DNA from: an uncultured Chthonomonadaceae bacterium
GTDB lineage: Bacteria > Armatimonadota > Chthonomonadetes > Chthonomonadales > Chthonomonadaceae
Assembly: GCA_963817895.1 (NCBI GenBank)
Contig: CAWFQB010000001.1
Location: forward strand, 576,001 to 640,000
Direction: 5' to 3'
DNA: 64,000 bases
Below the pieces are notes generated by a model, which worked only from the letters and a program-made list of their open reading frames with translations, was not told where the DNA came from and searched no databases. The translations under genes were made by a program, and so were the position numbers. Shown here piece after piece: positions 1-64,000 of the stretch (positions are counted from its first letter, which is position 1; every line of letters starts with the position of its first letter).

Positions 1-2
1 CG

Positions 3-491
3 GTTGCGTATAGAGTGAGTGACAAGACGACGTGGAGCCGGAGCGGCAAGCCCGCCTCCGCCGCAGACTTCAAAGTAGGGGATAAAGTCGTCATTGTGCC
101 GCGTTCGCTTCCGAGCGGCGCGATTATGGCGCGGGCAGTGAGCGATACGCCCCAGGCGGCGATGCAGCTCAAAGAGCGGCAGGCGACCTCGGTGCATGGA
201 GTCGTGAAAACGGTAGACGCGGCGGCTTACAAGCTGACGGTGGAAACCCCGACAAGCGATATGCGGCTGATACAGGGCAATGCGGAAACGGAAGTGGTTT
301 CAAAAAGCAAGGCACTGCCCTGGACGGCCCTGAAACCCGGCCAACATGTCGGCGCGCGGCTGCGCCACGATTACGCGGGTGACGCGGTTTGCTGGCGCAT
401 CACCATCGAAACGGGCAAAAGCGCCACGACAATCAAATTTAAAAAGCCGCCGACAGCCAAAACCGGCGTCAAAGAAACGGTAAAGCATTAA
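3..491 (+). CDS. DUF5666-like OB-fold repeat protein, 5' end outside the window
   Basis: The frame is open to the window edge. Two units resemble DUF5666 (SAADFKVGDKVVI; WTALKPGQHVGAR). Confidence 0.55.
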   Translation, partial: VAYRVSDKTTWSRSGKPASAADFKVGDKVVIVPRSLPSGAIMARAVSDTPQAAMQLKERQATSVHGVVKTVDAAAYKLTVETPTSDMRLIQGNAETEVVSKSKALPWTALKPGQHVGARLRHDYAGDAVCWRITIETGKSATTIKFKKPPTAKTGVKETVKH

Positions 492-577
492 ACCACGGGG
501 AACACGGGGGACACGGAGGCGAATACATGTTCCCCGTCTTCCCAGTGGTTCCTAATTCCTTCTGTTGAGGTATAGTT

Positions 578-1498
578 ATGGCAGGGAAGCCGCGTATTGT
601 GGTGGTGGGCAGCGCGAATATGGATTTGGCGGTACGCTGTTTGAAGATCGCCGCGCCGGGTGAAACCGTGTTGGGCGGGCAGTTTATGACGGTTCCGGGC
701 GGCAAGGGCGCCAATCAGGCGGTGGCGGCGGCGCGGTTGGGCGGTGACGTCTCGTTTGTCGGGCGTATCGGCAAAGACGCGTTCGGCGACCAACTGGCGC
801 GGGCGCTTGCCGACGACGGCATTGACACCAACTTTCTGTTGCGCGACCTGCATCAGCCGACGGGCGTGGCGCTCATCAGCGTGGACGCGCAGGGGCAGAA
901 TGCCATTACGGTTGCGTCCGGCGCGAACCATCAGGTCAGCCCCGAAGATGTCGAAGGGGCGCGGGAACGGATTGCCGAAGCCGACGTACTGGTAATTCAA
1001 CTGGAAATACCGCTGGAAACGGTGACATTCGCCGTTGAATTCGCGCGCTCGCTGAATACCCGCGTTTTGCTGAACCCGGCCCCGGCGCGGTATGATGATC
1101 CATTGCCCGCGTATCTGCTGCGCAAGATAGATGTTCTGACGCCCAACGAACATGAAGCCGCCAATCTGCTCGGATACGAAACCACAGACGGACTGGACAT
1201 GGCGGATGTGGCGCAGCAATTACATGACATTGGCGGTGGACAGGTGGTTGTCACGCTTGGCGAATACGGCTGCCTGATTGCGACAGACGCGGGAGTTCAG
1301 CGCGTCCCTGCCCAACCTGTGACTCCGGTAGACACCACAGCGGCGGGCGATTGCTTCACGGGCGGGCTGGCAGTGGCATTGGGAGAGGGCCGCTCGTTGC
1401 GGGAAGCCATAAATTTCGCCATGCGGGCGGCAGCAATCGCTGTCACGCGGGCCGGGGCGCAGCCGTCCCTGCCGAGGCGCGAGGAGTTAAGTCATTAG
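578..1498 (+). CDS. rbsK: Ribokinase (PfkB family)
   Basis: Motifs VVVGSANMD, GGKGANQAVAAARLG, NPAPA, PNEHE and DTTAAGDCF. Confidence 0.95.
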   Translation: MAGKPRIVVVGSANMDLAVRCLKIAAPGETVLGGQFMTVPGGKGANQAVAAARLGGDVSFVGRIGKDAFGDQLARALADDGIDTNFLLRDLHQPTGVALISVDAQGQNAITVASGANHQVSPEDVEGARERIAEADVLVIQLEIPLETVTFAVEFARSLNTRVLLNPAPARYDDPLPAYLLRKIDVLTPNEHEAANLLGYETTDGLDMADVAQQLHDIGGGQVVVTLGEYGCLIATDAGVQRVPAQPVTPVDTTAAGDCFTGGLAVALGEGRSLREAINFAMRAAAIAVTRAGAQPSLPRREELSH

Positions 1499-1599
1499 GT
1501 TGTTAGTTGTCAGGTTGTCAGGTTGATATGGATGAGGAAAGATTTGGTTGACTTGAGTATTGACCTAACAACCTAAAAACCTAACAACTAACAACCTAA
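1496..1599. repeat. Inverted pair of 7/8-nt tandem repeat clusters (GTTAGTT/GTCAGGTT family)
   Basis: taggttgttagttgtcaggttgtcaggttg is followed by acctaacaacctaaaaacctaacaactaacaacctaa. Confidence 0.85.
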
Positions 1600-1614
1600 T
1601 GCAGGAGATTTACA

Positions 1615-2083
1615 TTGGAGTATTTGACGACACACGATCTGGTATGGATCAATGAAGTGGTAACGGGGCGCGTACAGCCGTATAACTATGTCACGCTGGA
1701 AGCGGTGATGGCGGGACAGTATGCGTATGGCAAGAGCAGCGACGTGTTGGCGCAGGCGTCTATCCTGCTGGAACGCCTGCTGACCAAAACGCCGTTTCTG
1801 GAGGGCAACCGCCGCACAGCCTTTATCGCCACCCTGACATTCCTGAACGCCAACGGCTACGTCGCGCAGGCGGGGGACGCGCAGGCGGCGCAGATTGTCG
1901 AGGCCGTCGCCGAGGGGCGAGTTGCCGCAATACAGGCGCATGGGCGATATGGCCGCGCCCTCCAACTCCAATTTGCCGATGGGCGTAACACTGCGCAAAC
2001 TGATTACGCATGAGTGCAACCTCCACACGGAAGCCCTGCGCCTGCTCACCGCTAATGACGGCGTAGTGATTATGAAGCGGTAA
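1615..2083 (+). CDS. Doc/Fic-family protein, rejoined across a +1 frameshift at ~1939
   Basis: Doc-like N-terminus MEYLTTHDLVWIN and Fic-like motif TPFLEGNRRTA. The C-terminus continues in the 1895..2083 frame. Confidence 0.75.
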
Positions 2084-2165
2084 GTTGTTAGGTTGTTAGG
2101 TTGTTAGTTGTCAGGTTTCCTCCTGACAGCCTATTTACCTGACAACCTGACAACTAACAACCTAA
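2084..2165. repeat. Inverted pair of GTTAGTT/GTCAGGTT repeat clusters
   Basis: gttgttaggttgttaggttgttagttgtcaggtt followed by acctgacaacctgacaactaacaacctaa. Confidence 0.85.
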
Positions 2166-2239
2166 TTTTGTGGTATACTGATAATAGGCCACTTGTTGGC
2201 ATATTAAATTTTCAGTTGTTACAAAAACGCCAGGGGATT

Positions 2240-2298
2240 AAGCCTCTATCTCTCGCGCCTTTGCAATGGCGCGACTGAGATAGAGGCTTTGTGTTTTC
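2240..2298 (+). terminator. Long leader hairpin plus U-rich tail (terminator or attenuator)
   Basis: AAGCCTCTATCTC-TCGCGCC pairs with GGCGCGA-CT-GAGATAGAGGCTT, then tgtgtttt. An extended -10 (TGgTATACT) lies at 2171-2179. Confidence 0.7.
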
Positions 2299-2415
2299 AT
2301 CCTTTTTGACGCCCAATTGGGAGTGAAAACAGACAGGCGCAATCAATGGAGATGCGCAGGAAGAGTATGCCTGCGATTTGAGGGGCGGAGAGAACGCCGA
2401 AGGGGTTATCGAACA

Positions 2416-2726
2416 ATGACAGACGAAACGACAGATAAGGGAACAACCGAGGGCAAAGCGCCCGTTCCTGCCCGTACAGCAGACGCCGAATTCCCGTTAC
2501 CGTGAAGGGGCAAAAGTACGTCGCGCCCGCAGGTCGGCACAGCCAGCAGACGCATCGCCTTGCCGAAGAACGCGCCGCCGCTATGGGGAACACCACCGAA
2601 AAAGAGCAGCACGCGAGCGACCGGAATGCTGTTGTCACGGAACTGAACCGACGCGCAGACCAGAAGACACAGAACGGACAGAAGAAGCAGAGCGCGCCGC
2701 CGAAAGCGCCGACAGAACAGAGCTGA
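2416..2726 (+). CDS. Small hydrophilic hypothetical protein, frameshift at ~2495
   Basis: MTDETTDK...AEFP joins VTVKGQKYV... if one C is added to the ccc run. Confidence 0.5.
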
Positions 2727-2746
2727 GATAAGAACAGGGGCCAGCC

Positions 2747-2986
2747 ATGAAAAGACCGTTCAAAGAGGCCATCTGCACCTGCACGTCAGCGCGTTCACTG
2801 CTATACCAGAGCCTCGTCATTCACAAGCCGAAATGCCTGCTGTACGCTTCGCTCCTCGCTTACGAGAACGCGAATGTGAAGCTGTCCGAAACAGCGGAAT
2901 TTAACGCGCCGACGCCGACAATTCTGGAAAATAAAGCGGCGGGACGAAGCCGCCTGACGCCCTCCGAGTCGCCCCTGCTGGCGTAA
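2747..2986 (+). CDS. Small hypothetical protein
   Basis: ATG after an AGGGG RBS, directly downstream of the previous ORF. No recognisable motif. Confidence 0.45.
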   Translation: MKRPFKEAICTCTSARSLLYQSLVIHKPKCLLYASLLAYENANVKLSETAEFNAPTPTILENKAAGRSRLTPSESPLLA

Positions 2987-3069
2987 TTTTGTTTGCAGGG
3001 CTTGCCGTCAGGACAATTTATTCTGACGGTAAAGGCCACGCGAACATTTTGCGCTAAAACAGGAAACTT

Positions 3070-3603
3070 TTACCAGCCGTGAACTCGCGGCGGTTTTTCC
3101 GGCGCGTTCAACGCTTCCATCAGGGCAGCCGTGACAACGCCGAAGGTGAGATGCGCCACAAGCCCTCGAATATGGGCCTCCACCGGATATTGGCTGTTGT
3201 CGCCTGCCAGTCCCATCGCCGGGGCTATTCCCTCGTCCTCGACCGCCCAGAACAGCGCGCCGAACAGCAGGCCGCCCGTCAGCCATTTCAGATTCCAGGT
3301 ACGGGCAGCCAGCGCGTACACGGCTCCCATTGTCGCGCTCAATCCCGTCGCCACCGCCTGCTCGAAAACCTTCTCCTGATGTGGCGTCATTTTCTGCCCG
3401 GTTTTGGCCTGTAGCTGTTGGGCCAGCACAATGAACGGGTCGCGCAGTTCAATGGCGTTTTCCCGGTCAATGTCTTTCGGGCTTGCCAGATCGTACAGTA
3501 TCTGCGACATGCCGAGCAACGCCGCCCCGCCAATCATTCCCACTGCCGCCCCAATCAGCACATCCCGCGATAAACTTCCCATGCTGTGATTCTCCTGTTC
3601 CAT
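3070..3603 (-). CDS. DUF1440-like membrane protein
   Basis: Hydrophobic helices and the motif GLLFGALFWAVEDEGIAPAMGL...H...LVAHLTFG. Confidence 0.7.
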   Translation of the reverse strand: MEQENHSMGSLSRDVLIGAAVGMIGGAALLGMSQILYDLASPKDIDRENAIELRDPFIVLAQQLQAKTGQKMTPHQEKVFEQAVATGLSATMGAVYALAARTWNLKWLTGGLLFGALFWAVEDEGIAPAMGLAGDNSQYPVEAHIRGLVAHLTFGVVTAALMEALNAPEKPPRVHGW

Positions 3604-3825
3604 CGAATTGCTGCTCGCTTGAATCCGAAGCGAGCATTGTCGATTCAATGCTGTAACTCTTTCGTAGGTTAGCGCCCGTCCTCAATAGGCGAAATCCTCT
3701 GCTCCGATGTTCCCCGCGTTTTCAGCGAAAAGCGCGAAAACGACACGCGAACCACAGGTACAATGAAACCCTACAAACACTATGAAAGCCATAAGGACAC
3801 TACGCGGAAAGGAAAATCTGCCAGC

Positions 3826-4287
3826 ATGACGGAATCATCGCTGCCTTGCTTTACCTGCCTGTCGAACACAGGCGAACGCCGCATTTCCCCCGGTCAAACC
3901 ATTTATGAGGGGCAGCATTGGCTTGTGGAACACGCTTATCCCTGTGGGCTTATCGGCTGGCTTGTGATCGTATTGCGGCGTCATGCCGAAGCCCTGCACG
4001 AACTGACGCCTGCGGAATGGGAAGAACTGGGTAGTGTGCAGCAGCGTACCGTGACGCTGCTGCATCGCGCCTTGAACTGCGAAAAAGAGTATGTCATGGG
4101 GATTGCCGAAGTTCCCGGCTTCCGGCACATCCACTTTCACGTTGTCGCCAAGCCCCATGACCTGCCTTCCGAACTGGTCGGAACGCGCATCTTTGCTATG
4201 CTCAAAGTAAGCGCGGAAGAAGCCATTCCGCCGGAACAAATCGCCGCCTTTTGCGAACGGATGTGCCGTTTGTTCGACGTTGTGTAA
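3826..4287 (+). CDS. HIT-family nucleotide hydrolase
   Basis: N-terminal CxxC (CFTC) and histidine triad HIHFH. Confidence 0.85.
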   Translation: MTESSLPCFTCLSNTGERRISPGQTIYEGQHWLVEHAYPCGLIGWLVIVLRRHAEALHELTPAEWEELGSVQQRTVTLLHRALNCEKEYVMGIAEVPGFRHIHFHVVAKPHDLPSELVGTRIFAMLKVSAEEAIPPEQIAAFCERMCRLFDVV

Positions 4288-4345
4288 TCCGGCATCTGAT
4301 TCTCCTTGTCTCCCCCTCTTTCCCCGCATGGTACAATAAACTACT

Positions 4346-6196
4346 ATGCCCACGCAATCCGTCGAAGAAAAACTCGCCACGCTTCCGACCAAACCCGGCT
4401 GTTACCTGCACAAAGACAAGACCGGAACCATCATCTATGTCGGCAAAGCCATCAACCTGCGTAACCGCGTCCGCTCGTACTTCCAGAAGTCGGCCAACCA
4501 CTCGCCCAAAGTGCGCCGACTGGTTTCGCACATCGCCGATCTGGAGTACATCGTCTGTGAAACGGAACTGGAAGCGCTTGTCCTCGAATGTAACCTCATC
4601 AAGAAGTACCAGCCGCATTACAATGTCCGGCTGCGCGACGACAAGCAGTATCCCTACCTGTGTCTTACCATGTCGGAGCCGTTTCCGCGCCTGATTGTCG
4701 TGCGGCGCGTTCGGCAGGACAGCAACAAGTATTTCGGGCCGTACACCAATAGCCGCAGCGTGTACGCTACCATGGAACTCGTCAACCGGACTTTTCCCCT
4801 GATCTCGTGCGGCAAAAGTTTCGACGGGCGACCGGTGCAAAAGCCGTGCCTGTATCACCACATGGGGCAATGCCTCGCGCCGTGCGCCGGACTTGCGGAC
4901 AAGGAAGAGTACCGCGCCGCCTGCAAGGACGTTTCCGACTTTCTGGACGGGCGCGAAGAGCGTATCATCAAGGATATGCGCCAACAGATGGAGGAAGCCT
5001 CGGAAAATCTGGAATTCGAGCGGGCCGCCCGTTTGCGGGATCGCTTGCAGGCCGTCGAGGATACCCTGAAACGCCAGCGCGTGATGACGACGGAAACCAT
5101 AGATCAGGACGTTATCGCGGTCGTGGAGGACAATACGGGGCTGAACGGCGCGTGCGTGCAGATGTTCTTTATCCGGGGCGGCAAACTCATCGGGCAGAAC
5201 CATTTTCTGGTCGAGGGTACGGAAGAGGGCAGTCAGGACGACGTTGTTCAGGAGTTCGTGAAGCAGTATTACCAGAACGCCAATTATATTCCGCAGGAGA
5301 TTCTGCTGCCGCATGAGATCGAGGAGAGCCAGATTATTCAGTCGTGGCTGCGGCAGAAAAAGGGCAAAAAGGTCGAGGTGCATGTGCCGGTAAGGGGCGA
5401 CAAGAAGAAACTCATAGACATGGCGACGGAAAACGCCAGTCACGCGCTTGTGCAGATCAAGGCGGAAATGCGGGCTAAAATGGGCAACGCGGAAGTGGCT
5501 CTGAAGGAATTGGGGGAAGCCCTCGGACTGCCGGAACCGCCCATGCGAATCGAGTGTTACGACATTTCCAACACGCAGGGAGCCAATCAGGTCGCGTCCA
5601 TGGTGGTGTGCGAAAAGGGGCAGATGAACAAGACCGAATATCGGCGGTTCAAAATCCAGCGCGAGGACGACAAGCCCAACGACTTTGCCAGCATGGAGGA
5701 GGTACTGCGCCGCCGCCTGAAAGAATCGCAGAAACTCAACAATCCCAAATTCAACAAATTGCCCGACCTGATTATCGTGGACGGCGGGCGCGGGCAGGTG
5801 TCGTCCGCGCTTACAGCCATGACGGAAACGGGCGTCTCGCTTCCCCTGTGCGGGCTTGCCAAGCAGTTCGAGCATCTGTTTCTGCCCAACGAACCCGACC
5901 CGGTCATTCTGCCGCGCAACTCGCAGGCGATGTTTCTCATCCAGCGCATCCGCGACGAGGCGCACCGTTTCGCCAACACCTTCAACGCGCAATTGCGGGG
6001 CAAAGCGCAAACCCATTCCTTGCTCGACGAGGTTCCCGGCATCGGCCCCAAACGCCGCAAGCAGCTTCAACTGCATTTCGGCAGCGTTGCCAAAATGAAG
6101 CAGGCCACCCAATCCGAACTCGCCGAAGCCCCCGGCATGAACGCCTCTTTAGCAGAAGTTCTCTTCGACTACCTGCACGATGCTACGAAAACCTGA
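4346..6196 (+). CDS. uvrC: Excinuclease ABC subunit C
   Basis: GIY-YIG (PGCY..YVGKA), Cys cluster, UVR domain (LEFERAARLRD), RNaseH-like ECYDIS/DGGRGQ, RDEAHRFA and HhH. An extended -10 lies 8 nt before the ATG, so it is probably leaderless. Confidence 0.98.
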   Translation: MPTQSVEEKLATLPTKPGCYLHKDKTGTIIYVGKAINLRNRVRSYFQKSANHSPKVRRLVSHIADLEYIVCETELEALVLECNLIKKYQPHYNVRLRDDKQYPYLCLTMSEPFPRLIVVRRVRQDSNKYFGPYTNSRSVYATMELVNRTFPLISCGKSFDGRPVQKPCLYHHMGQCLAPCAGLADKEEYRAACKDVSDFLDGREERIIKDMRQQMEEASENLEFERAARLRDRLQAVEDTLKRQRVMTTETIDQDVIAVVEDNTGLNGACVQMFFIRGGKLIGQNHFLVEGTEEGSQDDVVQEFVKQYYQNANYIPQEILLPHEIEESQIIQSWLRQKKGKKVEVHVPVRGDKKKLIDMATENASHALVQIKAEMRAKMGNAEVALKELGEALGLPEPPMRIECYDISNTQGANQVASMVVCEKGQMNKTEYRRFKIQREDDKPNDFASMEEVLRRRLKESQKLNNPKFNKLPDLIIVDGGRGQVSSALTAMTETGVSLPLCGLAKQFEHLFLPNEPDPVILPRNSQAMFLIQRIRDEAHRFANTFNAQLRGKAQTHSLLDEVPGIGPKRRKQLQLHFGSVAKMKQATQSELAEAPGMNASLAEVLFDYLHDATKT

Positions 6197-6216
6197 TCTA
6201 AAAAGATTATGAGGCG

Positions 6217-6459
6217 TCAGCAACGTCCCATCGTTTGCTGTCCAATTCGCAGGCCATAGAGGTTGTAGGGAGAATATTTCGACGTGGCGCGTTTCATCAG
6301 CGCAATCTCATCCTCGTCAATCAGGTACTCGCCTGTTTCAATGTCAATCACGAGATATTTGCCGATGTTCTCAGGCTCAACACGGGCGCGAATTTGCTGC
6401 TCATAGAGCGTTTTGGCCCGCGCTGCAACTTCTTCTTTGGTATACTGGACTTGTGCCAT
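6217..6459 (-). CDS. Small hypothetical protein (DUF5678-like)
   Basis: Good RBS (AAGGAGG) and the motif GKYLVIDIETGEYLID typical of this small family. Confidence 0.7.
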   Translation of the reverse strand: MAQVQYTKEEVAARAKTLYEQQIRARVEPENIGKYLVIDIETGEYLIDEDEIALMKRATSKYSPYNLYGLRIGQQTMGRC

Positions 6460-6780
6460 TTTTACGCCTCCTTGTTGGGTATTATAGCATAGTAGGACGC
6501 AGGGACACGCTACATTCGTTTACGATGAAACGCAAACGGTTTCACCTGAACCTATGCCCGATGCTGTCATTGCAATTGCCGATTTGCTGCCGTGCCTGCG
6601 CGCTGAAGACACTGGCAGCGAGAATTAATCAGGAGCAAGAGAAATGGCGCGCCTGCTGAAATAGGAAGGAACGTGGGAGGAACCGGCAATGCGCAGCGCC
6701 GGAATTTCGAGACAGAAAACCGGATATGACACATTCAAAGATGCCCTGTGGAATTCGCCATAAGAGGGGAAACAGGAGAA

Positions 6781-7863
6781 TTAAGAGGCCGTTTGCCCCC
6801 GGCGACTTTGCCGACGAGCGTTGATCTGGTACACGAAGGCGAGGACTTCCGCGACCGCTTCGTACAAATCGCCGGGGATTTCGCGGCCCAACGCGCCGTG
6901 CTTATAAAGGGCGCGGGCGAGGGGCGGATTTTCTACAATGGGGACGTCGTTCTCGCGGGCCAGTTCGCGGATTCGCAGCGCGATTAAATCCTGCCCTTTC
7001 GCCACCACAATCGGCGCGGTCATGCTGTTTCCATCGTATTTCAGCGCGACCGCGAAGTGCGTGGGGTTCGTTACGATTACATCCGCTTTGGGAACCTCGG
7101 CCATCATCCGCTTTTTAGCGATCTGCCGCTGCCGCGCCCGGATACGGGCCTTGATTTGCGGGTTGCCGTCCTGATTCTTATGCTCCTGCCGCACCTCTTC
7201 CTTGCTCATTTTCAGCGATTTTTCGTGCGACCACTTCTGATACGCGAAATCCAGCGCGGCGAGAACCAGCATCGTCATAACGCAGCGCAGTGCCAGTTGG
7301 TACGCCATTTCCGCCGCCATGCCCACGCCCGCCATCAGGTCCATGCGCGACGCCATCAGCAATTGCGGAAAGTTGTTGCGAATGGCGTTCCAGCAGATGC
7401 CGCCGACAAGCCCGATTTTTGCGAACGATTTCGCCAGATCAACGAGGGAGCGGGGGGAAAGGAAACGCTTGAACCCGGTCAGGGGATTCAGCTTGTTGAA
7501 GTTCCATTTCAGCGCTTCGGGCGACCACAGCGGCCCGGTCTGCGCGATATTGAGGATTACGCCCAGCAGCATCGCCGTCAGGAACAGGGGCAGCATCGCC
7601 TGCGCGACGGTCATAAAAAAGCGGCTGCCAAGCTGAATCACGGTAGCGGGCGTCAGCGTTGCCTCGTTCAGATGCAGAAACGTGCTTTGAAAATACGCCT
7701 GCATCAGCCCGCCCGCCCGCCCCAACCCGCCATGCAGCACCAGCAAAACGCCGAGCATCACGCCCATCGAGGAGATTTCCATGGACTTCGCCACCTGACC
7801 CCGACTTCGCGCTTCGCCGCGTCGTTTGGGCGTCGCCGCCTCGGTTTTGTCTTCGCCGCTCAT
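6781..7863 (-). CDS. flhB: Flagellar export protein FlhB
   Basis: KTEAATPKR start, NPTH autocleavage site and ENPPLARAL. Confidence 0.97.
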   Translation of the reverse strand: MSGEDKTEAATPKRRGEARSRGQVAKSMEISSMGVMLGVLLVLHGGLGRAGGLMQAYFQSTFLHLNEATLTPATVIQLGSRFFMTVAQAMLPLFLTAMLLGVILNIAQTGPLWSPEALKWNFNKLNPLTGFKRFLSPRSLVDLAKSFAKIGLVGGICWNAIRNNFPQLLMASRMDLMAGVGMAAEMAYQLALRCVMTMLVLAALDFAYQKWSHEKSLKMSKEEVRQEHKNQDGNPQIKARIRARQRQIAKKRMMAEVPKADVIVTNPTHFAVALKYDGNSMTAPIVVAKGQDLIALRIRELARENDVPIVENPPLARALYKHGALGREIPGDLYEAVAEVLAFVYQINARRQSRRGQTAS

Positions 7864-7875
7864 GTCACGCTCCCG

Positions 7876-7952
7876 GGAAGTAGGTTGTAGGGAGTGGGGA
7901 GTAGGAAAAATCCTGTACCTACTACCTACTCCCTACAACCTACTCCCTACTT
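7876..7952. repeat. Inverted GGGAGTA/GGTTGTA heptamer clusters between fliR and flhB
   Basis: gtaggttgtagggagtggggagtagg followed by cctactacctactccctacaacctactccctac, overlapping the fliR stop. Confidence 0.85.
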
Positions 7953-8715
7953 TGCCGCCGTTATCAGCGCGTTCAGCCCCGTTTCCGTGCCGGCGATGAT
8001 GTGGCCGACTACGCTGGCGGTGAGGGGAACCAGCATAGCGACCGTCATCAGCCCTAAAATGATTTTGGCGGGGAGGCCGACGATGAAAACATTGATCTGC
8101 GGAACCATGCGCGCAATCAGTCCCAATGCCACATCCACCATCAGCAGCACGGCGGTTGCGGGCAGGGCCATTTGCAGGCCGAGCAAAAACATCAGTTTCA
8201 GCATCGGCCCCATTGCCAGCCCGAACGAGCCGCGCATGGCTATCGCGCCGGGTGGCACGGCAAGACAACTCCGGTACAGCGCGGCCAGCAGCGCGTGATG
8301 CCCGTCCGCCAGCAGAAAAACCGTGACGGCGAGTTGATACTGAAACGCGCTCAACAGCGACGCCTGCTGTTCGGAAAACGGGTTGATAAGGTTGATAAAC
8401 CCGAAGCCGATTTGGGTGTCAATGAAATACCCGGCCATCTCCACGCACGAAAACAGCACCCGCGCCAGATAGCCGAGCGACATGCCGAACAGCGCGTCCT
8501 TGATAACGCCGCCCGCCAGTACCAGCAGGCTGTCGGGGATCGGGCCGGTATGCGGCGCAACAAGAGGAACCAGCGCGAGGGAGAATATCAGGATGAAGCC
8601 GGCCTTCACCTGCCGGGGAATGGCATGGTTCCCGAAACAGCGGCGCGGCGGTCATTAAACCGCCCACGCGCGCGAAAACCAGCAGAAAAGTGTAGAAGTC
8701 GTGAATAGGGTACAT
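7947..8715 (-). CDS. fliR: Flagellar export protein FliR, frameshift at ~8635
   Basis: FARVGGLMTAAPLF start, AGYFIDTQIGF, DVALGLIARMVPQINVF; synteny between fliQ and flhB. Confidence 0.93.
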
Positions 8716-8717
8716 AA

Positions 8718-8807
8718 GGGAGTAGGTTGTAGGGAGTAGGTTGTAGAGAAGCGGATATGTGGAACATGTAGCCCCGACTCCCCACTCCCTACAACCTACT
8801 CCCTACT
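8718..8807. repeat. Inverted GGGAGTA/GGTTGTA heptamer clusters between fliQ and fliR
   Basis: gggagtaggttgtagggagtaggttgtag followed by ctccccactccctacaacctactccctac. Confidence 0.85.
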
Positions 8808-9072
8808 TGACAACCGGCGTCATGTGCGTGTACGTGTGCTGCATGAACTGTATCATGGTGGTGAGCATCCAGGGGCCGAAGATGGCGAGCGCGGCAACAA
8901 TGGCGAGCAATTTCGGCACGAACGTCAGCGTAAATTCCTGTATCTGCGTGACGGCCTGAAAAATGCTGACCATGACGCCCGCCACAAGCCCGAACAGCAG
9001 CACGGGCATGGACAACTTCATACAGACAATCAGCACATTGCGTCCGGCGTCCAATACGGCGTGATCGGTCAT
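8803..9072 (-). CDS. fliQ: Flagellar export protein FliQ
   Basis: SIFQAVTQIQEFTLTFVPK motif. Confidence 0.96.
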   Translation of the reverse strand: MTDHAVLDAGRNVLIVCMKLSMPVLLFGLVAGVMVSIFQAVTQIQEFTLTFVPKLLAIVAALAIFGPWMLTTMIQFMQHTYTHMTPVVK

Positions 9073-9082
9073 GGGAACTCCA

Positions 9083-9151
9083 GTGAGAGTGAAAGGTGAG
9101 AGTGGAGAGTGAGAGTAAAGATGCGTGTCCTCTCACTCTCCACTCTCACTC
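9083..9151. repeat. Inverted GAGAGT repeat clusters
   Basis: gtgagagtgaaaggtgagagtggagagtgagag followed by ctctcactctccactctcactc. Confidence 0.75.
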
Positions 9152-9191
9152 TTACTGCTTCTCTTATTATGGGCAAATCGAGCCGGGGACT

Positions 9192-10220
9192 TTACGGGGA
9201 TTTTGGAAGGGGCGCGGAAATAAGTCGGGCGGGATCGAGAACGACATGCTTGATGTGGGTTCGGTTCCAGGTGTAGGAGATGTGAACAAGGCCGTCCGAA
9301 GATTGAATCACGGCGGGATAGGAGTATTCGCCCGGACGGTCTTCCAGCGTGAACGCCATTTGCCACGTTTCGCCATCCGGGGAAAGCGCCACGTTGAGCG
9401 GGGTTCGCGCGGTTGTGGAATGGTTGTACACGAGCAGTTGGCGTCCATCGTGCAGCGTGGCCGCGTCCGTGCCGGAATTGGGATTGGGCAGGCTTGTCGA
9501 ACGGGGCGCGTTCCACGTTTTGCCCCCATCTTCCGACCACAGCGCGACTATCATTTGTTGGCGGCTGCGGCACAGCATTTGCAGGCGTCCATCGGGGTAG
9601 GTGAGAATACTCGGCTGTATCAGGCCGAATGTGTGGCCGTCGTTGAGCGGGCCAGTAGTTTCCCACGTTTGCCCCCTATCGGGCGTGGATTCGATATGAA
9701 CCTGCCAGCCCCGTTGCCAGTCTTCCGTGCTGGACGGGCAGAGCAAAACGCCACCGGCAAGCAGAACCGGCTTGTTCTTGATCGGGCCGAGTATGCCATG
9801 CGGCAGCCGAACGGGGCTTGACCACGTTTTGCCCCCGTCTTTGGAAGCGATTCTCATGCCCCACCAGCGGCGCGGGTCCGGCCCCACTTTGTAGAACAGC
9901 AGCAAAGGCGCGTCCGGCGGCTGAAACAGAACCGGATTCCAGCAGGCAAAGCGCACGGGCGTGTCCACAATGCCACTGGCGACTTCAACCGGAACCGACC
10001 ACTGCGCGTTTTCCCACCGCGAAACCCAAATACCTACATCCGGGTCCGACTCCCGCGTCCCGCCAAACCACGCGCAGACAAGCCCCGTCGAGGTTTCTGC
10101 AAGGGTAGACGCATGGCATTGCGGAACCGGGGCTTGGTCAAAAACCATTTCAGACGCAACCAATCCCGGCTGTGGAACCACAAATCCGGGTACAAAATCG
10201 TCACCAGGCATCAACTCCAT
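9192..10220 (-). CDS. BNR/Asp-box sialidase-like glycosidase
   Basis: HASTL, WFGGTRE, four Asp boxes (S/TxDxGxTW) and EYSYPA. Confidence 0.88.
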   Translation of the reverse strand: MELMPGDDFVPGFVVPQPGLVASEMVFDQAPVPQCHASTLAETSTGLVCAWFGGTRESDPDVGIWVSRWENAQWSVPVEVASGIVDTPVRFACWNPVLFQPPDAPLLLFYKVGPDPRRWWGMRIASKDGGKTWSSPVRLPHGILGPIKNKPVLLAGGVLLCPSSTEDWQRGWQVHIESTPDRGQTWETTGPLNDGHTFGLIQPSILTYPDGRLQMLCRSRQQMIVALWSEDGGKTWNAPRSTSLPNPNSGTDAATLHDGRQLLVYNHSTTARTPLNVALSPDGETWQMAFTLEDRPGEYSYPAVIQSSDGLVHISYTWNRTHIKHVVLDPARLISAPLPKSP

Positions 10221-10423
10221 CACGTCAGCCCTTAATCCCTGTCCCCTGTAATCATGCCTCGAGGCCGCGCATCGTTTCAAGCCGTTTCAAAGCGCCCTCT
10301 AAACACCGAAAAAGGCGCAGCAATCCGGGCTATACGATCCTGCCCGAACTGTTGCGCCTTTTTTCATCAAACGGTACATCACGGAGATTGGTTTTCCAAG
10401 ATCGCAGTAAGTCGATTATTTCC

Positions 10424-10537
10424 GTTTCCAATTCCCTACGGGGAAGAGGTCGGGTTGCAACCTCTGCGCACTTTTGTCAAAGCCGCAGGCATGAAAAAAA
10501 GTTTCAATCCCCTACGGGGAAGAGGTTGGGTTGCAAC
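10424..10537 (-). CRISPR. CRISPR mini-array: two repeats and one 39-nt spacer
   Basis: 37-nt repeat GTTGCAACCCAACCTCTTCCCCGTAGGGGATTGAAAC on the minus strand (10501-10537), a degenerate trailer copy at 10424-10461, spacer 10462-10500; adjacent to a leader and cas6. Confidence 0.88.
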
Positions 10538-10698
10538 CCTCTATCTCATATTTCCTTCTCATCGGCGCTAACCTCGAAAATAGTTGGAAACATGCAGGCA
10601 TTATAGTCGATGAGAAGCATGGTGTCAAGCCTTTCGAGATTAATTTTTGCAGCGCTAACCTCACCCCTTTTCGCGTGGTTTGGAGGTTAGCGCTGCAA
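10538..10698 (-). promoter_or_regulatory. CRISPR leader with consensus sigma70 promoter
   Basis: Minus-strand TTGACA (10628-10623), 17 nt, TATAAT (10605-10600). 16-bp inverted repeat TTGCAGCGCTAACCTC at 10647-10662/10683-10698 plus a third half-copy at 10565-10575. Confidence 0.85.
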
Positions 10699-10779
10699 CC
10701 CCAATCCTTTTCCTCTCTCAACGAGTCATCAGGGGGAACACTGCTCACCGCCTCAACAGGGGTACCTGACTCCTGAAAC

Positions 10780-11599
10780 CTAACCCCTGACTCTCGTTTG
10801 TCCCATGCCCATGCCGGTTTTGCGCCCGGTTCCGGCGTAGAAGTCGAATTCGGCCAGCACACTGGCAATATGGCGCTCCTCAGCGGACAACTCTTTCAAG
10901 TCAAAGCGACATTCGCCGACAAACCCGTTTTGCGCCACGCCTTTCAGCCGCGTTTTACGGGTTTGCAGTTAATACGCCGTCAGGTCAATACGTTCTGCGG
11001 CGGCAAGCAGGGCCTCTTCGGCAATTTTTGGAGCGTCGGCGGGAGAATGGGTGTTCCACGCGCGCCCACGATTGCCACACGAAACGCGGGTCGGGCCAGC
11101 AAACGTCCCGGTCATGCGAACGGAACGCGGTGGGCGTGACAAAGCGCAAGGCCAGCGCGTCGGCGGGCGGCGTTTGCGTCCACAAATCGGCAAAGGACGC
11201 GCTGCCCGCTTCGGCGTGGAGAGCGGAGGTGGTCAGCAGGGCATCGGGCGCGTACAGCGCGTTTCCCAGGCGCAGCGGCGCAATTTCAGACTGCCGCAGC
11301 AATCCATCCACGAACGGCGCGAACAACTCCTCGTCCAGCAGCGTGATGCGCAGGGCGTGACCGGTGGCCGGCAAATGGTGGCGGGTGGCTGGCAATGGAT
11401 GCGGTGAAGCGTCAGCGTTGCATGGCGCAAGGCAGACAGTAAAGGGCTTGCGGGCATTGGCGTCATGCAGGCGTTCGGTCAGGCCGGCGTCACCCCGCGA
11501 CAGCAGATCGAAGAAAGCGGCATGAACCACATCCCCCGCGTTGGCAGGCAGAGGCGCGTTATTCAGGCGGCGGAGCGTGAGCAGAAAAGCGTTGGGCAT
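10780..11599 (-). pseudogene. cas6: Solo CRISPR endoribonuclease Cas6, disrupted by a 2-nt frameshift at ~11060 and an in-frame TAA at 10969-10971
   Basis: VHAAFF, LHD..KPFTV, LRFVTPTAF and the C-terminal Gly-rich loop GTGRKTGMGMG. Confidence 0.88.
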
Positions 11600-11714
11600 G
11601 GGTACAGGGGCATCCTTTTTCGGGCGAAATTACCGGGTATCTTCCTTCCCCCGTCGCCGGTTTCCTGTCGAATTTCCCGCCTGTATTACGCGACATGGGC
11701 GCGATTCAGGATGT

Positions 11715-12539
11715 TTATTTGCGCTGCGCGAACGATTGCGCGGCTTCGTCCATGCGGATAAAGGTCGCGCCCATATCGCGCAGGGAATTTATAAGGCGTT
11801 CCAGCATCAACATGCGATGCCCCCTGCCGATCACCTGCGGATGAAACGTATACGTCAGGACGCCCCACTCTTCAGTCTGCGCCATGTAGCGGAAATCGTC
11901 CAGCCAGTTTGCCAGCACGTCGTCGGCGCGTTGTAGGCCGGGTAAAATGCCGTTCGGCCCGTTGCGGAACTCGAAGTGCGGGAAATCGTCCAGCGACCAA
12001 CTGATGGGCATTTCAATCAGGGGTGACGGCTGCCCGAACACGACCGGGCCGTCTTTGGGAAACTGATCCCCAACCCGCGCATAATAGGGGTGATGATCCT
12101 GCGCCATCATGCTGCTGTCATAGGCAAAGCCGCGCGCCAACAGCAGTTCTATGGTGTGGGGGCTTAAATCCCACGCCGGGGAACGATAGCCACGCGGCTT
12201 TTGTCCTGTTACGCGCTCGATACACGCGCTGCCGCGTATGAGAACCGCCTCTTCCTGTTCGCGGGTCAGTTGTCCGGGCGGCTCGTGCAGATAGCCGTGA
12301 TGCGCGATTTCATGTCCCTCCGCATGGATACGGGCGCAAATCTCCGGGTAGGTGTCGAGCGTATGCCCCGGCGTGAACCATGTGGCCTTAATGTCATATT
12401 TTTGCAGCAACGCCAGCAGGCGGGCCGCGCCGATAATGCCGAACTCGCCCCGCGACAACTGCGTGGGCGTCGCCATATCCCGGTAAATCCAAGGCGAAAC
12501 GGCGTCAAAATCAAAAGTTAAACAGACGAAGTATGTCAT
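11715..12539 (-). CDS. Polysaccharide deacetylase family protein
   Basis: LTFDFD, HEIAHHGYLH, RSPAW, YDSS and TFHPQ motifs. Confidence 0.92.
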   Translation of the reverse strand: MTYFVCLTFDFDAVSPWIYRDMATPTQLSRGEFGIIGAARLLALLQKYDIKATWFTPGHTLDTYPEICARIHAEGHEIAHHGYLHEPPGQLTREQEEAVLIRGSACIERVTGQKPRGYRSPAWDLSPHTIELLLARGFAYDSSMMAQDHHPYYARVGDQFPKDGPVVFGQPSPLIEMPISWSLDDFPHFEFRNGPNGILPGLQRADDVLANWLDDFRYMAQTEEWGVLTYTFHPQVIGRGHRMLMLERLINSLRDMGATFIRMDEAAQSFAQRK

Positions 12540-12545
12540 AGTTAT

Positions 12546-14405
12546 TTAACGTTGCGCGTTGAGTTTGGAAGCGCGGTCCAAGCCTTCAAAAACCGGCCCC
12601 ATTTTCTTTACATCGGCTTTGGGCAGGCGGTCGTAGGTGAGCAGGCCGTTGAGTTCCTGTTCTACGTCGGTTAATTGCGTGTACACGAAGCCCGACAGAT
12701 TTTGCGCTTCAAATAGCTGGCTTGTCTGGAAACGGACGCGGTCTATCAAGCCTGCCGGGTCATGTACCGTCTGATAGCCCCAACCCTTTGTCCATGTATG
12801 GCCGGGGACGGGCAGAGCTATGCCGCCGTATTCGCCCACCACTTTCGGCTTTATGGGATTTGCGATCCCCTGCCGCAGCAGGTTGTTGCCGTAATCATGA
12901 ACGTCAATTACATCTGTCAGGCCGCGCTGCGTCCATCCGCTGGCATCGGTAATCGGGCGGCTGGTATCGAACTCGCGGGTCAGGCGCACAATGCTGTCCT
13001 GAAACTCCTGCGGGTCGCCCCAATTCTCGTTGAACGGTATCCAGTGGACGACGCAGGGATTGTTATGCACATCCGCCAGAACCTCAATCCACTCGTTGGC
13101 GAAGCTTTCGCGCGCATCGGGCGTGGTCAGGCTGTGGCTGGAGGGCATGTCCTGCCACACGGCAAGGCCGAGTTTATCGCACCAGTAGTACCAGCGCGGG
13201 TCTTCTACTTTGACGTGCTTACGCGCCATGTTGAAGCCCAGTTTCTTCGTCATCTCCACGTCATTTTTAATCGCCGCGTCGGTGGGAGGCGTGTAAATCC
13301 CGTCCGGCCAGAATCCCTGATCTAACACGCCGCGATAAAAGTACGGCTTGCCGTTGAGCGTCAGCCGCCCATTCGCAATGCCGACACTGCGAAAAGCCGT
13401 ATACGACTTTACCTCATCTATAACCTTGCCGTTTTGTTTCAAGCGCAGGGTAATGTCGTAGAGCGCGGGGGTTTCGGGTGTCCAGGGCGAAACGTTGGGC
13501 AGCGAGATATGCAGAATGGGGTTTTGCAGCGGATTGGCGGTTTGCGTCACCGTTGTTGCTTTTTGCCCCTTTCCCGTAATGATGGTTTCCAAAGTCACGG
13601 CCTGCCTGCCGGTAATGTTGGCGGCAAGGGTTAAATCGCCCTTCCGGTTTTCCTCAGAGTAGGCGGGCGTCAGGATTACACGGTCAATATGGACGGGCGA
13701 AACGGGTTCCAGCCACACGGTCTGCCAGATTCCTGTAGTGCGCGTGTACCAGATGCTTTCGCTGCCTAATTGCTTGCCTTTGGGCTGCTTGCCCTCCTTT
13801 TTCGGGTCGGCGGGATCGTAAACAGAAACAACCACCTCCTGCGGCCCATTGGTTTTCAGCGCGTTGGTGATGTCGCAGGTAAAGGGCGTGTACCCGCCCA
13901 CATGTTCGCCCACCATTTTGCCGTTGACATAAACCGTCGTTTGCCAGTCCACCGCGCCGAAGTTGAGCAGAATCCGCTGTCCGCTCCACTGGGCCGGAAC
14001 CGCGAATTCGCGCCGATACCAGAGGTGTTCGTGAATCTCCTTGCCCTTACCGATGCCCGACAGCGCGGCCTCAAACGTGAACGGAACCAGTATCCGCTCC
14101 GGCAGGGGTTTGCCCGTTTGCCAGCCGCTTTTGCCGCCCGTATCCGCGTCATCAAACGCGAACTGCCACAGCCCGTTGAGCGATTGCCACTCCTTGCGCT
14201 GCATCAGCGGGCGCGGATATTCCGGGCGCGGCTTGTCGGGCGACACATCGCGGGCAAAGCGCGTCATTAAGGGCGCAGGCGCAGGTTTCCACGCGCCAAC
14301 GTCAATCTGTTGCGCCCGCGCCTGCCCACTTGCAATCAGGACGGTGAAAGCCAGAAGACCACTTCTTCGTTGCGGCCATCGCCGTAGTCCTTGAACCGTT
14401 CTCAT
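12546..14405 (-). CDS. Glycoside hydrolase family 2
   Basis: PEYPRP, LNFGAVD, GIWQTVWLE, RKHVKVE, NENWG and GEYGG. Confidence 0.92.
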   Translation of the reverse strand: MRTVQGLRRWPQRRSGLLAFTVLIASGQARAQQIDVGAWKPAPAPLMTRFARDVSPDKPRPEYPRPLMQRKEWQSLNGLWQFAFDDADTGGKSGWQTGKPLPERILVPFTFEAALSGIGKGKEIHEHLWYRREFAVPAQWSGQRILLNFGAVDWQTTVYVNGKMVGEHVGGYTPFTCDITNALKTNGPQEVVVSVYDPADPKKEGKQPKGKQLGSESIWYTRTTGIWQTVWLEPVSPVHIDRVILTPAYSEENRKGDLTLAANITGRQAVTLETIITGKGQKATTVTQTANPLQNPILHISLPNVSPWTPETPALYDITLRLKQNGKVIDEVKSYTAFRSVGIANGRLTLNGKPYFYRGVLDQGFWPDGIYTPPTDAAIKNDVEMTKKLGFNMARKHVKVEDPRWYYWCDKLGLAVWQDMPSSHSLTTPDARESFANEWIEVLADVHNNPCVVHWIPFNENWGDPQEFQDSIVRLTREFDTSRPITDASGWTQRGLTDVIDVHDYGNNLLRQGIANPIKPKVVGEYGGIALPVPGHTWTKGWGYQTVHDPAGLIDRVRFQTSQLFEAQNLSGFVYTQLTDVEQELNGLLTYDRLPKADVKKMGPVFEGLDRASKLNAQR

Positions 14406-14792
14406 CGTTATTTCCCTTCGCATAAAAAAGATATTTATTTGCTTTTCCGGCTTCATTCTTTTGCCCTTGCCTCTACCCCTATACTGTTCCTCAACATTCG
14501 CTACTTCTTGCCAAACTCCTGCCTGCACATCTCTCCAAGTGCTTACACTTTTCATGCTTGGACGGGTTGCGCAAAAATCTTTGGATAAGTTAGAGATTCT
14601 GCGGGCATTATTCGCGTGTTTGACGCCTTGCAAAGTCGCATGGCTTTAGAGATAGCGCGTCAACGGTAACGCGAGATTGCAACTTACCTGAAAACAAATT
14701 TTGTTGAACAGGTAAGCCACAACGCAACCTTTTAGAGTAGAATCATGTCGGGTGTTATATTAATCTTCTCAATAAATTGGGGGACATCGTTC

Positions 14793-16594
14793 ATGAAAAA
14801 CCGAAGCATCCGTATAAAACGTTCTTTTTCAGCTTCAACACCGCAGTTACAAAGTATTTGGCAACGCGCCAATCATGCAAAGCAGAATAATGTAGCTTTC
14901 CCCCTGACTTACAGCGAGGTTACTGGAAAACCCGCAACTTTGGAAGAAATGAATGCAATTTTACGAGATATTGACATCAACGCTATTTTAGGCATCATTG
15001 CAGCGCTGAATAATCGATACTGCATGGACACAGCCGTTTCTCATCAAGAGATGCACCATCGGCAAGCCGAACTTGTGCATGACCTCTTTTCCCCGGAGCT
15101 TCAACAACAGATTTTTGCCAGCCCGTTCGGTCGTAGCTCACGTCAAGTTCTATTCTTACAGGCAGCAACTACTTTTTGTCTTGCGCCATGCACTTCAGGT
15201 CTGTCAGAATCAGGGTGGCCTTACATTCAATCCACACATTAGATAGAATATTAAATTCGGTCGGGGATGTCTGTCTAATGGCTACAGATTTAATGGTGTT
15301 TGAAAAGCCTGTAGTGGCAGGAGAAGACCCTTATGTCCAGCTTACCCGGCTGATGCTCGAAATATCCGAATTGGCTCTGGATAATGATCTCATAAACGTC
15401 ATAGGCAGAGCGGCTCAACTCTGGCTCCGTATTCCAGAAGAAACCACCGTCAAAAATCGCAGAAGTTACGTATCCTTCGCCAGTGAGTTCCGCGTTGCTT
15501 ACGATGTGGATCTGGATATTTTTCTCCGCGTCCTTTATTTTCTTCTGGCCCGGAGTGCGAGTGAGGATGTTCAGGGGCAAGCACCTTGGGCGAAGTATGT
15601 TATTGACACCCAAACATACTTTCTCACCACCGTACATTCCCCTGAAACGGCGCAAAAGGTACTCCAAATACTTGCTTGTCCTCTAATGGACATGAGGAAA
15701 GAGCTAGAGGATAGGGCAGTTCAACGACACGGACATAAAATTGCGGCTCTGGAACGTTTCCCGTTTTTCCAAGTTGACGAACATTACTTCATCTTCTATG
15801 ATAGGAACCTACTGCTTCGCTTCTTTACGCATGGAATTTGGTGGCGCATTCTTGATAAATCGCCTCCAGATAAACAAGAGCATTTTCGCGCCTACTTCGG
15901 AGATGTCTTTGAAATATACGTAAAACGGGTGCTGGCTCATGCCTGTGATCAATCCAAGCAAATGCGCCTTCACGATTCGCTAAGATTTAATTCAACGCAA
16001 GAAATTTGTGACTCGCTCATTGAGACAGAGGACGCTTGGATAGTTATGGAAGTTAAGGCTTCTCTACTCATGCACAAATCAAAATACTCCGGTGACGGCA
16101 CACAGTTAAAGCAGGATATTTTGAGCCGGTTCAGCGGGACAGAGGAGAAACCTAAAGGCGCGCGTCAGTTAGGTCGAAGCATAAACCGTTTGCTCAAGGG
16201 AGAGCAAGATACCATGAAGAGACTCGATATTAGCGGGCAACAGAATATCTATCCAGTTCTCATCAGTTACGACACTACAATCTGCAATAAATTTATTGCA
16301 AAGATGCTCGACGCTGAGATGAGAAAGGATTTAACAGACATACAGCCGACATCGCCAGTCGTGATGCCTCTTACGATATTGAGCAGCGAGGATATTGAGG
16401 CTGTTTCAGCACTGGGATACAAGCATCTTATGCAAAGCCTGATAGACTCTTATCAAAAGTCCACAGCTTCATTGCCGAGTTTTGCTGCTCAAATCTTAAA
16501 TAAGCATCGTCAAGACGCGAATGTGGAGTTAGCGTACACACATTTGAATTTCAAGCAGTTTCACGACACGGCATTGAAAGATTTGAAGCCATAA
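14793..16594 (+). CDS. AT-rich ~600-aa protein with C-terminal PD-(D/E)xK (NERD-like) nuclease; two frameshifts at ~15160 and ~15235
   Basis: GDVFEIYV...EICDSLI...VMEVKAS...GARQL motif; visibly more AT-rich than its flanks. Confidence 0.65.
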
Positions 16595-16715
16595 CTCTCT
16601 CATGTCAGAACGCCATGCTGATTCTAGGTCTGCGGGGTGATGAGATAAAGTCCCTGAAAACCTGCAAACACGCTAATCCCGTACATCTTCAACAGAAAAA
16701 CTTACAAAACCACTG

Positions 16716-16801
16716 TTGACTTTTTCATGCAAAGGGGTTATAATCTAAATACTTCTTACCCGACTGACTTGCCGCAAGGCCTCAGTCGGGTTTATTTATT
16801 T
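16716..16801 (+). promoter_or_regulatory. Sigma70 promoter plus GNRA-capped hairpin/U-tract leader of the NYN gene
   Basis: TTGACT (16716), 17 nt, TATAAT (16739). Stem ACCCGACTGA/TCAGTCGGGT encloses GCC-GCAA-GGC and is followed by ttatttattt. Confidence 0.8.
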
Positions 16802-16811
16802 GGGGTACCCC

Positions 16812-17432
16812 ATGCCTGAAGAACCCGCTGTCAAGCGTACTATCGCGTTCATTGATGGTCAAAATCTCTATCACAACGTCCGTAATGCCTTCGGCTACAA
16901 CCATCCCAACTATGACGTTCTCAAGCTTGCTCAGGCCGTTTGCGCGTCTCGCGGATGGCAACTTGACCGCGTACAGTTCTATACAGGTGTTCCCTCTGCA
17001 AGCGATAATCCACTGTGGCATACTTTCTGGACGCGGAAACTGGCGGCGCTTGGCCGCCTTCCCAATGTTGTCGTTTATAGCCGTCCGCTCGTTTATCGCA
17101 ACAAAACCATTGAGGTTCCCGGTTTTGGAAACCACACATTTTCAAGCGGCGAGGAGAAGGGAATAGATGTTCGTCTCGCTCTTGATGTTCTAAATGCTGC
17201 GCACCAGTCCGAATTCGATGTCGCTCTCATCTTCAGTCAGGATCAAGACTTGAGCGAATTATCAACCCTCATCCGCATCGTAGCCAATCTCCAAAATCGC
17301 TGGATCAAACTTGCCTGCGCTTTTCCAAGCAGTCCTTCCGCAACAAACCAGCGCGGCATCAACAACATGGATTGGTGCAAGTTTGATAAAGCGACCTACG
17401 ACTCTTGCATTGACCCACGCGATTACCGATAG
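16812..17432 (+). CDS. NYN-domain (PIN-like) ribonuclease
   Basis: FIDGQNL, EEKGIDVRLALD and SQDQDL acidic motifs. Confidence 0.92.
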   Translation: MPEEPAVKRTIAFIDGQNLYHNVRNAFGYNHPNYDVLKLAQAVCASRGWQLDRVQFYTGVPSASDNPLWHTFWTRKLAALGRLPNVVVYSRPLVYRNKTIEVPGFGNHTFSSGEEKGIDVRLALDVLNAAHQSEFDVALIFSQDQDLSELSTLIRIVANLQNRWIKLACAFPSSPSATNQRGINNMDWCKFDKATYDSCIDPRDYR

Positions 17433-17449
17433 CTCTCTTCCGCGCCGCT

Positions 17450-18232
<783 letters not shown>

Positions 18233-18290
18233 TGTATCATTCTCCTTTATCACAGTAGCCTCTTCTCTCAGCGGGAGAAGAGGCTGACGG

Positions 18291-20334
18291 CTACTTCATC
18301 TCATACGCGACGGACACCATTTGCGGGTCGGCGTCCGCGTTGATTTTGTAGGTGAAGGGCAGTCTGGTAACGGTTGTTTTGAACGTTTTGGCCTGCCCGT
18401 TTTCTTTCCAGTTGTGGACGACGGTGAACGGTTTGAACCCGCCGGAATTGACGGGCGCGAGTGGGTCTTTGTAATCGGCGTCTACCCGGAACGTGAATAC
18501 GCCGACCGTGTTGTTGCCGGTCATTTCATAGCGCAGCAGAGCCTTGCGGGTGTTGGCGGGAACGTTGGCGAAGCGGAAATATTTCGTGGTGGCGGGCGTC
18601 GGCCCGTTGATTTGCCCCGCGTCCGTCCATGTTTGCCCGCCGTCGAAACTGAGTTTCAGTTTCACCACATCTTTGTCGCCTCTAGCCCGGATGTGCGCCC
18701 CGAAGCGCAGCGTGGTCATGTCGCCGGGAGTTTCGATGGGTACGGTCATGCTGCCAATTCCGCCCTGCCACCAGCAACCGCCGCCCTCCGTCATGCGCAG
18801 GTTGTCGAACTGTACGCCCATTGTGCCGGACGTTTCGTTTTTGGTGAAGTTCGTATCGGGCGTGATGCGGCAGTTGATGGTTCGCGTGGCGATGTTGGTG
18901 TCGGTATCCGCTGCTATGGTGATGGTGTTTGCGCCCTTGCCGAGCCGGGGCAGGGTGCGGGGCGCGTGCTGAATGTCGTTTTCAATCGCCAGCGTATTCA
19001 GACCAGCGCTGTTCGGGGCCATTCCGACAATCTCTATTTTCAGTTGGTAAGCGTAACGGCGCGTAATGCGGTCGCCCAGATCAATCGTGGTTTCGGTTGC
19101 GCCGGTTTTGTCGCTGCTCCACAGGGGCGCGAACGTCCGCCCGTTGTTGGTGGACAGGGAAACGGTCACTTTGTCCTGCGCGGTTCGAGTCTGCGCGTTG
19201 ATTTTGACGCGCCCGCCGAGATACACATACGGCGAGTTCATTTCAAGGATGGCGACGCCGGGTTTGCCACTTATTTTGGCGCACAATGCGGGGATGTTGG
19301 GCGCAGCGGAAAGGCCGGACGCGAGATTGTCATAAATCAACGCGCCCTGCGCCAGTTCGCCCTGCGCGAGATTGGGCGCGTAGCGGTGGTAGCCGTTGCC
19401 AACCACGCCGCCCTCATATCCCGGCACATAGTCCGGCACATAGGCCAGATCGCCCTGCGGAACCTGCGCTTTCAGCATCACGAAATTGGGGGCTACATCT
19501 TTGTTGACGTGTAGGCCGTGATTGCCCGCTTCCCGAACCAGCGACTCGCCGGGACGCAGGGAGAACAGGGCGCGGTGTCCAAGCTGATAGCCGTACTCGT
19601 ACACTTCGCTGTTGCGGTTGTATTCCAGCATGGTCGCGTCCCAGCCGTGCGTTCGGGCGGGGTAGTAGCCCATGCGAATGGTGGCGTTGTTGGCAAGCAG
19701 GGCGGGACCTTTGTCCTTCCAGCCCATCCAGCCGTCGCTTTTCATCAACTGGAAAATTTTGTCATTGTTGCCTTCAAAGCCGGGATGCGTTTTGTACCAG
19801 TCTTTGACGGCTTTGGAAATATCGTCCACGCCCGCGAGTTCGCCGGTTTCCGGTTTCGGGAAACAGGGTGATGAGCGAACAGTCGTACATGTGCCACGCG
19901 CCGTTATATTTCACTTCCGCCACGCTATGCCCGTTGAGGATGCGCCCCTGCGCTTCGCGTCCGTCCAGCCGGTTGAGCGATTCGATGAGCGACGAGCAGC
20001 AGCAGCACATGCAGTAGCCGTACACATCGAAGATTTTTACGGGGTCGTGCGCTTCCCATTCACCGGAAATGTATTCGTTGGGTGGTAGGGTCTGATGCCG
20101 GTATTTCACGGATGCCGTCCACAGCGCTTTGGCCCGCTGTTCGTCCGTCATGCCGGGTTTGACAAACGATTTCAGGATATTTTCGGGCGTGGTGGTATCG
20201 TCAATCTTGTCGGAAAGGACTTTGAGGTTGTTGATTCGCCCGCCCCGATTTGCTGCCGTCTGCGCCTGTCCCGGCATCGGCGCAAGAAGCGCGAAGGCGG
20301 CGGCTGCAATCAGAGAATGGTTGATGCTGCGCAT
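18291..20334 (-). CDS. Secreted transglutaminase-like protein, frameshift at ~19860
   Basis: Signal peptide; YGYCMCCCCS, then GHSVAEV..W..YD (Cys-His-Asp core); beta-rich C-terminus. Confidence 0.7.
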
Positions 20335-20457
20335 GTGTTTTGGCCCTCCTTATTGTCCCCAAAATACGCCATATTCATGCCAACCCTATTCCACAGCGTC
20401 AAGAGCAAGTCCTGCCGTAAATATTCAGCATATTTTCTCCGGTAAGCTCCAATTCCC

Positions 20458-20492
20458 TTGACCTATTGCTAACATACTAGTATACTAGCAAC
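20458..20492 (+). promoter_or_regulatory. Leaderless promoter with palindromic operator
   Basis: TTGACC, 17 nt, TATACT, 6 nt, ATG. The 12-bp palindrome CTAGTATACTAG (20477-20488) covers the -10. Confidence 0.75.
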
Positions 20493-21035
20493 ATGACGAC
20501 ACCAAAGAAGCAATTCAACATTTACCTTGAGCCACAGCTCATCGCCGCCGCGAAATACCGCGCCCTTGACGAACAGCTTTCCCTGTCGGACCTGGTTGCT
20601 AAAATCCTTGCAGCTTACCTGCAACAACCCATTATGGAGGAACACGCGATGAACAACGCCGCTCCCACTCTGAAACTTCAGCCGATGGTTCATGTGGAAG
20701 ATATGGCCGCTTCAATCCGCTTCTACGAAGCGCTTGGCGGCACTCTACTCACCCGGAGCCGAGACAGCGATTGGGCGCAAATCGCGCTTGGCGGGGCGGA
20801 GATCGGGCTTCTGGCGCATCCGCCCAATCCTGAACAACAGGAAGGGCTGGTTGAACTCAGTTTTGAAGCCGGGGAACCGCTGGACGCCCTGCAAACGCAG
20901 TTGGAAGCAGCGGGGGTAAAGATCGTTCGTGGCGCGGCAGACGAAGCGTTTGGAGCGCAGTTGCAGGTCGCAACGCCGGACGGACTGCTGATAAAAATCA
21001 ATTACCTTGACCTGGCTACCTTTGCCAAATCGTAG
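20493..21035 (+). CDS. CopG/RHH DNA-binding domain fused to a VOC (glyoxalase) domain
   Basis: KKQFNIYL..LSLSDLVAKILAAYL, then VHVEDMAASIRFYEALG...PDGLLI. Confidence 0.8.
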   Translation: MTTPKKQFNIYLEPQLIAAAKYRALDEQLSLSDLVAKILAAYLQQPIMEEHAMNNAAPTLKLQPMVHVEDMAASIRFYEALGGTLLTRSRDSDWAQIALGGAEIGLLAHPPNPEQQEGLVELSFEAGEPLDALQTQLEAAGVKIVRGAADEAFGAQLQVATPDGLLIKINYLDLATFAKS

Positions 21036-21077
21036 CCAACAGCAAACAACCCTGAAGAACTTTATATGGAGGCCCCG

Positions 21078-21446
21078 ATGACGACTGACCAGGAACTGTT
21101 GACTGCCGCTTACCGCGCGTTCAACACCCGCGACCTTGAAGCCGCGTTAGCAACCATGCGCCCCGAAGTGGAATGGCCCAACACGATGGAGGGCGGCTAC
21201 GTTCATGGGCATGACGGGGTACGCGCCTACTGGACCAGGCAGTGGAACCTGGTTGCCCCCCATGTCGAACCTCTCCGGTTTGCAACGGACGCGAACGGGC
21301 GCATCGTAATTGATGTACATCAAGTGGTGCATGATCTGGAAGGCCATCTGCTCGAAGACCTGATGGTTCAGCACATCTATCAAATGGAAGAGGGTTTGAT
21401 CCGCCGCATGGAAATGGGGGAAGACAGACGCATGGCAGTCGGTTGA
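21078..21446 (+). CDS. SnoaL/NTF2-like protein
   Basis: YRAFNTRDLEAALA..VEWPN..GHDGVRAYW. Confidence 0.85.
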   Translation: MTTDQELLTAAYRAFNTRDLEAALATMRPEVEWPNTMEGGYVHGHDGVRAYWTRQWNLVAPHVEPLRFATDANGRIVIDVHQVVHDLEGHLLEDLMVQHIYQMEEGLIRRMEMGEDRRMAVG

Positions 21447-21657
21447 GATTGAGTAGAGTCTGAAAGAGTGATGTTTAGAACTATTGGCCCATGGTTTTTG
21501 CATTATACTGCGCTACAATGCTGCGGTATCTGGCAATGGGCGTTGGGCCGGGGGGTTGTGGCTTTCCTGACGCTCCGCTTCTGGCGTTGAATTGGAGCCG
21601 TCTCGGCTCGGGCCTCTAAGCCGGACTCTATCCCGATCCGAGTCGCGCAAATGGCAA

Positions 21658-22074
21658 TTACGAGTTCGGTGGCGAACCGGCAAGGTTAGAAAGGTTGTCC
21701 GGGGCATTAAGCTCCGTGTGCAATCGGCGCGCGTTTGCAAGCAGATACAGGCCGATCAGGATACTGATGATTGGTATGATTTGAAGCGAACCGGTTCCGG
21801 CCAGCGCGTGAAACACGGACTCCGCGAGCGCAAGTCCGTTGATACCAACGAGCGTCCAGAGAACCCCCTTCACGAAGCCTATGTCCGAACGCAGTTTGGT
21901 GGGAAGCGTCGCGCCGAGATAAAACACAACCACACCGAGCGCCAGCCCCAAAAATCCAACCGCCCGATCCAGAAGGGGCAATCGCGTCTCGCTCATCACA
22001 AGAAGATTGGAGAGTATGCCGATGACACTCACCAGGTAGAGATAAATGCGAAATGAACGAACGGTTTCTTTCAT
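21658..22074 (-). CDS. Four-TM hypothetical membrane protein
   Basis: Four hydrophobic segments and an RBS. Confidence 0.65.
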   Translation of the reverse strand: MKETVRSFRIYLYLVSVIGILSNLLVMSETRLPLLDRAVGFLGLALGVVVFYLGATLPTKLRSDIGFVKGVLWTLVGINGLALAESVFHALAGTGSLQIIPIISILIGLYLLANARRLHTELNAPDNLSNLAGSPPNS

Positions 22075-22205
22075 GTCCTAACCTCTTTCCAAGTATTTCA
22101 AAAAATTACTGTCATCTGCGCTAACGCTTAGTCGGAGTATGAATAAAGAAGAGCCTTAACCTCAAGACGGAGGGCAAGTTTGTGGTGGAAATCATCCGTG
22201 TACAT

Positions 22206-22248
22206 GCCCCTTCTCCCAAAGTTGGGAGAAGGGGCAGGGGGTGAGAGT
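22206..22248. repeat. REP-like palindrome
   Basis: GCCCCTTCTCCCAA-AG-TTGGGAGAAGGGGC with a G-rich tail; a second copy lies at 26396-26438. Confidence 0.75.
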
Positions 22249-22251
22249 CAA

Positions 22252-22968
22252 CTACATGCCGCCGCCGAGAAAGAAAAGCATCCGCAGGAACTTGGGGTCT
22301 TCCAGCGCGTCGTCAAATGCCTGCGCCTCTTTGCCCTTGTACTTTCCGGCCATCCAGCCCTTCACAGTGGGCGAGTTGGCTCCGGGGATCAGGTCCGTTA
22401 AAGAATCGCCGTCCTTTTTGCCGCCGGACTTGTTTTCGGCGGCTTTGTCGCCATCCTTTGCTTCCCCGCTTGTCGCGTCTTTGTCGCCCGACTTCAGCAG
22501 GCCCGCGAGATCGCCATCATCTTCGCCATCATTGAGAAACAGGCTCAGGAGGCTTCCCACATCCGCCCAACTGTCCTCCTCGGCCTTCGGTTTGTCCTTT
22601 GTGTTATCTTTTGGGCTGTCTTTTGTTGTCGGTTTGGCCGCGCTGTTTGTTGCCGTCTCGGTAGCCAGATCAGGCGTATCACCGGCAACCGAAGTTTCAG
22701 GCGCGTTCTTGACGGACGCAGGTTTGTCCGGCGCGTCCGGCGACTTTTCCGCGCCGACAGCGGCTGCTTTAACGCCGTTCCGCGCGTTCGGCTCTGCCCC
22801 TGCGATCTCTCTTTGCGCGACGGCCTGCACTTTTTGCGCGCCGCTCAATGTACTGTCCACCACGTCACTCGCCACATTCAGGGCGCTATTAATCAGCCAG
22901 ATGCCGCCGACGATCACGACGCCCAGGAGGGCCGCCAGCGCCAGCAACACTTTGCGAAAACGTTTCAT
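22252..22968 (-). CDS. Membrane-anchored low-complexity hypothetical protein
   Basis: N-terminal TM helix and an Ala/Lys/Asp-rich disordered body. Confidence 0.6.
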   Translation of the reverse strand: MKRFRKVLLALAALLGVVIVGGIWLINSALNVASDVVDSTLSGAQKVQAVAQREIAGAEPNARNGVKAAAVGAEKSPDAPDKPASVKNAPETSVAGDTPDLATETATNSAAKPTTKDSPKDNTKDKPKAEEDSWADVGSLLSLFLNDGEDDGDLAGLLKSGDKDATSGEAKDGDKAAENKSGGKKDGDSLTDLIPGANSPTVKGWMAGKYKGKEAQAFDDALEDPKFLRMLFFLGGGM

Positions 22969-23106
22969 GTAGTTTTGTCTCCACGCTTCTGCGCACAATT
23001 GCTTTGTATCAACCATCAGACGGATTCCACGCCGTCAGGTTCCAAAAGTGTAGAGCGTCGCTTTGCGCATGGAAACAATTCGCGTGTATTCGCGGCTAAC
23101 TCTGAC

Positions 23107-24303
23107 TCAAAGATGTTTTTGCAGGAACTCCCAGGCGGGCGCGTCGAAGAATTCGTGGCCGCCCTCGAACACCTGAAACTGAAACTCCTCGCTGCGTCCA
23201 AGACGCTTGTAATAGTTGGCGGCAAGGGGAGCCTGCCGGACGCCGGGGTCGCGGTGGTCGGTGTCGTCATGCGTTCCGGCCTGTATTTGCAGGGCGCGGG
23301 GACAAATCAACGCGACGATTTCCGGGTCGCGCAACAGGGTGAAGCGATCCTTGAACTTGAAGTCGGAGGGTACACTCAGTTCGTCGCGCTCGTAACGGCC
23401 CTCCTGAACGCCGAAGTAGCAGCTCGATACCGCCACTTTGATGCGCGGTTCCAGCGCGGGCGTGACCAGCGCGTAATAGCCGCCATACGACAATCCCACC
23501 ATCGCGATCCGTTTCGCGTCCACTTCGGGGCGCTTGCACAGCACATCCAGACTGCGCGTGATTTTGGCGATTTCAACCGCTGTCAGACTGGTTCCGACTA
23601 GCCGCAGGCGCTCATCCATCTGATTGCGGACATTGTCGGGATAGCCCTGCGCGTTAAACAGATGCGTGGGCGCGAAGACCACATAGCCATGCTTTACCCC
23701 GCCCCGCACCATGTCGTGATAGTTCGCGCCGCCGTGAAACAGGGCCACTTCGGGCGACCCGCCCCCGCCGTGCATGGCAATTACAAGCGGCGCGCGGCCT
23801 TTTAAGCCTTTTGGCACGATGTAAACGCCGACGGAATGGACGCCGGACAGAATGGGAATGGACACGCGATAATATGTGCCGAGCGCGTCCTGCCCGATCT
23901 GTTTGAATTCCGGGGTTTCGTTTGCGGGCGGCTGTCCGGGCGGCGGGTAGCCGATGCTGTCGGCAAACGCCTGCCGCAGTTTGCGGGTGGACGCTTCATA
24001 AGCGCGGGGCGAACTGTAGTCCGGCGTGAACAGATGGTTCAGGCGCACGGTATCGCCTTTTGATTTCAGAATGTAAGCGTCCAGTTCCCGCGCCTGTTCG
24101 CTGCGAATGGGATTGGAAGCGGATACTTCTTCCTCATACAAGGGCGGGCTTCCATTCGGCTTTGCATCCTGCGCGGACAGCAGGGAGAAGGATGAAGGAT
24201 GAAGGATGAAGGATGAAGTATCCTGCGCGGACAGAGCGCGGCAGGCAAGCAGAGAGAATACAGGAACGCACAGCGCGAAAACGCGGCGAAGATGTGGCAG
24301 CAT
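23107..24303 (-). CDS. Secreted alpha/beta hydrolase (dienelactone hydrolase-like)
   Basis: HGGGG, nucleophile elbow GLSYGG and C-terminal GGHEF. Confidence 0.88.
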   Translation of the reverse strand: MLPHLRRVFALCVPVFSLLACRALSAQDTSSFILHPSSFSLLSAQDAKPNGSPPLYEEEVSASNPIRSEQARELDAYILKSKGDTVRLNHLFTPDYSSPRAYEASTRKLRQAFADSIGYPPPGQPPANETPEFKQIGQDALGTYYRVSIPILSGVHSVGVYIVPKGLKGRAPLVIAMHGGGGSPEVALFHGGANYHDMVRGGVKHGYVVFAPTHLFNAQGYPDNVRNQMDERLRLVGTSLTAVEIAKITRSLDVLCKRPEVDAKRIAMVGLSYGGYYALVTPALEPRIKVAVSSCYFGVQEGRYERDELSVPSDFKFKDRFTLLRDPEIVALICPRALQIQAGTHDDTDHRDPGVRQAPLAANYYKRLGRSEEFQFQVFEGGHEFFDAPAWEFLQKHL

Positions 24304-24717
24304 GACTATTTTATTCCTTTCCAGCTATCTTTATGCGGATGAACAGTATCTGTATATTGTTGTTGCGGCTTGCTTTCTCCTGCCGTCCAATCCTTCTTTA
24401 GCAGCCGCGCGGGTGGAAACGATAAGGCGGTGGAAGCGTTTGAAGGCGCAGCTGTAGAAGCCGCGAAAAAAGAATGTAAATTGGGTGAAACCAATGGGGC
24501 TTGTGAAGTGTCTATATAAGTGAAGATGCGCGATGCAGCATTTTCTGGCAAACACAGACACTGCGGGCAAACGAAACCTGCTCAATCTTCCGTATACAAG
24601 CAGTGCGCCATTATCAACCAGCAAGCCAGGGATGTAAGAAAACCGATAGGGGTTGTTTTCATATGCAGATAATCTGGTGGAGAGTTCGGGCCGCGCAATC
24701 GGGCCGCGTTCTGAGGA

Positions 24718-24819
24718 GCGCGCGCATAACGTAATCCTGTCGGGGTATAACCCCGTCAGCAGGACGTTTATTGTGTCGCGCCCGCCATCGGAACCCCTGT
24801 TCCCGGCGGGTTTTGTTTT
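24718..24819 (+). ncRNA. Candidate structured RNA followed by an intrinsic terminator
   Basis: Long irregular hairpin at 24718-24781, then CCCGCC..GGAAC/GTTCC..GGCGGG and TTTTGTTTT. Confidence 0.4.
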
Positions 24820-25127
24820 GGAAGCGAAATTTTGAATACGCGCGAGCGTTTCGGAGAAAGAACGTTCGAGGCGAGAACCACCGTATGTATGAACGCGGCT
24901 ATGCGGGATGTCACAAAATCAACCGACAGACGTTCATAAAAAGCAGGAAAAACTACGGTCGAGCAGCCGGGTATTTTCCGGAATCGCAAAGGAAATCTTA
25001 GTGAATACTATATGCCATTTTGATCGAGCAGACGAAGCCCGTCGCGCGGGCAAGAACGCGAACGCGCCGAAGAGCGACGCGGTTCGCGTGAGAATTGGAA
25101 AGAGGGCGCAGAAAGGGGACGAGGCCA

Positions 25128-25426
25128 TGACTGCCATGTTGATGGAACGGAAGTGTCAGATCAGTCAGAGAGAACAGCGGAGCCAGAACCGCGAACAGAC
25201 CCGTGAGGAAGCGGTGGAGCGGCTGGTGCATCTGCTGGAAGTGAATACGCTGGAATACGCGCATCTGCACAGCGAAAGCGCGCTGGAACTGGAAAGCGAT
25301 GTCGAATTGAGCAGCATGGCTCGCCTGAGCGCGGCCCACGCCGCTTACGCGCTGGCGGACGGCAGCAAGATGCGCCGCATCAGTCCGGGCGCCTGGCTGC
25401 ACGAGCGCCACGCGCAGCCCGAGTAA
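25128..25426 (+). CDS. Small helical hypothetical protein
   Basis: GAGG RBS, host-like codon usage and a downstream terminator. Confidence 0.6.
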
Positions 25427-25490
25427 GCATTGCGCAGGGTATTCAGGTGTTCGGGCAAAATTGAGGCCCTGTCATTTTCATCTCTATAAC

Positions 25491-25520
25491 AAAGCCCCGT
25501 CAGGAATGATGGGGCTTTTT
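25491..25520. terminator. Intrinsic terminator
   Basis: AAAGCCCCGTCA-GGAA-TGATGGGGCTTTTT. Confidence 0.85.
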
Positions 25521-25637
25521 CACGTTGAAAACAATCCTCCGCGCTTTCCCCTTTTCATAACCTGTACAGAGTAGCAAGGGTATCAATACCACATTCGGGC
25601 ATGAACCTGTACCGGCTGACAAAGGAGAAAATGAACC

Positions 25638-26367
25638 ATGTGCAATGCAAGCATCCCGTTGACAAACGTCGTAGAGAATGAGGTACTGCAATTGATGCAG
25701 GCGAAGAACAGTTTCACCGCGCTGGACGTTTCCAACGCGCTGAAAACCGCGAAGTATCCTGTCCGGCATCGCGAGGTGGCAGAAGTGGTGCGCGACATTT
25801 ACAATTCCGGCGCAATGGCGTATTATGACTATGGCCGGCAGTTGATGGACGTGACAACGGACGGCGGAACCAAAACCGCGCAGGCGTATTTGTACCATCA
25901 TCAGACGGCGCGAATTTCCGATTATGCCGGTTTGAGTCAAAGACGCCCTGCCGCCCGTTCCCGCGAATCAGGCGCGTGACCTGTCCGACTGCGTAGCCGC
26001 CGATCCGCTCGGCCTGCTGAAACGTTCGCCCACAGTAGCCGCCGCCCGCAACCGCAGCAGTCATTCCACTGCGCCGCGCTTCACAACCGGGCGACAGGAT
26101 GGCGCGTTGGCGATTTCAAGCCGCATCATCGCGCAGCTTGGCTGGACGGACGGCGAATTGCTGACCGTTCGCGCCGAACAGGGTAAACTGATTGTGGAGG
26201 CGTCCGCGCCCATCGCCCCCGTCAGTCAAAAAACGCCGGTTGCCCGCGTGTGGAGCGGCAGGCGAGTTCGCATTTGTAAAACCAAACTGCGCCTGTCCGC
26301 GCTTGCCGCCGATGGCGTGACGGTATCGGTAGACGGCAGCAGCCTGTGCATTGCCGCCCGTCCGTAA
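25638..26367 (+). CDS. Hypothetical protein with C-terminal AbrB-like domain, +1 frameshift at ~25940
   Basis: AAGGAG RBS; the frames join across an aaa run; DGALAISSRIIAQLGWTDGELLTVRAEQGKLIV is AbrB-like. Confidence 0.6.
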
Positions 26368-26395
26368 GGGTTGCGCATCGTTCATTTCAAATACT

Positions 26396-26438
26396 CCCCT
26401 TCTACCAACTTTGGGAGAAGGGGTTGGGGGTTGAGGGC
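26396..26438. repeat. REP-like palindrome, second copy
   Basis: CCCCTTCTACCAA-CT-TTGGGAGAAGGGG followed by ttgggggttgagggc. Confidence 0.7.
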
Positions 26439-26468
26439 TACTCCGCCCATAACAAAGGAAACATCCTC

Positions 26469-27002
26469 ATGCAAATGAAACCGTTTGCGCAGAATTTTTG
26501 GGTGAAGCCGGGACTGCTTTGCGCGGGACAGTATCCGGGCGCGGTTTCTGAGGAGGAGCGGGAAGCGAAGATACGCGGGCTGGTGGCATGTGGCATCCGG
26601 CGCGTCGTGAACCTGATGGAAGAAACGGAAACCGGCTGGAACAAAAAGACATTCATTCCCTACGCGGCGCAACTGACGGAAGCGGCAGACGCTCAGGGCA
26701 TACAGGTGGAGTGCCTGCGCTTTCCCATCCGCGACGCCTGGGTTCCCAACCATGCCGACATGAAGCGCATACTGGATACCATTGACGAGTCCGTTCAGGC
26801 CAACACTCCCACCTACGTACACTGCTGGGGCGGGCATGGGCGCACAAGCACGGTCATCGGCTGCTGGCTGGTTCGGCACGGGATGACCGGAAAGGAAGCC
26901 ATCGCGCAAATTGAAGACTGGCGCAAAGACCTGCCCAAACACCATTACCCGCTGGAAGACGAGCAAGAACACTTTATTTTGTGCTGGACAGCAGGAGAAT
27001 AA
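26469..27002 (+). CDS. Dual-specificity/PTP-like phosphatase
   Basis: CX5R motif HCWGGHGRT and FPIRD loop. Confidence 0.92.
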   Translation: MQMKPFAQNFWVKPGLLCAGQYPGAVSEEEREAKIRGLVACGIRRVVNLMEETETGWNKKTFIPYAAQLTEAADAQGIQVECLRFPIRDAWVPNHADMKRILDTIDESVQANTPTYVHCWGGHGRTSTVIGCWLVRHGMTGKEAIAQIEDWRKDLPKHHYPLEDEQEHFILCWTAGE

Positions 27003-27041
27003 TCCTACGTTGCCTAATATCGGAACAGCCGCTTCGCAAGA

Positions 27042-27114
27042 GGAATGATAGCTCAATCAGAAGAGCGCGTTGACGACATCAACGATGTTACGGGTGCAAT
27101 TCCCGTTCATTCCA
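27042..27114 (+). tRNA. Non-canonical tRNA-like element, anticodon position reads GAC (Val)
   Basis: Stems GGAATGA/TCATTCC, GCTC/GAGC, CGTTG/CAACG and ACGGG/CCCGT are all perfect. Loops are atypical (AATCAGAA, ACGACAT, TGCAATT). No encoded CCA. Confidence 0.8.
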
Positions 27115-27138
27115 CTCCCGACCCCGAAGCGGCCATAC

Positions 27139-27211
27139 GGGGATCGTAGCTTAAACGGAAGAGCGCGGCAAACAGTTCCGAGGCTGAAGGTTCGATCCCT
27201 TCCGGTCCCCA
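27139..27211 (+). ncRNA. tRNA-like element with a shrunken anticodon arm
   Basis: Acceptor GGGGATCG/CGGTCCCC, D arm GCTT/GAGC, canonical T arm GAAGG-TTCGATC-CCTTC; the anticodon arm is only CGG-CAAACAGTT-CCG. Confidence 0.8.
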
Positions 27212-27216
27212 CAAAT

Positions 27217-27277
27217 GTAGGGGGTAGGGAGTGGGGAGTAGAAAACACCCTATTCCCTACTCCCCACTCCCTATCCA
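27217..27277. repeat. Inverted GGGAGT heptamer clusters
   Basis: gtagggggtagggagtggggagtag followed by ccctattccctactccccactccctat. Confidence 0.8.
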
Positions 27278-27287
27278 CCTGAAATTT

Positions 27288-28715
27288 ATGGACATACCCC
27301 CGCAGGAACTGGAAATTTGCCTGAATGTGTTACAGCGCGTGGCGGACGATCCGGCCATGATCGATGACCATGCGCGGATGAAGGCGCTGATCGCCAAAAT
27401 CCACAAGACGGGCAAAAAAGGCGAACGACTGGCAGGGCGCGGCACGGAACGCGAGGCAGACCGGCAGGCGAAAGCAGAAACGGAACTGGTGCGGGCGCAA
27501 AGCGGGCAAGGCCAGTTCAGGCGATTGCCTGCGCCCCTGCCGTCTGTCGAACCTGCCGAACCGAACGCCACTTCTCCGAACACGCTTCACAAAGCGACGC
27601 GCTGCTATATCTGCAAACAGATGTACGCGCAACTTCACTTCTTTTATCATCTGCTGTGTCCCGATTGCGCCGCGCTCAACTACGCGAAACGGATGCAGCG
27701 GGCCGACCTGACCGGGCGAATCGCGCTGGTCACGGGCGGGCGTATCAAAATCGGCTATCAAACCGTTTTGCGCCTGCTGCGGGATGGCGCGACCGTTCAT
27801 GTCACCACGCGTTTTGCCCACGACGCGCGGGAACGTTTCCAAAAGGAACCGGATTGGGACGAGTGGCAATCTCGCCTGCACGTTTACGCGCTGGATTTGC
27901 GGCATCTTCCGAGCGTGGAAGCGTTCGCTCAACATTTGTTGAATACCCTTCCGCATTTAGATATTGTGATTCACAACGCCGCGCAAACGGTGAAGCGTCC
28001 CCTCGCCTTTTATCAGCATTTACTGCGGGAGGAACAACTCGACGAACCGCGCGAAGCGATTTCTTCACTATCGGCACAGGGGCAAAATATAATTCTTGCT
28101 CCGCAACAATCTTCCGTGCTGCTGGAGAATCAGGCGGGGTATGCTGGGCATTTGGGCGGCGATATGAGCGCGTACTTTCCGCCCGATGCGTGGGACGCGG
28201 ACGGGCAGAAATTAGATACGCGCCCCGTCAACAGTTGGGCCTTGCGCCTGCACGAAGTGAGCGCGATAGAGATGCTGGAGGTGCAGTTGGTCAACTCCGT
28301 CGCGCCGTTTCTGCTCAACAGCCAGCTCAAACCGTTGCTGCTGCGTTCGCCGTTTGCCCGCCGCTTCATCGTCAACGTGTCGGCGATGGAGGGGCAGTTC
28401 GCCCGCGAAAGCAAAACCGTGTTTCACCCGCACACGAATATGGCAAAAGCCGCGCTGAATATGATGACGCGCACATCGGCAGGGGATTACGCGCAGGACG
28501 GCATTTACATGAACAGCGTGGATACGGGTTGGATCACGGATGAGAACCCCCACGCCAAAAAAACGTACCTTCAGGAAGCCAAAGGCTTTTACACGCCGCT
28601 GGATATTCTGGACGGCATGGCCCGCATCTACGATCCCATCGCGCAGGGCGTCAACTCGCCCGATACGCCCCTGTACGGCCATTTTCTGAAAGACTACGCG
28701 CCCCATTCGTGGTAG
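27288..28715 (+). CDS. SDR oxidoreductase with N-terminal Zn-binding (CxxC..CxxC) domain
   Basis: CYICK..CPDC, TGGRIKIG, HNAAQ and atypical catalytic segment HTNMAKAA. Confidence 0.9.
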   Translation: MDIPPQELEICLNVLQRVADDPAMIDDHARMKALIAKIHKTGKKGERLAGRGTEREADRQAKAETELVRAQSGQGQFRRLPAPLPSVEPAEPNATSPNTLHKATRCYICKQMYAQLHFFYHLLCPDCAALNYAKRMQRADLTGRIALVTGGRIKIGYQTVLRLLRDGATVHVTTRFAHDARERFQKEPDWDEWQSRLHVYALDLRHLPSVEAFAQHLLNTLPHLDIVIHNAAQTVKRPLAFYQHLLREEQLDEPREAISSLSAQGQNIILAPQQSSVLLENQAGYAGHLGGDMSAYFPPDAWDADGQKLDTRPVNSWALRLHEVSAIEMLEVQLVNSVAPFLLNSQLKPLLLRSPFARRFIVNVSAMEGQFARESKTVFHPHTNMAKAALNMMTRTSAGDYAQDGIYMNSVDTGWITDENPHAKKTYLQEAKGFYTPLDILDGMARIYDPIAQGVNSPDTPLYGHFLKDYAPHSW

Positions 28716-28721
28716 TGAAAT

Positions 28722-28826
28722 CAGGTTGTCAGGTTGTTCGTTGTTAAGTTGTTAGATTCAGATTTGTATATCACGCCACCAGTACCTACAACGAACAACT
28801 TAACAACCTAACAACGAACAACCTAA
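28722..28826. repeat. Inverted GTTGTT/CAGGTT repeat clusters
   Basis: caggttgtcaggttgttcgttgttaagttgttag followed by acaacgaacaacttaacaacctaacaacgaacaacctaac. Confidence 0.85.
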
Positions 28827-28827
28827 C

Positions 28828-30060
28828 ATGACCTTATCACTGGAAGAACTGCAAAATGAGCCGGTGCGCGTCCATTGTCCGATACGGGGCGTGATTGAGA
28901 TTGCGCCGCCGGACGTGGCGGAGATTGCGCCGCTTGTCGCGCATCTACAGGCCAATCAGCCCGTTGCCGAACCGACCTCGTTCCCGCGCGGCACGGTGCT
29001 GGAAGACGGGCGGCTGGATTTGTGCAAGCAGCATTTAGGCGCGTTGGGCTGCCGCATGGTTACGGACGCGCTTACTGTCAACACGACCATTACCAGCCTG
29101 CTGCTCGGCACGGACGGAATCGGCGACGGGGGCGCAGCCGATGTTGCCCGCCTCATAGAGCGAAATACACATCTGGAAATCGTGTATTTGGGCTGCAATT
29201 TCATCAGCGAAACCGGCGCGGCAAAGTTGTCCGCATCGCTGGCGCGTAACACGTCTGTTACCGGGCTGTGGCTGAAGCGCAATCCTTTAGGAGCGAACGG
29301 CGTTCAACATGTTGCGGAGATGCTGTGGCATAACAATACTCTGCGCGTTCTGGATTTGGTCAACACGGAACTGGATGAGGAGGGATTGTCGGCAATCGTA
29401 CTGGCGCTTGTACACAAAAATTATACGCTACAGCGTTTGTATCTGGGTGGTAACGGCATTGGACCTTCGAGCGCAAAAGAACTGAGGTTCCTGTTGTGTA
29501 CGCCAACCTCCTTGAAGGCGCTGTTTCTCAACGTCAACCAATTGGAAGATGCGGGCGTCGCTATACTGGCCGAAGGACTGCAACAAAACGCCACGCTGGA
29601 AGAACTCGGCCTGGGCAGCAACAACATCGGGCCGGAAGGCATGGCAGCGCTGTTGCCTGCGCTTCGCGTCCATCCTGTTTTGAGGGATTTGGATTTGGGT
29701 TACAGCGCGTCCACACAAGTTCTCGGGGCGCAGGGAAACCACATCGGGGATGCGGGCGTGATTCAGATTGCCGAATGGCTGCGCGACAATCCGCCCTTGC
29801 GCCGCCTGAACCTGCGCGGCAACGGCATCGGGCTGGCAGGACGCGCCGCCCTTCATGCCGCGCTGGAAACCAACACCAACCTGCTGCATCTCGCGCTGGA
29901 CACCAAACACGACGCCCACACCGACAGTCTGAACGCCCTGCTGGAACGCAACCGGGCGCAAAACTCTGAAGCGGACACGCTGCTTGCCCGCGACATAACG
30001 CTGATTCGCAGCGTTTACCGCACTGTTCCGGCAGCCATTTCCGTTCCTGCCGGGGATTGA
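28828..30060 (+). CDS. RNI-like leucine-rich repeat protein (GALA-like)
   Basis: About ten 28-aa LxxLxLxxNxIxxxG repeats. Confidence 0.92.
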   Translation: MTLSLEELQNEPVRVHCPIRGVIEIAPPDVAEIAPLVAHLQANQPVAEPTSFPRGTVLEDGRLDLCKQHLGALGCRMVTDALTVNTTITSLLLGTDGIGDGGAADVARLIERNTHLEIVYLGCNFISETGAAKLSASLARNTSVTGLWLKRNPLGANGVQHVAEMLWHNNTLRVLDLVNTELDEEGLSAIVLALVHKNYTLQRLYLGGNGIGPSSAKELRFLLCTPTSLKALFLNVNQLEDAGVAILAEGLQQNATLEELGLGSNNIGPEGMAALLPALRVHPVLRDLDLGYSASTQVLGAQGNHIGDAGVIQIAEWLRDNPPLRRLNLRGNGIGLAGRAALHAALETNTNLLHLALDTKHDAHTDSLNALLERNRAQNSEADTLLARDITLIRSVYRTVPAAISVPAGD

Positions 30061-30259
30061 AAATCTCGTCGTTACCGATAAATTGACGCAACAAGTTGTG
30101 TCCCTGCGCTTCAACAATTTCCGCGTCCTTAGGACGACTGGCCGCAGGCCATGTAGACAGAGATTTTCAACCACTGGCAAGAATGTATCTGGTAGTGAAC
30201 ACGCGTACAGTAAAGGCGCGCCCGAACGGTTCGGACGCGCCTTTGTGTGCAGCAAATGT

Positions 30260-31606
30260 TCAAACTTTTGGCGAACTGTCGCTGTTGCCGCAGGAGGGGC
30301 GGAGTAACTGCGCCTGGGGAAACGGACTGGACAGGCTTGTGGAGCGCAGAAGTTCGTCGGCAATGGCGGTGGGCGCGGACGTGGGACGCAGCAGGGACGC
30401 GCAGGCAACCTCGGCGCGTTGCCGCTCATGAAGCAGGGGCAGCAGGCGCGTGGCCCGTTCGCGCACATCTACGGTCGCGCCCTCCTGCGCCAATACTGCT
30501 ACCGTTTCCGCCGCCTGCCCGAAGCCGACATGTTCCAGCGCATTGAGCAGGGCGAGTGTCATGCCCGGTTCGGCCTTTGCCAACGCCTGCTCAAACTGAT
30601 GGCGGGTACGCGGGGCAAGATGGTCGCAGTCGGAAGCGTCCAGCAGGGGAAGCAGGCGCAGCAGGGCGGTTCGCGCCATTCGCGCCGGGGTGGGACGCGG
30701 GCCAAGCGCAATGTCCATCAGCAGGGGCAGAGGCCGCTTGTCGTTGAAATGGCCCAACGCTCGAATCGCGCTTTGCGCCAGTCGTCCCCGCTCCCGCGCG
30801 GCGCATAAATTCAGCAGCGGCAGAAACACCACGCACACCAGCAGCATGTATAGAAACACAAGCGGCACAAAACCGGCAACCGCCATGCTGATTCCGACTT
30901 CCAGACTGCTTTCCCATACGGGTACGGATGGGTCTGGCGTGACATGGAACAGAGCCGCGCCCCACGCCACGCAAAATAATGCCGCCACAAGCGTAAACGG
31001 ACGAACAAACGTTTGTCGCGCCCATCGTGTCGGATCGCCCGGAAGTTGCTCGGCAATCACATGCGCCAGTTCCGGGGCGGCGGACGTGTCGCCCATCCGT
31101 TCCAAAACGCCGATAGCCGATTCCATGCCGCTCACGGTCCAGTCGGGCGCTTCCCGCAGAGTCCGGCGCAGAATGGGAACCACGTCCGGCCCGAAGGTGG
31201 GCAGTTCATACGCCGCGCTTTCGCGGATGTGCGGGTCGGGATCGAACAGGGCGCGAACAAGGGTGGGAATGGCCTCTGCAGCGCCGATGCGTCCCAGCGC
31301 GTTAATGCCCGCAACCCGCGCCCACCGCCACGCTTTGCGCCTGCCCAACAGCGCCAGTCGCGCATCGGAGGGGGTTTCCACAAGCGCGCATAAGTCGGCA
31401 AGGGCGGCAGCGTCTTTTGAAGCCCCGGCCTGCGCCGCCAGTTGGTGACAGGAACGCGCGTCGCGCCTGTTCAGCGCCTGCCGCCAGATGGGGGATAGCG
31501 CGGAGATGCCGGAGGAAGCGGAACCGGGCGTGTTCAGGTGCGAGGCCGTGAACAGGGCATCGCGAATATCGTCGTGAGCAGGGGAAGAAGCCCGCATATC
31601 GGTCAT
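30260..31606 (-). CDS. HEAT-repeat membrane protein
   Basis: ALGRIGAAEAIPTLVRALFDPDPHIRESAA repeats flank two TM helices. Confidence 0.75.
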   Translation of the reverse strand: MTDMRASSPAHDDIRDALFTASHLNTPGSASSGISALSPIWRQALNRRDARSCHQLAAQAGASKDAAALADLCALVETPSDARLALLGRRKAWRWARVAGINALGRIGAAEAIPTLVRALFDPDPHIRESAAYELPTFGPDVVPILRRTLREAPDWTVSGMESAIGVLERMGDTSAAPELAHVIAEQLPGDPTRWARQTFVRPFTLVAALFCVAWGAALFHVTPDPSVPVWESSLEVGISMAVAGFVPLVFLYMLLVCVVFLPLLNLCAARERGRLAQSAIRALGHFNDKRPLPLLMDIALGPRPTPARMARTALLRLLPLLDASDCDHLAPRTRHQFEQALAKAEPGMTLALLNALEHVGFGQAAETVAVLAQEGATVDVRERATRLLPLLHERQRAEVACASLLRPTSAPTAIADELLRSTSLSSPFPQAQLLRPSCGNSDSSPKV

Positions 31607-31721
31607 GCAAATTCCTCGGGTGAAAGCAAAGCCTATTGTTTGCAGCGTCTGTGGCAACTGCATGTAGTGACGCCGCGACGCGGTTTGATTGTTCCCCGGA
31701 ATATGGGCTATCTGTCGCGCC

Positions 31722-32199
31722 TCAGAATTGCCTTGTTCCCTCTGTAGCTTCCAGTTCGCGGCGGGTCACGGCATGGCGGTACGCGAACATGGCTTCCAGA
31801 TCGCGGCGGACGAAAAGTGTATTGGCAATCTCCCCGAACGCCCGAGTGGAAGTTCGTAGGTGACGTGGTCGGTCAGGCGGGTGCAGATGGGCGTCAAATC
31901 GGTAAACCGATGCCGATGTTCCCACGACTTGAACGGGCCTTTGCCGGGTAGCTGAATGTCCACAAATCCCGTTGGCGGCGTGATCTCGCAAATCAGGCTG
32001 TGCATGGTGATCGGGATAACGCCGAATTGCCTCACCTGAATACGGTAGATAACGCCTTCCCGCATGGGTTCCGGCGGATCGAGCAGGCGGGCGCGGCGGG
32101 CGGGCGGCGTCAGCTTGAACAGCGTTTCCACCGAATTGTGGAAGTCCCAGACCTTTCCAGCGGCGCATTCAGGTCACAGCTAAACTCCAAAACCGGCAT
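31722..32199 (-). CDS. SRPBCC family protein, frameshifts at ~32155 and ~31840
   Basis: APLE-VWDFH..LTPP..GPFKSWEHRHRF..LTDHVTY..MFAYRH. Confidence 0.85.
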
Positions 32200-32450
32200 A
32201 TCATTCTCTCTTCCGTGTTCGCCTGCCGCGCTATTTCCAATATACTATCACCAGTTCGATTACAAGACAGGGACACGCTTGCTTATACGCTCATGGAAGC
32301 CTGCGCATTTTGGTTACGATGCCTCCACAACACCTTTTTCTACGCCAGATGCTTTACGAGAGTTACAACGCGCAGGAAGCACACGCCCCGCCGTCGAAAT
32401 CTGCCTTACCCTCTTTCACACTATTTTTACTTTTTTGCGGAGTACCAGCC

Positions 32451-33545
32451 ATGTTCCGTTTCGATGCCCACAAACCCGCGCATCTGCGCGACAGCATGAC
32501 GCGCCGGGATTTCCTCCATGCCGGGGCGTTGTCGCTGCTGGGCATGGGCCTGACCCTGCCGGAATTCATGGCGATGCAGGCGCGAGGCAGCGTCCGCAAA
32601 GACAAAGACATCAACTGCATCCTGCTATTTTTGCGCGGAGCGCCCTCACAACTGGATACGTGGGACATGAAGCCCGATGCCCCCATAGAAATACGCGGCC
32701 CGTTCAAACCCATAAAAACCAACGTGCCGGGTATGGAGATTTCCGAACTGTTTCCGCGCATGGCAAAACGCGCCGACATGTTTTCCATTGTCCGCTCGGT
32801 CTGCCATACCACTGCTGTCACGCATGACACAGGGCATCAGATAATGCGAATGGGACATCTGTTTTCGGGCCAATTGGAGTTTCCGAATAGTGGAAGCGTG
32901 ACGCAGCACGCGCAGAATTCGCCGCATGATGTTCTCATATCCACGTCCAAAGCCCGCGAAGCCTCTGATATGAGCAAAGAGCCGGAGCGAATACGCGACA
33001 AATACGGGCGTAACAGGTTCGGGCAATCGTGCCTGCTGGCGCGGCGACTGGTGGAGCGCGGCGTCCGGTTCGTCACTATCAACATGTTCGAGAACGTCTT
33101 CGATGAGATTACGTGGGACATTCACGGCAGCGCGCCGTTCCCGACGATGGACGCTTATGAAACTGTGTGCGGCCCCTGGTTCGACAACGGCTACACCAGT
33201 TTGATTGAGGAACTGAAAGAGCGCGGCCTGTACGACAATACCATTGTGATTGCCACGGGAGAGTTCGGGCGAACACCTAAAATCAACCGGGCGGGCGGGC
33301 GCGACCACTGGCCGCACTGCTGGAGTCTGATTTTGGGCGGGGGCGGCATCAAAGGCGGGCATATCGTGGGCGCGTCCGACAACATCGGCGCCTACCCCAC
33401 AGATCGCCCGACAACTCCCGCCGACATCGCCGCCACTCTGTACACCGCGCTTGGCATTGACCTCACACACGAACCGTCTATCCCCATTGGTCATCCCATT
33501 CCTGTCGTAACAGACGCCACTCACCCTTTACATGAATTGTTGTAG
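32451..33545 (+). CDS. DUF1501 family Tat-type protein, apparently shortened internally
   Basis: TRRDFL, GAPSQLDTWDMKP, CLLARRLVERGVRFV, GEFGRTPKIN and GRDHWP. Confidence 0.88.
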   Translation: MFRFDAHKPAHLRDSMTRRDFLHAGALSLLGMGLTLPEFMAMQARGSVRKDKDINCILLFLRGAPSQLDTWDMKPDAPIEIRGPFKPIKTNVPGMEISELFPRMAKRADMFSIVRSVCHTTAVTHDTGHQIMRMGHLFSGQLEFPNSGSVTQHAQNSPHDVLISTSKAREASDMSKEPERIRDKYGRNRFGQSCLLARRLVERGVRFVTINMFENVFDEITWDIHGSAPFPTMDAYETVCGPWFDNGYTSLIEELKERGLYDNTIVIATGEFGRTPKINRAGGRDHWPHCWSLILGGGGIKGGHIVGASDNIGAYPTDRPTTPADIAATLYTALGIDLTHEPSIPIGHPIPVVTDATHPLHELL

Positions 33546-33565
33546 ATTAAGGAGCAAAACCGACT

Positions 33566-34943
33566 TTGGAATCCATTTATCCCGTCAAAGACTTCAATCG
33601 CGTGATGTATGCGTGTCAGGTAGACGAACCCGCGACTGAAAGAGAGTGGACTGCGCCATGATTTTTCCAAATTACAGGGCGGCAGCGTTCGTACCGAGTT
33701 GGCAGTAACACTGAATGCGTGGCTGCCCGAAGGCGAGTACCGCCATCGTCTGCTGTGCGGGCATCGCGGGTCAGGCAAATCTACAGAGATGTTGGCGCTC
33801 AAGAAATGGGCGGACAACCACGGCTTTTTGAGTGTGTGGATGGAAGTTGATCTTTACTTCGGATTGGCGGAGTTGCACTTTTCGGATTTGTACTTGCTGG
33901 CAACCGAGGCGGTGGAACGCGCCATGCTGGAAATCGGTTTGTCGCTACCGAAAGAGGAGTTGGAAGCGGTAACAAACTATTTCGCGGAAATTACGCGGGA
34001 GGATAAGGAAACGCGCAAGTCCGAACTCAGTTTGGAAGCCGATGCAGAATTGGGCGCGGGTATTCCCATTATTGGCAAGTTTGTTGCTAAATTTCGTTCC
34101 AACGCGCAGGGGAGTTCCGAACATCTGCAAACGGTGCGGCGTAAAATACGGCAGGACCCGGATACGCTGATTGCAGCGACAAACAGGGTATTGCAAACCG
34201 CGAACAAACTGCTTGTCGTCAATAATCGCGCCAAAGGCTTGCTGCTGCTATTCGACAATCTGGATCGTTACGAGACGCCGAATATCAAGGCGCTGTTGCT
34301 TGATGGAGCAACGCTTGTCCGCAAAATGGCCGCGCATGTGGTTTATACGATGCCGATCAATTTGCATTATGGCCCGGACAGCGCGTATCAGGACTACTAT
34401 GGTGGTCCGGCGCATGTCCTGCCGATGCTGGCATTGCGGCAGCAAAACGCGGATTGGAAAACAACCGTTACCGATAGTCCGTATAAGGAAGAGGCCGTTG
34501 ATGAAATGCTGAAAGCATTGAACCGGCGCATTGAGGTGGCAATGGTTTTTGAAAATGTGGAAGACGCGCGGCTGATGATTAGAATGAGCGGCGGCTGTAT
34601 GCGCGACCTGCTGCATCTGGTGGGTATCGCGTTTCAAAAATCGTTTACGGATATTGACTCGCCACCTACGCGCTTAACTTCTGAGGGCGTACACCATGCC
34701 ATTGCTCAGTACCGCAATGACCTGACGGCAGGACTGCTGCCGGAACACTACAAGGGGCTTGCCTTGATTGCTGACTGCAAGGCAGAGTCGCAAATTCAGG
34801 ACGAAAATCAACTTCTCAAACGGCGCGTATTGCTGCGCTACAAAGACGCTGATAATCCGTGGATTGACGTTCATCCGCTCGTGATCGAAACAAAAGGATT
34901 TCAAGATGCCCGCAGCGCCTCCTCTCCAATCGCCCTCCGATGA
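33566..34943 (+). CDS. P-loop AAA-type ATPase, frameshift at ~33635
   Basis: Walker A GHRGSGKST, Walker B LLLLFDNLD, SGGCMRDLL and C-terminal W.DVHP. Confidence 0.85.
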
Positions 34944-36474
34944 CCTGAAAACGGCATTGGACACGCAGGGGGAACGAGAGTACATACAACTGCTCTCCAT
35001 GCTACACACACGCAGGGCATTTTCGCCCTGATGCTGGTGCGCAGCAATTTCACGCCTGCCCTGCGCGACCGGCTACTGGAACGTTTGGCCGCTGACCTTG
35101 CGCCCGCGCCTTTATCTATCGTTCGCGTGACCAAGACAAAATATAATGCGGGTCAAATGCTGGCGGAAGCGGCGCAGTTTACATCCGGTACGGGCGTACT
35201 CGCGCTCGTCGGTCTGGAAGATACGCCAGATATGGTTGTAGAAGGCGGCAAAGAGATGCGCCGCCCGCCCGCGCTTGCCAGTTTAAATCACGGACGTGAG
35301 GCCCTGCGTCGCGCCTGTCGCCTGCCTATTCTCGTATGGTGCAGCGATTGGGTTTATGAAACCCTGCGGGAACATGCGCCCGACTTTTTCGATCATTTCA
35401 CCGGCTTGTTCCACTTCTCAAATGCTAATCCAAATTCAACTGCATACAATGACCATGTGATGCTAACTATCAGAGGCCATGCAGAGAGCGAAGACACACT
35501 CCTCAGCCAAGTTTCTGAAGAGCAACGCCTTGTACGCGCAGAAGTGGACTTTTACACCTCCGAAGTCAATTCTCATCCAGAACCAACACCACAACGCGCC
35601 GAATTACTGATTGGTTTGACGGAGGCCCTGCGTAAACAAACGACAGGCAACCGAGCATCTTTGCTCTCTACAGGCGCGGGAAGCTGTTATGGAGGCGTTG
35701 GCAATACTCTCACCGAAGAGTGAACCCTACGACTGGGCAAAAGGCCAGAACATACTGGGGATAATTTACAATGAACTGCCAATTGGTGACCAAGCCGAGA
35801 ACCTGATGAAAGCTATTGAGTGTTACCAAGCCGCATTGCATGTTGCACATGAAGACACACTGCCTAAGCAGTGGGCAGCAACGCAGAATAATTTGGGCAA
35901 TACTTATACACTTTTGCTCATTGGTGACCAAAGCGAGAACCTGACGAAAGCCATTGAGAGTTACCAAGCCGCATTGCGTGTGTATAGAGAGGACACTCTG
36001 CCACAAATGTGGGCAACGACGCAGAACAACTTGGGAAACGCTTATACGTATTTGCCGGTTGGCGACAAAGGCGAGAACCTGACGAAAGCCATTGCCTGTT
36101 ACCAAGCCGCGCTTCGAGTTCGCCGCGAAGATACGTTGCCGCAGGATTGGGCAACGACGCAGAACAACTTGGGAAACGCTTATACGTATTTGCCGGTTGG
36201 CGACAAAGGCGAGAACCTGACGAAAGCCATTGCCTGTTACCAAGCCGCGCTTCGAGTTCGCCGCGAAGATACGTTGCCGCAGGATTGGGCGGGAACTCTG
36301 ACAAATCTTGGGATTGTACTACAAACCCTCGGTGATAGTGTTGGGGCGCGCAATGCTTGGACAAACGCCATACGCGGGTACATGGCTGTCGGTATGGAAG
36401 ACGGCGTGCGTCAAATGCAGAACTGGATTGATTCTTTGCCGAAAGAGGATGAGGACGTGGGCGAGACGGCATGA
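34906..36474 (+). CDS. TPR protein with N-terminal alpha/beta domain, frameshifts at ~35010 and ~35670
   Basis: LNHGREAL..PILVW..APDFF domain, then 46-aa WATTQNNLGNAY repeats; overlaps the end of the ATPase. Confidence 0.85.
36010..36290 (+). repeat. Exact 138-bp tandem duplication within the TPR gene
   Basis: 36010-36147 is identical to 36148-36285. Confidence 0.9.
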
Positions 36475-36623
36475 AGCGCAAATGGCTCACTTTGCCTGAT
36501 ACAGTCCTTGAAGAATAGGCCTTTCGCCTCATGTGGTTCGGGCGGACTGCGGTTAGAATGACTCCAGACAGCGCTATGCGATTACTTTTGCGAACGCGGC
36601 AAGAGCAATTCGTGGCGTGAGGA

Positions 36624-37247
36624 ATGGAGTGCCGTATGGGTTTAACGCGCTTTCGTGCCGGTCAGGGGTTGAGATGGGTTCCTGTCGGGTTGATTGGGGT
36701 TCGGGCGCTGCTTGGGCCGGTTTTGTTGTGGCTTTGCGTTCGGCATGTGGCGGGGTGGTGGATTGTGGCGGCGTTGACGGTCGCGCTGCTTTCGGATATT
36801 TTCGACGGCGTGATGGCTCGGAAGTTGCAGGTGGCGACGGAAAAGTTGCGGGTGGCGGACAGTTGGGCGGACGGCTTCTTTTATGCGTGGATCGTTGCCG
36901 CCGTATGCGTGGCCGCGCCGGACGTAATCCAGCCATTGCGCGGCCCGCTTCTGCTGGTGCTGCTTATGCAGTTTTGTTCCTACGGCTTCGATCTGCTGAA
37001 ATACGGGCGCATCGCGTCCTTTCACGCCGTTTCCGCCAAAATCTGGGGCATCACGCTGTTTGTGGCGACGGTTGCCCTCCTCGGTTTTCATGCGGGCGGT
37101 ATGTGGCTGTGGCCGGCGATTGTCTGCGGGCTGATAAGCAATCTGGAGGGTTTCGCCATGAAACTCGCGCTGCCGACATGGACACACGATGTAAAAAGTC
37201 TGCGCCACGCCCTGCGACTGCGGCAAGAGCTATTGTCCGAACCATGA
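36624..37247 (+). CDS. CDP-alcohol phosphatidyltransferase family protein
   Basis: DIFDGVMAR..DSWAD motif. Confidence 0.88.
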   Translation: MECRMGLTRFRAGQGLRWVPVGLIGVRALLGPVLLWLCVRHVAGWWIVAALTVALLSDIFDGVMARKLQVATEKLRVADSWADGFFYAWIVAAVCVAAPDVIQPLRGPLLLVLLMQFCSYGFDLLKYGRIASFHAVSAKIWGITLFVATVALLGFHAGGMWLWPAIVCGLISNLEGFAMKLALPTWTHDVKSLRHALRLRQELLSEP

Positions 37248-37358
37248 TTTTTCATGATTTGGATGATTACCATGATGACCTGCCTGCTCACCCTCCGGTA
37301 TCACGTACAAACTTGCGCTTCAGAATCATGTTAATCACTCTAATCATGCAAAATCATG
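37241..37358. repeat. Inverted CATGATT/AATCATG repeat clusters between convergent genes
   Basis: accatgatttttcatgatttggatgattaccatgatg followed by aatcatgttaatcactctaatcatgcaaaatcatg. Confidence 0.7.
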
Positions 37359-40344
37359 CTTCAAGACAATCCGCCTCCGCTTCTGCAACCGGGGCGAAAT
37401 TGGGATGCGCGTGGAGCCAGCGAAGCGCGAGATTGCGGACGAGGGGCGCGGGATCGTCGGCTCGGGCTTCGATGGCAGTGCGCGTGGTTTCTTCCTCAAC
37501 GGTTGTCATCGCGCCGCACAGGGAATTGGTCAGCATCAGGCGGTGTTCGGCTTCCACTTTATCACACCAGAAGGCGAGTTCGCGGCGGTACTGCGGGTTC
37601 TCAGGATGGCGGGCAAGGGTGGCAAGCAGCGCGCCCAAACCATCTTCGCCGTGCATGGCGAACTGTACGGAATCGTACACATCGGGATGCGCGTAAGCCT
37701 GCGCGAGCGGCTGAAGTTCCGGCGGCAGCATAGCAAGGGATTGCGTTTCGCCGTCCGTCGCGGCTTTGCGAAAGGCGAGGGCAATATCCCCCGCCGCGTG
37801 GCTGGAAAAGCCCAGTCGCAGCGAATAAATTTGTACGGCTGCCAGAATTGCATCCGGGGGAGCCATTCCGGGGTCGCGGCGATTCATACGGGCAAGTTGC
37901 AATGCCCCCCGCGCCAGATCGTTGCCCGCCGTTGCCATCCCCTGTATCTGCTTCTCACTCCCCTCGCCCCACAGCAGCCACTTTGCAACCGCGACGCGGG
38001 CCTGCTTCGCTCCATCCAGATTCTGTTCCTGCGCGGCCAGAACCGGGCGTATCCGGCGCGGGTCAGCCTCCATCAGCGCCTGTAGTGCCGGGTACGCATG
38101 ACCATTGAGCACGATCTCAATAAGCGCTTCAATAGCTTCCGGCTGTGAGGTTCCGCGTAGCGTGGATACCAAAATCGGTTCGCCGTGATTGGCGGGAACG
38201 GCGTTGAGGAAAGGCGCGGCTTCAACCCTTGTGAAATGCCCCTGCGCCAGTAACGCGCAGGCGATATGGGCATTGCGCAGACTGCGCTTCATATCGCTGT
38301 CCGGCGCGCGGCCCTCCGCCGTTTCAGTCAGCACATGTTTCAGCGCCTGCGTGGTCGCTTCTTCCCATCGCGGCAGGCGGGCCAGCATCGCGGCGGCGGG
38401 CGCGGAACCGTCCCGCAGCAGCATTTGCAGCCACAGCCGCTCGTGGCGGTCGCTTCCCATTCCGGCAAGCAGTTGAATGGCATCCGCCCGTACTTCCGCG
38501 TTCACCGATTCCTCTTTGAGCAACGCCAGCAGGGTATCTTCGGCAGGGCGCGGCGCGTGACCGGAAATCAACTCTGCCCCGACAAGGCGCAGGCGCATAT
38601 TGGGCGCGTGTAGCAGCGCCAGCGTTTTGGATTCGCAGGCGTCCGGGTTGGCGTTGAGAATAGCGCGCGCCTGCCGCCGGGTCGCCGGTTCCAGCAGGCG
38701 CGTTGGCGTGTCCAGCACACTCTCCAGCCACACTTCCGCGCCCCGCCGTTCCAGCAGGGGAGCCATAAAATGGAACTCCGGGGCGGCAGAAACCATTGTT
38801 TTTCCATGATGCGGCGAGGGATTGATGCCTCCCGCTTCCAGCCCGGAAGACGGCTGCGATTTACGGCGTTTGCCGAACAACCCAAACAGAAAATCAGGCA
38901 TAGCGATATTTCCTTTGCGTCCGGCCAGCGCCCCGGCTACAAGCAACGCGATAAAAAAGCATATCAGAGTGGTTGGTGGTTGGTGGTTGGTGGCTGTCGG
39001 TTCGATTGCCGATTGCCGATTGCCGATTGTGGATTGACCGTTGGGAAGCATTTTCGGCTGCTTTGTGCCTGCGACGGCAACAGGATTGTCAATAGCCGTG
39101 TCATTGGATATGGCGCGGCTGTTGCAAGCGCGTTCTCCGTTAAATCGTTTCCCGTTGAATATGGCTGGCAGGGCAGGCAAAACAGGAGTATCCGCGCGTG
39201 TCGCATCGCTGGCGGAACCTGTCACCGGCGAGACAGCAGCAACTCCGTTTTGCGGCACAGAGGCTTCATTGATTGGTTCTGAGGGCGCGGCAGGCGAGGG
39301 CGTGACAGGACGACCTATAAAGGAACCAGATTTAGCGGCAGGCGTAAGTTTTACAGAGGGCGCAACGTTGGAAGGCGCGGTATTTGCGGCAGGCGCAACA
39401 TTCGAGCGGGACACAACATTTGGGGAGAGCGCAAGGTTGGAAGAGGGCGCAATAAATTGCGTCCCTACGGGTTTTCCTGATGCCGCAAAGCCGTACTTTA
39501 GCAGGGAAACGGTGTCGCGCTGCCAGTCGGGGCTGTTGAGAACAACCGTAATCAGGCGCAGTCCATTTCGGCTGGCCGCGCCGACGAAACAAAAACCGGC
39601 TTCCCGCGTCCAACCCGCTTTCACGCCCTCCATACCGGGGACGGTCCACAGCAGCGCGTTCTCATTGGTCAGGAGTGTGGGAGGGCGGTTTCCTGAGCGG
39701 GGCAGAGAATACGCGCGGGTTCTCGCCACATCCGCGAAAACGGGATTTTGCAGCGCGACGCGGGCAAGCAGGGCAAGGTCATGCGCCGTCGAAAAGTGGT
39801 TGGAAGCGGGCAGGCCGCTGGCATTGGCAAAGCGCGTGTTCGTTGCGCCGCTTGCCTGCGCCCACTCATTCATGCGGGTGGCAAAGGCTTCTTCTCGTCC
39901 CGCCATCTGTTCCGCTGCGGCAACACTGGCGTCGTTGGCGCTGGCAAGCAGAATCGCGGCCAGTAAATCCCGCGCGCGAAACGTTTCGCCCGACTTCATA
40001 CCCAATGCGTGTCCGGGCGTTTGCGCGGCGTTGGGAGAAGCAGGAATAATGGTTTCGGGCGGAACGTCGCGGGCAAGCAGAAACCCCGTCGCGATTTTGG
40101 TGGTGCTGGCCGGGGGCAGGCGTTTGTCAGGATTTTTCGCCCATAAAGTCGCGCCCGTGTCCCGATTGATGACGATGGCGGCGGCAGCATGAATGTTCGG
40201 TGGCGCAGCCGTCCCATCCTCGCCCGGTATCGGGGAACACGCGCCCCGAAGCGGCAGCAGAATGGTCAGCAGGATCAGGGCTGTCACCCATCGGGCTGTG
40301 TGTTCGATGCTGTTTTCGCGGATGTCGCTGTAGCCGTTACGCAT
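37354..40344 (-). CDS. D-Ala-D-Ala carboxypeptidase (S11) domain, linker, TM helix and large helical-repeat domain
   Basis: SxxK (STTK), SxN (SAN) and KAG (variant of KTG); TM LICFFIALLVAGALAG; HEAT-like C-terminal half. Confidence 0.8.
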   Translation of the reverse strand: MRNGYSDIRENSIEHTARWVTALILLTILLPLRGACSPIPGEDGTAAPPNIHAAAAIVINRDTGATLWAKNPDKRLPPASTTKIATGFLLARDVPPETIIPASPNAAQTPGHALGMKSGETFRARDLLAAILLASANDASVAAAEQMAGREEAFATRMNEWAQASGATNTRFANASGLPASNHFSTAHDLALLARVALQNPVFADVARTRAYSLPRSGNRPPTLLTNENALLWTVPGMEGVKAGWTREAGFCFVGAASRNGLRLITVVLNSPDWQRDTVSLLKYGFAASGKPVGTQFIAPSSNLALSPNVVSRSNVAPAANTAPSNVAPSVKLTPAAKSGSFIGRPVTPSPAAPSEPINEASVPQNGVAAVSPVTGSASDATRADTPVLPALPAIFNGKRFNGERACNSRAISNDTAIDNPVAVAGTKQPKMLPNGQSTIGNRQSAIEPTATNHQPPTTLICFFIALLVAGALAGRKGNIAMPDFLFGLFGKRRKSQPSSGLEAGGINPSPHHGKTMVSAAPEFHFMAPLLERRGAEVWLESVLDTPTRLLEPATRRQARAILNANPDACESKTLALLHAPNMRLRLVGAELISGHAPRPAEDTLLALLKEESVNAEVRADAIQLLAGMGSDRHERLWLQMLLRDGSAPAAAMLARLPRWEEATTQALKHVLTETAEGRAPDSDMKRSLRNAHIACALLAQGHFTRVEAAPFLNAVPANHGEPILVSTLRGTSQPEAIEALIEIVLNGHAYPALQALMEADPRRIRPVLAAQEQNLDGAKQARVAVAKWLLWGEGSEKQIQGMATAGNDLARGALQLARMNRRDPGMAPPDAILAAVQIYSLRLGFSSHAAGDIALAFRKAATDGETQSLAMLPPELQPLAQAYAHPDVYDSVQFAMHGEDGLGALLATLARHPENPQYRRELAFWCDKVEAEHRLMLTNSLCGAMTTVEEETTRTAIEARADDPAPLVRNLALRWLHAHPNFAPVAEAEADCLEA

Positions 40345-40498
40345 GGGTGAATTATCGGCGATAACCTGTGTTTTCTGCTGTGCGCGCGGTATCCAAATGC
40401 AGCAGGATTAGGCCCCGCGCATGGTGAATATTCCTGCGGCTCTGCCATACAAACCGTTTTGATAAACAAGCCATTGAGCGTTTTCAGGAGATACTCGG

Positions 40499-41332
40499 AT
40501 GCACAAGACAAACCTACATAAGAAGAACGTACGCGGGAAGAACATCGGCGCGGGATTGGCGTTGAGCGCGCTGGCGCTGACGGGAACCCTGTTCCTGCAT
40601 GTTCGGGCGCAGGCCGCGCAGGAGGGCGCGAAAGCGGACAGCAAAGCCGCGACGCCCGATTTAATCACGCCCAAAGGCAAAACCATGACGTGGGGCGACA
40701 CGACGGATGAAGACAGCAAGGTGAAGAACGGCAAGCCGGTCGGCAAAGGCTGGAAACCTCTGTTCGACGGCAAAACGCTCAAGGGCTGGAACTACGAAAA
40801 AGGTTACTGGCAGGTTCTTGATGGCGCGATTGTAGGCGACAAACATGGCGACACGCCGCATCATCATTATATGTTCAGCGACAAAGATTACGCGGATTTC
40901 GAGTGCCACATTGACGTGAAAATGACCGGCTACAACAGCGGTGTTTGCGCCCGAATTCATCCCAAAGACTTCGACGACGTGCCGGGTTATCAGGTGGATA
41001 TGGCGGACGGCTACTGGGGCTGCCTGTGGGACGAGCATCACCGCCAGAAGAAAATCGTGGATTATCCGAAGGACGAAGCGGATAAAATCGTTCACAAAGA
41101 CGACTGGAACCACTACTACTTTACGATGCGCGGCCCCCATGTCGTGATGTGGCTGAACGGCGTAAAAACGGCGGATGTGGACGATCCTGAAGGCTACGCC
41201 TCCGGGCCGCTCGGCTTCCAGCTCTGTCATGGCGCCAATACGGTTGCCAGTTTCAAAAACATCTACGTGAAACTGCTGAAACCGACTCTGCCCGGCACGG
41301 CTCCCAAATCCACCGATACGCCGCAGCCGTAG
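40499..41332 (+). CDS. DUF1080 (3-keto-disaccharide hydrolase-like) secreted protein
   Basis: WKPLFDGKTLKGW, NSGV, GYQVD, WNHY and FKNIYVK. Confidence 0.9.
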   Translation: MHKTNLHKKNVRGKNIGAGLALSALALTGTLFLHVRAQAAQEGAKADSKAATPDLITPKGKTMTWGDTTDEDSKVKNGKPVGKGWKPLFDGKTLKGWNYEKGYWQVLDGAIVGDKHGDTPHHHYMFSDKDYADFECHIDVKMTGYNSGVCARIHPKDFDDVPGYQVDMADGYWGCLWDEHHRQKKIVDYPKDEADKIVHKDDWNHYYFTMRGPHVVMWLNGVKTADVDDPEGYASGPLGFQLCHGANTVASFKNIYVKLLKPTLPGTAPKSTDTPQP

Positions 41333-41387
41333 CATTATATTTGCTATCCAAGCGATTGTGGTTTTACAAATTGGAATTGAATAGCGA

Positions 41388-41425
41388 AACAACAGGCCGG
41401 AGGCAATTGCCTCCGGCCTGTTGTT
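41388..41425. terminator. Intrinsic terminator
   Basis: AACAACAGGCCGGAGGCAA/TTGCCTCCGGCCTGTTGTT perfect palindrome. Confidence 0.85.
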
Positions 41426-41611
41426 CTTGTAACATCTATCGTACTTGTCCACGGCGCAACGGCTACATTTCACAATGAGGCGGTAACTGCTTCATTCCTG
41501 GGCCTTCGACACGAAAGAAGCAATAAACCTCTTCCGTAAGTCCCTGTGGACGATGCCAGGCCAATCTTATGGAGTAGACGTATAAAAGGGGTCGTATAAA
41601 TCAGTCTGGAG

Positions 41612-41845
41612 TTAGTGTTTGTTGATCCAGGCCCGCGCGTTGTGCCCTTTGCGCTGCTTCCAGTTATGGTAATTCTTCTTTGCATGGGTTGTGGCATGCG
41701 CTACATGGGCGACCTTCCTTTGTCCCGACTTGTGTATAGCGGTTATGGTGGGATGCGGATCGCGTGGGTTCTGCGCGAACACGGGCAGGCTCACAACGCC
41801 GAGTAGCAGCATGGTCGGGGTAACTCGCAAGAGAAGCGTTTTCAT
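41612..41845 (-). CDS. Small secreted His/Lys-rich protein
   Basis: AAGGA RBS and a signal peptide ending VFA-Q. Confidence 0.6.
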   Translation of the reverse strand: MKTLLLRVTPTMLLLGVVSLPVFAQNPRDPHPTITAIHKSGQRKVAHVAHATTHAKKNYHNWKQRKGHNARAWINKH

Positions 41846-42017
41846 AGATGTGTCCTTTTCAAAGACTGTTCCCTTTACAAAGGAACAGGGCAGAGAGTAT
41901 TCGCAAGGACGGGAAAGCGAGCGAGAAAGTTCCGGCAGATAAATGTGCGCGAGGGGACACAGGAATTTTTTGCTGTGAACTTTCACCGGTATGAACCACG
42001 CAGTCACCTGAAAAAAT

Positions 42018-43433
42018 TTATTCGCGCTTCTCTCCTTCACGCTTCTCTTCATCTACAACGCCGCCCGATTCAGCGCGGCGAATACGATCCGCCAAACCCC
42101 CATCCAGCACAGAAGAAAGAGTTATCTCCATTTTACCTTCGCGCGCTTCCCGCAACAGCACATCGTTCCCTATTTTAATAGCGTGAGATTTGGACGCGCC
42201 AATGCGTTGCGACAGATAGATGCCCCTGTGACCGGACACGATGTAGCTCAGGATGCAGACAGCGGCAAGCGGAACGGCTGCCGCGCTGCCGAACAGGTCC
42301 ATACCCATGAGGGTACAGGCAAGGGGCGTGTTGGCCGCGCCCGCGAACACGGCCACAAACCCCAATCCTGCAAAAAACAGGGGCGGCTGTCCGGTGACAT
42401 GCGCGAACGCTACGCCCAGCGTCGCGCCGATGCAAAACAGGGGTGTCACTTCTCCCCCCTTGAAACCCGCGCCGAGCGTAATCGCCGTGAACAGAATTTT
42501 CCATCCCCACGCGACAAAGGAAACGTCCCCCGCTGTGAAACTCCGCGCGATCAGCGGCAGTCCCAATCCTAAATAGTCCCGCGTTCCGACGAGATAGGTG
42601 AGGGCGATAATCGCGCAGCCGCCGACAAGGGGGCGCAGCCAAGCCAAAGCGATTTTCGATTTGGCGAAGTGGCTGACGGCATGGGTGAGTTCCGCGAATA
42701 CAACACTGGCCGCGCCGAACAACAATCCCGACAGCGCGATCCATGCCCACAATCCGGGCGTCAACAGGGGCAGGCGCAGCATCGGATACGCATAGTGCCG
42801 GATGCCCCAGGCGCGGCAGACTATATCCCCGACAGTGGCGGCTGCGAAACAGGGTATCAGACCCTCGTAACGGATACGCCCGATGGAAACCACTTCCAGC
42901 CCGAACACGGTTCCCGCAAGCGGCGTTCCGAACACCGACCCGAACCCCCCGCTGATGCCCGCCATAATCAGCAGGCGATGCTCTTCAGCCGAAAGTCGCA
43001 GCGGCCTGCTAACCAGATTGGCGAGTGTGCCTCCCATCTGCACCGCCGTACCCTCGCGCCCCGCCGAACCGCCGAACAGATGCGTGACAACCGTTCCTAT
43101 CAGCACAAGCGGAACCATGCGAAAGGGAATTGTCGCGTCCGGGTTGTGGATACGTTCCAGCAGCAGGTTGTTGCCCGCTTCGACGGATTTACCGTAGACG
43201 TGGTACAGACTTCCAATCGCCATGCCCCCGAACGGCAACAGCCACAGCAGCCAGCCGTTCTGTTCGCGTGTTGTGGTGGCTCGGTCCAGCATAAACAGAA
43301 ACAGCGCGGACGCGCTGCCGCTCAACAGTCCGACCCACGCGCCCAATACGCCCCACTTTGCCAGCGTCCACAGCAGCGCAAGAGGTTCATGGAAATGAGT
43401 ATCAGAACGAAAACGGAACAGGCGAGGAGGCAT
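42018..43433 (-). CDS. CLC-family channel of the fluoride-exporter (CLC-F) type
   Basis: GNNLL, GREGT and GEVTP signature motifs. Confidence 0.9.
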   Translation of the reverse strand: MPPRLFRFRSDTHFHEPLALLWTLAKWGVLGAWVGLLSGSASALFLFMLDRATTTREQNGWLLWLLPFGGMAIGSLYHVYGKSVEAGNNLLLERIHNPDATIPFRMVPLVLIGTVVTHLFGGSAGREGTAVQMGGTLANLVSRPLRLSAEEHRLLIMAGISGGFGSVFGTPLAGTVFGLEVVSIGRIRYEGLIPCFAAATVGDIVCRAWGIRHYAYPMLRLPLLTPGLWAWIALSGLLFGAASVVFAELTHAVSHFAKSKIALAWLRPLVGGCAIIALTYLVGTRDYLGLGLPLIARSFTAGDVSFVAWGWKILFTAITLGAGFKGGEVTPLFCIGATLGVAFAHVTGQPPLFFAGLGFVAVFAGAANTPLACTLMGMDLFGSAAAVPLAAVCILSYIVSGHRGIYLSQRIGASKSHAIKIGNDVLLREAREGKMEITLSSVLDGGLADRIRRAESGGVVDEEKREGEKRE

Positions 43434-43680
43434 AACCTATCCTTTGGAAAACGATTGGAAAGAACAATGCGCGCCATTCTGCAAATGCTTGCAAATATAC
43501 AGGAACAAAGGAATCAGTTTGCTGCACATACGTGGCTGCTGTGCATGAAAATAGCGCTGTAAACGACTGCAAACTTGCGCCATTTCGCAGTCAGGATACT
43601 TTAAGTACGCTAAATGCAGGTTTGCAGAGCAAATTTTGTGAAAATAATTCAAAAGTTTATGTAAAATCTGTGCAAAATCA

Positions 43681-43715
43681 TTGACACAGATATTTAAGTA
43701 TGTTATCCTCTACTC
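43681..43715 (+). promoter_or_regulatory. Leaderless promoter of the LacI regulator
   Basis: TTGACA, 17 nt, TATCCT, 6 nt, ATG. Operator-like TGCAAATGCTTGCA upstream at 43480-43493. Confidence 0.7.
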
Positions 43716-44759
43716 ATGTCCAATATTCATGAAGTGGCAAGGCAGGCCGGCGTTTCCGCCGCAACCGTTTCCCGCACGTTCAGCGCGCCCAACCTGCTCA
43801 ACGAGCATACGCAGAAGCGCGTTTTGGAAGTGGCGCGTCGTCTCAACTATCAGCCCCGCAGTCTGCGAGTGGCAGGGACACGAGGCGCGTCGCGTTCCCG
43901 AAGCGTAAGCATCAATGCTATCGGCTTCCAGTTTTTCGCCGCCGCCCCTACGGATACGCTTCAAACGAACACTTTTTACGCGCCCATGCTGGCCGGCGCC
44001 CTTGCGGAAGCCTCCGATCTGGGCCTGCATCTTCTCCTTCATACGACCGACCGGCACAGTCTGGCGCAGGAAGCCCCGCGCATGATCGTGGAGCAGACGG
44101 TAGACGGGATGCTGCTTGTCGGCACGGCGGAACCGGCTATTTTAGCCCGCTTTGCCCAACACGTTCCCCATATCGTACTGCTGGACAACCACGACGAAAC
44201 CGGCGAATACGAGAGCGTGATTTCGGATGGTTTCGGTGGCGCGTTTCGCGCTACGCATTACTTGCTGGAATTGGGCCACCGCCGCATCTGTTTTCTCAGC
44301 GAACCCGGCGTGGCGACCTTTCAGGATCGGCTTCGAGGCTACCGGTGCGCGCTTCTGGAAGCGGGTATCGGACTGGACCCCAACCTTGTCGTGATGGGAA
44401 ACTCGCCGGAAGAGATCGCCCGGCTGGTGACGCAGCGGCTTTCCCACACCGACGCGCCGACCGCCCTCCTGTCAGCAAACGATTACTCCGCGTACTGCAC
44501 CATGCGCGCGTGTCGCGAAATGGGCTTGCAAGTGCCGCGCGACCTGAGCGTAATCGGTTTCGACGATATTCCCTTCAGCGCGCACACGGATGTTCCGCTG
44601 ACAACCGTGCGCGTCAATAAAGAATTCATGGGGCGTCTGGCGGTTTGCCGCCTGCAAACGCGCATGAAGGCCGGTCTGGAGGCAAGCCGCTCGCAGCCCC
44701 CTGTCGGCAATCTGGTTCCCGTTGCTCTCATCATTCGCGATTCTTGCCGCCGCCTGTAG
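43716..44759 (+). CDS. LacI-family transcriptional regulator
   Basis: IHEVARQAGVSAATVSR HTH and VPRDLSVIGFDD. Confidence 0.96.
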   Translation: MSNIHEVARQAGVSAATVSRTFSAPNLLNEHTQKRVLEVARRLNYQPRSLRVAGTRGASRSRSVSINAIGFQFFAAAPTDTLQTNTFYAPMLAGALAEASDLGLHLLLHTTDRHSLAQEAPRMIVEQTVDGMLLVGTAEPAILARFAQHVPHIVLLDNHDETGEYESVISDGFGGAFRATHYLLELGHRRICFLSEPGVATFQDRLRGYRCALLEAGIGLDPNLVVMGNSPEEIARLVTQRLSHTDAPTALLSANDYSAYCTMRACREMGLQVPRDLSVIGFDDIPFSAHTDVPLTTVRVNKEFMGRLAVCRLQTRMKAGLEASRSQPPVGNLVPVALIIRDSCRRL

Positions 44760-44808
44760 CGCGCGAAGACGGATGATAGTTTCTCAAAGAAGGAGGTGAT
44801 AAAATACT

Positions 44809-45046
44809 ATGCGGACACGATGTATGTGGCCCCGCGCGGGCGCAGCAGCCCTGATTCTGTGCAGCGTCTTGCTTGCCGGATGCAAAAACGGCAGTTCCGT
44901 CACGGCGGATGAAGAACAGAAGTTCAAGAATCCGCCCGAAAGAAATGCCCAAAGAGGCTGTCGAGTTTATGAAGAACCATAGCGCGCCGCCCGCTGGCGC
45001 ACAGGCTCCCGCTGGAGCGACCTCGACTCCCGCGCCGGGAAAATAA
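44809..45046 (+). CDS. Small lipoprotein, frameshift at ~44938
   Basis: AGGAGGTGA RBS, lipobox LAGC and a Pro/Ala-rich tail in the shifted frame. Confidence 0.7.
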
Positions 45047-45257
45047 GTCCCAACGTTGAATCTTCCGGTAAAACGTTGGGGACGATGTAAAGCGCGGTTC
45101 CGGCCCGCGATGTATATAACGCGCGATGTCGCGCGTCTGTGCAGTCATTTTCTTATTCCTATCCTGAAAATCCCCGATTTTCATGCTCAAGGGCGCGCGA
45201 AGCGCATGAAGACTGTTCTGGAACAAACTCTGATATTCTGTTACGAAGGAGAAGTTG

Positions 45258-46031
45258 ATGCAAAGAAGCAAAGGTTTCACACTGATTGAGTTGCTCGTAG
45301 TTATCGCCATCATTGCGATATTGGCGGCCATTCTGTTCCCGGTATTCGCGCAGGCGCGCGCCAAAGCGCGGCAGGCGAGCGGCCAATCCAACCAGAAGCA
45401 GTTGGGTACGGCGGTGTTGATGTACGTGCAGGACTACGATGAAACGTTCCCCATCGGCCTGGATAACGGCTGGTGGATGAGCACATGGATCCGCAACACG
45501 CAGCCCTATGTCAAGAACTTCCAGGTATACCGCGATCCCAGCGATGCCACTCCTGCGGACCCGACGATCACCTGGGCCGGCATTAAAATTTCCTACGGGG
45601 CCAATGGCGCCATTCAATGGAATGGAAGCGCTAATGAGATGGCCGGCGTAATCGGGCTGTCGCAAAGCTGGCTGGCGAACAACACGCGCGCGCTTTCGGG
45701 CGTGAACCGTTCGTCGGAAACCGTTATGTTTGCCGACAAATTCGATCAGGACAACCTCTCCGACTGGGGACTGGGATGCTTGTTCACCGGCGTAAACTGG
45801 TGGGACAACTACGGCCCGCCCGTTCACATGTACGGCGACCTTCCCAATGGCACGAACAGCCCCACCGCGGCTTTCCCCAACGGCCCCGATGGCGCGGTAA
45901 CGGCCATTCATAACAACCAGTCAACCTTTACCTTCTGCGACGGACATGTCAAGTCCCTGAAACCCTCCGCAACCAACCCTGATCCCGTCAATCGTCCTCA
46001 GGACAACATGTGGATCGCCAATCGCAAGTAG
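45258..46031 (+). CDS. Prepilin-type N-terminal cleavage / H-X9-DG (DUF1559-like) protein
   Basis: [29 protein letters not shown] and [15 protein letters not shown]. Confidence 0.93.
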
Positions 46032-46082
46032 AGTTCATAGTTGATAGTCCACTACCAATCAGTCAAAAAGTTCAACTATGCA

Positions 46083-46131
46083 AGCCCGTCCGAAAAATCG
46101 TGAATAACGGTTATTCGGACGGGCTTGTTTT
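46083..46131. terminator. Terminator hairpin between convergent genes
   Basis: AAGCCCGTCCGAA...TTCGGACGGGCTT followed by gtttt. Confidence 0.8.
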
Positions 46132-46152
46132 CTCGCTATCAACTGTCAACTA

Positions 46153-47025
46153 TCAACCCATCTCCGCCAGCAAGCCTCGCGTGTAGCCGACGCTTTCCGC
46201 CAGTCCGGGGAGGGGATCGTCCGCGTCTTTTTCGTACTCGAAGTTGGCGTAGTAGGCATACTGAATTTTCAGCATCGCCTGCAAAATGGATTTCACGTTC
46301 AGGACGCCCCGGCCCACTTCCACATTCGCGCCTTTGGGCGTGATGTTGTTGATGTCTTTCAGGTGCATGTCGTACAAACGTTCGCGGTATTTCAACACGG
46401 CTTCGGCGGGATCGTCCCCGGCGCGGGCGGAATGGCCCACATCTATGCACAGCCCGATGCGTTTGTCATACGACTGCACGGCTTTCCACACATCGGTGGG
46501 CGCGGGGAACCGCTTGTCTTCCGGGCCGTGATTGTGGATGGCAAGCTTGATGTCGAACTCTTTTACCATCTTGTCGAGCAGAACCATGCTGTCGGGGTCG
46601 GGGGCGCAGACAATGGTGGGCAGGCCGATGTCACGGGCGTATTCAAAGGCGGCGCGAATGTTCGCCTCGTCGTTTTTCATTGCAACGTTGCCGCAACTGA
46701 CCGGCGTAATGCCCGCGTCCTTGAACTTTTGCGCGACGGCCTTTCGCTCTTCGGGCGTACTCTTCATCGCCAGATGGGAGTCCTTGATGGAAACGTATTT
46801 CAGCCCGACGCGCTGAATGTCCTTAATCGCCAGATCGAGCGGGATTTTGCGCAGGGTGTACGAGGCGACGCCGATTTTCAGCCCGTGCCATAAATCCGCG
46901 TGAGAAACCGTTTTCACGGGCGCGTTTTGCGCGTTCGCGTTCGCGCCGGCCTGCGACATTGCGGCCAGAGTCGCCGCGCCCGTCAGCAGCAAATCCCGGC
47001 GGGAAACCGAAGATGAATGAGCCAT
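46153..47025 (-). CDS. Tat-exported sugar phosphate isomerase/epimerase (xylose-isomerase-like TIM barrel)
   Basis: SRRDLL, HNHGPED, DVGH, HLKD and FEYE. Confidence 0.9.
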
Positions 47026-47256
47026 GTTGTCCCTCCTCCATAGAAATTGAAAACTAGCCCGGCGAAAATAAGGGCGGATGCCGCTTTATTCCGCAACATC
47101 CGCCGTCCTTCCTTCTCTTTTTTGCTGCAAACAATTCAGGCGACAGGCGTAATATCGTCAGACAAAGCGTTTCTCTCAAAAACAAGTTCGCAGGGACACA
47201 ACATGTTGTGTCCCTACCAGTTTCCATCTTGGAATACAGAACTCAATTTCGCGTGT

Positions 47257-47796
47257 CTACTTTTCCGATTCGGCCTTGTCCTCGTAGTAGTGGTTGATGT
47301 GGTCGTACAGGCCGTCCGGGAAGCGCAGTTCGCGGTACACATTGCCCATATCCGGGTCGTTCGGGTCGGGAATAATCTGGAATTTCTGATGCGCCTGTTG
47401 CTCGATGATTCGTTCGCGGCGGGGCGGGTTGTAATCGTGGTCGCGTATCTGAATGTACAGGGCGCGGGCCTGCTCCTCGCTGAATTCCGGCTGTTTGGCG
47501 AGCAGTCCGACAATCTCCTCTTCGTCCAGAAAGTGCCGCGCAATAGCGACAAACGTAAATTGCCCGTAATGTCCGATGTCCGTACCCGCTTCGAGCGCTT
47601 CGAGCAGTCGCGCCATCAGGGGCGAGTCGCGCATGTTTTCGCTGCGGTTGGCGTTGTCGTACTGCTGGTTGTCCCGGTTCTCATGCGCTATCGCGTCCTC
47701 GTCGTTATGGCGGCGATGGTCCTCATGGGTAAGGGCATGTGTATTGTTACGCTTCGTATCTTTGCTAGTATCTTCCTGTGTTTGCGCGCGGTTCAT
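47257..47796 (-). CDS. Hypothetical protein resembling the primase large-subunit C-terminal fold
   Basis: DIGHYGQFTF..EEIVGLL..PEFSEEQAR..YNPP pattern; AGGAG RBS. Confidence 0.6.
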   Translation of the reverse strand: MNRAQTQEDTSKDTKRNNTHALTHEDHRRHNDEDAIAHENRDNQQYDNANRSENMRDSPLMARLLEALEAGTDIGHYGQFTFVAIARHFLDEEEIVGLLAKQPEFSEEQARALYIQIRDHDYNPPRRERIIEQQAHQKFQIIPDPNDPDMGNVYRELRFPDGLYDHINHYYEDKAESEK

Positions 47797-48059
47797 GGCG
47801 TTTCTCCTGCTTTCAAAAATGGTGTTCAGGTGTTCAGGTATTCAGGTGTTCAGACTGCCCCTTTTGGCTCTTATCTGGTATTTAGCGCCTGCTGAGTTGT
47901 TCACATAAGTCGAAAACAGGTAAACAAATGTTCCCAAATTTCCCGTCTTTGTTTTCGTTTCTTTCGCCTGGCGCGTTGAACTCTCCCTTCGTCTGGCGCG
48001 TATAAAGACAGGGTGCCGCGCGGCTCGTAATTTATGCGGCACTGCCATAAGGACTCTGC

Positions 48060-49535
48060 ATGTTACGTAAATCTTCCGGCGCGGTCACAGACGACCGCGC
48101 CGATTCCGTTACCAATCCCGATCCCGACTATTCCGCCCTTCCGGGCAATGAGCTGTTTCAGCCGCCCCTGTGGGAGAGCGGACGCGAGATACACAAAGCC
48201 GTCTGGACAATCGCGTGGCCGTCCGTGCTGACCATGCTGCTGCAAACGTTTAACGGCCTGATGGACACGCTATTCGTGGGACATTTGCCCCATGCCAAAC
48301 AAGCCCTCGCGGCTACGGGCATTGGCGGGCAGGTGGTTTTTCTGCTGATCGCGCTGGCGATGGGCGTTTCGGTGGGAACAACCGCATTGGTGGCGCGTTT
48401 TACGGGCGCGAACAGCCACGAGGAACGCCTGCGGGCAACCGGGCAATCACTCACGCTGAGTTTTGTGATTTCGGTTGTCGTGTGCGCGCTGTTTTATACG
48501 GGGCGCAATACGATTGTCGGCTGGATGCTGACCGGGCAGACGGATGCGGAAACCACGCGCCTGTGTTCGCAATTTCTCGGCATCGCGCTGCTGGCGACCG
48601 TGCCGATGTTCCTGATGAACACGCTGATGGGCGCGTTTCGGGGTTTGGGCGACACGCGCACTCCGATGCTGGTACAGTCTATCGCCATTGCCACCCACAT
48701 TACTTGCAACTGGATGCTGATTTACGGTCATTTCGGCCTGCCCGCGCTTGGGGTTCGGGGCGCGGCAACGGCTCTCGCCGTCTCCATTTTTGTGAGCGCG
48801 ATTTTGTATGTGGCAGCCCTGAAACTCCGGTCTCCGCTGCGCGCGGCCCTGTCACCGCGCTATCTGGCGTTCGATCTCACGGGGGAATGGTACAAGCGAA
48901 TTTTGAAAATTGGCCTGCCCGCTTCCATTCAGGCCGTGATACGCTCGCTCGCCATGATGTCGTTTACGGGGTTGCTGGCGCGGACGGCAGAAGGCTCGTC
49001 CGCTGTCGCGGCCATGAGCATCGGGGTACGGGCGGAGGCCATCGCGTACATGCCGGGTTTCGGTTACAGCGTGGCCGCGTCCGCGCTTGTCGGGCAGTAT
49101 TTAGGGGCAAAGAATATCCCGCGCGCCGAACGCAGCGCATGGGCGGCAACCACGCAGGCAATGCTCGTGATGGCGTTTGTCGGGCTGGGCTTTTATCTGT
49201 TTTCCGAACCGCTTGCCGGATTGTTCACAAGCGATCCGGGCGTCCGGCATTTAGGGGCGTTGTATCTGAAAATCAACTCGGTTTGTGAGCCGTTTATGGC
49301 GCTGGGCATGGTGCTGACGGGTGGATTGCAGGGCGCGGGCGATACCATTCGCCCCACCTTCATCACGCTGTTTACGATGTGGGTGGTACGCCTGCCGCTG
49401 AGTTACTGGCTGATGTTCCATTGCAATCTGCAAACGGCGGGCGCGTGGTGGGCGATGTGCGTGACCGCGATACTGGGCGGCGTAATTACGGCTGCGCTGT
49501 TTCAAACCGGCTGGTGGAAGAAGATCAAGGTATAG
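48060..49535 (+). CDS. MATE-family efflux transporter
   Basis: About 12 TM segments; DTLFVGHL, RGLGDTRTP and QGAGDT. Confidence 0.95.
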   Translation: MLRKSSGAVTDDRADSVTNPDPDYSALPGNELFQPPLWESGREIHKAVWTIAWPSVLTMLLQTFNGLMDTLFVGHLPHAKQALAATGIGGQVVFLLIALAMGVSVGTTALVARFTGANSHEERLRATGQSLTLSFVISVVVCALFYTGRNTIVGWMLTGQTDAETTRLCSQFLGIALLATVPMFLMNTLMGAFRGLGDTRTPMLVQSIAIATHITCNWMLIYGHFGLPALGVRGAATALAVSIFVSAILYVAALKLRSPLRAALSPRYLAFDLTGEWYKRILKIGLPASIQAVIRSLAMMSFTGLLARTAEGSSAVAAMSIGVRAEAIAYMPGFGYSVAASALVGQYLGAKNIPRAERSAWAATTQAMLVMAFVGLGFYLFSEPLAGLFTSDPGVRHLGALYLKINSVCEPFMALGMVLTGGLQGAGDTIRPTFITLFTMWVVRLPLSYWLMFHCNLQTAGAWWAMCVTAILGGVITAALFQTGWWKKIKV

Positions 49536-49659
49536 GTGTTGGGGTGGAAGGCGCAGACTGATAAAGCGCAGACAGTCGGCTTGAATGTCCGGCTGCCTGC
49601 AATTCGTTTCCCGCTGGTATCCGTTCCAGGTTCCATCCGGCTGAACCATCGTAAACCGG

Positions 49660-51157
49660 CTACCAATTACCCGCTAAATTGGACGTGACAGTCACTACAG
49701 AAGTCGCTACTACCGCCTCTTTCCAGTCACTCCCCGCGTAAAACGCCAGATTCAGCGCGTCCATGTCATCCGGCGAACGCCCCAACCGCTTCTTCGTGTC
49801 TGCCTTTGCCTCCACCACGCGCCGCCCCTGCGCATCCACCCGCCATGTTGGAGCCATCGCCTGCGCCCGCAGCAGATTGCGCGACGTTTCGTTCAGGCGC
49901 GACAAATCTATGCGCCCCTCTGAGGCCCGCCCGCTTGTCGCAAACCACAACTCCGAGCGCGTATTCGGAAAACGCTCCTCCTCCAGAGCGCGGCTGCTGC
50001 TGTTCACGCTCGTAAACGTAAACCCCTCCGCCAGATCAACCACCGCGCCCTGCACATCGTCAATGCGGCATGTCACCTCCTGCGGATTTTCACCCGCGTT
50101 CGCATACTCCCGGCATAACTGCTTCAAACGCCCCGCAATCTGCCGGTTGTCCCACCCGTTATGCGTCTCGTGCCACAACGCGCAATTGCCTCGCCGCACC
50201 ACCATACTCGTAAAATCATCCCCGAACCGCGCCTTGTCGCAGCCGATTTGCAGCCGTTCGCTATCCACAACGCCTTGCCATTCCAGACACGCCAGCCAGA
50301 GGGCTTCCGTCCACACGGATGCGCTTCCGCCCGTCGGCCATAACCCCAAAACCCGGCTTTCAAACAGCGGGCCGGGACGATACCATTTCCCGCTTCCGGT
50401 TGGAAACTCAAAATCCTGCGCTGTACAATCCTCCGAAGGCATCGCCGTACACCATTCCGCAAGCCGCCCCTGTACCCATTCCAATCGTACCGCCCGGGGA
50501 AACGGCGCAGGCCTGCCCGCCAAATCCGCCGCGATATTCGGATGCTCCAGCGCGGAAATTTCCATGACGTGCCACTTTTGCGTGTTCTGGCACTCCTCAT
50601 ACGCCCGGCTTGCCGGGTCTGTTGGATTCAAGATCACCAGCCAGTAGGACGACGAACTTGTCATCATGCCCTCCGCCGCATCCCAGAACGCGCTGTCCAC
50701 GCCCGTCGCCTCATCGAACACAATCAGCACATGTTCCGCATGGCATCCCTGAAAGCCGCTGTCGTCACGCGCCGTATACCCGATTGCGAAATGTTCCGGG
50801 TCGGTTTCCATCCTGACAGGCGCGCGGCAGCAAAGCGTTTCGTCGCGCGACAGGCCGCTGCGAACGTATCTCCTTCCACAAAATATCCTGCACCTGCCGC
50901 GCCGTGGGAGCCGTGGTAATGCACAGGCCCGGATCAAAGCAGTCGAAAAACCAGTTTACCAGCCCGCCCGCCAGAAACGACTTGCCCACGCTGTGACTCG
51001 CCTTCACAAACACCCGCTTATGCCGGACCAGCGCCATCGCCGCCTCGATCTGCTTGTCCCACCACTGTACGCCCAAAACCTCCCGCGCATACCCCACCGG
51101 ATCCTCCCGATACCGCGCGAACCGCAAACTATCACTTGCCGCATCCTTTTCTTTCAT
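49660..51157 (-). CDS. Phage terminase large subunit, frameshift at ~50820
   Basis: Walker A ASHSVGKS, TAPTARQV, Walker B IVFDEA, ILNP, nuclease GCDKARFGDD and RSPDDMDA. Confidence 0.88.
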
Positions 51158-51289
51158 CCTTCATCCTTTGCAACATCCTTTGCCTTCACCTGCGAACCCT
51201 CTGTATTAACACTTGTCTCCTGTTTTAGAAGTCTTCCGCCAAAAATAATTTACGGCACTCCGCAACCGCCAGAGAACCAGAAAACAAAA

Positions 51290-51314
51290 AACTCAGGCAT
51301 ATACGCCTGAGTTT
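51290..51314 (-). terminator. Intrinsic terminator after the ATPase-DUF3226 pair
   Basis: AACTCAGGC-ATATAC-GCCTGAGTT preceded by a plus-strand A-tract. Confidence 0.75.
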
Positions 51315-51340
51315 CCTGATTCCTGCCTGACCAAAACAGT

Positions 51341-52006
51341 TTACGGCTGATTTCCCGTCGAAAACAGCGAACGCAACCATGCCGCCAACGTTTGCGCCGG
51401 CGGCGCATCTATTTGCAGGTAGCCCTTGCGAAGCGCCTGCCCCAATGGGGTTCCGGGTTCCTCCTGCCATGCCAGCCACGTATGCACCTTGGCTTTGATA
51501 ACGCCTGACGGCGTGGATTTGAACAAACGCTCGTCTTCAGGTATTTGCTCTACTGCCAGTTCCGCCCGCTGCCATACGCGCGCGTCCGTCAGGCGTATTC
51601 TGCTGACGAATGTTTCCAGACTGCCCTCGGCGATATTATCCGGCATCAGCCAGAGTCCCACAATCGGAAGATCAGGCTGCTGCGCCAGAATTGTTCCTGC
51701 CGTGTCCAACTGTCGCGGAACGTTCTGGTAGCCCGCCTGTGTCAGAGCGTATTATACCGCTTGCCACCTTGCCGCAATATCAAGATCGGCATCCAGAACA
51801 ACGCCAAGATGCGTCTCATTGTCCGCTTTCAGGCGTGTTGACAGGCCGCTGATAATCCGTTCCACGCCCTTGCCATCCTCAATGCAAAAGACATTATCCA
51901 AGCCGTGCAGATTGCGGAAATGTCCGAAAAAGTGGAAATCATCCGCGCCCTCCACAAGCAATACATTGTCGGCGGGGCCGTCACCGGGTTGTAATATGCG
52001 CGGCAT
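51341..52006 (-). CDS. DUF3226-like TOPRIM-fold protein, frameshift at ~51750
   Basis: LLVEGADD, GVVLDAD, GLWLMPDN..GSLE and KAKVHTWLAWQEEPG. Confidence 0.8.
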
Positions 52007-52008
52007 TT

Positions 52009-53130
52009 TCAGCGCACCTCAATTTGATCGCGCGTCACAATCGCAAGTTCGCGCTCACCAAAAATAGTAGGTACGATCTCCCCGCCCCTTTCCCGCAGAC
52101 GAATCAACAAGCCCTCCTCATTCTGATCTTCATCCGCCGCCCGCTGAAACGCTTCGATACAGTCCCAACTATGCGTCGTCGCAAACACCTGCACATTCAG
52201 CCGTTGCGCCACCTGAAAAATCAACTTCCATACTTCAGGCATAACGGAATAGTGCAGTCCGGTTTCAACCTCATCTACAAGAAGAATGCCATCACGCGCT
52301 GCTGTCAATGCGAGTGCAATGTTGGCTATTCGGCTTATTCCTTCACCCAAACTGCGTAAAGGCACAGGCTGATTCATGCCTTTAAGACGAACGATAGGAA
52401 TACGTCCATGTTCGGCATCGCTATCAACTCTGTAGTTGAAATCCGACACTGAGTTTTCTAAAATATGTAACGCTTCTAGTACAGTATTCTGCTCAGGAGT
52501 TAAAGTAATGGCATCCCACATCGCAGGATAAGCCAGTTTCGGATTACTGGTTGTTGAAATAAAAACGCATTTTATACTGTCAGGTGACTCCAAATGAATA
52601 TCAAAACTGCTGTCCAGTAACCTATACACAGGGTAACGACGTACAAAGCCACCTTTTGTTTTTGTCAGCAAGTGAGGAACAGGAATATTCTTCCCTTCAA
52701 AGCCTTCGACTGCGGTCTGCCTGACTAACTCTGCTGTAGGAAGTGTACTTTCAGGTATTGGCGAGAGTTGGAGTAACAATCCCTCTTTATCAGAACCTGC
52801 CGTCCCTACTTTGATTATGCTGTTACTATCAGAAAAAGCATCTCGGCCATAAAACAAATTTTGAACGCTAAAAGATTTGTCCTCGCCTCTAAATTGTGTA
52901 TATGAGTTGCCTCGCACGCGTCGAGGCAACTCATCCCGCGCATCAAGTAAATTCAGAATTTGGTATGCGGAAGCACCACGCGCATACAAGTACAACGCTT
53001 CCAGCAGGGATGTTTTGCCGACGTTATTCTTCCCCGTAATCAGGTTGACGCGGCCAAGCCGTTCGATGCGCAGATGCTCGAAGGCGCGGAAGTTCTGGAT
53101 TTCGAGGGATGGTAAAAGTAGATTAGCCAT
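52009..53130 (-). CDS. ABC-like AAA_15/AAA_21 ATPase
   Basis: IQNFRAF, GKNNVGKTS, signature LGEG, VDEVETGLH and TTHS. Confidence 0.92.
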   Translation of the reverse strand: MANLLLPSLEIQNFRAFEHLRIERLGRVNLITGKNNVGKTSLLEALYLYARGASAYQILNLLDARDELPRRVRGNSYTQFRGEDKSFSVQNLFYGRDAFSDSNSIIKVGTAGSDKEGLLLQLSPIPESTLPTAELVRQTAVEGFEGKNIPVPHLLTKTKGGFVRRYPVYRLLDSSFDIHLESPDSIKCVFISTTSNPKLAYPAMWDAITLTPEQNTVLEALHILENSVSDFNYRVDSDAEHGRIPIVRLKGMNQPVPLRSLGEGISRIANIALALTAARDGILLVDEVETGLHYSVMPEVWKLIFQVAQRLNVQVFATTHSWDCIEAFQRAADEDQNEEGLLIRLRERGGEIVPTIFGERELAIVTRDQIEVR

Positions 53131-53142
53131 AATGCGGTTCCT

Positions 53143-53179
53143 GCGCGTACCGGGTGTCGGTTTGTGACACCCGGTACGC
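53143..53179. terminator. 15-bp perfect hairpin between the thioredoxin and ATPase genes
   Basis: CGCGTACCGGGTGTC / GACACCCGGTACGCG. Confidence 0.6.
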
Positions 53180-53187
53180 GGCGGGGT

Positions 53188-53829
53188 TTAATGCGGTACT
53201 GCGGCAGAAGTGGAGTGTTCCGGCGAGTTCTGCGTCAGGTAGGCGATGAGGCTTTTGCGGGCATCAGCCTTCATTTTGGGCGCGGTCTTTTTGAGCAGGT
53301 TGTCGAACGCGGCGATCTCCGCCCCGGAACCGGGATAGCCGATGTTGTCCATCGCCCCGTTCTTGCCCGGCATCACGTTGCTGTCGGCAAGTTTTTTGCC
53401 CTTGGCGTCCAGAAACGCGTAAAACGGCAGGCCGGACTTCGCGCCGCTCAAATCGGCCATCACCTTATCCGCGCCCGGATTTTCCAGTGTTTTCTTCGGG
53501 CCGTTCTCGCTGACATCAAGCGGCACAATCACATAATTGTCCGCGAACAGTTTCTTGTACTCCGGCTTGTCCATCACGCCTTCGAGTTTCTTGCACCAGC
53601 CGCACCACGACGCATGGAACATCACCAGAATATTCTTGTGTTCCTTGCCCGCCTGTTCCTGCGCCGACGCCATCAGTTGCGCCGCAGGCAGGGGCGTCGT
53701 CTGCGCGTCCGGCGTGGTTTGCGTGGCAGAAGCGGCAGGCGCGGGCTTCGCCTCCGTCTGCGCCATCACGCCTCTACCCATCAGCGCAACCGCGCCACAT
53801 ACAAGCATCATTGCAACAGTTTTTCGCAT
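53188..53829 (-). CDS. Exported thioredoxin-family protein
   Basis: Signal peptide, FHASWCGWCKK and the cis-Pro loop GLPF. Confidence 0.9.
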   Translation of the reverse strand: MRKTVAMMLVCGAVALMGRGVMAQTEAKPAPAASATQTTPDAQTTPLPAAQLMASAQEQAGKEHKNILVMFHASWCGWCKKLEGVMDKPEYKKLFADNYVIVPLDVSENGPKKTLENPGADKVMADLSGAKSGLPFYAFLDAKGKKLADSNVMPGKNGAMDNIGYPGSGAEIAAFDNLLKKTAPKMKADARKSLIAYLTQNSPEHSTSAAVPH

Positions 53830-53928
53830 TTCGTTTCTCCTTGTCATGTCTGCATACGCGCGTTGTTCACAGGTTGAACTCTTTTCGCGTCTTTTCGCGT
53901 GTTTCGCGGTTTCACACTAATCCTCGCG

Positions 53929-54687
53929 TCAATCTTCCGGTTCCACAACCGCGCCGAACTTGCGAACCCGCTTCTGGTAATCGGCGAGAGCGGCAATCAG
54001 ATGATCGCGGTCAAAGTCGGGCCAGCAGGTCGGCGTAATGTGGATTTCGCTATACGCTGTTTCCCACAGCAGAAAATTGGACAGGCGCAGTTCTCCCGCT
54101 GTCCGAATTAGCAAATCGGGGTCGGGAATATCGGGCGCGTACAAATGCGCGGCAATAGCCTCTTCCGTAATCTCATCCGGCGCAATATGTCCCTGACGCA
54201 CCTGCTCCGCAAGCGCGCGAACCGAATCAACCACTTCCGCCCGCCCGCCATAATTGATGGCGAGATTGAACGTCAGGCCGTCGAAATCGCGTGTGCGCTG
54301 CATGGCGTCCTCAAATTCGGCGCGCAGGCCGGCAGGCAGTTCGCGCATCCGTCCCGACACCCGCACCCGAACATGATTCTGAATCAGTTCCTCGATTTCC
54401 GCCTGCATCGCCCGCAGCATCAACTCCATCAAACCGCCGACCTCATCCTGCGAACGCCGCCAGTTTTCTGAGGAAAAGCCGTACACGGTCAGATACCGCA
54501 CACCCAGCGCATCCGCCGCATACACGATATTTTTCAGCGTCCGATAGCCCTGATCGTGTCCCCACAGCCGGTTTTTGCCCCGCGCCTGCGCCCACCTGCC
54601 GTTGCCATCCATAATGATCGCCACATGCGCAGGCAGTCGCCCTGGATCAAGCCCCGCTGCCCTCGCGTTCGCTGCCCTGTCGGTCAT
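53929..54687 (-). CDS. uppS: Undecaprenyl diphosphate synthase
   Basis: HVAIIMDGNGRWA, FSSENW, NYGGR and RTAGELRLSNFLLW. Confidence 0.98.
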   Translation of the reverse strand: MTDRAANARAAGLDPGRLPAHVAIIMDGNGRWAQARGKNRLWGHDQGYRTLKNIVYAADALGVRYLTVYGFSSENWRRSQDEVGGLMELMLRAMQAEIEELIQNHVRVRVSGRMRELPAGLRAEFEDAMQRTRDFDGLTFNLAINYGGRAEVVDSVRALAEQVRQGHIAPDEITEEAIAAHLYAPDIPDPDLLIRTAGELRLSNFLLWETAYSEIHITPTCWPDFDRDHLIAALADYQKRVRKFGAVVEPED

Positions 54688-54701
54688 GCTATCAACTTCC
54701 T

Positions 54702-55265
54702 CTAAACTTCCATCAAATCCGCTTCTTTGGCCTTCGTCAGCACATCCACTTCCGCGATGTACTTGTCGGTCAGTTTCTGCACCTGCTCCGCGCCCCGCTT
54801 CTCGTCATTCTCGGAAAGCGGGTTCTCCTTATCCTTGCGGGCGGTAGACAGTTTCTTGATGGCGTCCTGCCGCACCGTGCGTATGGACGCCTTGCCCGTT
54901 TCCGCCTTCTGGTTCACCTGCTTGATGAAATCTTTGCGGCGTTGTTCCGTCAGCGGCGGGATGTTCAGGCGGATGCCCACGCCGTCATTGTTGGGCGTGA
55001 TGCCCACATCTGATTTGGAAATCGCCTTTTCGATATGCGCCAGCGCGCTGCGGTCGAACGGCGTAATGAGCAGTTGGCGCGGTTCGGGTACGGACACCGC
55101 CGCCACCTGATTGAGCGGCAGGCTGGAACCGTACATCTCCACTTTGATGTGTTCCAGAATGCCCGGATTGGCCCGTCCCGTGCGTATCAGCGAAAACTCA
55201 TGCTGCACCGCCTCGATGGACTTCTTCATCTTACTCTCAGCGTCTTTGATTAGATCAGGTATCAT
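54702..55265 (-). CDS. frr: Ribosome recycling factor
   Basis: IRTGRANP and IPPLTEQRR; upstream of uppS. Confidence 0.98.
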   Translation of the reverse strand: MIPDLIKDAESKMKKSIEAVQHEFSLIRTGRANPGILEHIKVEMYGSSLPLNQVAAVSVPEPRQLLITPFDRSALAHIEKAISKSDVGITPNNDGVGIRLNIPPLTEQRRKDFIKQVNQKAETGKASIRTVRQDAIKKLSTARKDKENPLSENDEKRGAEQVQKLTDKYIAEVDVLTKAKEADLMEV

Positions 55266-55280
55266 GTTCAGCCTCTTTTG

Positions 55281-55450
55281 TGTAGGATAGGAGTAGCGTC
55301 GTGAACTACCAACACCACGAGGGGTGTGGCTTCCGATTTCAACGAGAACTGGTGACTTTCGCCACTCTGACGTTCCCTCCATCAGCGTTTAGCCTCTCGG
55401 TGATTCCCACCGCGAGTAGTCTCCTGCCCTCACACAGTATGTTCACGGCG
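55281..55450 (-). ncRNA. Predicted omega/reRNA of TnpB with flank-derived guide GACGCTACTCCTATCCTACA
   Basis: TnpB RNAs derive from the right end plus the adjacent flank (established knowledge). The 5' limit here is a guess. Confidence 0.55.
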
Positions 55451-55671
55451 GCATTGATGTCCCTGTCGTGCAGGATTTTGCATCGCTCACACGTCCATTG
55501 TCTGTCGGAGAGTAAGAGAGATTGTTTGTGCTGGCAGCAGTGACAGGTTTTAGACGAGGCAAAGAACCTCCCCACCTTTACCACGCGCTTGTTTTGCCAT
55601 TGCGCCTTATACTCCACCATGCGGAGGAACGTGCCAATAGCAGCATCGGAGAAGGACTTGGCTAACTTGGT
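55339..55671 (-). CDS. tnpB: TnpB C-terminal fragment (Zn finger and RuvC-III)
   Basis: TKLAKSFSDAA..SSKTCHCC..WTCERC..HDRDINAAVNI. Confidence 0.92.
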   Translation of the reverse strand, partial: TKLAKSFSDAAIGTFLRMVEYKAQWQNKRVVKVGRFFASSKTCHCCQHKQSLLLSDRQWTCERCKILHDRDINAAVNILCEGRRLLAVGITERLNADGGNVRVAKVTSSR

Positions 55672-56432
55672 CAGGCCGTTTTGCAGCCCTTTGGCTTTGG
55701 GTTAAACTTTCTGATTGGTATATTGCGCCGTTGCAAAATGCCTCGGACACTTGGGGCGGTTATATGAAAATATGCGGACAATATAGCAGTGCTTTCGCCA
55801 TTTTGGTATCGCAAACATAGCGCGTCCTTTTGTGCGTATGTCAATTTATTTGATTTTTTGTCCTGTGACTTTGCATCAGGATTCGTCCAGCCATGACATG
55901 AGAACCGCTTGCCTTTCGACACCATACCCATTGTTGTAAATGGCAATCCGTGTTCGCGGCAAAATTCCATCATGTTAGGAATTTCTGTCAGTTTACCGTC
56001 AGGTGAAAGTAAACGATGTGGCTCTCCATTTCTATAAGCAAGTGCATGGTGTTCTCTGCTTTCCTTTGTGGCAAACTGATTTTTGGCACTAAGACTGAGG
56101 CGCAATCGGGATTCATCGCTATACTTTACGCCCTTGTTTGTTTTCGTAATCGGGCGCAAATTAAATAGTCGAACACCCGCTGTTTTGTATCGGTCAAAAT
56201 GCTTCTGCTCGGCAACATCACGCGCATCAGCATCAGGCACTACTTCAAGCACAGAAAATTCAAAACAGTTTTCACCGTGCTTGTTCCAAGCATTTTGCAG
56301 GTGACGGTTATCGTGCGTGTTGTTTCGCAGATAACAACGGTGTTGATTCCAGCGTTCAGCCAGATTTTGTGTCTGACCGACATAAACCTTGCCGTTTGCT
56401 GTGCAGGTTATTGAATAGACACCAGCGTTCAT
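55671..56432 (-). CDS. GIY-YIG homing endonuclease (I-TevI/I-BmoI-like) with NUMOD-like and HTH DNA-binding modules
   Basis: GVY..YVGQT..RWNQH..LQNAWNKHG..E..FN; GVKYSDESRLRLS (NUMOD3-like); C-terminal HTH; more AT-rich than tnpB. Confidence 0.93.
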   Translation of the reverse strand: MNAGVYSITCTANGKVYVGQTQNLAERWNQHRCYLRNNTHDNRHLQNAWNKHGENCFEFSVLEVVPDADARDVAEQKHFDRYKTAGVRLFNLRPITKTNKGVKYSDESRLRLSLSAKNQFATKESREHHALAYRNGEPHRLLSPDGKLTEIPNMMEFCREHGLPFTTMGMVSKGKRFSCHGWTNPDAKSQDKKSNKLTYAQKDALCLRYQNGESTAILSAYFHITAPSVRGILQRRNIPIRKFNPKPKGCKTA

Positions 56433-57262
56433 ATTCTCGTTAAGCCTTTGAGGTTCAAGTCCTCGATGCAAAAGGTGTCGAAACGACTCAGAAGACGTGC
56501 CGACAGTTTGTGAAGCCAGTCGTTGCGCTTGTTGCGGACTCTGGCATGGAAGATAGCAACTTGCTTTTTCGCCTTAGCCCGATTGCGGCTTGCCTTCTGG
56601 CAGCGGGAAAGACGGCGTTGCAGGCGTTTGAGTTTGCGTTCGGCCTTGCGATAGAACCTGGGAGGCTTGACTTTCTCGCCCGTGTCAAGGGGCAAAAAGG
56701 ATTGCAGTCCCACGTCTATCCCTACGGGAGCGTCACAGACCGGGGCAATGTCAGGCAGTTCAATATGGCTGACTAAGGTGACATGCCAGTGTCCATCGGC
56801 TTCCTGTTTGATGGTCGCGCCTTTGACAGTTCCCTCCATAGCGCGGTGCAGACGGGCTTTCACCAGTCCGATTTTCGGAAGGGACACTTTGCCGCGCGTG
56901 AGGGTGACATTCTGCGGAATACGAAACGCATTGGGAGTGTGCTTGCGTGATTTGAACGTTGGGAACCGCGCCCGTTTCTCGAAGCAGGCCACGAACGCCC
57001 TGTCCAAATCCATGAGCGTTTGCTGCAACACCTGACTGTGGCACTCTTTCAGGAACGCGGTTTCAGGCAGGCGTTTCAATTTCACCAGTTCCCCCGCAAG
57101 GGCGACATACCCGATGCTTTTGCCTGTCTCTTTGTAGACGGCTTGCTTTCGCGCCAACGCCCAATTCCAGACGAATCTTCTACACCCCGCAAAGCGCAGG
57201 AACTCGTGTTCCTGTTCGAGGGTGGGTTCCAGTCTGAACTTGTAGGTTTTGGTGACAATCAC
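56429..57262 (-). CDS. tnpB: TnpB N-terminal fragment (HTH, WED/REC, RuvC-I and RuvC-II)
   Basis: KTYKFRLEPT, GCRRFVWN, VGIDVGL and CIEDLNLKGL. Confidence 0.95.
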   Translation of the reverse strand: MIVTKTYKFRLEPTLEQEHEFLRFAGCRRFVWNWALARKQAVYKETGKSIGYVALAGELVKLKRLPETAFLKECHSQVLQQTLMDLDRAFVACFEKRARFPTFKSRKHTPNAFRIPQNVTLTRGKVSLPKIGLVKARLHRAMEGTVKGATIKQEADGHWHVTLVSHIELPDIAPVCDAPVGIDVGLQSFLPLDTGEKVKPPRFYRKAERKLKRLQRRLSRCQKASRNRAKAKKQVAIFHARVRNKRNDWLHKLSARLLSRFDTFCIEDLNLKGLTRI

Positions 57263-57281
57263 AGGAGGCCCTTCCGCCTGT

Positions 57282-57365
57282 TCAGGGTTTTGATTTCTGG
57301 TTTGCGATGTACTTGGCAATCATAGCGGCAGAGACGGTTCCTGCGCTGCCGTAGTAACAACCGTC
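57282..57365 (-). pseudogene. tnpA: C-terminal remnant of the IS200 Y1 transposase TnpA
   Basis: Translates to DGCYYGSAGTVSAAMIAKYIANQKSKP*, containing the catalytic YIxNQ motif. The rest is deleted. Confidence 0.8.
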
Positions 57366-58009
57366 CGACCGGGCGTCCACCCCAAGGGAAGGACACCACA
57401 AGGGGATGGGGTTTTCTGGCCTTGTCTCTATAAAATATGTCAAAATAGCGCCTGCCAACTGTCTACAAACTCAGCAACGCGCCCGTTTGTTCCCGCAGCA
57501 GCGCGACACGACGATGTAATGTTGTTTCGGCTTCGGCCTGCGTATTTCCTGCCGCAAACGGCAAATTGAAAGTGGCGTCATAAATCCGAAAGCAACTGTT
57601 TAGCCCCGTTCTCGGTTCTTGCTTCTGTAGAAACATCTAACTTTATCATGGCGGCTGTTCGATCAGTTCAGACTTGTAGAAAGGCTGATGCAACTCCATA
57701 TATCCATCGCTAATCTACTCAAAATATTGATCTTAATTTGAAGGATTCAGCAGCAACGCGCCTACGGTATTTAGATGAAAGTAGGATACGGACGCGCAAT
57801 GAAAAGACCCTTTTGCGCTCCTCTCTTGATAAAGGCGGAAATGAGTTATTGCGTGTTCCACGTAATGACTGCCAAAATGATGAAATTTGATATAGTCGAT
57901 GGACTAGCGTAAGTGTCACTGTCAAAAAGAAACTTCTATATTGTCCAATGTGCTTGAACATGTAAGAAGCAGAAAGGCAACACTATGATATACCCTGTGC
58001 GTCAGTAGT

Positions 58010-59017
58010 TTAGCCCTTCGCATAGTAGTCTGACACTGCCCGGAACGACTCTTTGGGTTCCCACGCCATATCGGGGTAGGTCACGCCGCGTTGATTGGCG
58101 TAGCTTTTAACCAGACTGTAACTCGCCATGTCGAAGTCCAGACGGGGGATGTCAAGATGAATCAGGGTAGGCGAGACAAAGGTAAAGACAAACGCGCCTG
58201 CTACGCCCTCCCCGTCGAGAATCGTCAGCAGGTCTGTCAGTTCGCGCGCCTGTAAGCCTTCGTCGCGCGTATAGTCGCCGTTAAGTCGTGGCCGCGCCGG
58301 ATCGGAGTTTTCCATAATGGCCCAGCCCATGCCGCCCCTGTCCTCGGCTCCCTGATAGGCGCAGCAGCCAACTTCCGCGATGATGAGGGGCTTATGATAG
58401 CTTGCGTACTGCCGGAGTCGCGCGCCGTATGTGTCACGGTCACGCGCCATGCGGTAGTGGTCCAGGCAGATGTAGTCGAAGAGCGTCCAGTCCACTGCTT
58501 CAAAAGGAACCGCCGCGTAGGTCACTTCGCCGTGAAAGACCTGCCGAACCGCCGCGTTCGCTTCGCGCAAAAAGGCGTTGAGCGGCGCATTATGCTGCCC
58601 GGAATGGAGATTCGCAAACAGCGTCGGCGCGGCAATCCGTTCCATAAAGCTGCCGCCCGGAAGGAGTCCCTGCATGAAAAGCGTGAACTCGCCGCCGAGA
58701 ACAAACACGATTTGCGGCGACTGACGGCGCAACAGTTCAGCTTGCGCGGCGCAATCCAGAATGTAAGCCAGTGTTTCGTCCGCGCTTTTATCGTAGAGTA
58801 ACGGCGAAAGCCAGACTTCCAGCCCCAACTCCCGCGCAATCTGCGCGGCCTGTATCAGCCGCTCGACCTCCTGCCCGGAGATGCGGACGGCGTTGCAATG
58901 CAGGTCGTTGCGGATGATCTCCAGTTCCCGGCGCGTGACGGTGAGATCAAAGACCGGGCGCGCGGCCCAATCACCGAGGCGTGTGCCCACATCGTAGTTG
59001 ACCCCTTTTCGGTTCAT
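58010..59017 (-). CDS. Glycoside-hydrolase-like TIM-barrel protein
   Basis: KGVNYDVG, LHCNAVRI, GGEF, VDW..DHY and AEVGC. Confidence 0.7.
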   Translation of the reverse strand: MNRKGVNYDVGTRLGDWAARPVFDLTVTRRELEIIRNDLHCNAVRISGQEVERLIQAAQIARELGLEVWLSPLLYDKSADETLAYILDCAAQAELLRRQSPQIVFVLGGEFTLFMQGLLPGGSFMERIAAPTLFANLHSGQHNAPLNAFLREANAAVRQVFHGEVTYAAVPFEAVDWTLFDYICLDHYRMARDRDTYGARLRQYASYHKPLIIAEVGCCAYQGAEDRGGMGWAIMENSDPARPRLNGDYTRDEGLQARELTDLLTILDGEGVAGAFVFTFVSPTLIHLDIPRLDFDMASYSLVKSYANQRGVTYPDMAWEPKESFRAVSDYYAKG

Positions 59018-59060
59018 GTTTCCCTCCTGATGTCCACAGGTAGACGCGGGTGAGGGCAAG

Positions 59061-60059
59061 TCATTTCGGGCGTAACAATTGTACAAGCATATAGAGTAAG
59101 AAGAGGGCGATATTGACGAGGGAGTAGCGCTGCACGGCTTCGTAGGCATAGTGCGCCGTTTCCACGCGGCAGGCATCTACCACAATGGCGCGGGTGGCCG
59201 GGGAAAGGTCCTGAAATTTGGGGTTGTCGGCCCACAGGCTTGCCAGTCCGTGCCGGCACGTCGCCCACGCGAAACCCCACACGCACAGGTACGCCAGCGC
59301 CGCCGCATAGCTGTAGTACAGGCCCGCGAACACCAGGCTGTAGCATACCGTCGCGCCCAAAAGGGCGGGACCCCAGGGCCAGCCGAGATAATCCATTGCG
59401 GCTTCCTGCAAGGCTCTGCGGGTTTCCCCGTTGGTGGGGTTGCGGCGCAGGCTTTCGGCGTAGTTTTCCACCGCCTCTTTTAACCTCTTCTGTCCAAGCA
59501 GGGCGTCCCCGAGCAGGCGCAGGGCGCGGGAATTCTCCGGTTCCAGATTCAGGGCGGTGCGGCTGCTAATTTCGGCTTCGGCATACTTGTTTTGCGCCAG
59601 ATACACATACGCCCGCGTCCGGTGCGCCAGCCCCTCTTCGGGCGCGACGGCGAGCAGGCGCTGTACCGTGTCTTCCGCTTCGGGCAGGCGGTTGACGCAG
59701 ACCTGCGCTTCGGCAAGGGTACTGAGCGTATAGGTTCCGTCCGGTTCCAGGCGGGCGGCTTCCGTCGCGGCTTCCAGAGCGGCTTTCAGACGGTCAGTAC
59801 GCATAAAAATCACGCTGCGCAGCCGATGCCCCCACTCCTCGCCGGGGTCTACGGCAACCGCGCGATTGGCCCATTCCAGCGCAGTCGCGTACTCCTCCAG
59901 ATTGACGTAAACGTAGGCGAGCATACACAAAATCTCGCCGTTTTCCGCATCAATCGCCAGCGCGTTGTTGAGCAGGGGAATGGCTTCGCGGTAGCGGCCC
60001 ACATCCAGGGCGGCCTGCGCGCGGTTCTTTAATTGAAAAAGGTCGTTTTCGTCGGGCAT
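59061..60059 (-). CDS. TPR protein with C-terminal TM helices
   Basis: Six 34-aa TPRs followed by hydrophobic segments. Confidence 0.88.
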   Translation of the reverse strand: MPDENDLFQLKNRAQAALDVGRYREAIPLLNNALAIDAENGEILCMLAYVYVNLEEYATALEWANRAVAVDPGEEWGHRLRSVIFMRTDRLKAALEAATEAARLEPDGTYTLSTLAEAQVCVNRLPEAEDTVQRLLAVAPEEGLAHRTRAYVYLAQNKYAEAEISSRTALNLEPENSRALRLLGDALLGQKRLKEAVENYAESLRRNPTNGETRRALQEAAMDYLGWPWGPALLGATVCYSLVFAGLYYSYAAALAYLCVWGFAWATCRHGLASLWADNPKFQDLSPATRAIVVDACRVETAHYAYEAVQRYSLVNIALFLLYMLVQLLRPK

Positions 60060-60062
60060 GGC

Positions 60063-60128
60063 AGGTTAGGTGAATAGGTTGTCAGGTTGTCAGTTGTTAG
60101 TTGTCAGGGTTTTAGTTGTCAGGTGTTA
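60063..60128. repeat. GTTAGTT/GTCAGGTT repeat cluster, single orientation
   Basis: ggttgtcaggttgtcagttgttagttgtcagggttttagttgtcagg. Confidence 0.8.
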
Positions 60129-61121
60129 CAGGCGGGTAATCAGCAGGGCCGCCGCAAGCATCATCAGACTTAAAAATACCATTGTCGCAATCGCAAAATA
60201 CGTTTTCGGCCAATCTTCGCGGTACTGCTGTACGATTTGCCGCCGCGCGGAAGCAGGCAGGCGGCGGTAGGCAGGCTGAACCAACAGTAAAACCGCAGGC
60301 GACAGCGTTGTAATCACGGCAATTGAAAGAAATGTGAGAACGGCTGTTACGCCCAGGGCGGCAAGAGGGCTGAGTTCCCATAGAGTAGCCGATATCAAAA
60401 GCGTTATCAAGCAGAGGGCAGCGGCAGTCTGAGAGAATGATGGCAGGCCGATTCTGAAACAAACCTGACGGAACTGCGCCTGTGTTTGTTTATCAGTCGG
60501 CTCGATTTGCAGCGAATGAAGATAGGCTTGTATAGCCTCTCCATTCCGCTCTTGCTTCATCAAGGCCTCTCCCAATCGGCGGTACAAAATCGCGTTTTCC
60601 GCATTGATTTGCAGCCCTGTTAATGCAAAACGTTCCACATTCGCCCATTGTCGCGTGGCTTTGTAGACCCCTGTAAGCAGCAGGTGCGCCCGGACATCTT
60701 CGGGCGCGACTTGCAGCAGGCGTTTGCCGGTTGCTTCCGCCGCGTTGTAATCAGCGTACCGGCGCAGCATCTCGCCCAGATGATAGAGTACAATCGGCGC
60801 ATCCGGTTTATGGCGGGCCGCGTTGTGGGCGGATGCCAGCGCTTCTTCGGCCCTGCCCAGCATGCTTAAACTTGAACTGCGCAGCCGATGCGCCCATTCC
60901 GAAATAGGATTTGTAGACAGGGCTTTATCCGCCGCAGCCAGAGACTTCTCCCACTCTTTCAGGGTCAAATACGCCAGCGACAGATGGCACAGCATCTCGT
61001 CATCGAACGGCGCGGTTGCCAATGCGCGTTCCAGCAATGGCAGCGACTCGCCCGCCCGCCCGATGTCTCGAAGGACGCGCGCCTGTGTCAGCAAATTATC
61101 CACTTCCGGCGAATGTTTCAT
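60126..61121 (-). CDS. TPR protein with C-terminal TM helices, paralogue of its neighbour
   Basis: TPRs; shares EW(A/G)HRLRS with 59061..60059. Confidence 0.88.
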   Translation of the reverse strand: MKHSPEVDNLLTQARVLRDIGRAGESLPLLERALATAPFDDEMLCHLSLAYLTLKEWEKSLAAADKALSTNPISEWAHRLRSSSLSMLGRAEEALASAHNAARHKPDAPIVLYHLGEMLRRYADYNAAEATGKRLLQVAPEDVRAHLLLTGVYKATRQWANVERFALTGLQINAENAILYRRLGEALMKQERNGEAIQAYLHSLQIEPTDKQTQAQFRQVCFRIGLPSFSQTAAALCLITLLISATLWELSPLAALGVTAVLTFLSIAVITTLSPAVLLLVQPAYRRLPASARRQIVQQYREDWPKTYFAIATMVFLSLMMLAAALLITRL

Positions 61122-61183
61122 CTTACGGCCTGCATATTTCAATCGGGTATTCGCGTTCATTCGCGGCTGATTTCGTTTAATTT

Positions 61184-62507
61184 TCACAGCATATTGTTTG
61201 TTTTCAGGTACTTGAGCAGGTCGTCGTATACGCCGTCCTCATTGGCGAATTGGGCATAGTGGCGGGCCGTGTCGAACCACGAGCGCACGGTCGGGCGCAC
61301 GTCGCGAATGGCCTTCTGGAAATCCCGCTGCCCGACGGGACGGGCAATGCCGCGCTCCAGCGAGTCCTCCATCGCGAACTCGGTTGCCGAGTCGCACAAA
61401 TGCGCCACATCCGCGCCGGAAAAGCCCTCCGTTTTGCTCACTACCCAGTTTATATCCACGCCTTCAACGGGACGTTCGCGCAGATTGTAGCGGACGATGG
61501 CAGCGCGGGCGGGCGCGTCGGGGGGCAGAACGAGCAGGGTGCGATCCAGGCGGCCGGGGCGGCGCAGGGCTACGTCAATGTCCCAGGGATGATTGGTGGC
61601 CGCCATCACGAAAATGCCCTCGTTGTTGCTTGCCACGCTGTCGAGTTCGGTCAGCAGTTGGTTGACGTATGTGCGCGACCAGGCTTCGCGCATCAGGCTG
61701 CGCTTGCGTCCCAGCGCGTCGAGTTCATCGAAGAACAGGACGCAGGGCGCGTTGCGGCGGGCTTTGCTGAAAATGGCGTGCAGGTTCTTTTCGCTGTTGC
61801 CCACATACGAGTCCAGCACTTCGTTGATGCCCACGCTGATAAACCGCGCGCCCATTTCGCCCGCCGTCGCCCGCGCGATATAGGTTTTGCCGCAGCCGGG
61901 CGGGCCGTACATCAGCAGGCCGCCGCGCAGAGATTTGCCGTACATGCGCCGCATATCCGGGTTTTTCAGGGGCGCGAGAAACGCCATGTTCAGTCGGCGC
62001 TTCACTTCCACCATGCCCGCCACATCTTCCAGCGTCATGTCGGGCGTTTCCATATCGAACAGGCTCTCGGCGTCTTCCGCCTCGCCGTCCTGCGACATGC
62101 GAACGCGTTGCGGTTCCCCGTCGTTATCGTCTTTATCGTCGTCTTCACGGTCGAGCGTATTGCGATAGTTCTGTTGCGGGCGGGTTGTGGGCGTGTCGGA
62201 CAGGCGCGACTCTTCGATGTCTTCCACAAGGCTTTTGGCGCGGTTCCAGCTGCAGGGCTTCGTACAAACGCTTGTAGCCCGCCGCCCGCTCCTTATCTCC
62301 TGTGGCTTCCGCGGCGCGGGTGGCGGCTTGCAGGGCTTCCAGGTGCGCAGGCTGCTTGTTCAGGATACCCGCGGCGTGTTCCAGCGCGTCGTGGGCGCGG
62401 CCTCCATCCAGCAGCATTTGCGCCAGATGCAGGCGCAGGTTGATGTTATCGGGATCGCCGCTGATAGCGGATTCAAGGGCGGCAATGATGGTCGGATCAA
62501 CGGGCAT
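61184..62507 (-). CDS. Classical AAA ATPase with N-terminal TPR, frameshift at ~62235
   Basis: GPPGCGKT, FFDELD and SRH ATNHPWDIDVALRRPGRLD. Confidence 0.92.
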
Positions 62508-62842
62508 AAAACCTCACTTCAACAGAAAGTCACGGGCGATGGCTTGTAAAAAATCGCGCACAAAAATAAAACGGAGATCGTCAAGCAAAGAACACAGAGC
62601 GTCGTATCCCGCATCTTTGTAGGTCGTATCTCGCATGAGAGCAGTTGCAGGCGAGAGGGAACGGTGAGCATCGTGCCGGGAATACAGATAGGTCGCAGTT
62701 GTAGGCGAATGGTTTACGATCTCCGTTCTTGCGCGCGTGGCCGAAGGCTTCCGCGCGCAAGAGAGCGCGCTGCGCAATGCAGCGCCAAAACGCGAAAAGC
62801 AGGAGGAAAAGCGGCAGGCTTCTTCCCGCTGTTATTCAAAGG

Positions 62843-63361
62843 TTATTCAAATACGGACAAATCCAGATCAAGGTTGGCTTCGGTGGCATTGCCGGAACGA
62901 ATCGCCTGCTTCAGCGCGGTCGCGCGCTTACCCGCTATTTCGGCAAGGCGCAGGCACTCTTCCGCGCTGACAACGCGCTCCGCGTACTCGTGTTCTTTGT
63001 CGCGCGAACGGGGAGTTCCGCCATAGCCAAACGCGGCCCGCGCCGATTTGTCCTGCGCCGCCGCCGTCCACTGGTTCTTGATACGGTTCGTGCTGCCAAT
63101 CAGTTTGACCGCATATTCCAGCGGCATGGTTTCGCCCTGTACCACAACCGTTACGGCTAGATTATACGCTGACTGCGCCGTTTGCAGTTTGGCGATTTTC
63201 TCCTGCGCTGTTTGGTACGCAAGGAGGAGATTACGCGGGTCGGGCTTGTCGGCGTCTGCGGCAAAGCGATACAGCGCGTCCGTGAACTGCTCGTCGGCCA
63301 GTCGCGCCGTTTCTTTCAGTTCTTCCAGCCGATCCATAATCTGATATCCGGTAATAATCAC
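62843..63361 (-). CDS. Coiled-coil hypothetical protein (DIP1984-like)
   Basis: GGGAGG RBS and GTG start; helical pattern IAKLQTAQSAYNLAVTV..LKQAIRSGN. Confidence 0.55.
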   Translation of the reverse strand: MIITGYQIMDRLEELKETARLADEQFTDALYRFAADADKPDPRNLLLAYQTAQEKIAKLQTAQSAYNLAVTVVVQGETMPLEYAVKLIGSTNRIKNQWTAAAQDKSARAAFGYGGTPRSRDKEHEYAERVVSAEECLRLAEIAGKRATALKQAIRSGNATEANLDLDLSVFE

Positions 63362-63607
63362 AATAGGCCTCCCTGCCCGGCCTTCTGTCGCGCATAAACA
63401 CACTGTCTATTCGACACTCGCTGACGGATTCCTGCCGAAATACTATTCAAAACATCGCGAATATTTCGGGCAAACCGTTCCGGTTCGCTTGCAGACAAAC
63501 TGCTGAATTGGAACATCCCACCTGTGCTATAATAGCAATACAACCCAATATCGGCGACAGCGTACAAATAGCGCGTTTGTGGCCGATGCAGCGCAGGGAG
63601 AGACACC

Positions 63608-63883
63608 ATGACCACGACTTCTAAAAAGAGAATATCGCCGCAGATTCCCAGTGAAGAGAAGCAGGCGAAACTGCGCCGTATTGCGCGCGGAAGTCAACGC
63701 GCGATTAGGTATTCCCGAGAAGCCAACCATGACTATTGAGGAATTACATGCCAGCATGCTGGCACACGGCATCAAGCCCGAAGATAACATTCTTTCGCGG
63801 GAGTTGCTGCGTATGCGCTATGGCGATGATTACGATCAAGATGAGTACATGCGCAACTTGACGAGCAGAATAAGAAAGAGTAG
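63608..63883 (+). CDS. Putative antitoxin, frameshifted, end approximate
   Basis: GGAG RBS; small protein ending ..EDNILSRELLRMR directly upstream of a PIN gene. Confidence 0.55.
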
Positions 63884-63886
63884 ATC

Positions 63887-64000
63887 ATGCCTGCGTTGCT
63901 ATGGGATTCCAGCGCCCTTCAAAACAGTACGCGCCTGAAACAGGAACCGCAACTGTTAAGGCGCTGCTAAATACCACACCTACTTTGGATATGGCGCTGG
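63887..64000 (+). CDS. VapC/PIN toxin, partial, frameshift at ~63920
   Basis: MPALLWDSSAL-KQYAPETGTATVKALL matches the PIN N-terminus pattern DSSALxKxYxxExG. Confidence 0.75.

Follow-up and report, generated by a model that had tools for sequence, protein, structure and literature searches.

The window, by which we mean the whole 64,000-nucleotide stretch of DNA analysed here, comes from an uncultured Chthonomonadaceae bacterium whose genome (G000; 7.48 Mb in 14 contigs, 81% complete) could be compared with two congeneric genomes (G001 and G002). The genes considered here follow one another on the plus strand in the order phosphatase, element 1, element 2, SDR family oxidoreductase (hereafter SDR) and LRR_6 repeat protein (Table 1). 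Element 1 lies just 5' of element 2, and 76 nt separate the end of element 2 from the start of the SDR gene. The true start of the phosphatase gene is probably downstream of position 26346. Among the loci that we compared, tblastn finds this phosphatase nowhere but at the G002 locus, in each of its two copies, with 83% identity over residues 32-218, and it accompanies the cassette described below only in this genus.

Table 1. Features of the locus, in window coordinates.
Feature	Position	Strand	Characteristics
DSP/PTP-type phosphatase	26346..27002	+	Pfam PTP-SAK PF22784, E 9.5e-20; HCxxGxxR motif
5' arm of 9-bp helix bracketing element 1	27028..27036	+	perfect complement of 27125-27133; minimum-energy fold
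tRNA-like element 1	27042..27114	+	7-bp acceptor, A18, G55, anticodon loop ACGACAT (C33, GAC)
3' arm of 9-bp helix bracketing element 1	27125..27133	+	pairs with 27028-27036
tRNA-like element 2	27139..27211	+	8-bp acceptor (G-1:C73), GGAA D loop, 3-bp/9-nt anticodon arm
20-bp hairpin, REP-like	27218..27277		heptamer repeat dispersed genome-wide; not cassette-specific
Zinc-ribbon SDR, 475 residues	27288..28715	+	PF00106, PF13561
LRR_6 (ribonuclease-inhibitor-type) repeat protein	28828..30060	+	PF13516, E 3.7e-20

Both elements are readily detected as tRNA genes. ARAGORN reports element 1 as a tRNA-Val(gac) (27042-27115, plus strand) and element 2 as a tRNA-Cys(aca) (27139-27212, plus strand), and the Rfam model RF00005 matches them at 27042-27114 (52.4 bits, E 2e-8) and 27140-27210 (44.1 bits, E 4e-6; both E-values for the whole window), above the curated gathering score of 29 in both cases. 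The drawn structures agree nearly base for base with a preliminary description of this DNA, which had recognised two tandem tRNA-like RNAs; the low or pseudogene-like detector scores that it had anticipated did not materialise, both elements passing the curated tRNA threshold.

In element 1, the stems of 7, 4, 5 and 5 bp consist entirely of Watson-Crick pairs (21/21), the D loop AATCAGAA carries A18 and G19, the T loop TGCAATT carries G55, the anticodon loop has C33 in place of U33, and position 73 is an A. Element 2 combines its 8-bp acceptor stem, with one G.U among the pairs, with a 4-bp D stem, a 4-nt variable loop and a canonical T arm (loop TTCGATC), and its anticodon arm consists of only 3 bp (CGG/CCG) closing a 9-nt loop, which Rfam leaves unaligned. 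The drawn structures bear out the perfect stems, AG/TGC loops and missing U33 first described for element 1, as well as the acceptor, T arm and anticodon arm described for element 2. While G18 G19 and T54-U55-C56 are present in element 2, element 1 departs from them at positions 18 and 55, and neither element has a canonical anticodon loop, that is, one of 7 nt in which position 33 is U and position 37 a purine. Neither encodes CCA, as originally noted, AC following directly 3' of each; the gap between them amounts to 23 nt by the ARAGORN coordinates and not to the 24 nt first given. Most of the genome's own tRNA genes also lack an encoded CCA, from which it follows that this organism adds CCA to its own tRNAs, and the D loops of these tRNAs are mostly of the GGTA type.

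The region 27003-27295 folds with a z-score of -6.27 relative to shuffled sequences, and the cloverleaf of element 1 is part of the minimum-energy structure. The hairpin at 27218-27277 belongs to a repeat with 165 blastn-short matches across the genome, several of them beside ordinary tRNA genes; it has no T run 3' of it and is absent from the terminator scan list. As the repeat occurs genome-wide, we ruled out that it is a cassette-specific terminator or attenuator. Elsewhere in the window, we set aside the "tRNA-Gln" called by ARAGORN at 19107-19203 as spurious, because its stems are weak and Rfam gives no match there at the gathering threshold.

Relatives of the window SDR are encoded in 80 loci that we sampled, and a tRNA-like gene was counted as linked when it lay on the same strand and at most 250 nt from the SDR gene. 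By this definition, between one and nine tRNA-like genes stand beside the SDR in 38 of the 80 loci, a count that overstates the number of independent events because many of the loci belong to related genera, with 11 from Chryseobacterium and 3 from Flavobacterium. They lie upstream of the SDR in 21 of these loci and downstream in the other 17, with nearest gaps of 2-170 nt, and the linked loci belong to Armatimonadota, Cyanobacteriota, Chloroflexota, Myxococcota, Bacteroidota and Thermodesulfobacteriota. On an SDR tree from a quick IQ-TREE run (78 rows: 76 loci, the window SDR and its paralogue on contig C14, leaving out four loci with a best match below 400 residues), the presence or absence of tRNA-like genes takes 2 changes, versus approximately 26 with shuffled labels. 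The SDRs without tRNA-like genes form a well-supported paralogue clade of 36, mostly from Armatimonadota, and a clade of 4, and a covariance model built for the family (R1) has zero matches in the SDR loci that lack tRNA-like genes.

We also checked plasmid-borne SDR loci once the hypothesis had been formed, examining four loci out of six SDR matches. Two of these four carry tRNA-like genes of the GGAA type: a Deinococcus plasmid has a single one 57 nt upstream of the SDR, and the Fulvitalea plasmid pFA2 has three, starting 35 nt downstream of the SDR and followed by a DUF434 gene. The Tsukamurella and Chondrinema plasmid loci encode an SDR homologue without any tRNA-like gene. Within the genus of the window genome, the tRNA-like gene, the SDR and the LRR protein are all present in G000 and G002, and none of the three was found in G001 (97% complete), which holds the SDR paralogue only; the three therefore come and go as a unit. 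Attachment of a genomic island at a tRNA gene was ruled out as the cause of the linkage, since the linked genes are non-canonical, number from one to nine and stand on either side of the SDR depending on the phylum. These surveys show a physical linkage of tRNA-like genes to one SDR family that spans at least six phyla as well as Deinococcus.

A set of 112 distinct SDR-linked sequences from other genomes, or 114 with the two window elements added, was used to define what these genes have in common. A D loop ending in GGAA together with a TTC T loop is found in 86/114; element 2 displays exactly this combination, whereas element 1 has AGAA and TGC. Positions -1 and 73 form a Watson-Crick pair in 89/112 sequences (G:C in 55, A:T in 20, T:A in 11 and C:G in 3), compared to 14/64 among the other tRNAs of this genome. 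As four types of pair occur at this position, the acceptor stem consists of eight pairs, the eighth of which covaries, and with the 5-bp T stem it makes up a 13-bp branch (8/5). We considered whether the 8-bp acceptor could be a mere artefact of ARAGORN and ruled this out, as the pairing at -1:73 (79% versus 22% in the controls) covaries. In the window, element 2 has the G:C pair, and element 1 has an A opposite an A.

The remainder of the cloverleaf is maintained as well. Paired cells account for 93.5% in a model-fitted alignment, which leans towards structure and whose 130 rows include two opposite-strand ordinary tRNAs, and for 88.4% in a MAFFT alignment; none of 500 shuffles attains either value, and slid controls reach approximately 50%. 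The anticodon stem is 85.5% paired, with covariation at 5/5 pairs, and close species of Chryseobacterium, whose SDR genes are about 89% identical, differ by double compensatory changes in the T and anticodon stems. At the elbow, all four genes of loci L058 and L059 have U19:A56, a swapped version of the tertiary G19:C56 pair, which represents few independent events as the two genomes are related. The R1 model is not discriminating, since ordinary tRNAs score alike, those of the C4 array reaching 72 bits, so that family membership rests on discrete features and position and not on the scores of 67.7 bits for element 1 and 65.5 bits for element 2. The preliminary description had proposed that stem covariation be weighed against anticodon variability in homologous loci, and in these loci the stems and the elbow are indeed kept while the loops drift. 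The comparisons thus show a family with a signature of its own, whose whole L-shape is under selection with a drifting anticodon loop. The earlier suggestion that such RNAs are selected for shape rather than decoding accordingly finds support in the family as a whole, and not in the two window copies on their own.

Several features of the anticodon arm argue against a role in decoding. Of the 105 family members with 7-nt anticodon loops, 60 have U33 and 85 have a purine at 37, compared to all 60 control tRNAs of this genome for both positions; the remaining 9/114 have anticodon loops of 6 or 8 nt, and ARAGORN marks an unpaired position in the anticodon stem of 45/114. The commonest "anticodon" in the family is GCT, and members of the Ser and Leu types have short variable loops; the bacterial SerRS needs the long arm of its tRNA. 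The triplet also changes between orthologous positions, as it does at position 3 of the Chryseobacterium array (AGC, AAG or AAC) and in the first Flavobacterium gene, which has a different triplet in each of three genomes. A GC-containing triplet is present in 55/105 loops, which may reflect ancestry or a recognition motif. One could still regard the two elements of the window as ordinary accessory tRNAs that supplement decoding (of Val GUC/GUU and of a Cys codon), in keeping with their scores above the Rfam threshold, the anticodons assigned by ARAGORN and the combination of A73 and GAC in element 1. We find this barely conceivable, given that element 1 is devoid of U33, G18 and U55, that element 2 has no 7-nt anticodon loop, and that the genome already encodes, elsewhere, a normal tRNA-Val(GAC), besides normal tRNA-Cys genes and a tRNA-SeC call. 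In the family, the Ser- and Leu-anticodon members without a long arm, the absence of U33 from 45/105 loops and the changing anticodons of orthologues speak against it too.

The two elements differ in how firmly they can be placed in the family. The G000 and G002 copies of element 2 share 96% identity, their three differences all falling in the anticodon and variable loops, in a neighbourhood where identity is 75-85% for the flanking genes and the spacers cannot be aligned. With the anticodon loop left aside, element 2 shares 84% identity with the second tRNA-like gene of a Capsulimonadaceae locus (L004:3904-3977), which has a complete 5-bp anticodon stem and a CTGCAAA loop. As this counterpart has an intact arm, the 3-bp/9-nt arm of element 2 is a shortening, so far seen in this genus only. 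G002 retains the shortened arm, although its loop differs in sequence, and loop positions 27175 and 27176 are variable among contigs of relatives. Element 2, which combines the GGAA D loop with the G:C eighth pair and a canonical T arm, is a typical member of the family and the conserved one of this genus.

We are less sure of element 1, which we regard as a second family member of less certain usefulness, a singleton without the eighth pair. It was not found in the syntenic locus of G002 nor in the contigs of relatives (from two public sequencing runs), which join position 26998 to position 27139 through 40 other letters. With its nearest family member only 69% identical and its deviations at position 18, at position 55 and at the eighth pair, it could be taken for a decaying pseudogene, that is, a recently acquired or duplicated copy drifting to loss. 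Its stems are nonetheless fully Watson-Crick, and its loop pattern, A32 C33 and then CAU at 36-38, is seen again in three other lineages, in members from Capsulimonadaceae, Nostocaceae and Armatimonadales. A18 is also found in five other family members, and one contig of a relative has, just before its copy of element 2, a sequence resembling the 3' half of a further tRNA-like gene, likewise with G55 in the T loop. Decay, which would concern element 1 above all, seems to us very improbable, and for element 2 it is contradicted by the 96% conservation. The A18/G55 combination of element 1 had been tentatively read as a compensatory tertiary change; this idea finds no backing in the family, as the combination occurs in one sequence without covariation and the five other members with A18 all have the ordinary TTC T loop. 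The single record from an RNA library is a 162-nt contig (depth 2) of a relative, which runs from the end of the phosphatase gene into element 2, covering its first 35 nt, and which may also be of DNA origin.

The SDR family associated with these genes has four invariant cysteines (C106, C109, C124 and C127), a nucleotide-binding motif TGG-R-K-G and, at the site of the classical SDR YxxxK, an invariant HPHTNMxKAxLN, which places a histidine seven residues ahead of the lysine. In an AlphaFold2 model (pLDDT 86.3), the N-terminal part is formed by long helices, and the protein further comprises a Rossmann domain and a small zinc-binding unit rich in strands. Both a fold search and a chain sequence search of the PDB retrieved generic SDRs only, and these resemblances therefore give no pointer to an RNA substrate. 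The N-terminal 140 residues matched only unnamed clusters in the ESM Atlas, every NCBIfam match of the SDR was far below the cut-off, and the protein names obtained by a homology search that scored at least 8000 clusters are limited to "SDR family oxidoreductase".

The LRR_6 protein is found by tblastn in 15/80 SDR loci and lies directly 3' of the SDR in 14, all of which carry tRNA-like genes. In the fifteenth, a myxobacterial locus (L053, Polyangia), the LRR protein and the SDR are fused in a single 898-aa ORF. A prediction of the SDR-LRR complex, run without controls, scored 0.00 and carries no weight for or against an interaction. In other lineages, the cassette has further neighbours, namely TatD, DUF434/DUF5616 and SIR2 genes in Flavobacterium, Chryseobacterium and Lacinutrix, and a gene for an NYN-domain protein in one Nostocaceae locus. 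These neighbours are suggestive of RNA metabolism, and are kept only among related genera.

Our analysis suggests that the SDR-linked tRNA-like genes serve the SDR and not protein synthesis. The reading that we favour, with moderate confidence, is that of a conserved family of tRNA-shaped, non-decoding RNAs forming one accessory cassette with the zinc-ribbon SDR and, in many lineages, with the LRR_6 protein. In such a cassette, the tRNA-like RNAs would be co-transcribed with the SDR message and released by RNase P and RNase Z, after which the CCA-adding enzyme would add CCA. The released RNAs may then act in trans as dedicated partners of the SDR and the LRR protein, be it as a substrate, a carrier or a structural cofactor, and the eighth acceptor pair together with the altered anticodon loop would keep them out of the translation pool. 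Of the three roles put forward in the preliminary description, the best fit is that of ligands for neighbouring proteins, given that tRNA-like genes are linked to one SDR family across phyla; the possible roles of decoy and of mRNA processing signal are weighed below.

A more specific version of this cassette model, which we hold to be tentative and rather unlikely, would see the RNAs as orthogonal carriers that are charged by a synthetase, with the SDR drawing on NAD(P)H either to transform the esterified amino acid or to release it reductively, and the LRR protein acting as a scaffold. HisRS would be a candidate for charging the roughly half of the RNAs that have G-1:C73; element 2 has this tRNAHis-type identity pair without a GUG anticodon. 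In the reactions of the NADPH-using glutamyl-tRNA reductase and of SelA, a tRNA likewise carries the substrate of an enzyme and does not serve the ribosome, and the staphylococcal non-proteinogenic tRNA-Gly, which has altered D and T loops, has a role off the ribosome. The parallel with glutamyl-tRNA reductase has its limits, the SDR fold being unrelated and the charging of the SDR-linked RNAs putative. If true, the carrier model would amount to a new tRNA-dependent metabolic pathway spread horizontally across at least seven phyla.

The tRNA-like genes might alternatively act in cis, their shapes attracting RNase P and RNase Z so that the polycistronic message is cleaved, or capping the end of the SDR mRNA, in which case the RNAs themselves would have no job. 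Their position is compatible with such punctuation or stabilisation: they are on the same strand as the SDR and abut its coding sequence, lying 2-13 nt after the stop codon in many Bacteroidota and, elsewhere, 19-124 nt upstream of the start, and in three loci (L007, L008 and L035) they stand both before and after the SDR-LRR pair. Recognition by RNase P and RNase Z depends chiefly on the acceptor/T half of a tRNA, though, and here the D arm, the elbow between G18G19 and the T loop (with its 19:56 covariation) and the anticodon stem are maintained too; arrays of up to nine different members and the conserved eighth pair likewise exceed what a processing signal would need. We thus consider a purely cis-acting role rather unlikely.

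Another possibility is that the RNAs are decoys or sensors for tRNA-cleaving toxins, with the LRR protein binding the nuclease and the SDR acting downstream. The anticodon loops differ among close species in a manner reminiscent of an arms race, 55 of the 105 loops have a GC-containing triplet, the partner is a protein with LRR_6 repeats, and the cassette is accessory, patchy and at times plasmid-borne. The NYN, TatD, DUF434/DUF5616 and SIR2 neighbours of other lineages would also suit a defence function, although the conservation of these nuclease neighbours in related genera only means that they may reflect plain synteny. Screening the SDR, the phosphatase, the LRR protein and five Bacteroidota neighbours against the PADLOC defence models returned 0 families, so no component of the cassette matches such a model; a few copies of a decoy would presumably be outnumbered by cellular tRNA, and a dehydrogenase as the conserved core of the cassette would be left unexplained. 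A decoy function is, in our opinion, distinctly unlikely.

Non-decoding tRNA mimics with a protein partner of their own are rare and informative; among the known examples are Y RNA with Ro60, tmRNA with SmpB, and tRNASec with factors dedicated to it. The SDR-linked RNAs resemble YrlA and other bacterial Y RNAs, which are described in the sections of the preprint considered here (bioRxiv 10.1101/312249) as non-decoding tRNA mimics encoded beside the protein that they serve. They differ in being complete cloverleaves, whereas YrlA has, according to the same sections (bioRxiv 10.1101/312249), a tRNA-like module on a longer stem, and in the absence of a TROVE gene from the locus. The analogy to Ro60/RtcB repair systems drawn in the preliminary description thus does not extend to this locus: RtcB was not found in the 81%-complete genome, the single TROVE match of the genome (C1:1545210-1545428) is approximately 940 kb away, and no Rfam Y RNA matches within the window.

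The irregular tRNAs of Mukai et al. (Nucleic Acids Res 2017, PMC5389517) are also comparable; their paper, in the portions drawn on here, reports polycistrons of such RNAs from soil acidobacterial metatranscriptomes, including a "G-1 tRNA1", and G-1 species that are charged by the E. coli HisRS and yet do not decode. Like those RNAs, as the same portions portray them (PMC5389517), the SDR-linked ones are clustered, depart from the standard form in their acceptor branches, have anticodons at odds with their identity, and include some with G-1; the G-1:C73 pair occurs in 55/112 of our sequences and in element 2. The RNAs in those portions (PMC5389517) have 8/4 or 7/5 branches and lie near toxin-antitoxin genes, in contrast to the 8/5 branch and GGAA signature of the SDR-linked family, and the tie to an SDR and an LRR protein goes unmentioned there for the irregular tRNAs (PMC5389517). 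The 13-bp (8/5) branch itself is known from tRNASec, where, in the passages of the two sources relied on here (PMC5389517, PMC8450103), it assigns the RNA to dedicated partners instead of the general pool. The SDR-linked family shares this branch with bacterial tRNASec (in the window, element 2 only), whose 6-bp D stem, long variable arm, UCA rule and G73 are all absent from the family.

A precedent for an SDR fold acting on tRNA-shaped RNA is offered by the human mitochondrial SDR5C1 (HSD17B10), which together with TRMT10C is part of a platform that binds tRNA for RNase P and ELAC2, according to the part of the study used here (PMC11996679). The PDB matches of the window protein are generic SDRs, and the bacterial SDR differs from SDR5C1, as presented in that part (PMC11996679), in its N-terminal helical arm, its zinc ribbon and its lack of a methyltransferase partner.

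A full-text literature search returned no paper tying tRNA-like genes to this SDR or to the LRR protein, an outcome with which a prior mention is compatible, and the widespread SDR-linked family of tRNA look-alikes apparently had not been described before. It would indicate a further pairing of a non-decoding tRNA mimic with a protein, in this case a distinct 8/5 tRNA-like family with an uncharacterised dehydrogenase. Carriers include cultured and tractable organisms, such as Flavobacterium, Chryseobacterium, myxobacteria and Deinococcus, with the SDR at least being present in Nostocales. For genome annotation, a simple rule follows, which is to leave tRNA calls that adjoin this SDR out of the decoding set. 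A large set of "SDR family oxidoreductase" annotations may in turn give rise to a testable hypothesis, namely that the family is involved in RNA-linked chemistry or in RNA-based regulation.

A homologue of the cassette's zinc-ribbon SDR, 32% identical and with the zinc ribbon kept, is encoded on two IMG/VR contigs (L090 and L091, the latter labelled as a giant-virus MAG), approximately 550 nt upstream of five tandem tRNA-like elements, same-strand and with weak anticodon stems. ARAGORN makes no call on these five elements, and seven ordinary tRNA genes are clustered on the opposite strand of these contigs. In a Polyangia MAG (locus L053), a single reading frame of 898 residues encodes a fusion of LRR_6 repeats with the SDR; no tRNA-like gene was found in this locus. 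In the window itself, the cassette is followed after a few kb by same-strand genes for a DUF1501 protein, a STAND-like ATPase (AAA_16) and a TPR protein.

Element 1, the first of the two tRNA-like genes of the cassette, is bracketed by a perfect 9-bp inverted repeat, as if placed in the loop of a hairpin. This repeat could represent a processing stem or the footprint of an insertion. Long, perfect heptamer-repeat hairpins, of which one lies at window 27218-27277, occur at ∼165 other sites of the same genome (G000), throughout its intergenic DNA, and several of them adjoin ordinary tRNA genes. The site syntenic to window 27218-27277 in a second species of the genus (G002) carries a hairpin of a different heptamer.

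ARAGORN also predicted a tRNA-Gln(ttg) of 97 nt in the window, which has weak stems and no Rfam match, and is most likely a false positive within coding sequence. Elsewhere in G000, 18 tRNA genes form a tight array on a single strand, and many of these isoacceptors duplicate those found at other places in the genome. Further ARAGORN predictions comprise a tRNA-Pyl(cta), with an amber-reading anticodon, and a tRNA-Arg(gcg) of 93 nt with an odd T loop. Three further atypical genes of tRNA type (Glu ttc, Cys gca and Met cat) lie outside the window, immediately following a gene for an ABC-type permease, with no SDR nearby in the retrieved locus (L083). All three have a TTCGAGG T loop and a D arm carrying CGCG in place of GG, to which the D arm of element 2, the second tRNA-like gene of the cassette, is similar.

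Coordinates of the features described in the window and in other loci
Feature	Location	Strand or retrieved locus
tRNA-Gln(ttg) call	window 19107-19203	
Inverted repeat around element 1	window 27028-27036 / 27125-27133	
DUF1501, AAA_16, TPR genes	window 32310-36474	
tRNA array	G000 C4:227906-230044	L085 (C4:224000-234000)
Glu, Cys, Met tRNA-type genes	G000 C3:373423-373740	L083 5924-6241, - strand of L083
tRNA-Pyl(cta)	G000 C11:90528-90599	
tRNA-Arg(gcg)	G000 C1:1067214-1067306	
Five tRNA-like elements	L090 and L091, 4562-4963	
LRR_6-SDR fusion	L053 2714-5410

Follow-up and report, generated by a model that had tools for sequence, protein, structure and literature searches.

A predicted I-TevI-like endonuclease gene without intron or intein interrupts an IS605-type tnpB at a site also occupied in a second lineage

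In phages, host genes are known to be split by free-standing homing endonuclease genes: nrdA of Aeh1 by mobE, and gene 39/60 of T4 by mobA (PMC2988022). In the sections of that source drawn on here, both genes encode HNH enzymes, are phage-borne, carry regulatory sequence and occupy essential host genes whose split products must work. The Seg endonucleases of T4 are also free-standing and belong to the GIY-YIG type. Their genes are intergenic and spread through repair of a double-strand break, with no intron involved (intronless homing), and the cut lies hundreds to thousands of bases from the gene; for free-standing endonucleases of phages in general, this distance is usually hundreds of bases (same sections of PMC2988022). 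In IStrons and nested IS605/IS607 elements, a second selfish element is joined to a tnpB-bearing insertion sequence (IS); according to the excerpts used, the group I intron of an IStron surrounds the IS and tnpB stays whole (bioRxiv 10.1101/2023.11.20.567912, PMC4227781).

Here, we analyzed a tnpB gene that is interrupted by an endonuclease gene in a 64,000-nucleotide stretch of DNA (the window) from an uncultured Chthonomonadaceae bacterium. It belongs to a tnpB-only IS200/IS605-type element at 55301..57429 (2129 bp with the insert and 1366 bp without it), and this element and all of its parts described below are on the reverse strand. The homing endonuclease gene (HEG) shares with mobE and mobA the lack of an intron or intein, a location in a critical conserved coding site and the two separate frames left behind. 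It differs from them in being a GIY-YIG gene, a bare open reading frame (ORF) on a bacterial chromosome, with a selfish RNA-guided nuclease as its host gene; its site, unlike theirs, is filled in two orientations in different lineages. For the HEG, spread by break repair without an intron, as known for the Seg genes, is proposed, but it occupies a fixed position within the gene that it presumably targets. In both sequence and fold, its catalytic domain is closest to I-TevI of phage T4, which is intron-encoded (PDB: 1MK0, 1LN0). The two share a modular build (catalytic domain, linker, DNA-binding region) and a precise, reused insertion site, whereas the HEG has no group I intron and its C-terminal modules are NUMOD-like or I-HmuI-like (a weak match) with a CENP-B_N-type helix-turn-helix (HTH). 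As in the IStrons, two selfish elements are joined, but here the endonuclease gene interrupts tnpB itself.

The structural reference for the host protein is ISDra2-type TnpB (PDB: 8EXA, 8BF8, 8H1J), which the intact relative P0019 matches over residues 4–382 (E 4e-75). ISDra2 TnpB D191, E278 and D361, together with C331–C354, are the counterparts of the D-E-D catalytic triad and CCCC zinc finger in P0019 (PMC10097598, in the part consulted). Unlike ISDra2, the window element encodes TnpB in two pieces and has no tnpA partner; no tnpA lies within 55301..57429. The N fragment (56429..57262) covers codons 1–276 by homology, from a GTG start at 57262 to ...GLTR, after which come a single foreign codon (I) and a TGA stop at 56431–56429. 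It includes the RuvC-I D (GIDVG) and the RuvC-II E (IEDL), shares 91% identity with the corresponding part of P0019, and matched the Pfam families HTH_OrfB_IS605 and OrfB_IS605. The C fragment (55339..55671) runs from T277 to the stop and resumes in a third frame, (CTG) ACC AAG..., read as (L)TKLAKSF...; it contains the post-loop helix, the zinc ribbon (CxxC...CxxC) and the RuvC-III D (HDRD), and matched Cas12f1-like_TNB.

Alignment with the intact 386-aa relatives P0019, P0020 and P0021 placed the break exactly at R276|T277, approximately nine residues beyond the RuvC-II glutamate in the two-piece window copy. The 763-bp insert (55672..56434) was delimited by DNA alignment with the uninterrupted tnpB of two family members and by a contig, X3 record 14, that skips exactly 763 bases; the joint carries a 1-nt (A) ambiguity, and there is no target duplication. 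The initial annotation, made from the sequence alone, had predicted that removal of 763 bp would give a seamless 386-aa TnpB with its RuvC acids and zinc finger complete, that the insert was a bare ORF without target duplication, and that the tnpB-N stop and the HEG start overlap as ATGA. Each of these points was borne out: GIDVG, IEDL, HDRD and both CxxC pairs are all kept across the two fragments, the HEG ORF fills 762 of the 763 bases, and the ATGA lies at 56432–56429. Homing endonucleases typically target conserved sequence. The insertion site is flanked by the invariant or near-invariant blocks E267–L274 and T277–A286.

Intact relatives of 386 aa, 87–91% identical, lack the insert at 276|277, and uninterrupted tnpB genes were found in genomes G022 and G199. 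In X3 record 14, position 55670 is joined directly to 56434, which is the uninterrupted allele. A junction was counted as bridged only with at least 31 nt. By this measure, the C junction is bridged by X1 record 4 (595 bp, 20 differences) and X2 record 9 (222 bp, 0 differences) and the N junction by X4 record 24 (252 bp, 8 differences). X4 record 22 falls below the threshold: its tnpB-C is 86% identical and it reaches 25 nt into the HEG, which hints at a HEG within a diverged tnpB allele. Occupied alleles at approximately 97% and 100% identity are present in contigs of several studies, and one homologous site is polymorphic for presence or absence of the insert (intact alleles versus the window, X1, X2, X4 and the soil metagenome contig L005, discussed below). 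An assembly chimera deserves next to no credence, because contigs of three other studies each bridge one of the junctions and the uninterrupted allele lacks exactly the 763 bases, although X2 may be the source sample of the window genome. The bridged junctions and the uninterrupted copies bear out the anatomy given in the initial annotation. Its suggestion that the HEG homes into a multicopy tnpB pool did not hold, since the window tnpB is a single copy in its genome and the only paralogues are 33% and 28% identical. The HEG is likewise a single copy there. If there is a target pool, it consists of the related elements that other genomes carry, and within the window genome, where there is no second target copy, the HEG may be a dead end.

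The HEG (55671..56432) encodes 253 aa. Its ATG (56432–56430) overlaps the tnpB-N stop, and its own stop TGA (55673–55671) takes the A from the T277 codon. The ORF matched Pfam GIY-YIG (PF01541; E 3e-13), and the I-TevI catalytic domain was the closest solved structure by sequence (E 1e-11) and the closest fold (TM 0.82–0.84). Residues Y6, Y17, R27, H31, H40, E75 and N91 are invariant in the HEG clade (alignment A6). They include what we take to be the catalytic set of the I-TevI type (Tyr, Tyr, Arg, His, Glu and Asn), and R27A and E75A are the mutated positions in 1LN0 and 1MK0. In the AF2 model, the catalytic domain is followed by a low-confidence linker (residues 95–103) and by predicted helical DNA-binding modules (139–172 and 199–235), giving the separate C-terminal DNA-binding region on a flexible linker expected of an I-TevI-type enzyme. 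The C-terminal region gave a weak I-HmuI fold match (E 0.011), and the relative P0002 scored for the Pfam CENP-B_N HTH. Sequence and model together identify the ORF as a homing endonuclease of the I-TevI type in which no catalytic position is missing. Its GC content (44.9%, compared with 53–55% in tnpB and 56.3% in the window) marks a foreign composition, and no promoter-like (sigma-70-like) site was found for it in the window.

Introns and inteins typically sit at conserved sites of a catalytic domain, as this insert does, and a self-splicing element, whether a group I or II intron or an intein, could in principle restore TnpB at the RNA or protein level. The insert at L005 is moreover in frame (264 codons). 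Rfam searches for intron families at E ≤10 returned only noise at both the window and L005 loci, though, and the window ORF fills its insert to within one or two bases, so that the HEG does not resemble an endonuclease encoded in a group I intron. An intein is ruled out in the window because the insert shifts the frame twice, leaving three frames; in L005, where the insert is in frame, the read-through peptide carries no Hint or intein domain in Pfam. Hidden splicing is therefore very improbable at either locus.

A second case is provided by L005. In this contig, an endonuclease 46% identical to the window HEG occupies the same phosphodiester, in a tnpB only approximately 50% identical to the window gene (48% in the N part, 52% in the C part), the insert lying between AAA (K276) and ACC (T277). 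The L005 endonuclease is antisense to tnpB, and its 792-bp insert is again cut down to the ORF, as in the window. The DNA of L005 and L006 is identical, and the two were counted as one lineage. A 21-nt leader in L005 contains a TGnTATAAT-like box whose TAT-AAT codons are kept in a further relative, P0140; the N-terminal extension of P0140 repeats the L005 leader and continues with G-F-K, which is T-K-L read antisense in register. From five residues, this suggests that P0140 is placed at the same tnpB site. DNA context thus comes from two lineages (window and L005), and the third (P0140) contributes these five residues. Among the best 120 TnpB matches, none of the six truncated proteins examined ended at residue 276.

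The antisense frame through the L005 insert was also considered. A 666-aa read-through frame is open in L005 and broken in its variant P0139, and of the four amino-acid differences between L005 and P0139 within the insert, three make no change to the endonuclease; by this pattern, the constrained frame is that of the endonuclease. TTA, CTA and TCA codons number 0 of 256 in the L005 endonuclease, compared with 0.85% in neighboring genes (P ~0.11), and selection for the open frame is unproven. A search for antisense read-through with the L005 insert returned only P0139, which belongs to the same lineage. Decay does occur, because the N terminus of P0141 looks degenerate and the P0139 read-through frame is broken. 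A palindromic target as the source of the two orientations was rejected; only a weak, lineage-specific inverted repeat could be seen by eye.

These data bear on the view that a stray endonuclease gene landed once in a transposon gene without site specificity and is decaying there. The single copies of tnpB and HEG in the genome, the rarity of the clade and the missing promoter-like site would fit such a one-off accident. It is already strained by L005, however, where a homologue fills the identical position in a distantly related tnpB with an equally ORF-trimmed insert, and it sits poorly with an intact ORF, complete catalytic positions and near-identical occupied alleles in contigs of several studies. 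We regard such an accident as improbable.

We instead consider it probable that the HEG belongs to a clade of free-standing, intronless homing endonucleases specialized on the conserved DNA that encodes the flexible loop behind the RuvC-II glutamate. A free-standing I-TevI-like GIY-YIG gene would have colonized the site between tnpB codons 276 and 277. Lying in the sense orientation, the HEG is probably expressed through tnpB transcription, with reinitiation after termination at the ATGA. Its C-terminal NUMOD-like and HTH modules would bind the uninterrupted site in a related tnpB, the enzyme would cut nearby, and repair from the occupied allele would copy the HEG in; the occupied allele would be immune because its site is split. 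The HEG would then travel with the IS, mobilized by the transposases of others, and by gene transfer. A splicing element would not be required, nor would an intron or intein be selected for, because tnpB is itself selfish and presumably dispensable to the cell. Homing cannot interconvert opposite orientations, so at least one colonization would have followed another route, such as illegitimate insertion. Precise reuse of one site is, by analogy, closer to the intron-encoded than to the free-standing phage enzymes, which is a point against this preferred reading.

The initial annotation had offered two explanations: a hyperparasite of tnpB, or a translationally coupled split TnpB that still assembles on its omega RNA. 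The first is strengthened, at the level of sequence, by the I-TevI-type ORF, by an insert with no room for an intron or intein, and by the L005 homologue at the identical site, which also answers its call for other tnpB genes with an endonuclease at the same codon. For the second, the classical ATGA at the N/HEG junction stood, but the C fragment has only a CTG, with no ATG, GTG or TTG upstream of M294 (17 codons in, at 55620), and L005 has a different layout, antisense and in frame, whose open frame is probably accidental.

Even so, homing by a specialized clade and a working two-piece TnpB, in which N and C fragments from one transcript reassemble on the omega RNA, are compatible, and both can hold. 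Neither fragment contains a stop or frameshift, and the D-E-D triad and zinc ribbon are present. Across both fragments, 3 of 102 highly conserved columns deviate, compared with a mean of 1.2 and a maximum of 4 in intact relatives, and the C fragment deviates at none of 27 columns conserved at ≥95%; this intactness may, however, merely mean that the insertion is recent. The break also coincides with a loop-like part of the modelled intact relative where confidence is lowest (residues 271–282, pLDDT <50), between a strand (263–267) and a helix (284–301). This loop is presumably the counterpart of the Cas12f lid motif. In Cas12f, the lid is essential and its replacement inactivates the enzyme, as reported in the excerpt used (PMC8053092), which speaks against a functional break here, whereas the split nrdA of phage Aeh1 is described as fully active (PMC2988022, in part). 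A single-copy element would also have nothing to home into. Overall, we consider an active two-piece TnpB unlikely. A fuller version is doubtful to a similar extent: the HEG clade would be a dedicated tnpB parasite that entered the lid-loop site at least twice independently, once per orientation and presumably by end-joining at its own cut, and the interrupted TnpB would still be active, as two pieces here and as a loop-insertion protein in L005.

TnpB is encoded by some of the most abundant genes in prokaryotes and is the ancestor of Cas12. A full-text literature search found no paper on an endonuclease gene inside tnpB, and the new finding here, from sequence comparison, is that two distantly related endonucleases occupy one phosphodiester in tnpB genes that are themselves only distant relatives. 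If the clade homes into tnpB, OMEGA elements would have in it a natural enemy or a hitch-hiker; an RNA-guided homing nuclease would then be exploited by a protein-guided one, which could shape IS605 dynamics. That one site is filled in either orientation is relevant to the standing question of how endonuclease genes enter a new site in the first place. If the pieces are active, the recurrent loop break behind the RuvC-II glutamate would be a candidate split or insertion site for compact TnpB editors. An active interrupted TnpB would mean that protein-guided and RNA-guided homing nucleases persist together and that TnpB has a natural permissive split site.

The HEG clade is rare, because no close relative was found in the genomes of two phyla, in plasmids, in phages or in IMG/VR. 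Eleven of 401 genomes of the window's phylum (its own included) matched the HEG at E ≤1e-5, none with a full-length relative; the best foreign match covered positions 3–133 only. In the phylum of G411, 0 of 401 genomes matched at E ≤1e-25, a strict threshold that G411 itself failed to reach. Plasmid records gave 21 matches, all <60% identical and none covering ≥80% of the query, phage records gave 68, also all <60% identical and labelled there as homing endonucleases, and IMG/VR viral contigs gave three loci (best identity 36%). Members of the wider family lie in phage head and portal regions and, in two phyla, upstream of the same DUF255 gene; by these locations, the wider family resembles homing endonucleases in behavior. 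At 24 loci whose GIY-YIG relatives are more distant, the flanks gave no TnpB-profile match even at E ≤10, with a narrow profile that misses distant TnpBs. Pfam searches on the flanks of nine such loci identified one complete TnpB, uninterrupted and approximately 600 bp off in L016.

The ends of the element were defined by empty sites. Its flanks are joined approximately 22 bp apart in the same-genus genome G389 (a sister species), and in contig X2 record 7, a second witness, position 55300 runs directly into the far flank. Both fit the ends at 55301 and 57429 given in the initial annotation. TTTTAT (57430..57435), next to the left end, abuts the right flank directly at the empty site in G389 and X2 record 7; by analogy with known IS605 behavior, it is likely the target or TAM motif that precedes the inserted element. 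As expected of an IS200/IS605-type element, the ends are defined, no duplication accompanies insertion next to the short motif, and relatives have the empty site. By comparison with ISDra2-type elements, the tnpB 3′ end and right end (approximately 55301..55480) would be the expected, putative omega-RNA scaffold region (PMC10097598, in the part consulted); no Rfam family matched the locus. Related elements part from the window sequence at 55328 outward, at loose contig ends. At the left end, a motif of approximately 29 nt (57369..57397) has 26 matches in the genome including the element's own copy (25 elsewhere; 84–97% identity over 26–38 nt) and folds as a hairpin in DNA folding, with a z-score of only −0.9 for the entire left end.

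In the window, the tnpB locus on the minus strand reads as three pieces. The first reading frame, with the Pfam domains HTH_OrfB_IS605 and OrfB_IS605, ends at ...IEDLNLKGLTR plus one extra codon and a stop, and this stop overlaps the ATG of a 253-codon minus-strand ORF with a Pfam GIY-YIG domain (ATGA). The TGA of that ORF shares its A with codon ACC, from which a third frame, also on the minus strand and carrying Pfam Cas12f1-like_TNB, runs as TKLAKSFSDAA... to the normal end of TnpB. A protein search with the first piece gave 1787 relatives at E <= 0.001; among the best 120 of the 1787, the closest (P0019, P0020, and P0021; 91%, 88%, and 87% identical, respectively) are uninterrupted proteins of 386 amino acids, and alignment with them places the exact meeting point of both window pieces between R276 and T277. 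The uninterrupted tnpB DNA in two same-family genomes reads ...GGCTTAGTGA(A/G)A ACCAAACTGG... across the site; therefore, the insert is 55672–56434 (763 bp), with a one-base (A) ambiguity at its boundary and no duplication. The layout of the split gene and insert in the initial annotation was correct in every detail checked, and its claim that there is no target duplication is borne out by the DNA of the two same-family genomes.

Assembled contigs from other public sequencing runs rule out an assembly chimera. The C-side junction is bridged by record 4 of run X1 (595 bp, 20 differences) and record 9 of run X2 (222 bp, no differences), the latter possibly the source sample, and the N-side junction is bridged by record 24 of run X4 (252 bp, 8 differences). 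Record 14 of run X3 is a diverged (~87%) uninterrupted allele, and its alignment skips exactly 763 bases. All of these records are assembled contigs, drawn from three studies, rather than raw reads. The checks proposed in the initial annotation returned both junctions in contigs of other public runs and uninterrupted copies in P0019–P0021, the two same-family genomes, and the X3 record. A hidden intron is ruled against by an Rfam search that, at E <= 10, found no family, intron or other, in 54900–57900 or in L005, a soil metagenome locus with a second endonuclease inside tnpB, and by the endonuclease ORF, which fills the insert with 1–2 bases to spare. An intein can be excluded in the window, since each of the three pieces has its own frame.

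The best solved relative of the middle ORF is the I-TevI catalytic domain (PDB: 1MK0, E 1e-11, aligned from residue 1), which is also the best match by fold (TM 0.82–0.84 on the target). Y6, Y17, R27, H31, H40, E75, and N91, which correspond to the I-TevI catalytic residues, are invariant in the three closest endonuclease relatives, and the two I-TevI PDB entries carry their mutations at R27 and E75. The AlphaFold model, made from a shallow alignment of 7 rows (mean pLDDT 78.8), comprises a catalytic domain (1–91), a low-confidence linker, a beta-hairpin-plus-helices module (139–172), and a three-helix bundle (199–235). The hairpin module has a weak likeness to the DNA-binding region of I-HmuI (E 0.011), and a CENP-B_N HTH scored in the region of the three-helix bundle in the relative P0002. 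At 44.9%, the GC content of the endonuclease gene is below that of the tnpB pieces (53–55%) and of the whole window (56.3%), which suggests a foreign origin.

A metagenome scan returned eight loci with endonuclease relatives, two of which (L005 and L006) carry the gene inside tnpB. Their contigs (72 and 90 kb) share an identical stretch of 10.7 kb, and the two loci were therefore counted as a single lineage. The L005 endonuclease is 46% identical to that of the window, and identity between the two TnpBs is only 48% in the N part and 52% in the C part. A profile of 79 TnpBs matches the L005 tnpB at positions 1–276 and 276–384, flanking a 264-codon gap. The L005 DNA reads GCG AAA, then the insert, then ACC AAG CTG GCG AAG; this is the same phosphodiester as in the window, where the DNA reads AGA, insert, ACC AAG TTA GCC AAG. 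The gene lies antisense to tnpB in a 792-bp insert made up of a 21-nt leader with a TGnTATAAT-like box, the ORF, and 3 nt after the stop, which is essentially a bare gene like that of the window. The other tnpB genes with an endonuclease at the same codon, suggested as a search target at the outset, are represented by this one lineage. Reuse of the site by a second, deeply diverged occupant, seen in two lineages with DNA context, is the key new result.

Because the L005 insert is in frame and its antisense frame is open, a 666-amino-acid ORF results. Selection for this long frame was considered and set aside as unproven: the endonuclease has no TTA, CTA, or TCA among 256 codons versus 0.85% in neighboring genes (P ~0.11), and the frame ends early in P0139, a 98%-identical variant. 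Within the insert, L005 and P0139 differ at four amino acids, and three of these changes leave the endonuclease unaltered; the endonuclease frame is therefore the constrained reading. In the leader (L005 4980–5003), the TGnTATAAT-like box ends 6 nt before the ATG, which would mean a leaderless mRNA. To the left of the insert (L005 5772–5810), tnpB reads FESVHARGLAK, a strong departure from the family consensus IEDLNLKGLTR that may reflect either drift after the interruption or a trait of the subfamily; the right side is conserved.

Catalytic and zinc-binding residues are all present across the window TnpB pieces, which deviate at 3 of 102 columns with a conservation of at least 95% in a set of 79 intact relatives (mean 1.2 and maximum 4 in those relatives). 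The sequence shows no clear decay, which points to a recent insertion or to continuing constraint. In the AlphaFold model of P0019 (pLDDT 83), residues 271–282 form the only internal stretch below pLDDT 50, between the E267-bearing strand and the next helix, and the insertion falls at its middle. This loop presumably corresponds to the Cas12 "lid." P0019 aligns along its full length with ISDra2 TnpB (E 4e-75), in which the RuvC glutamate is E278 (PMC10097598), and lid replacement abolishes activity in Cas12f (PMC8053092). In structural terms, a split here would be the mildest possible, yet it is next to the active site. The C-terminal piece has no ATG, GTG, or TTG before M294 and just two CTG codons; therefore, its synthesis is doubtful.

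P0022, a 313-amino-acid allele represented by 5 member sequences from 4 contigs, belongs to the same tnpB clade, and its C part is closest to that of the window. It lacks 73 residues (...WLHK to ...QHK/QSLLLS), so that the RuvC-II glutamate, the endonuclease site, and the first CxxC are gone. The deletion is bounded by two HK codon pairs, which in the window DNA have a 7-nt repeat in common, and it may be a microhomology repair scar of an endonuclease cut or, equally, replication slippage.

An intact I-TevI-type endonuclease gene sits at a fixed, conserved tnpB site, and empty and occupied alleles both occur in nature. These data partly support an intronless homing endonuclease gene that would split its own target gene, here tnpB. 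The endonuclease would recognize the uninterrupted site, cut nearby, and then be copied in by break repair; by our own count, the 15 bases to the right of the site, ACCAAG-YTR-GCS-AAG, agree at 12 of 15 positions between the two tnpB subfamilies. Expression would come from the tnpB transcript through the ATGA overlap in the window and from the gene's own leader in the antisense lineage. A splicing element would be unnecessary because TnpB is probably dispensable to the cell. Homing cannot turn one orientation into the other; therefore, there were at least two colonizations, or the gene inverted in place. The simplest candidate account is that the gene was captured at its own cut by illegitimate joining. 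Of the two readings first offered, a hyperparasite homing into tnpB or a translationally coupled split TnpB, the endonuclease at a reused tnpB site is upheld by L005, and the doubtful synthesis of the C-terminal piece counts against a split protein. That the target is TnpB, and that the site recurs, is why the finding matters.

Searched exhaustively with a profile, 1.84 billion representatives yielded 67,747 GIY-YIG relatives at E <= 0.001, of which 328 passed E <= 1e-30. A few proteins align along their whole length and score far better than the remainder: P0002 (61% identical to the L005 endonuclease), P0140 (46% to L005 and 42% to the window), P0141 (60% to L005), and P0142 (36–38% to both). 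P0141 is probably degenerate because its first ~60 residues are unrelated. The called ORF of P0140 begins 14 residues early; residues 9–14 (MWYNHV) parallel the L005 leader MCYNRT, with the TAT-AAT codons kept, and residues 4–6 (K-F-G), read antisense in register, give T-K-L, with which the TnpB C piece begins. We roughly estimate the probability of this coincidence by chance at a few in a thousand, and these five residues suggest that P0140 may also occupy this site in antisense. The more remote relatives are ordinary free-standing endonucleases, some beside phage prohead-protease and portal genes. Two GIY-YIG genes with repeated NUMOD-like modules (L013 1383–2258 and L014 4974–5852; 34–36% identical), from Herpetosiphonaceae and Pyrinomonadaceae genomes, both sit immediately upstream of the same DUF255/Thioredox_DsbH (thioredoxin-like) gene and overlap it slightly, an arrangement that looks like another site-faithful free-standing lineage spanning two phyla. 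In a Leptolyngbyaceae genome, a GIY-YIG/NUMOD3 gene (L016 1866–4589) is ~600 bp from a complete 428-amino-acid TnpB, divergent and adjacent, not nested. With a narrow TnpB profile, none of 24 loci of distant GIY-YIG relatives had a split tnpB of the window's subfamily.

The closest known cases (PMC2988022) are mobE in Aeh1 nrdA, mobA at T4 gene 39/60, and seg43 in gene 43, likewise free-standing endonuclease genes that split a host gene at a critical site; the split NrdA of Aeh1 is fully active. Those are phage cases, with HNH enzymes for mobE and mobA, whereas here a GIY-YIG gene lies in a bacterial chromosome, the insert is trimmed to the ORF, and the host gene is itself a mobile RNA-guided nuclease. 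Seg-type enzymes are described there as cutting far from their own genes, unlike the tnpB occupants, for which one exact site has been used again and in either orientation. In IStrons, group I introns are combined with a tnpB-bearing IS in which tnpB is whole (10.1101/2023.11.20.567912), whereas tnpB is interrupted here. In full-text searches of the openly accessible literature, we found no description of an endonuclease gene inside tnpB.

In a same-genus genome with an empty site (G389), the flanks of the region are ~22 bp apart, and in another contig of run X2 (record 7) 55300 joins the far flank directly; therefore, the element is 55301–57429, located after TTTTAT with tnpB on the minus strand. 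It has no tnpA, so it is a tnpB-only IS200/IS605-type element, of 1366 bp once the insert is subtracted. In an assembly of 7.48 Mb in 14 contigs, with a marker-based completeness of 81%, the tnpB gene and the endonuclease gene are each single copy, and the other two tnpB matches are 33% and 28% identical; the multicopy tnpB pool proposed earlier does not exist in this genome. Three Y1-transposase genes (L048–L050) lie elsewhere, one with an in-frame TAG. An approximately 29-nt hairpin motif of the left end (57369–57397) occurs at 25 further places in the genome (e.g., L046 and L055–L062; 84–97% identity) and resembles a family of REP-like or IS200/605-end hairpins. The right end (55263–55300 region) is 35 bp upstream of the likely start codon of frr, which encodes ribosome recycling factor (MIPDLIKDAE...) and is followed by uppS. 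Transcription out of the tnpB/omega-RNA region would lead straight into frr, and in the sister species the element is absent upstream of this gene.
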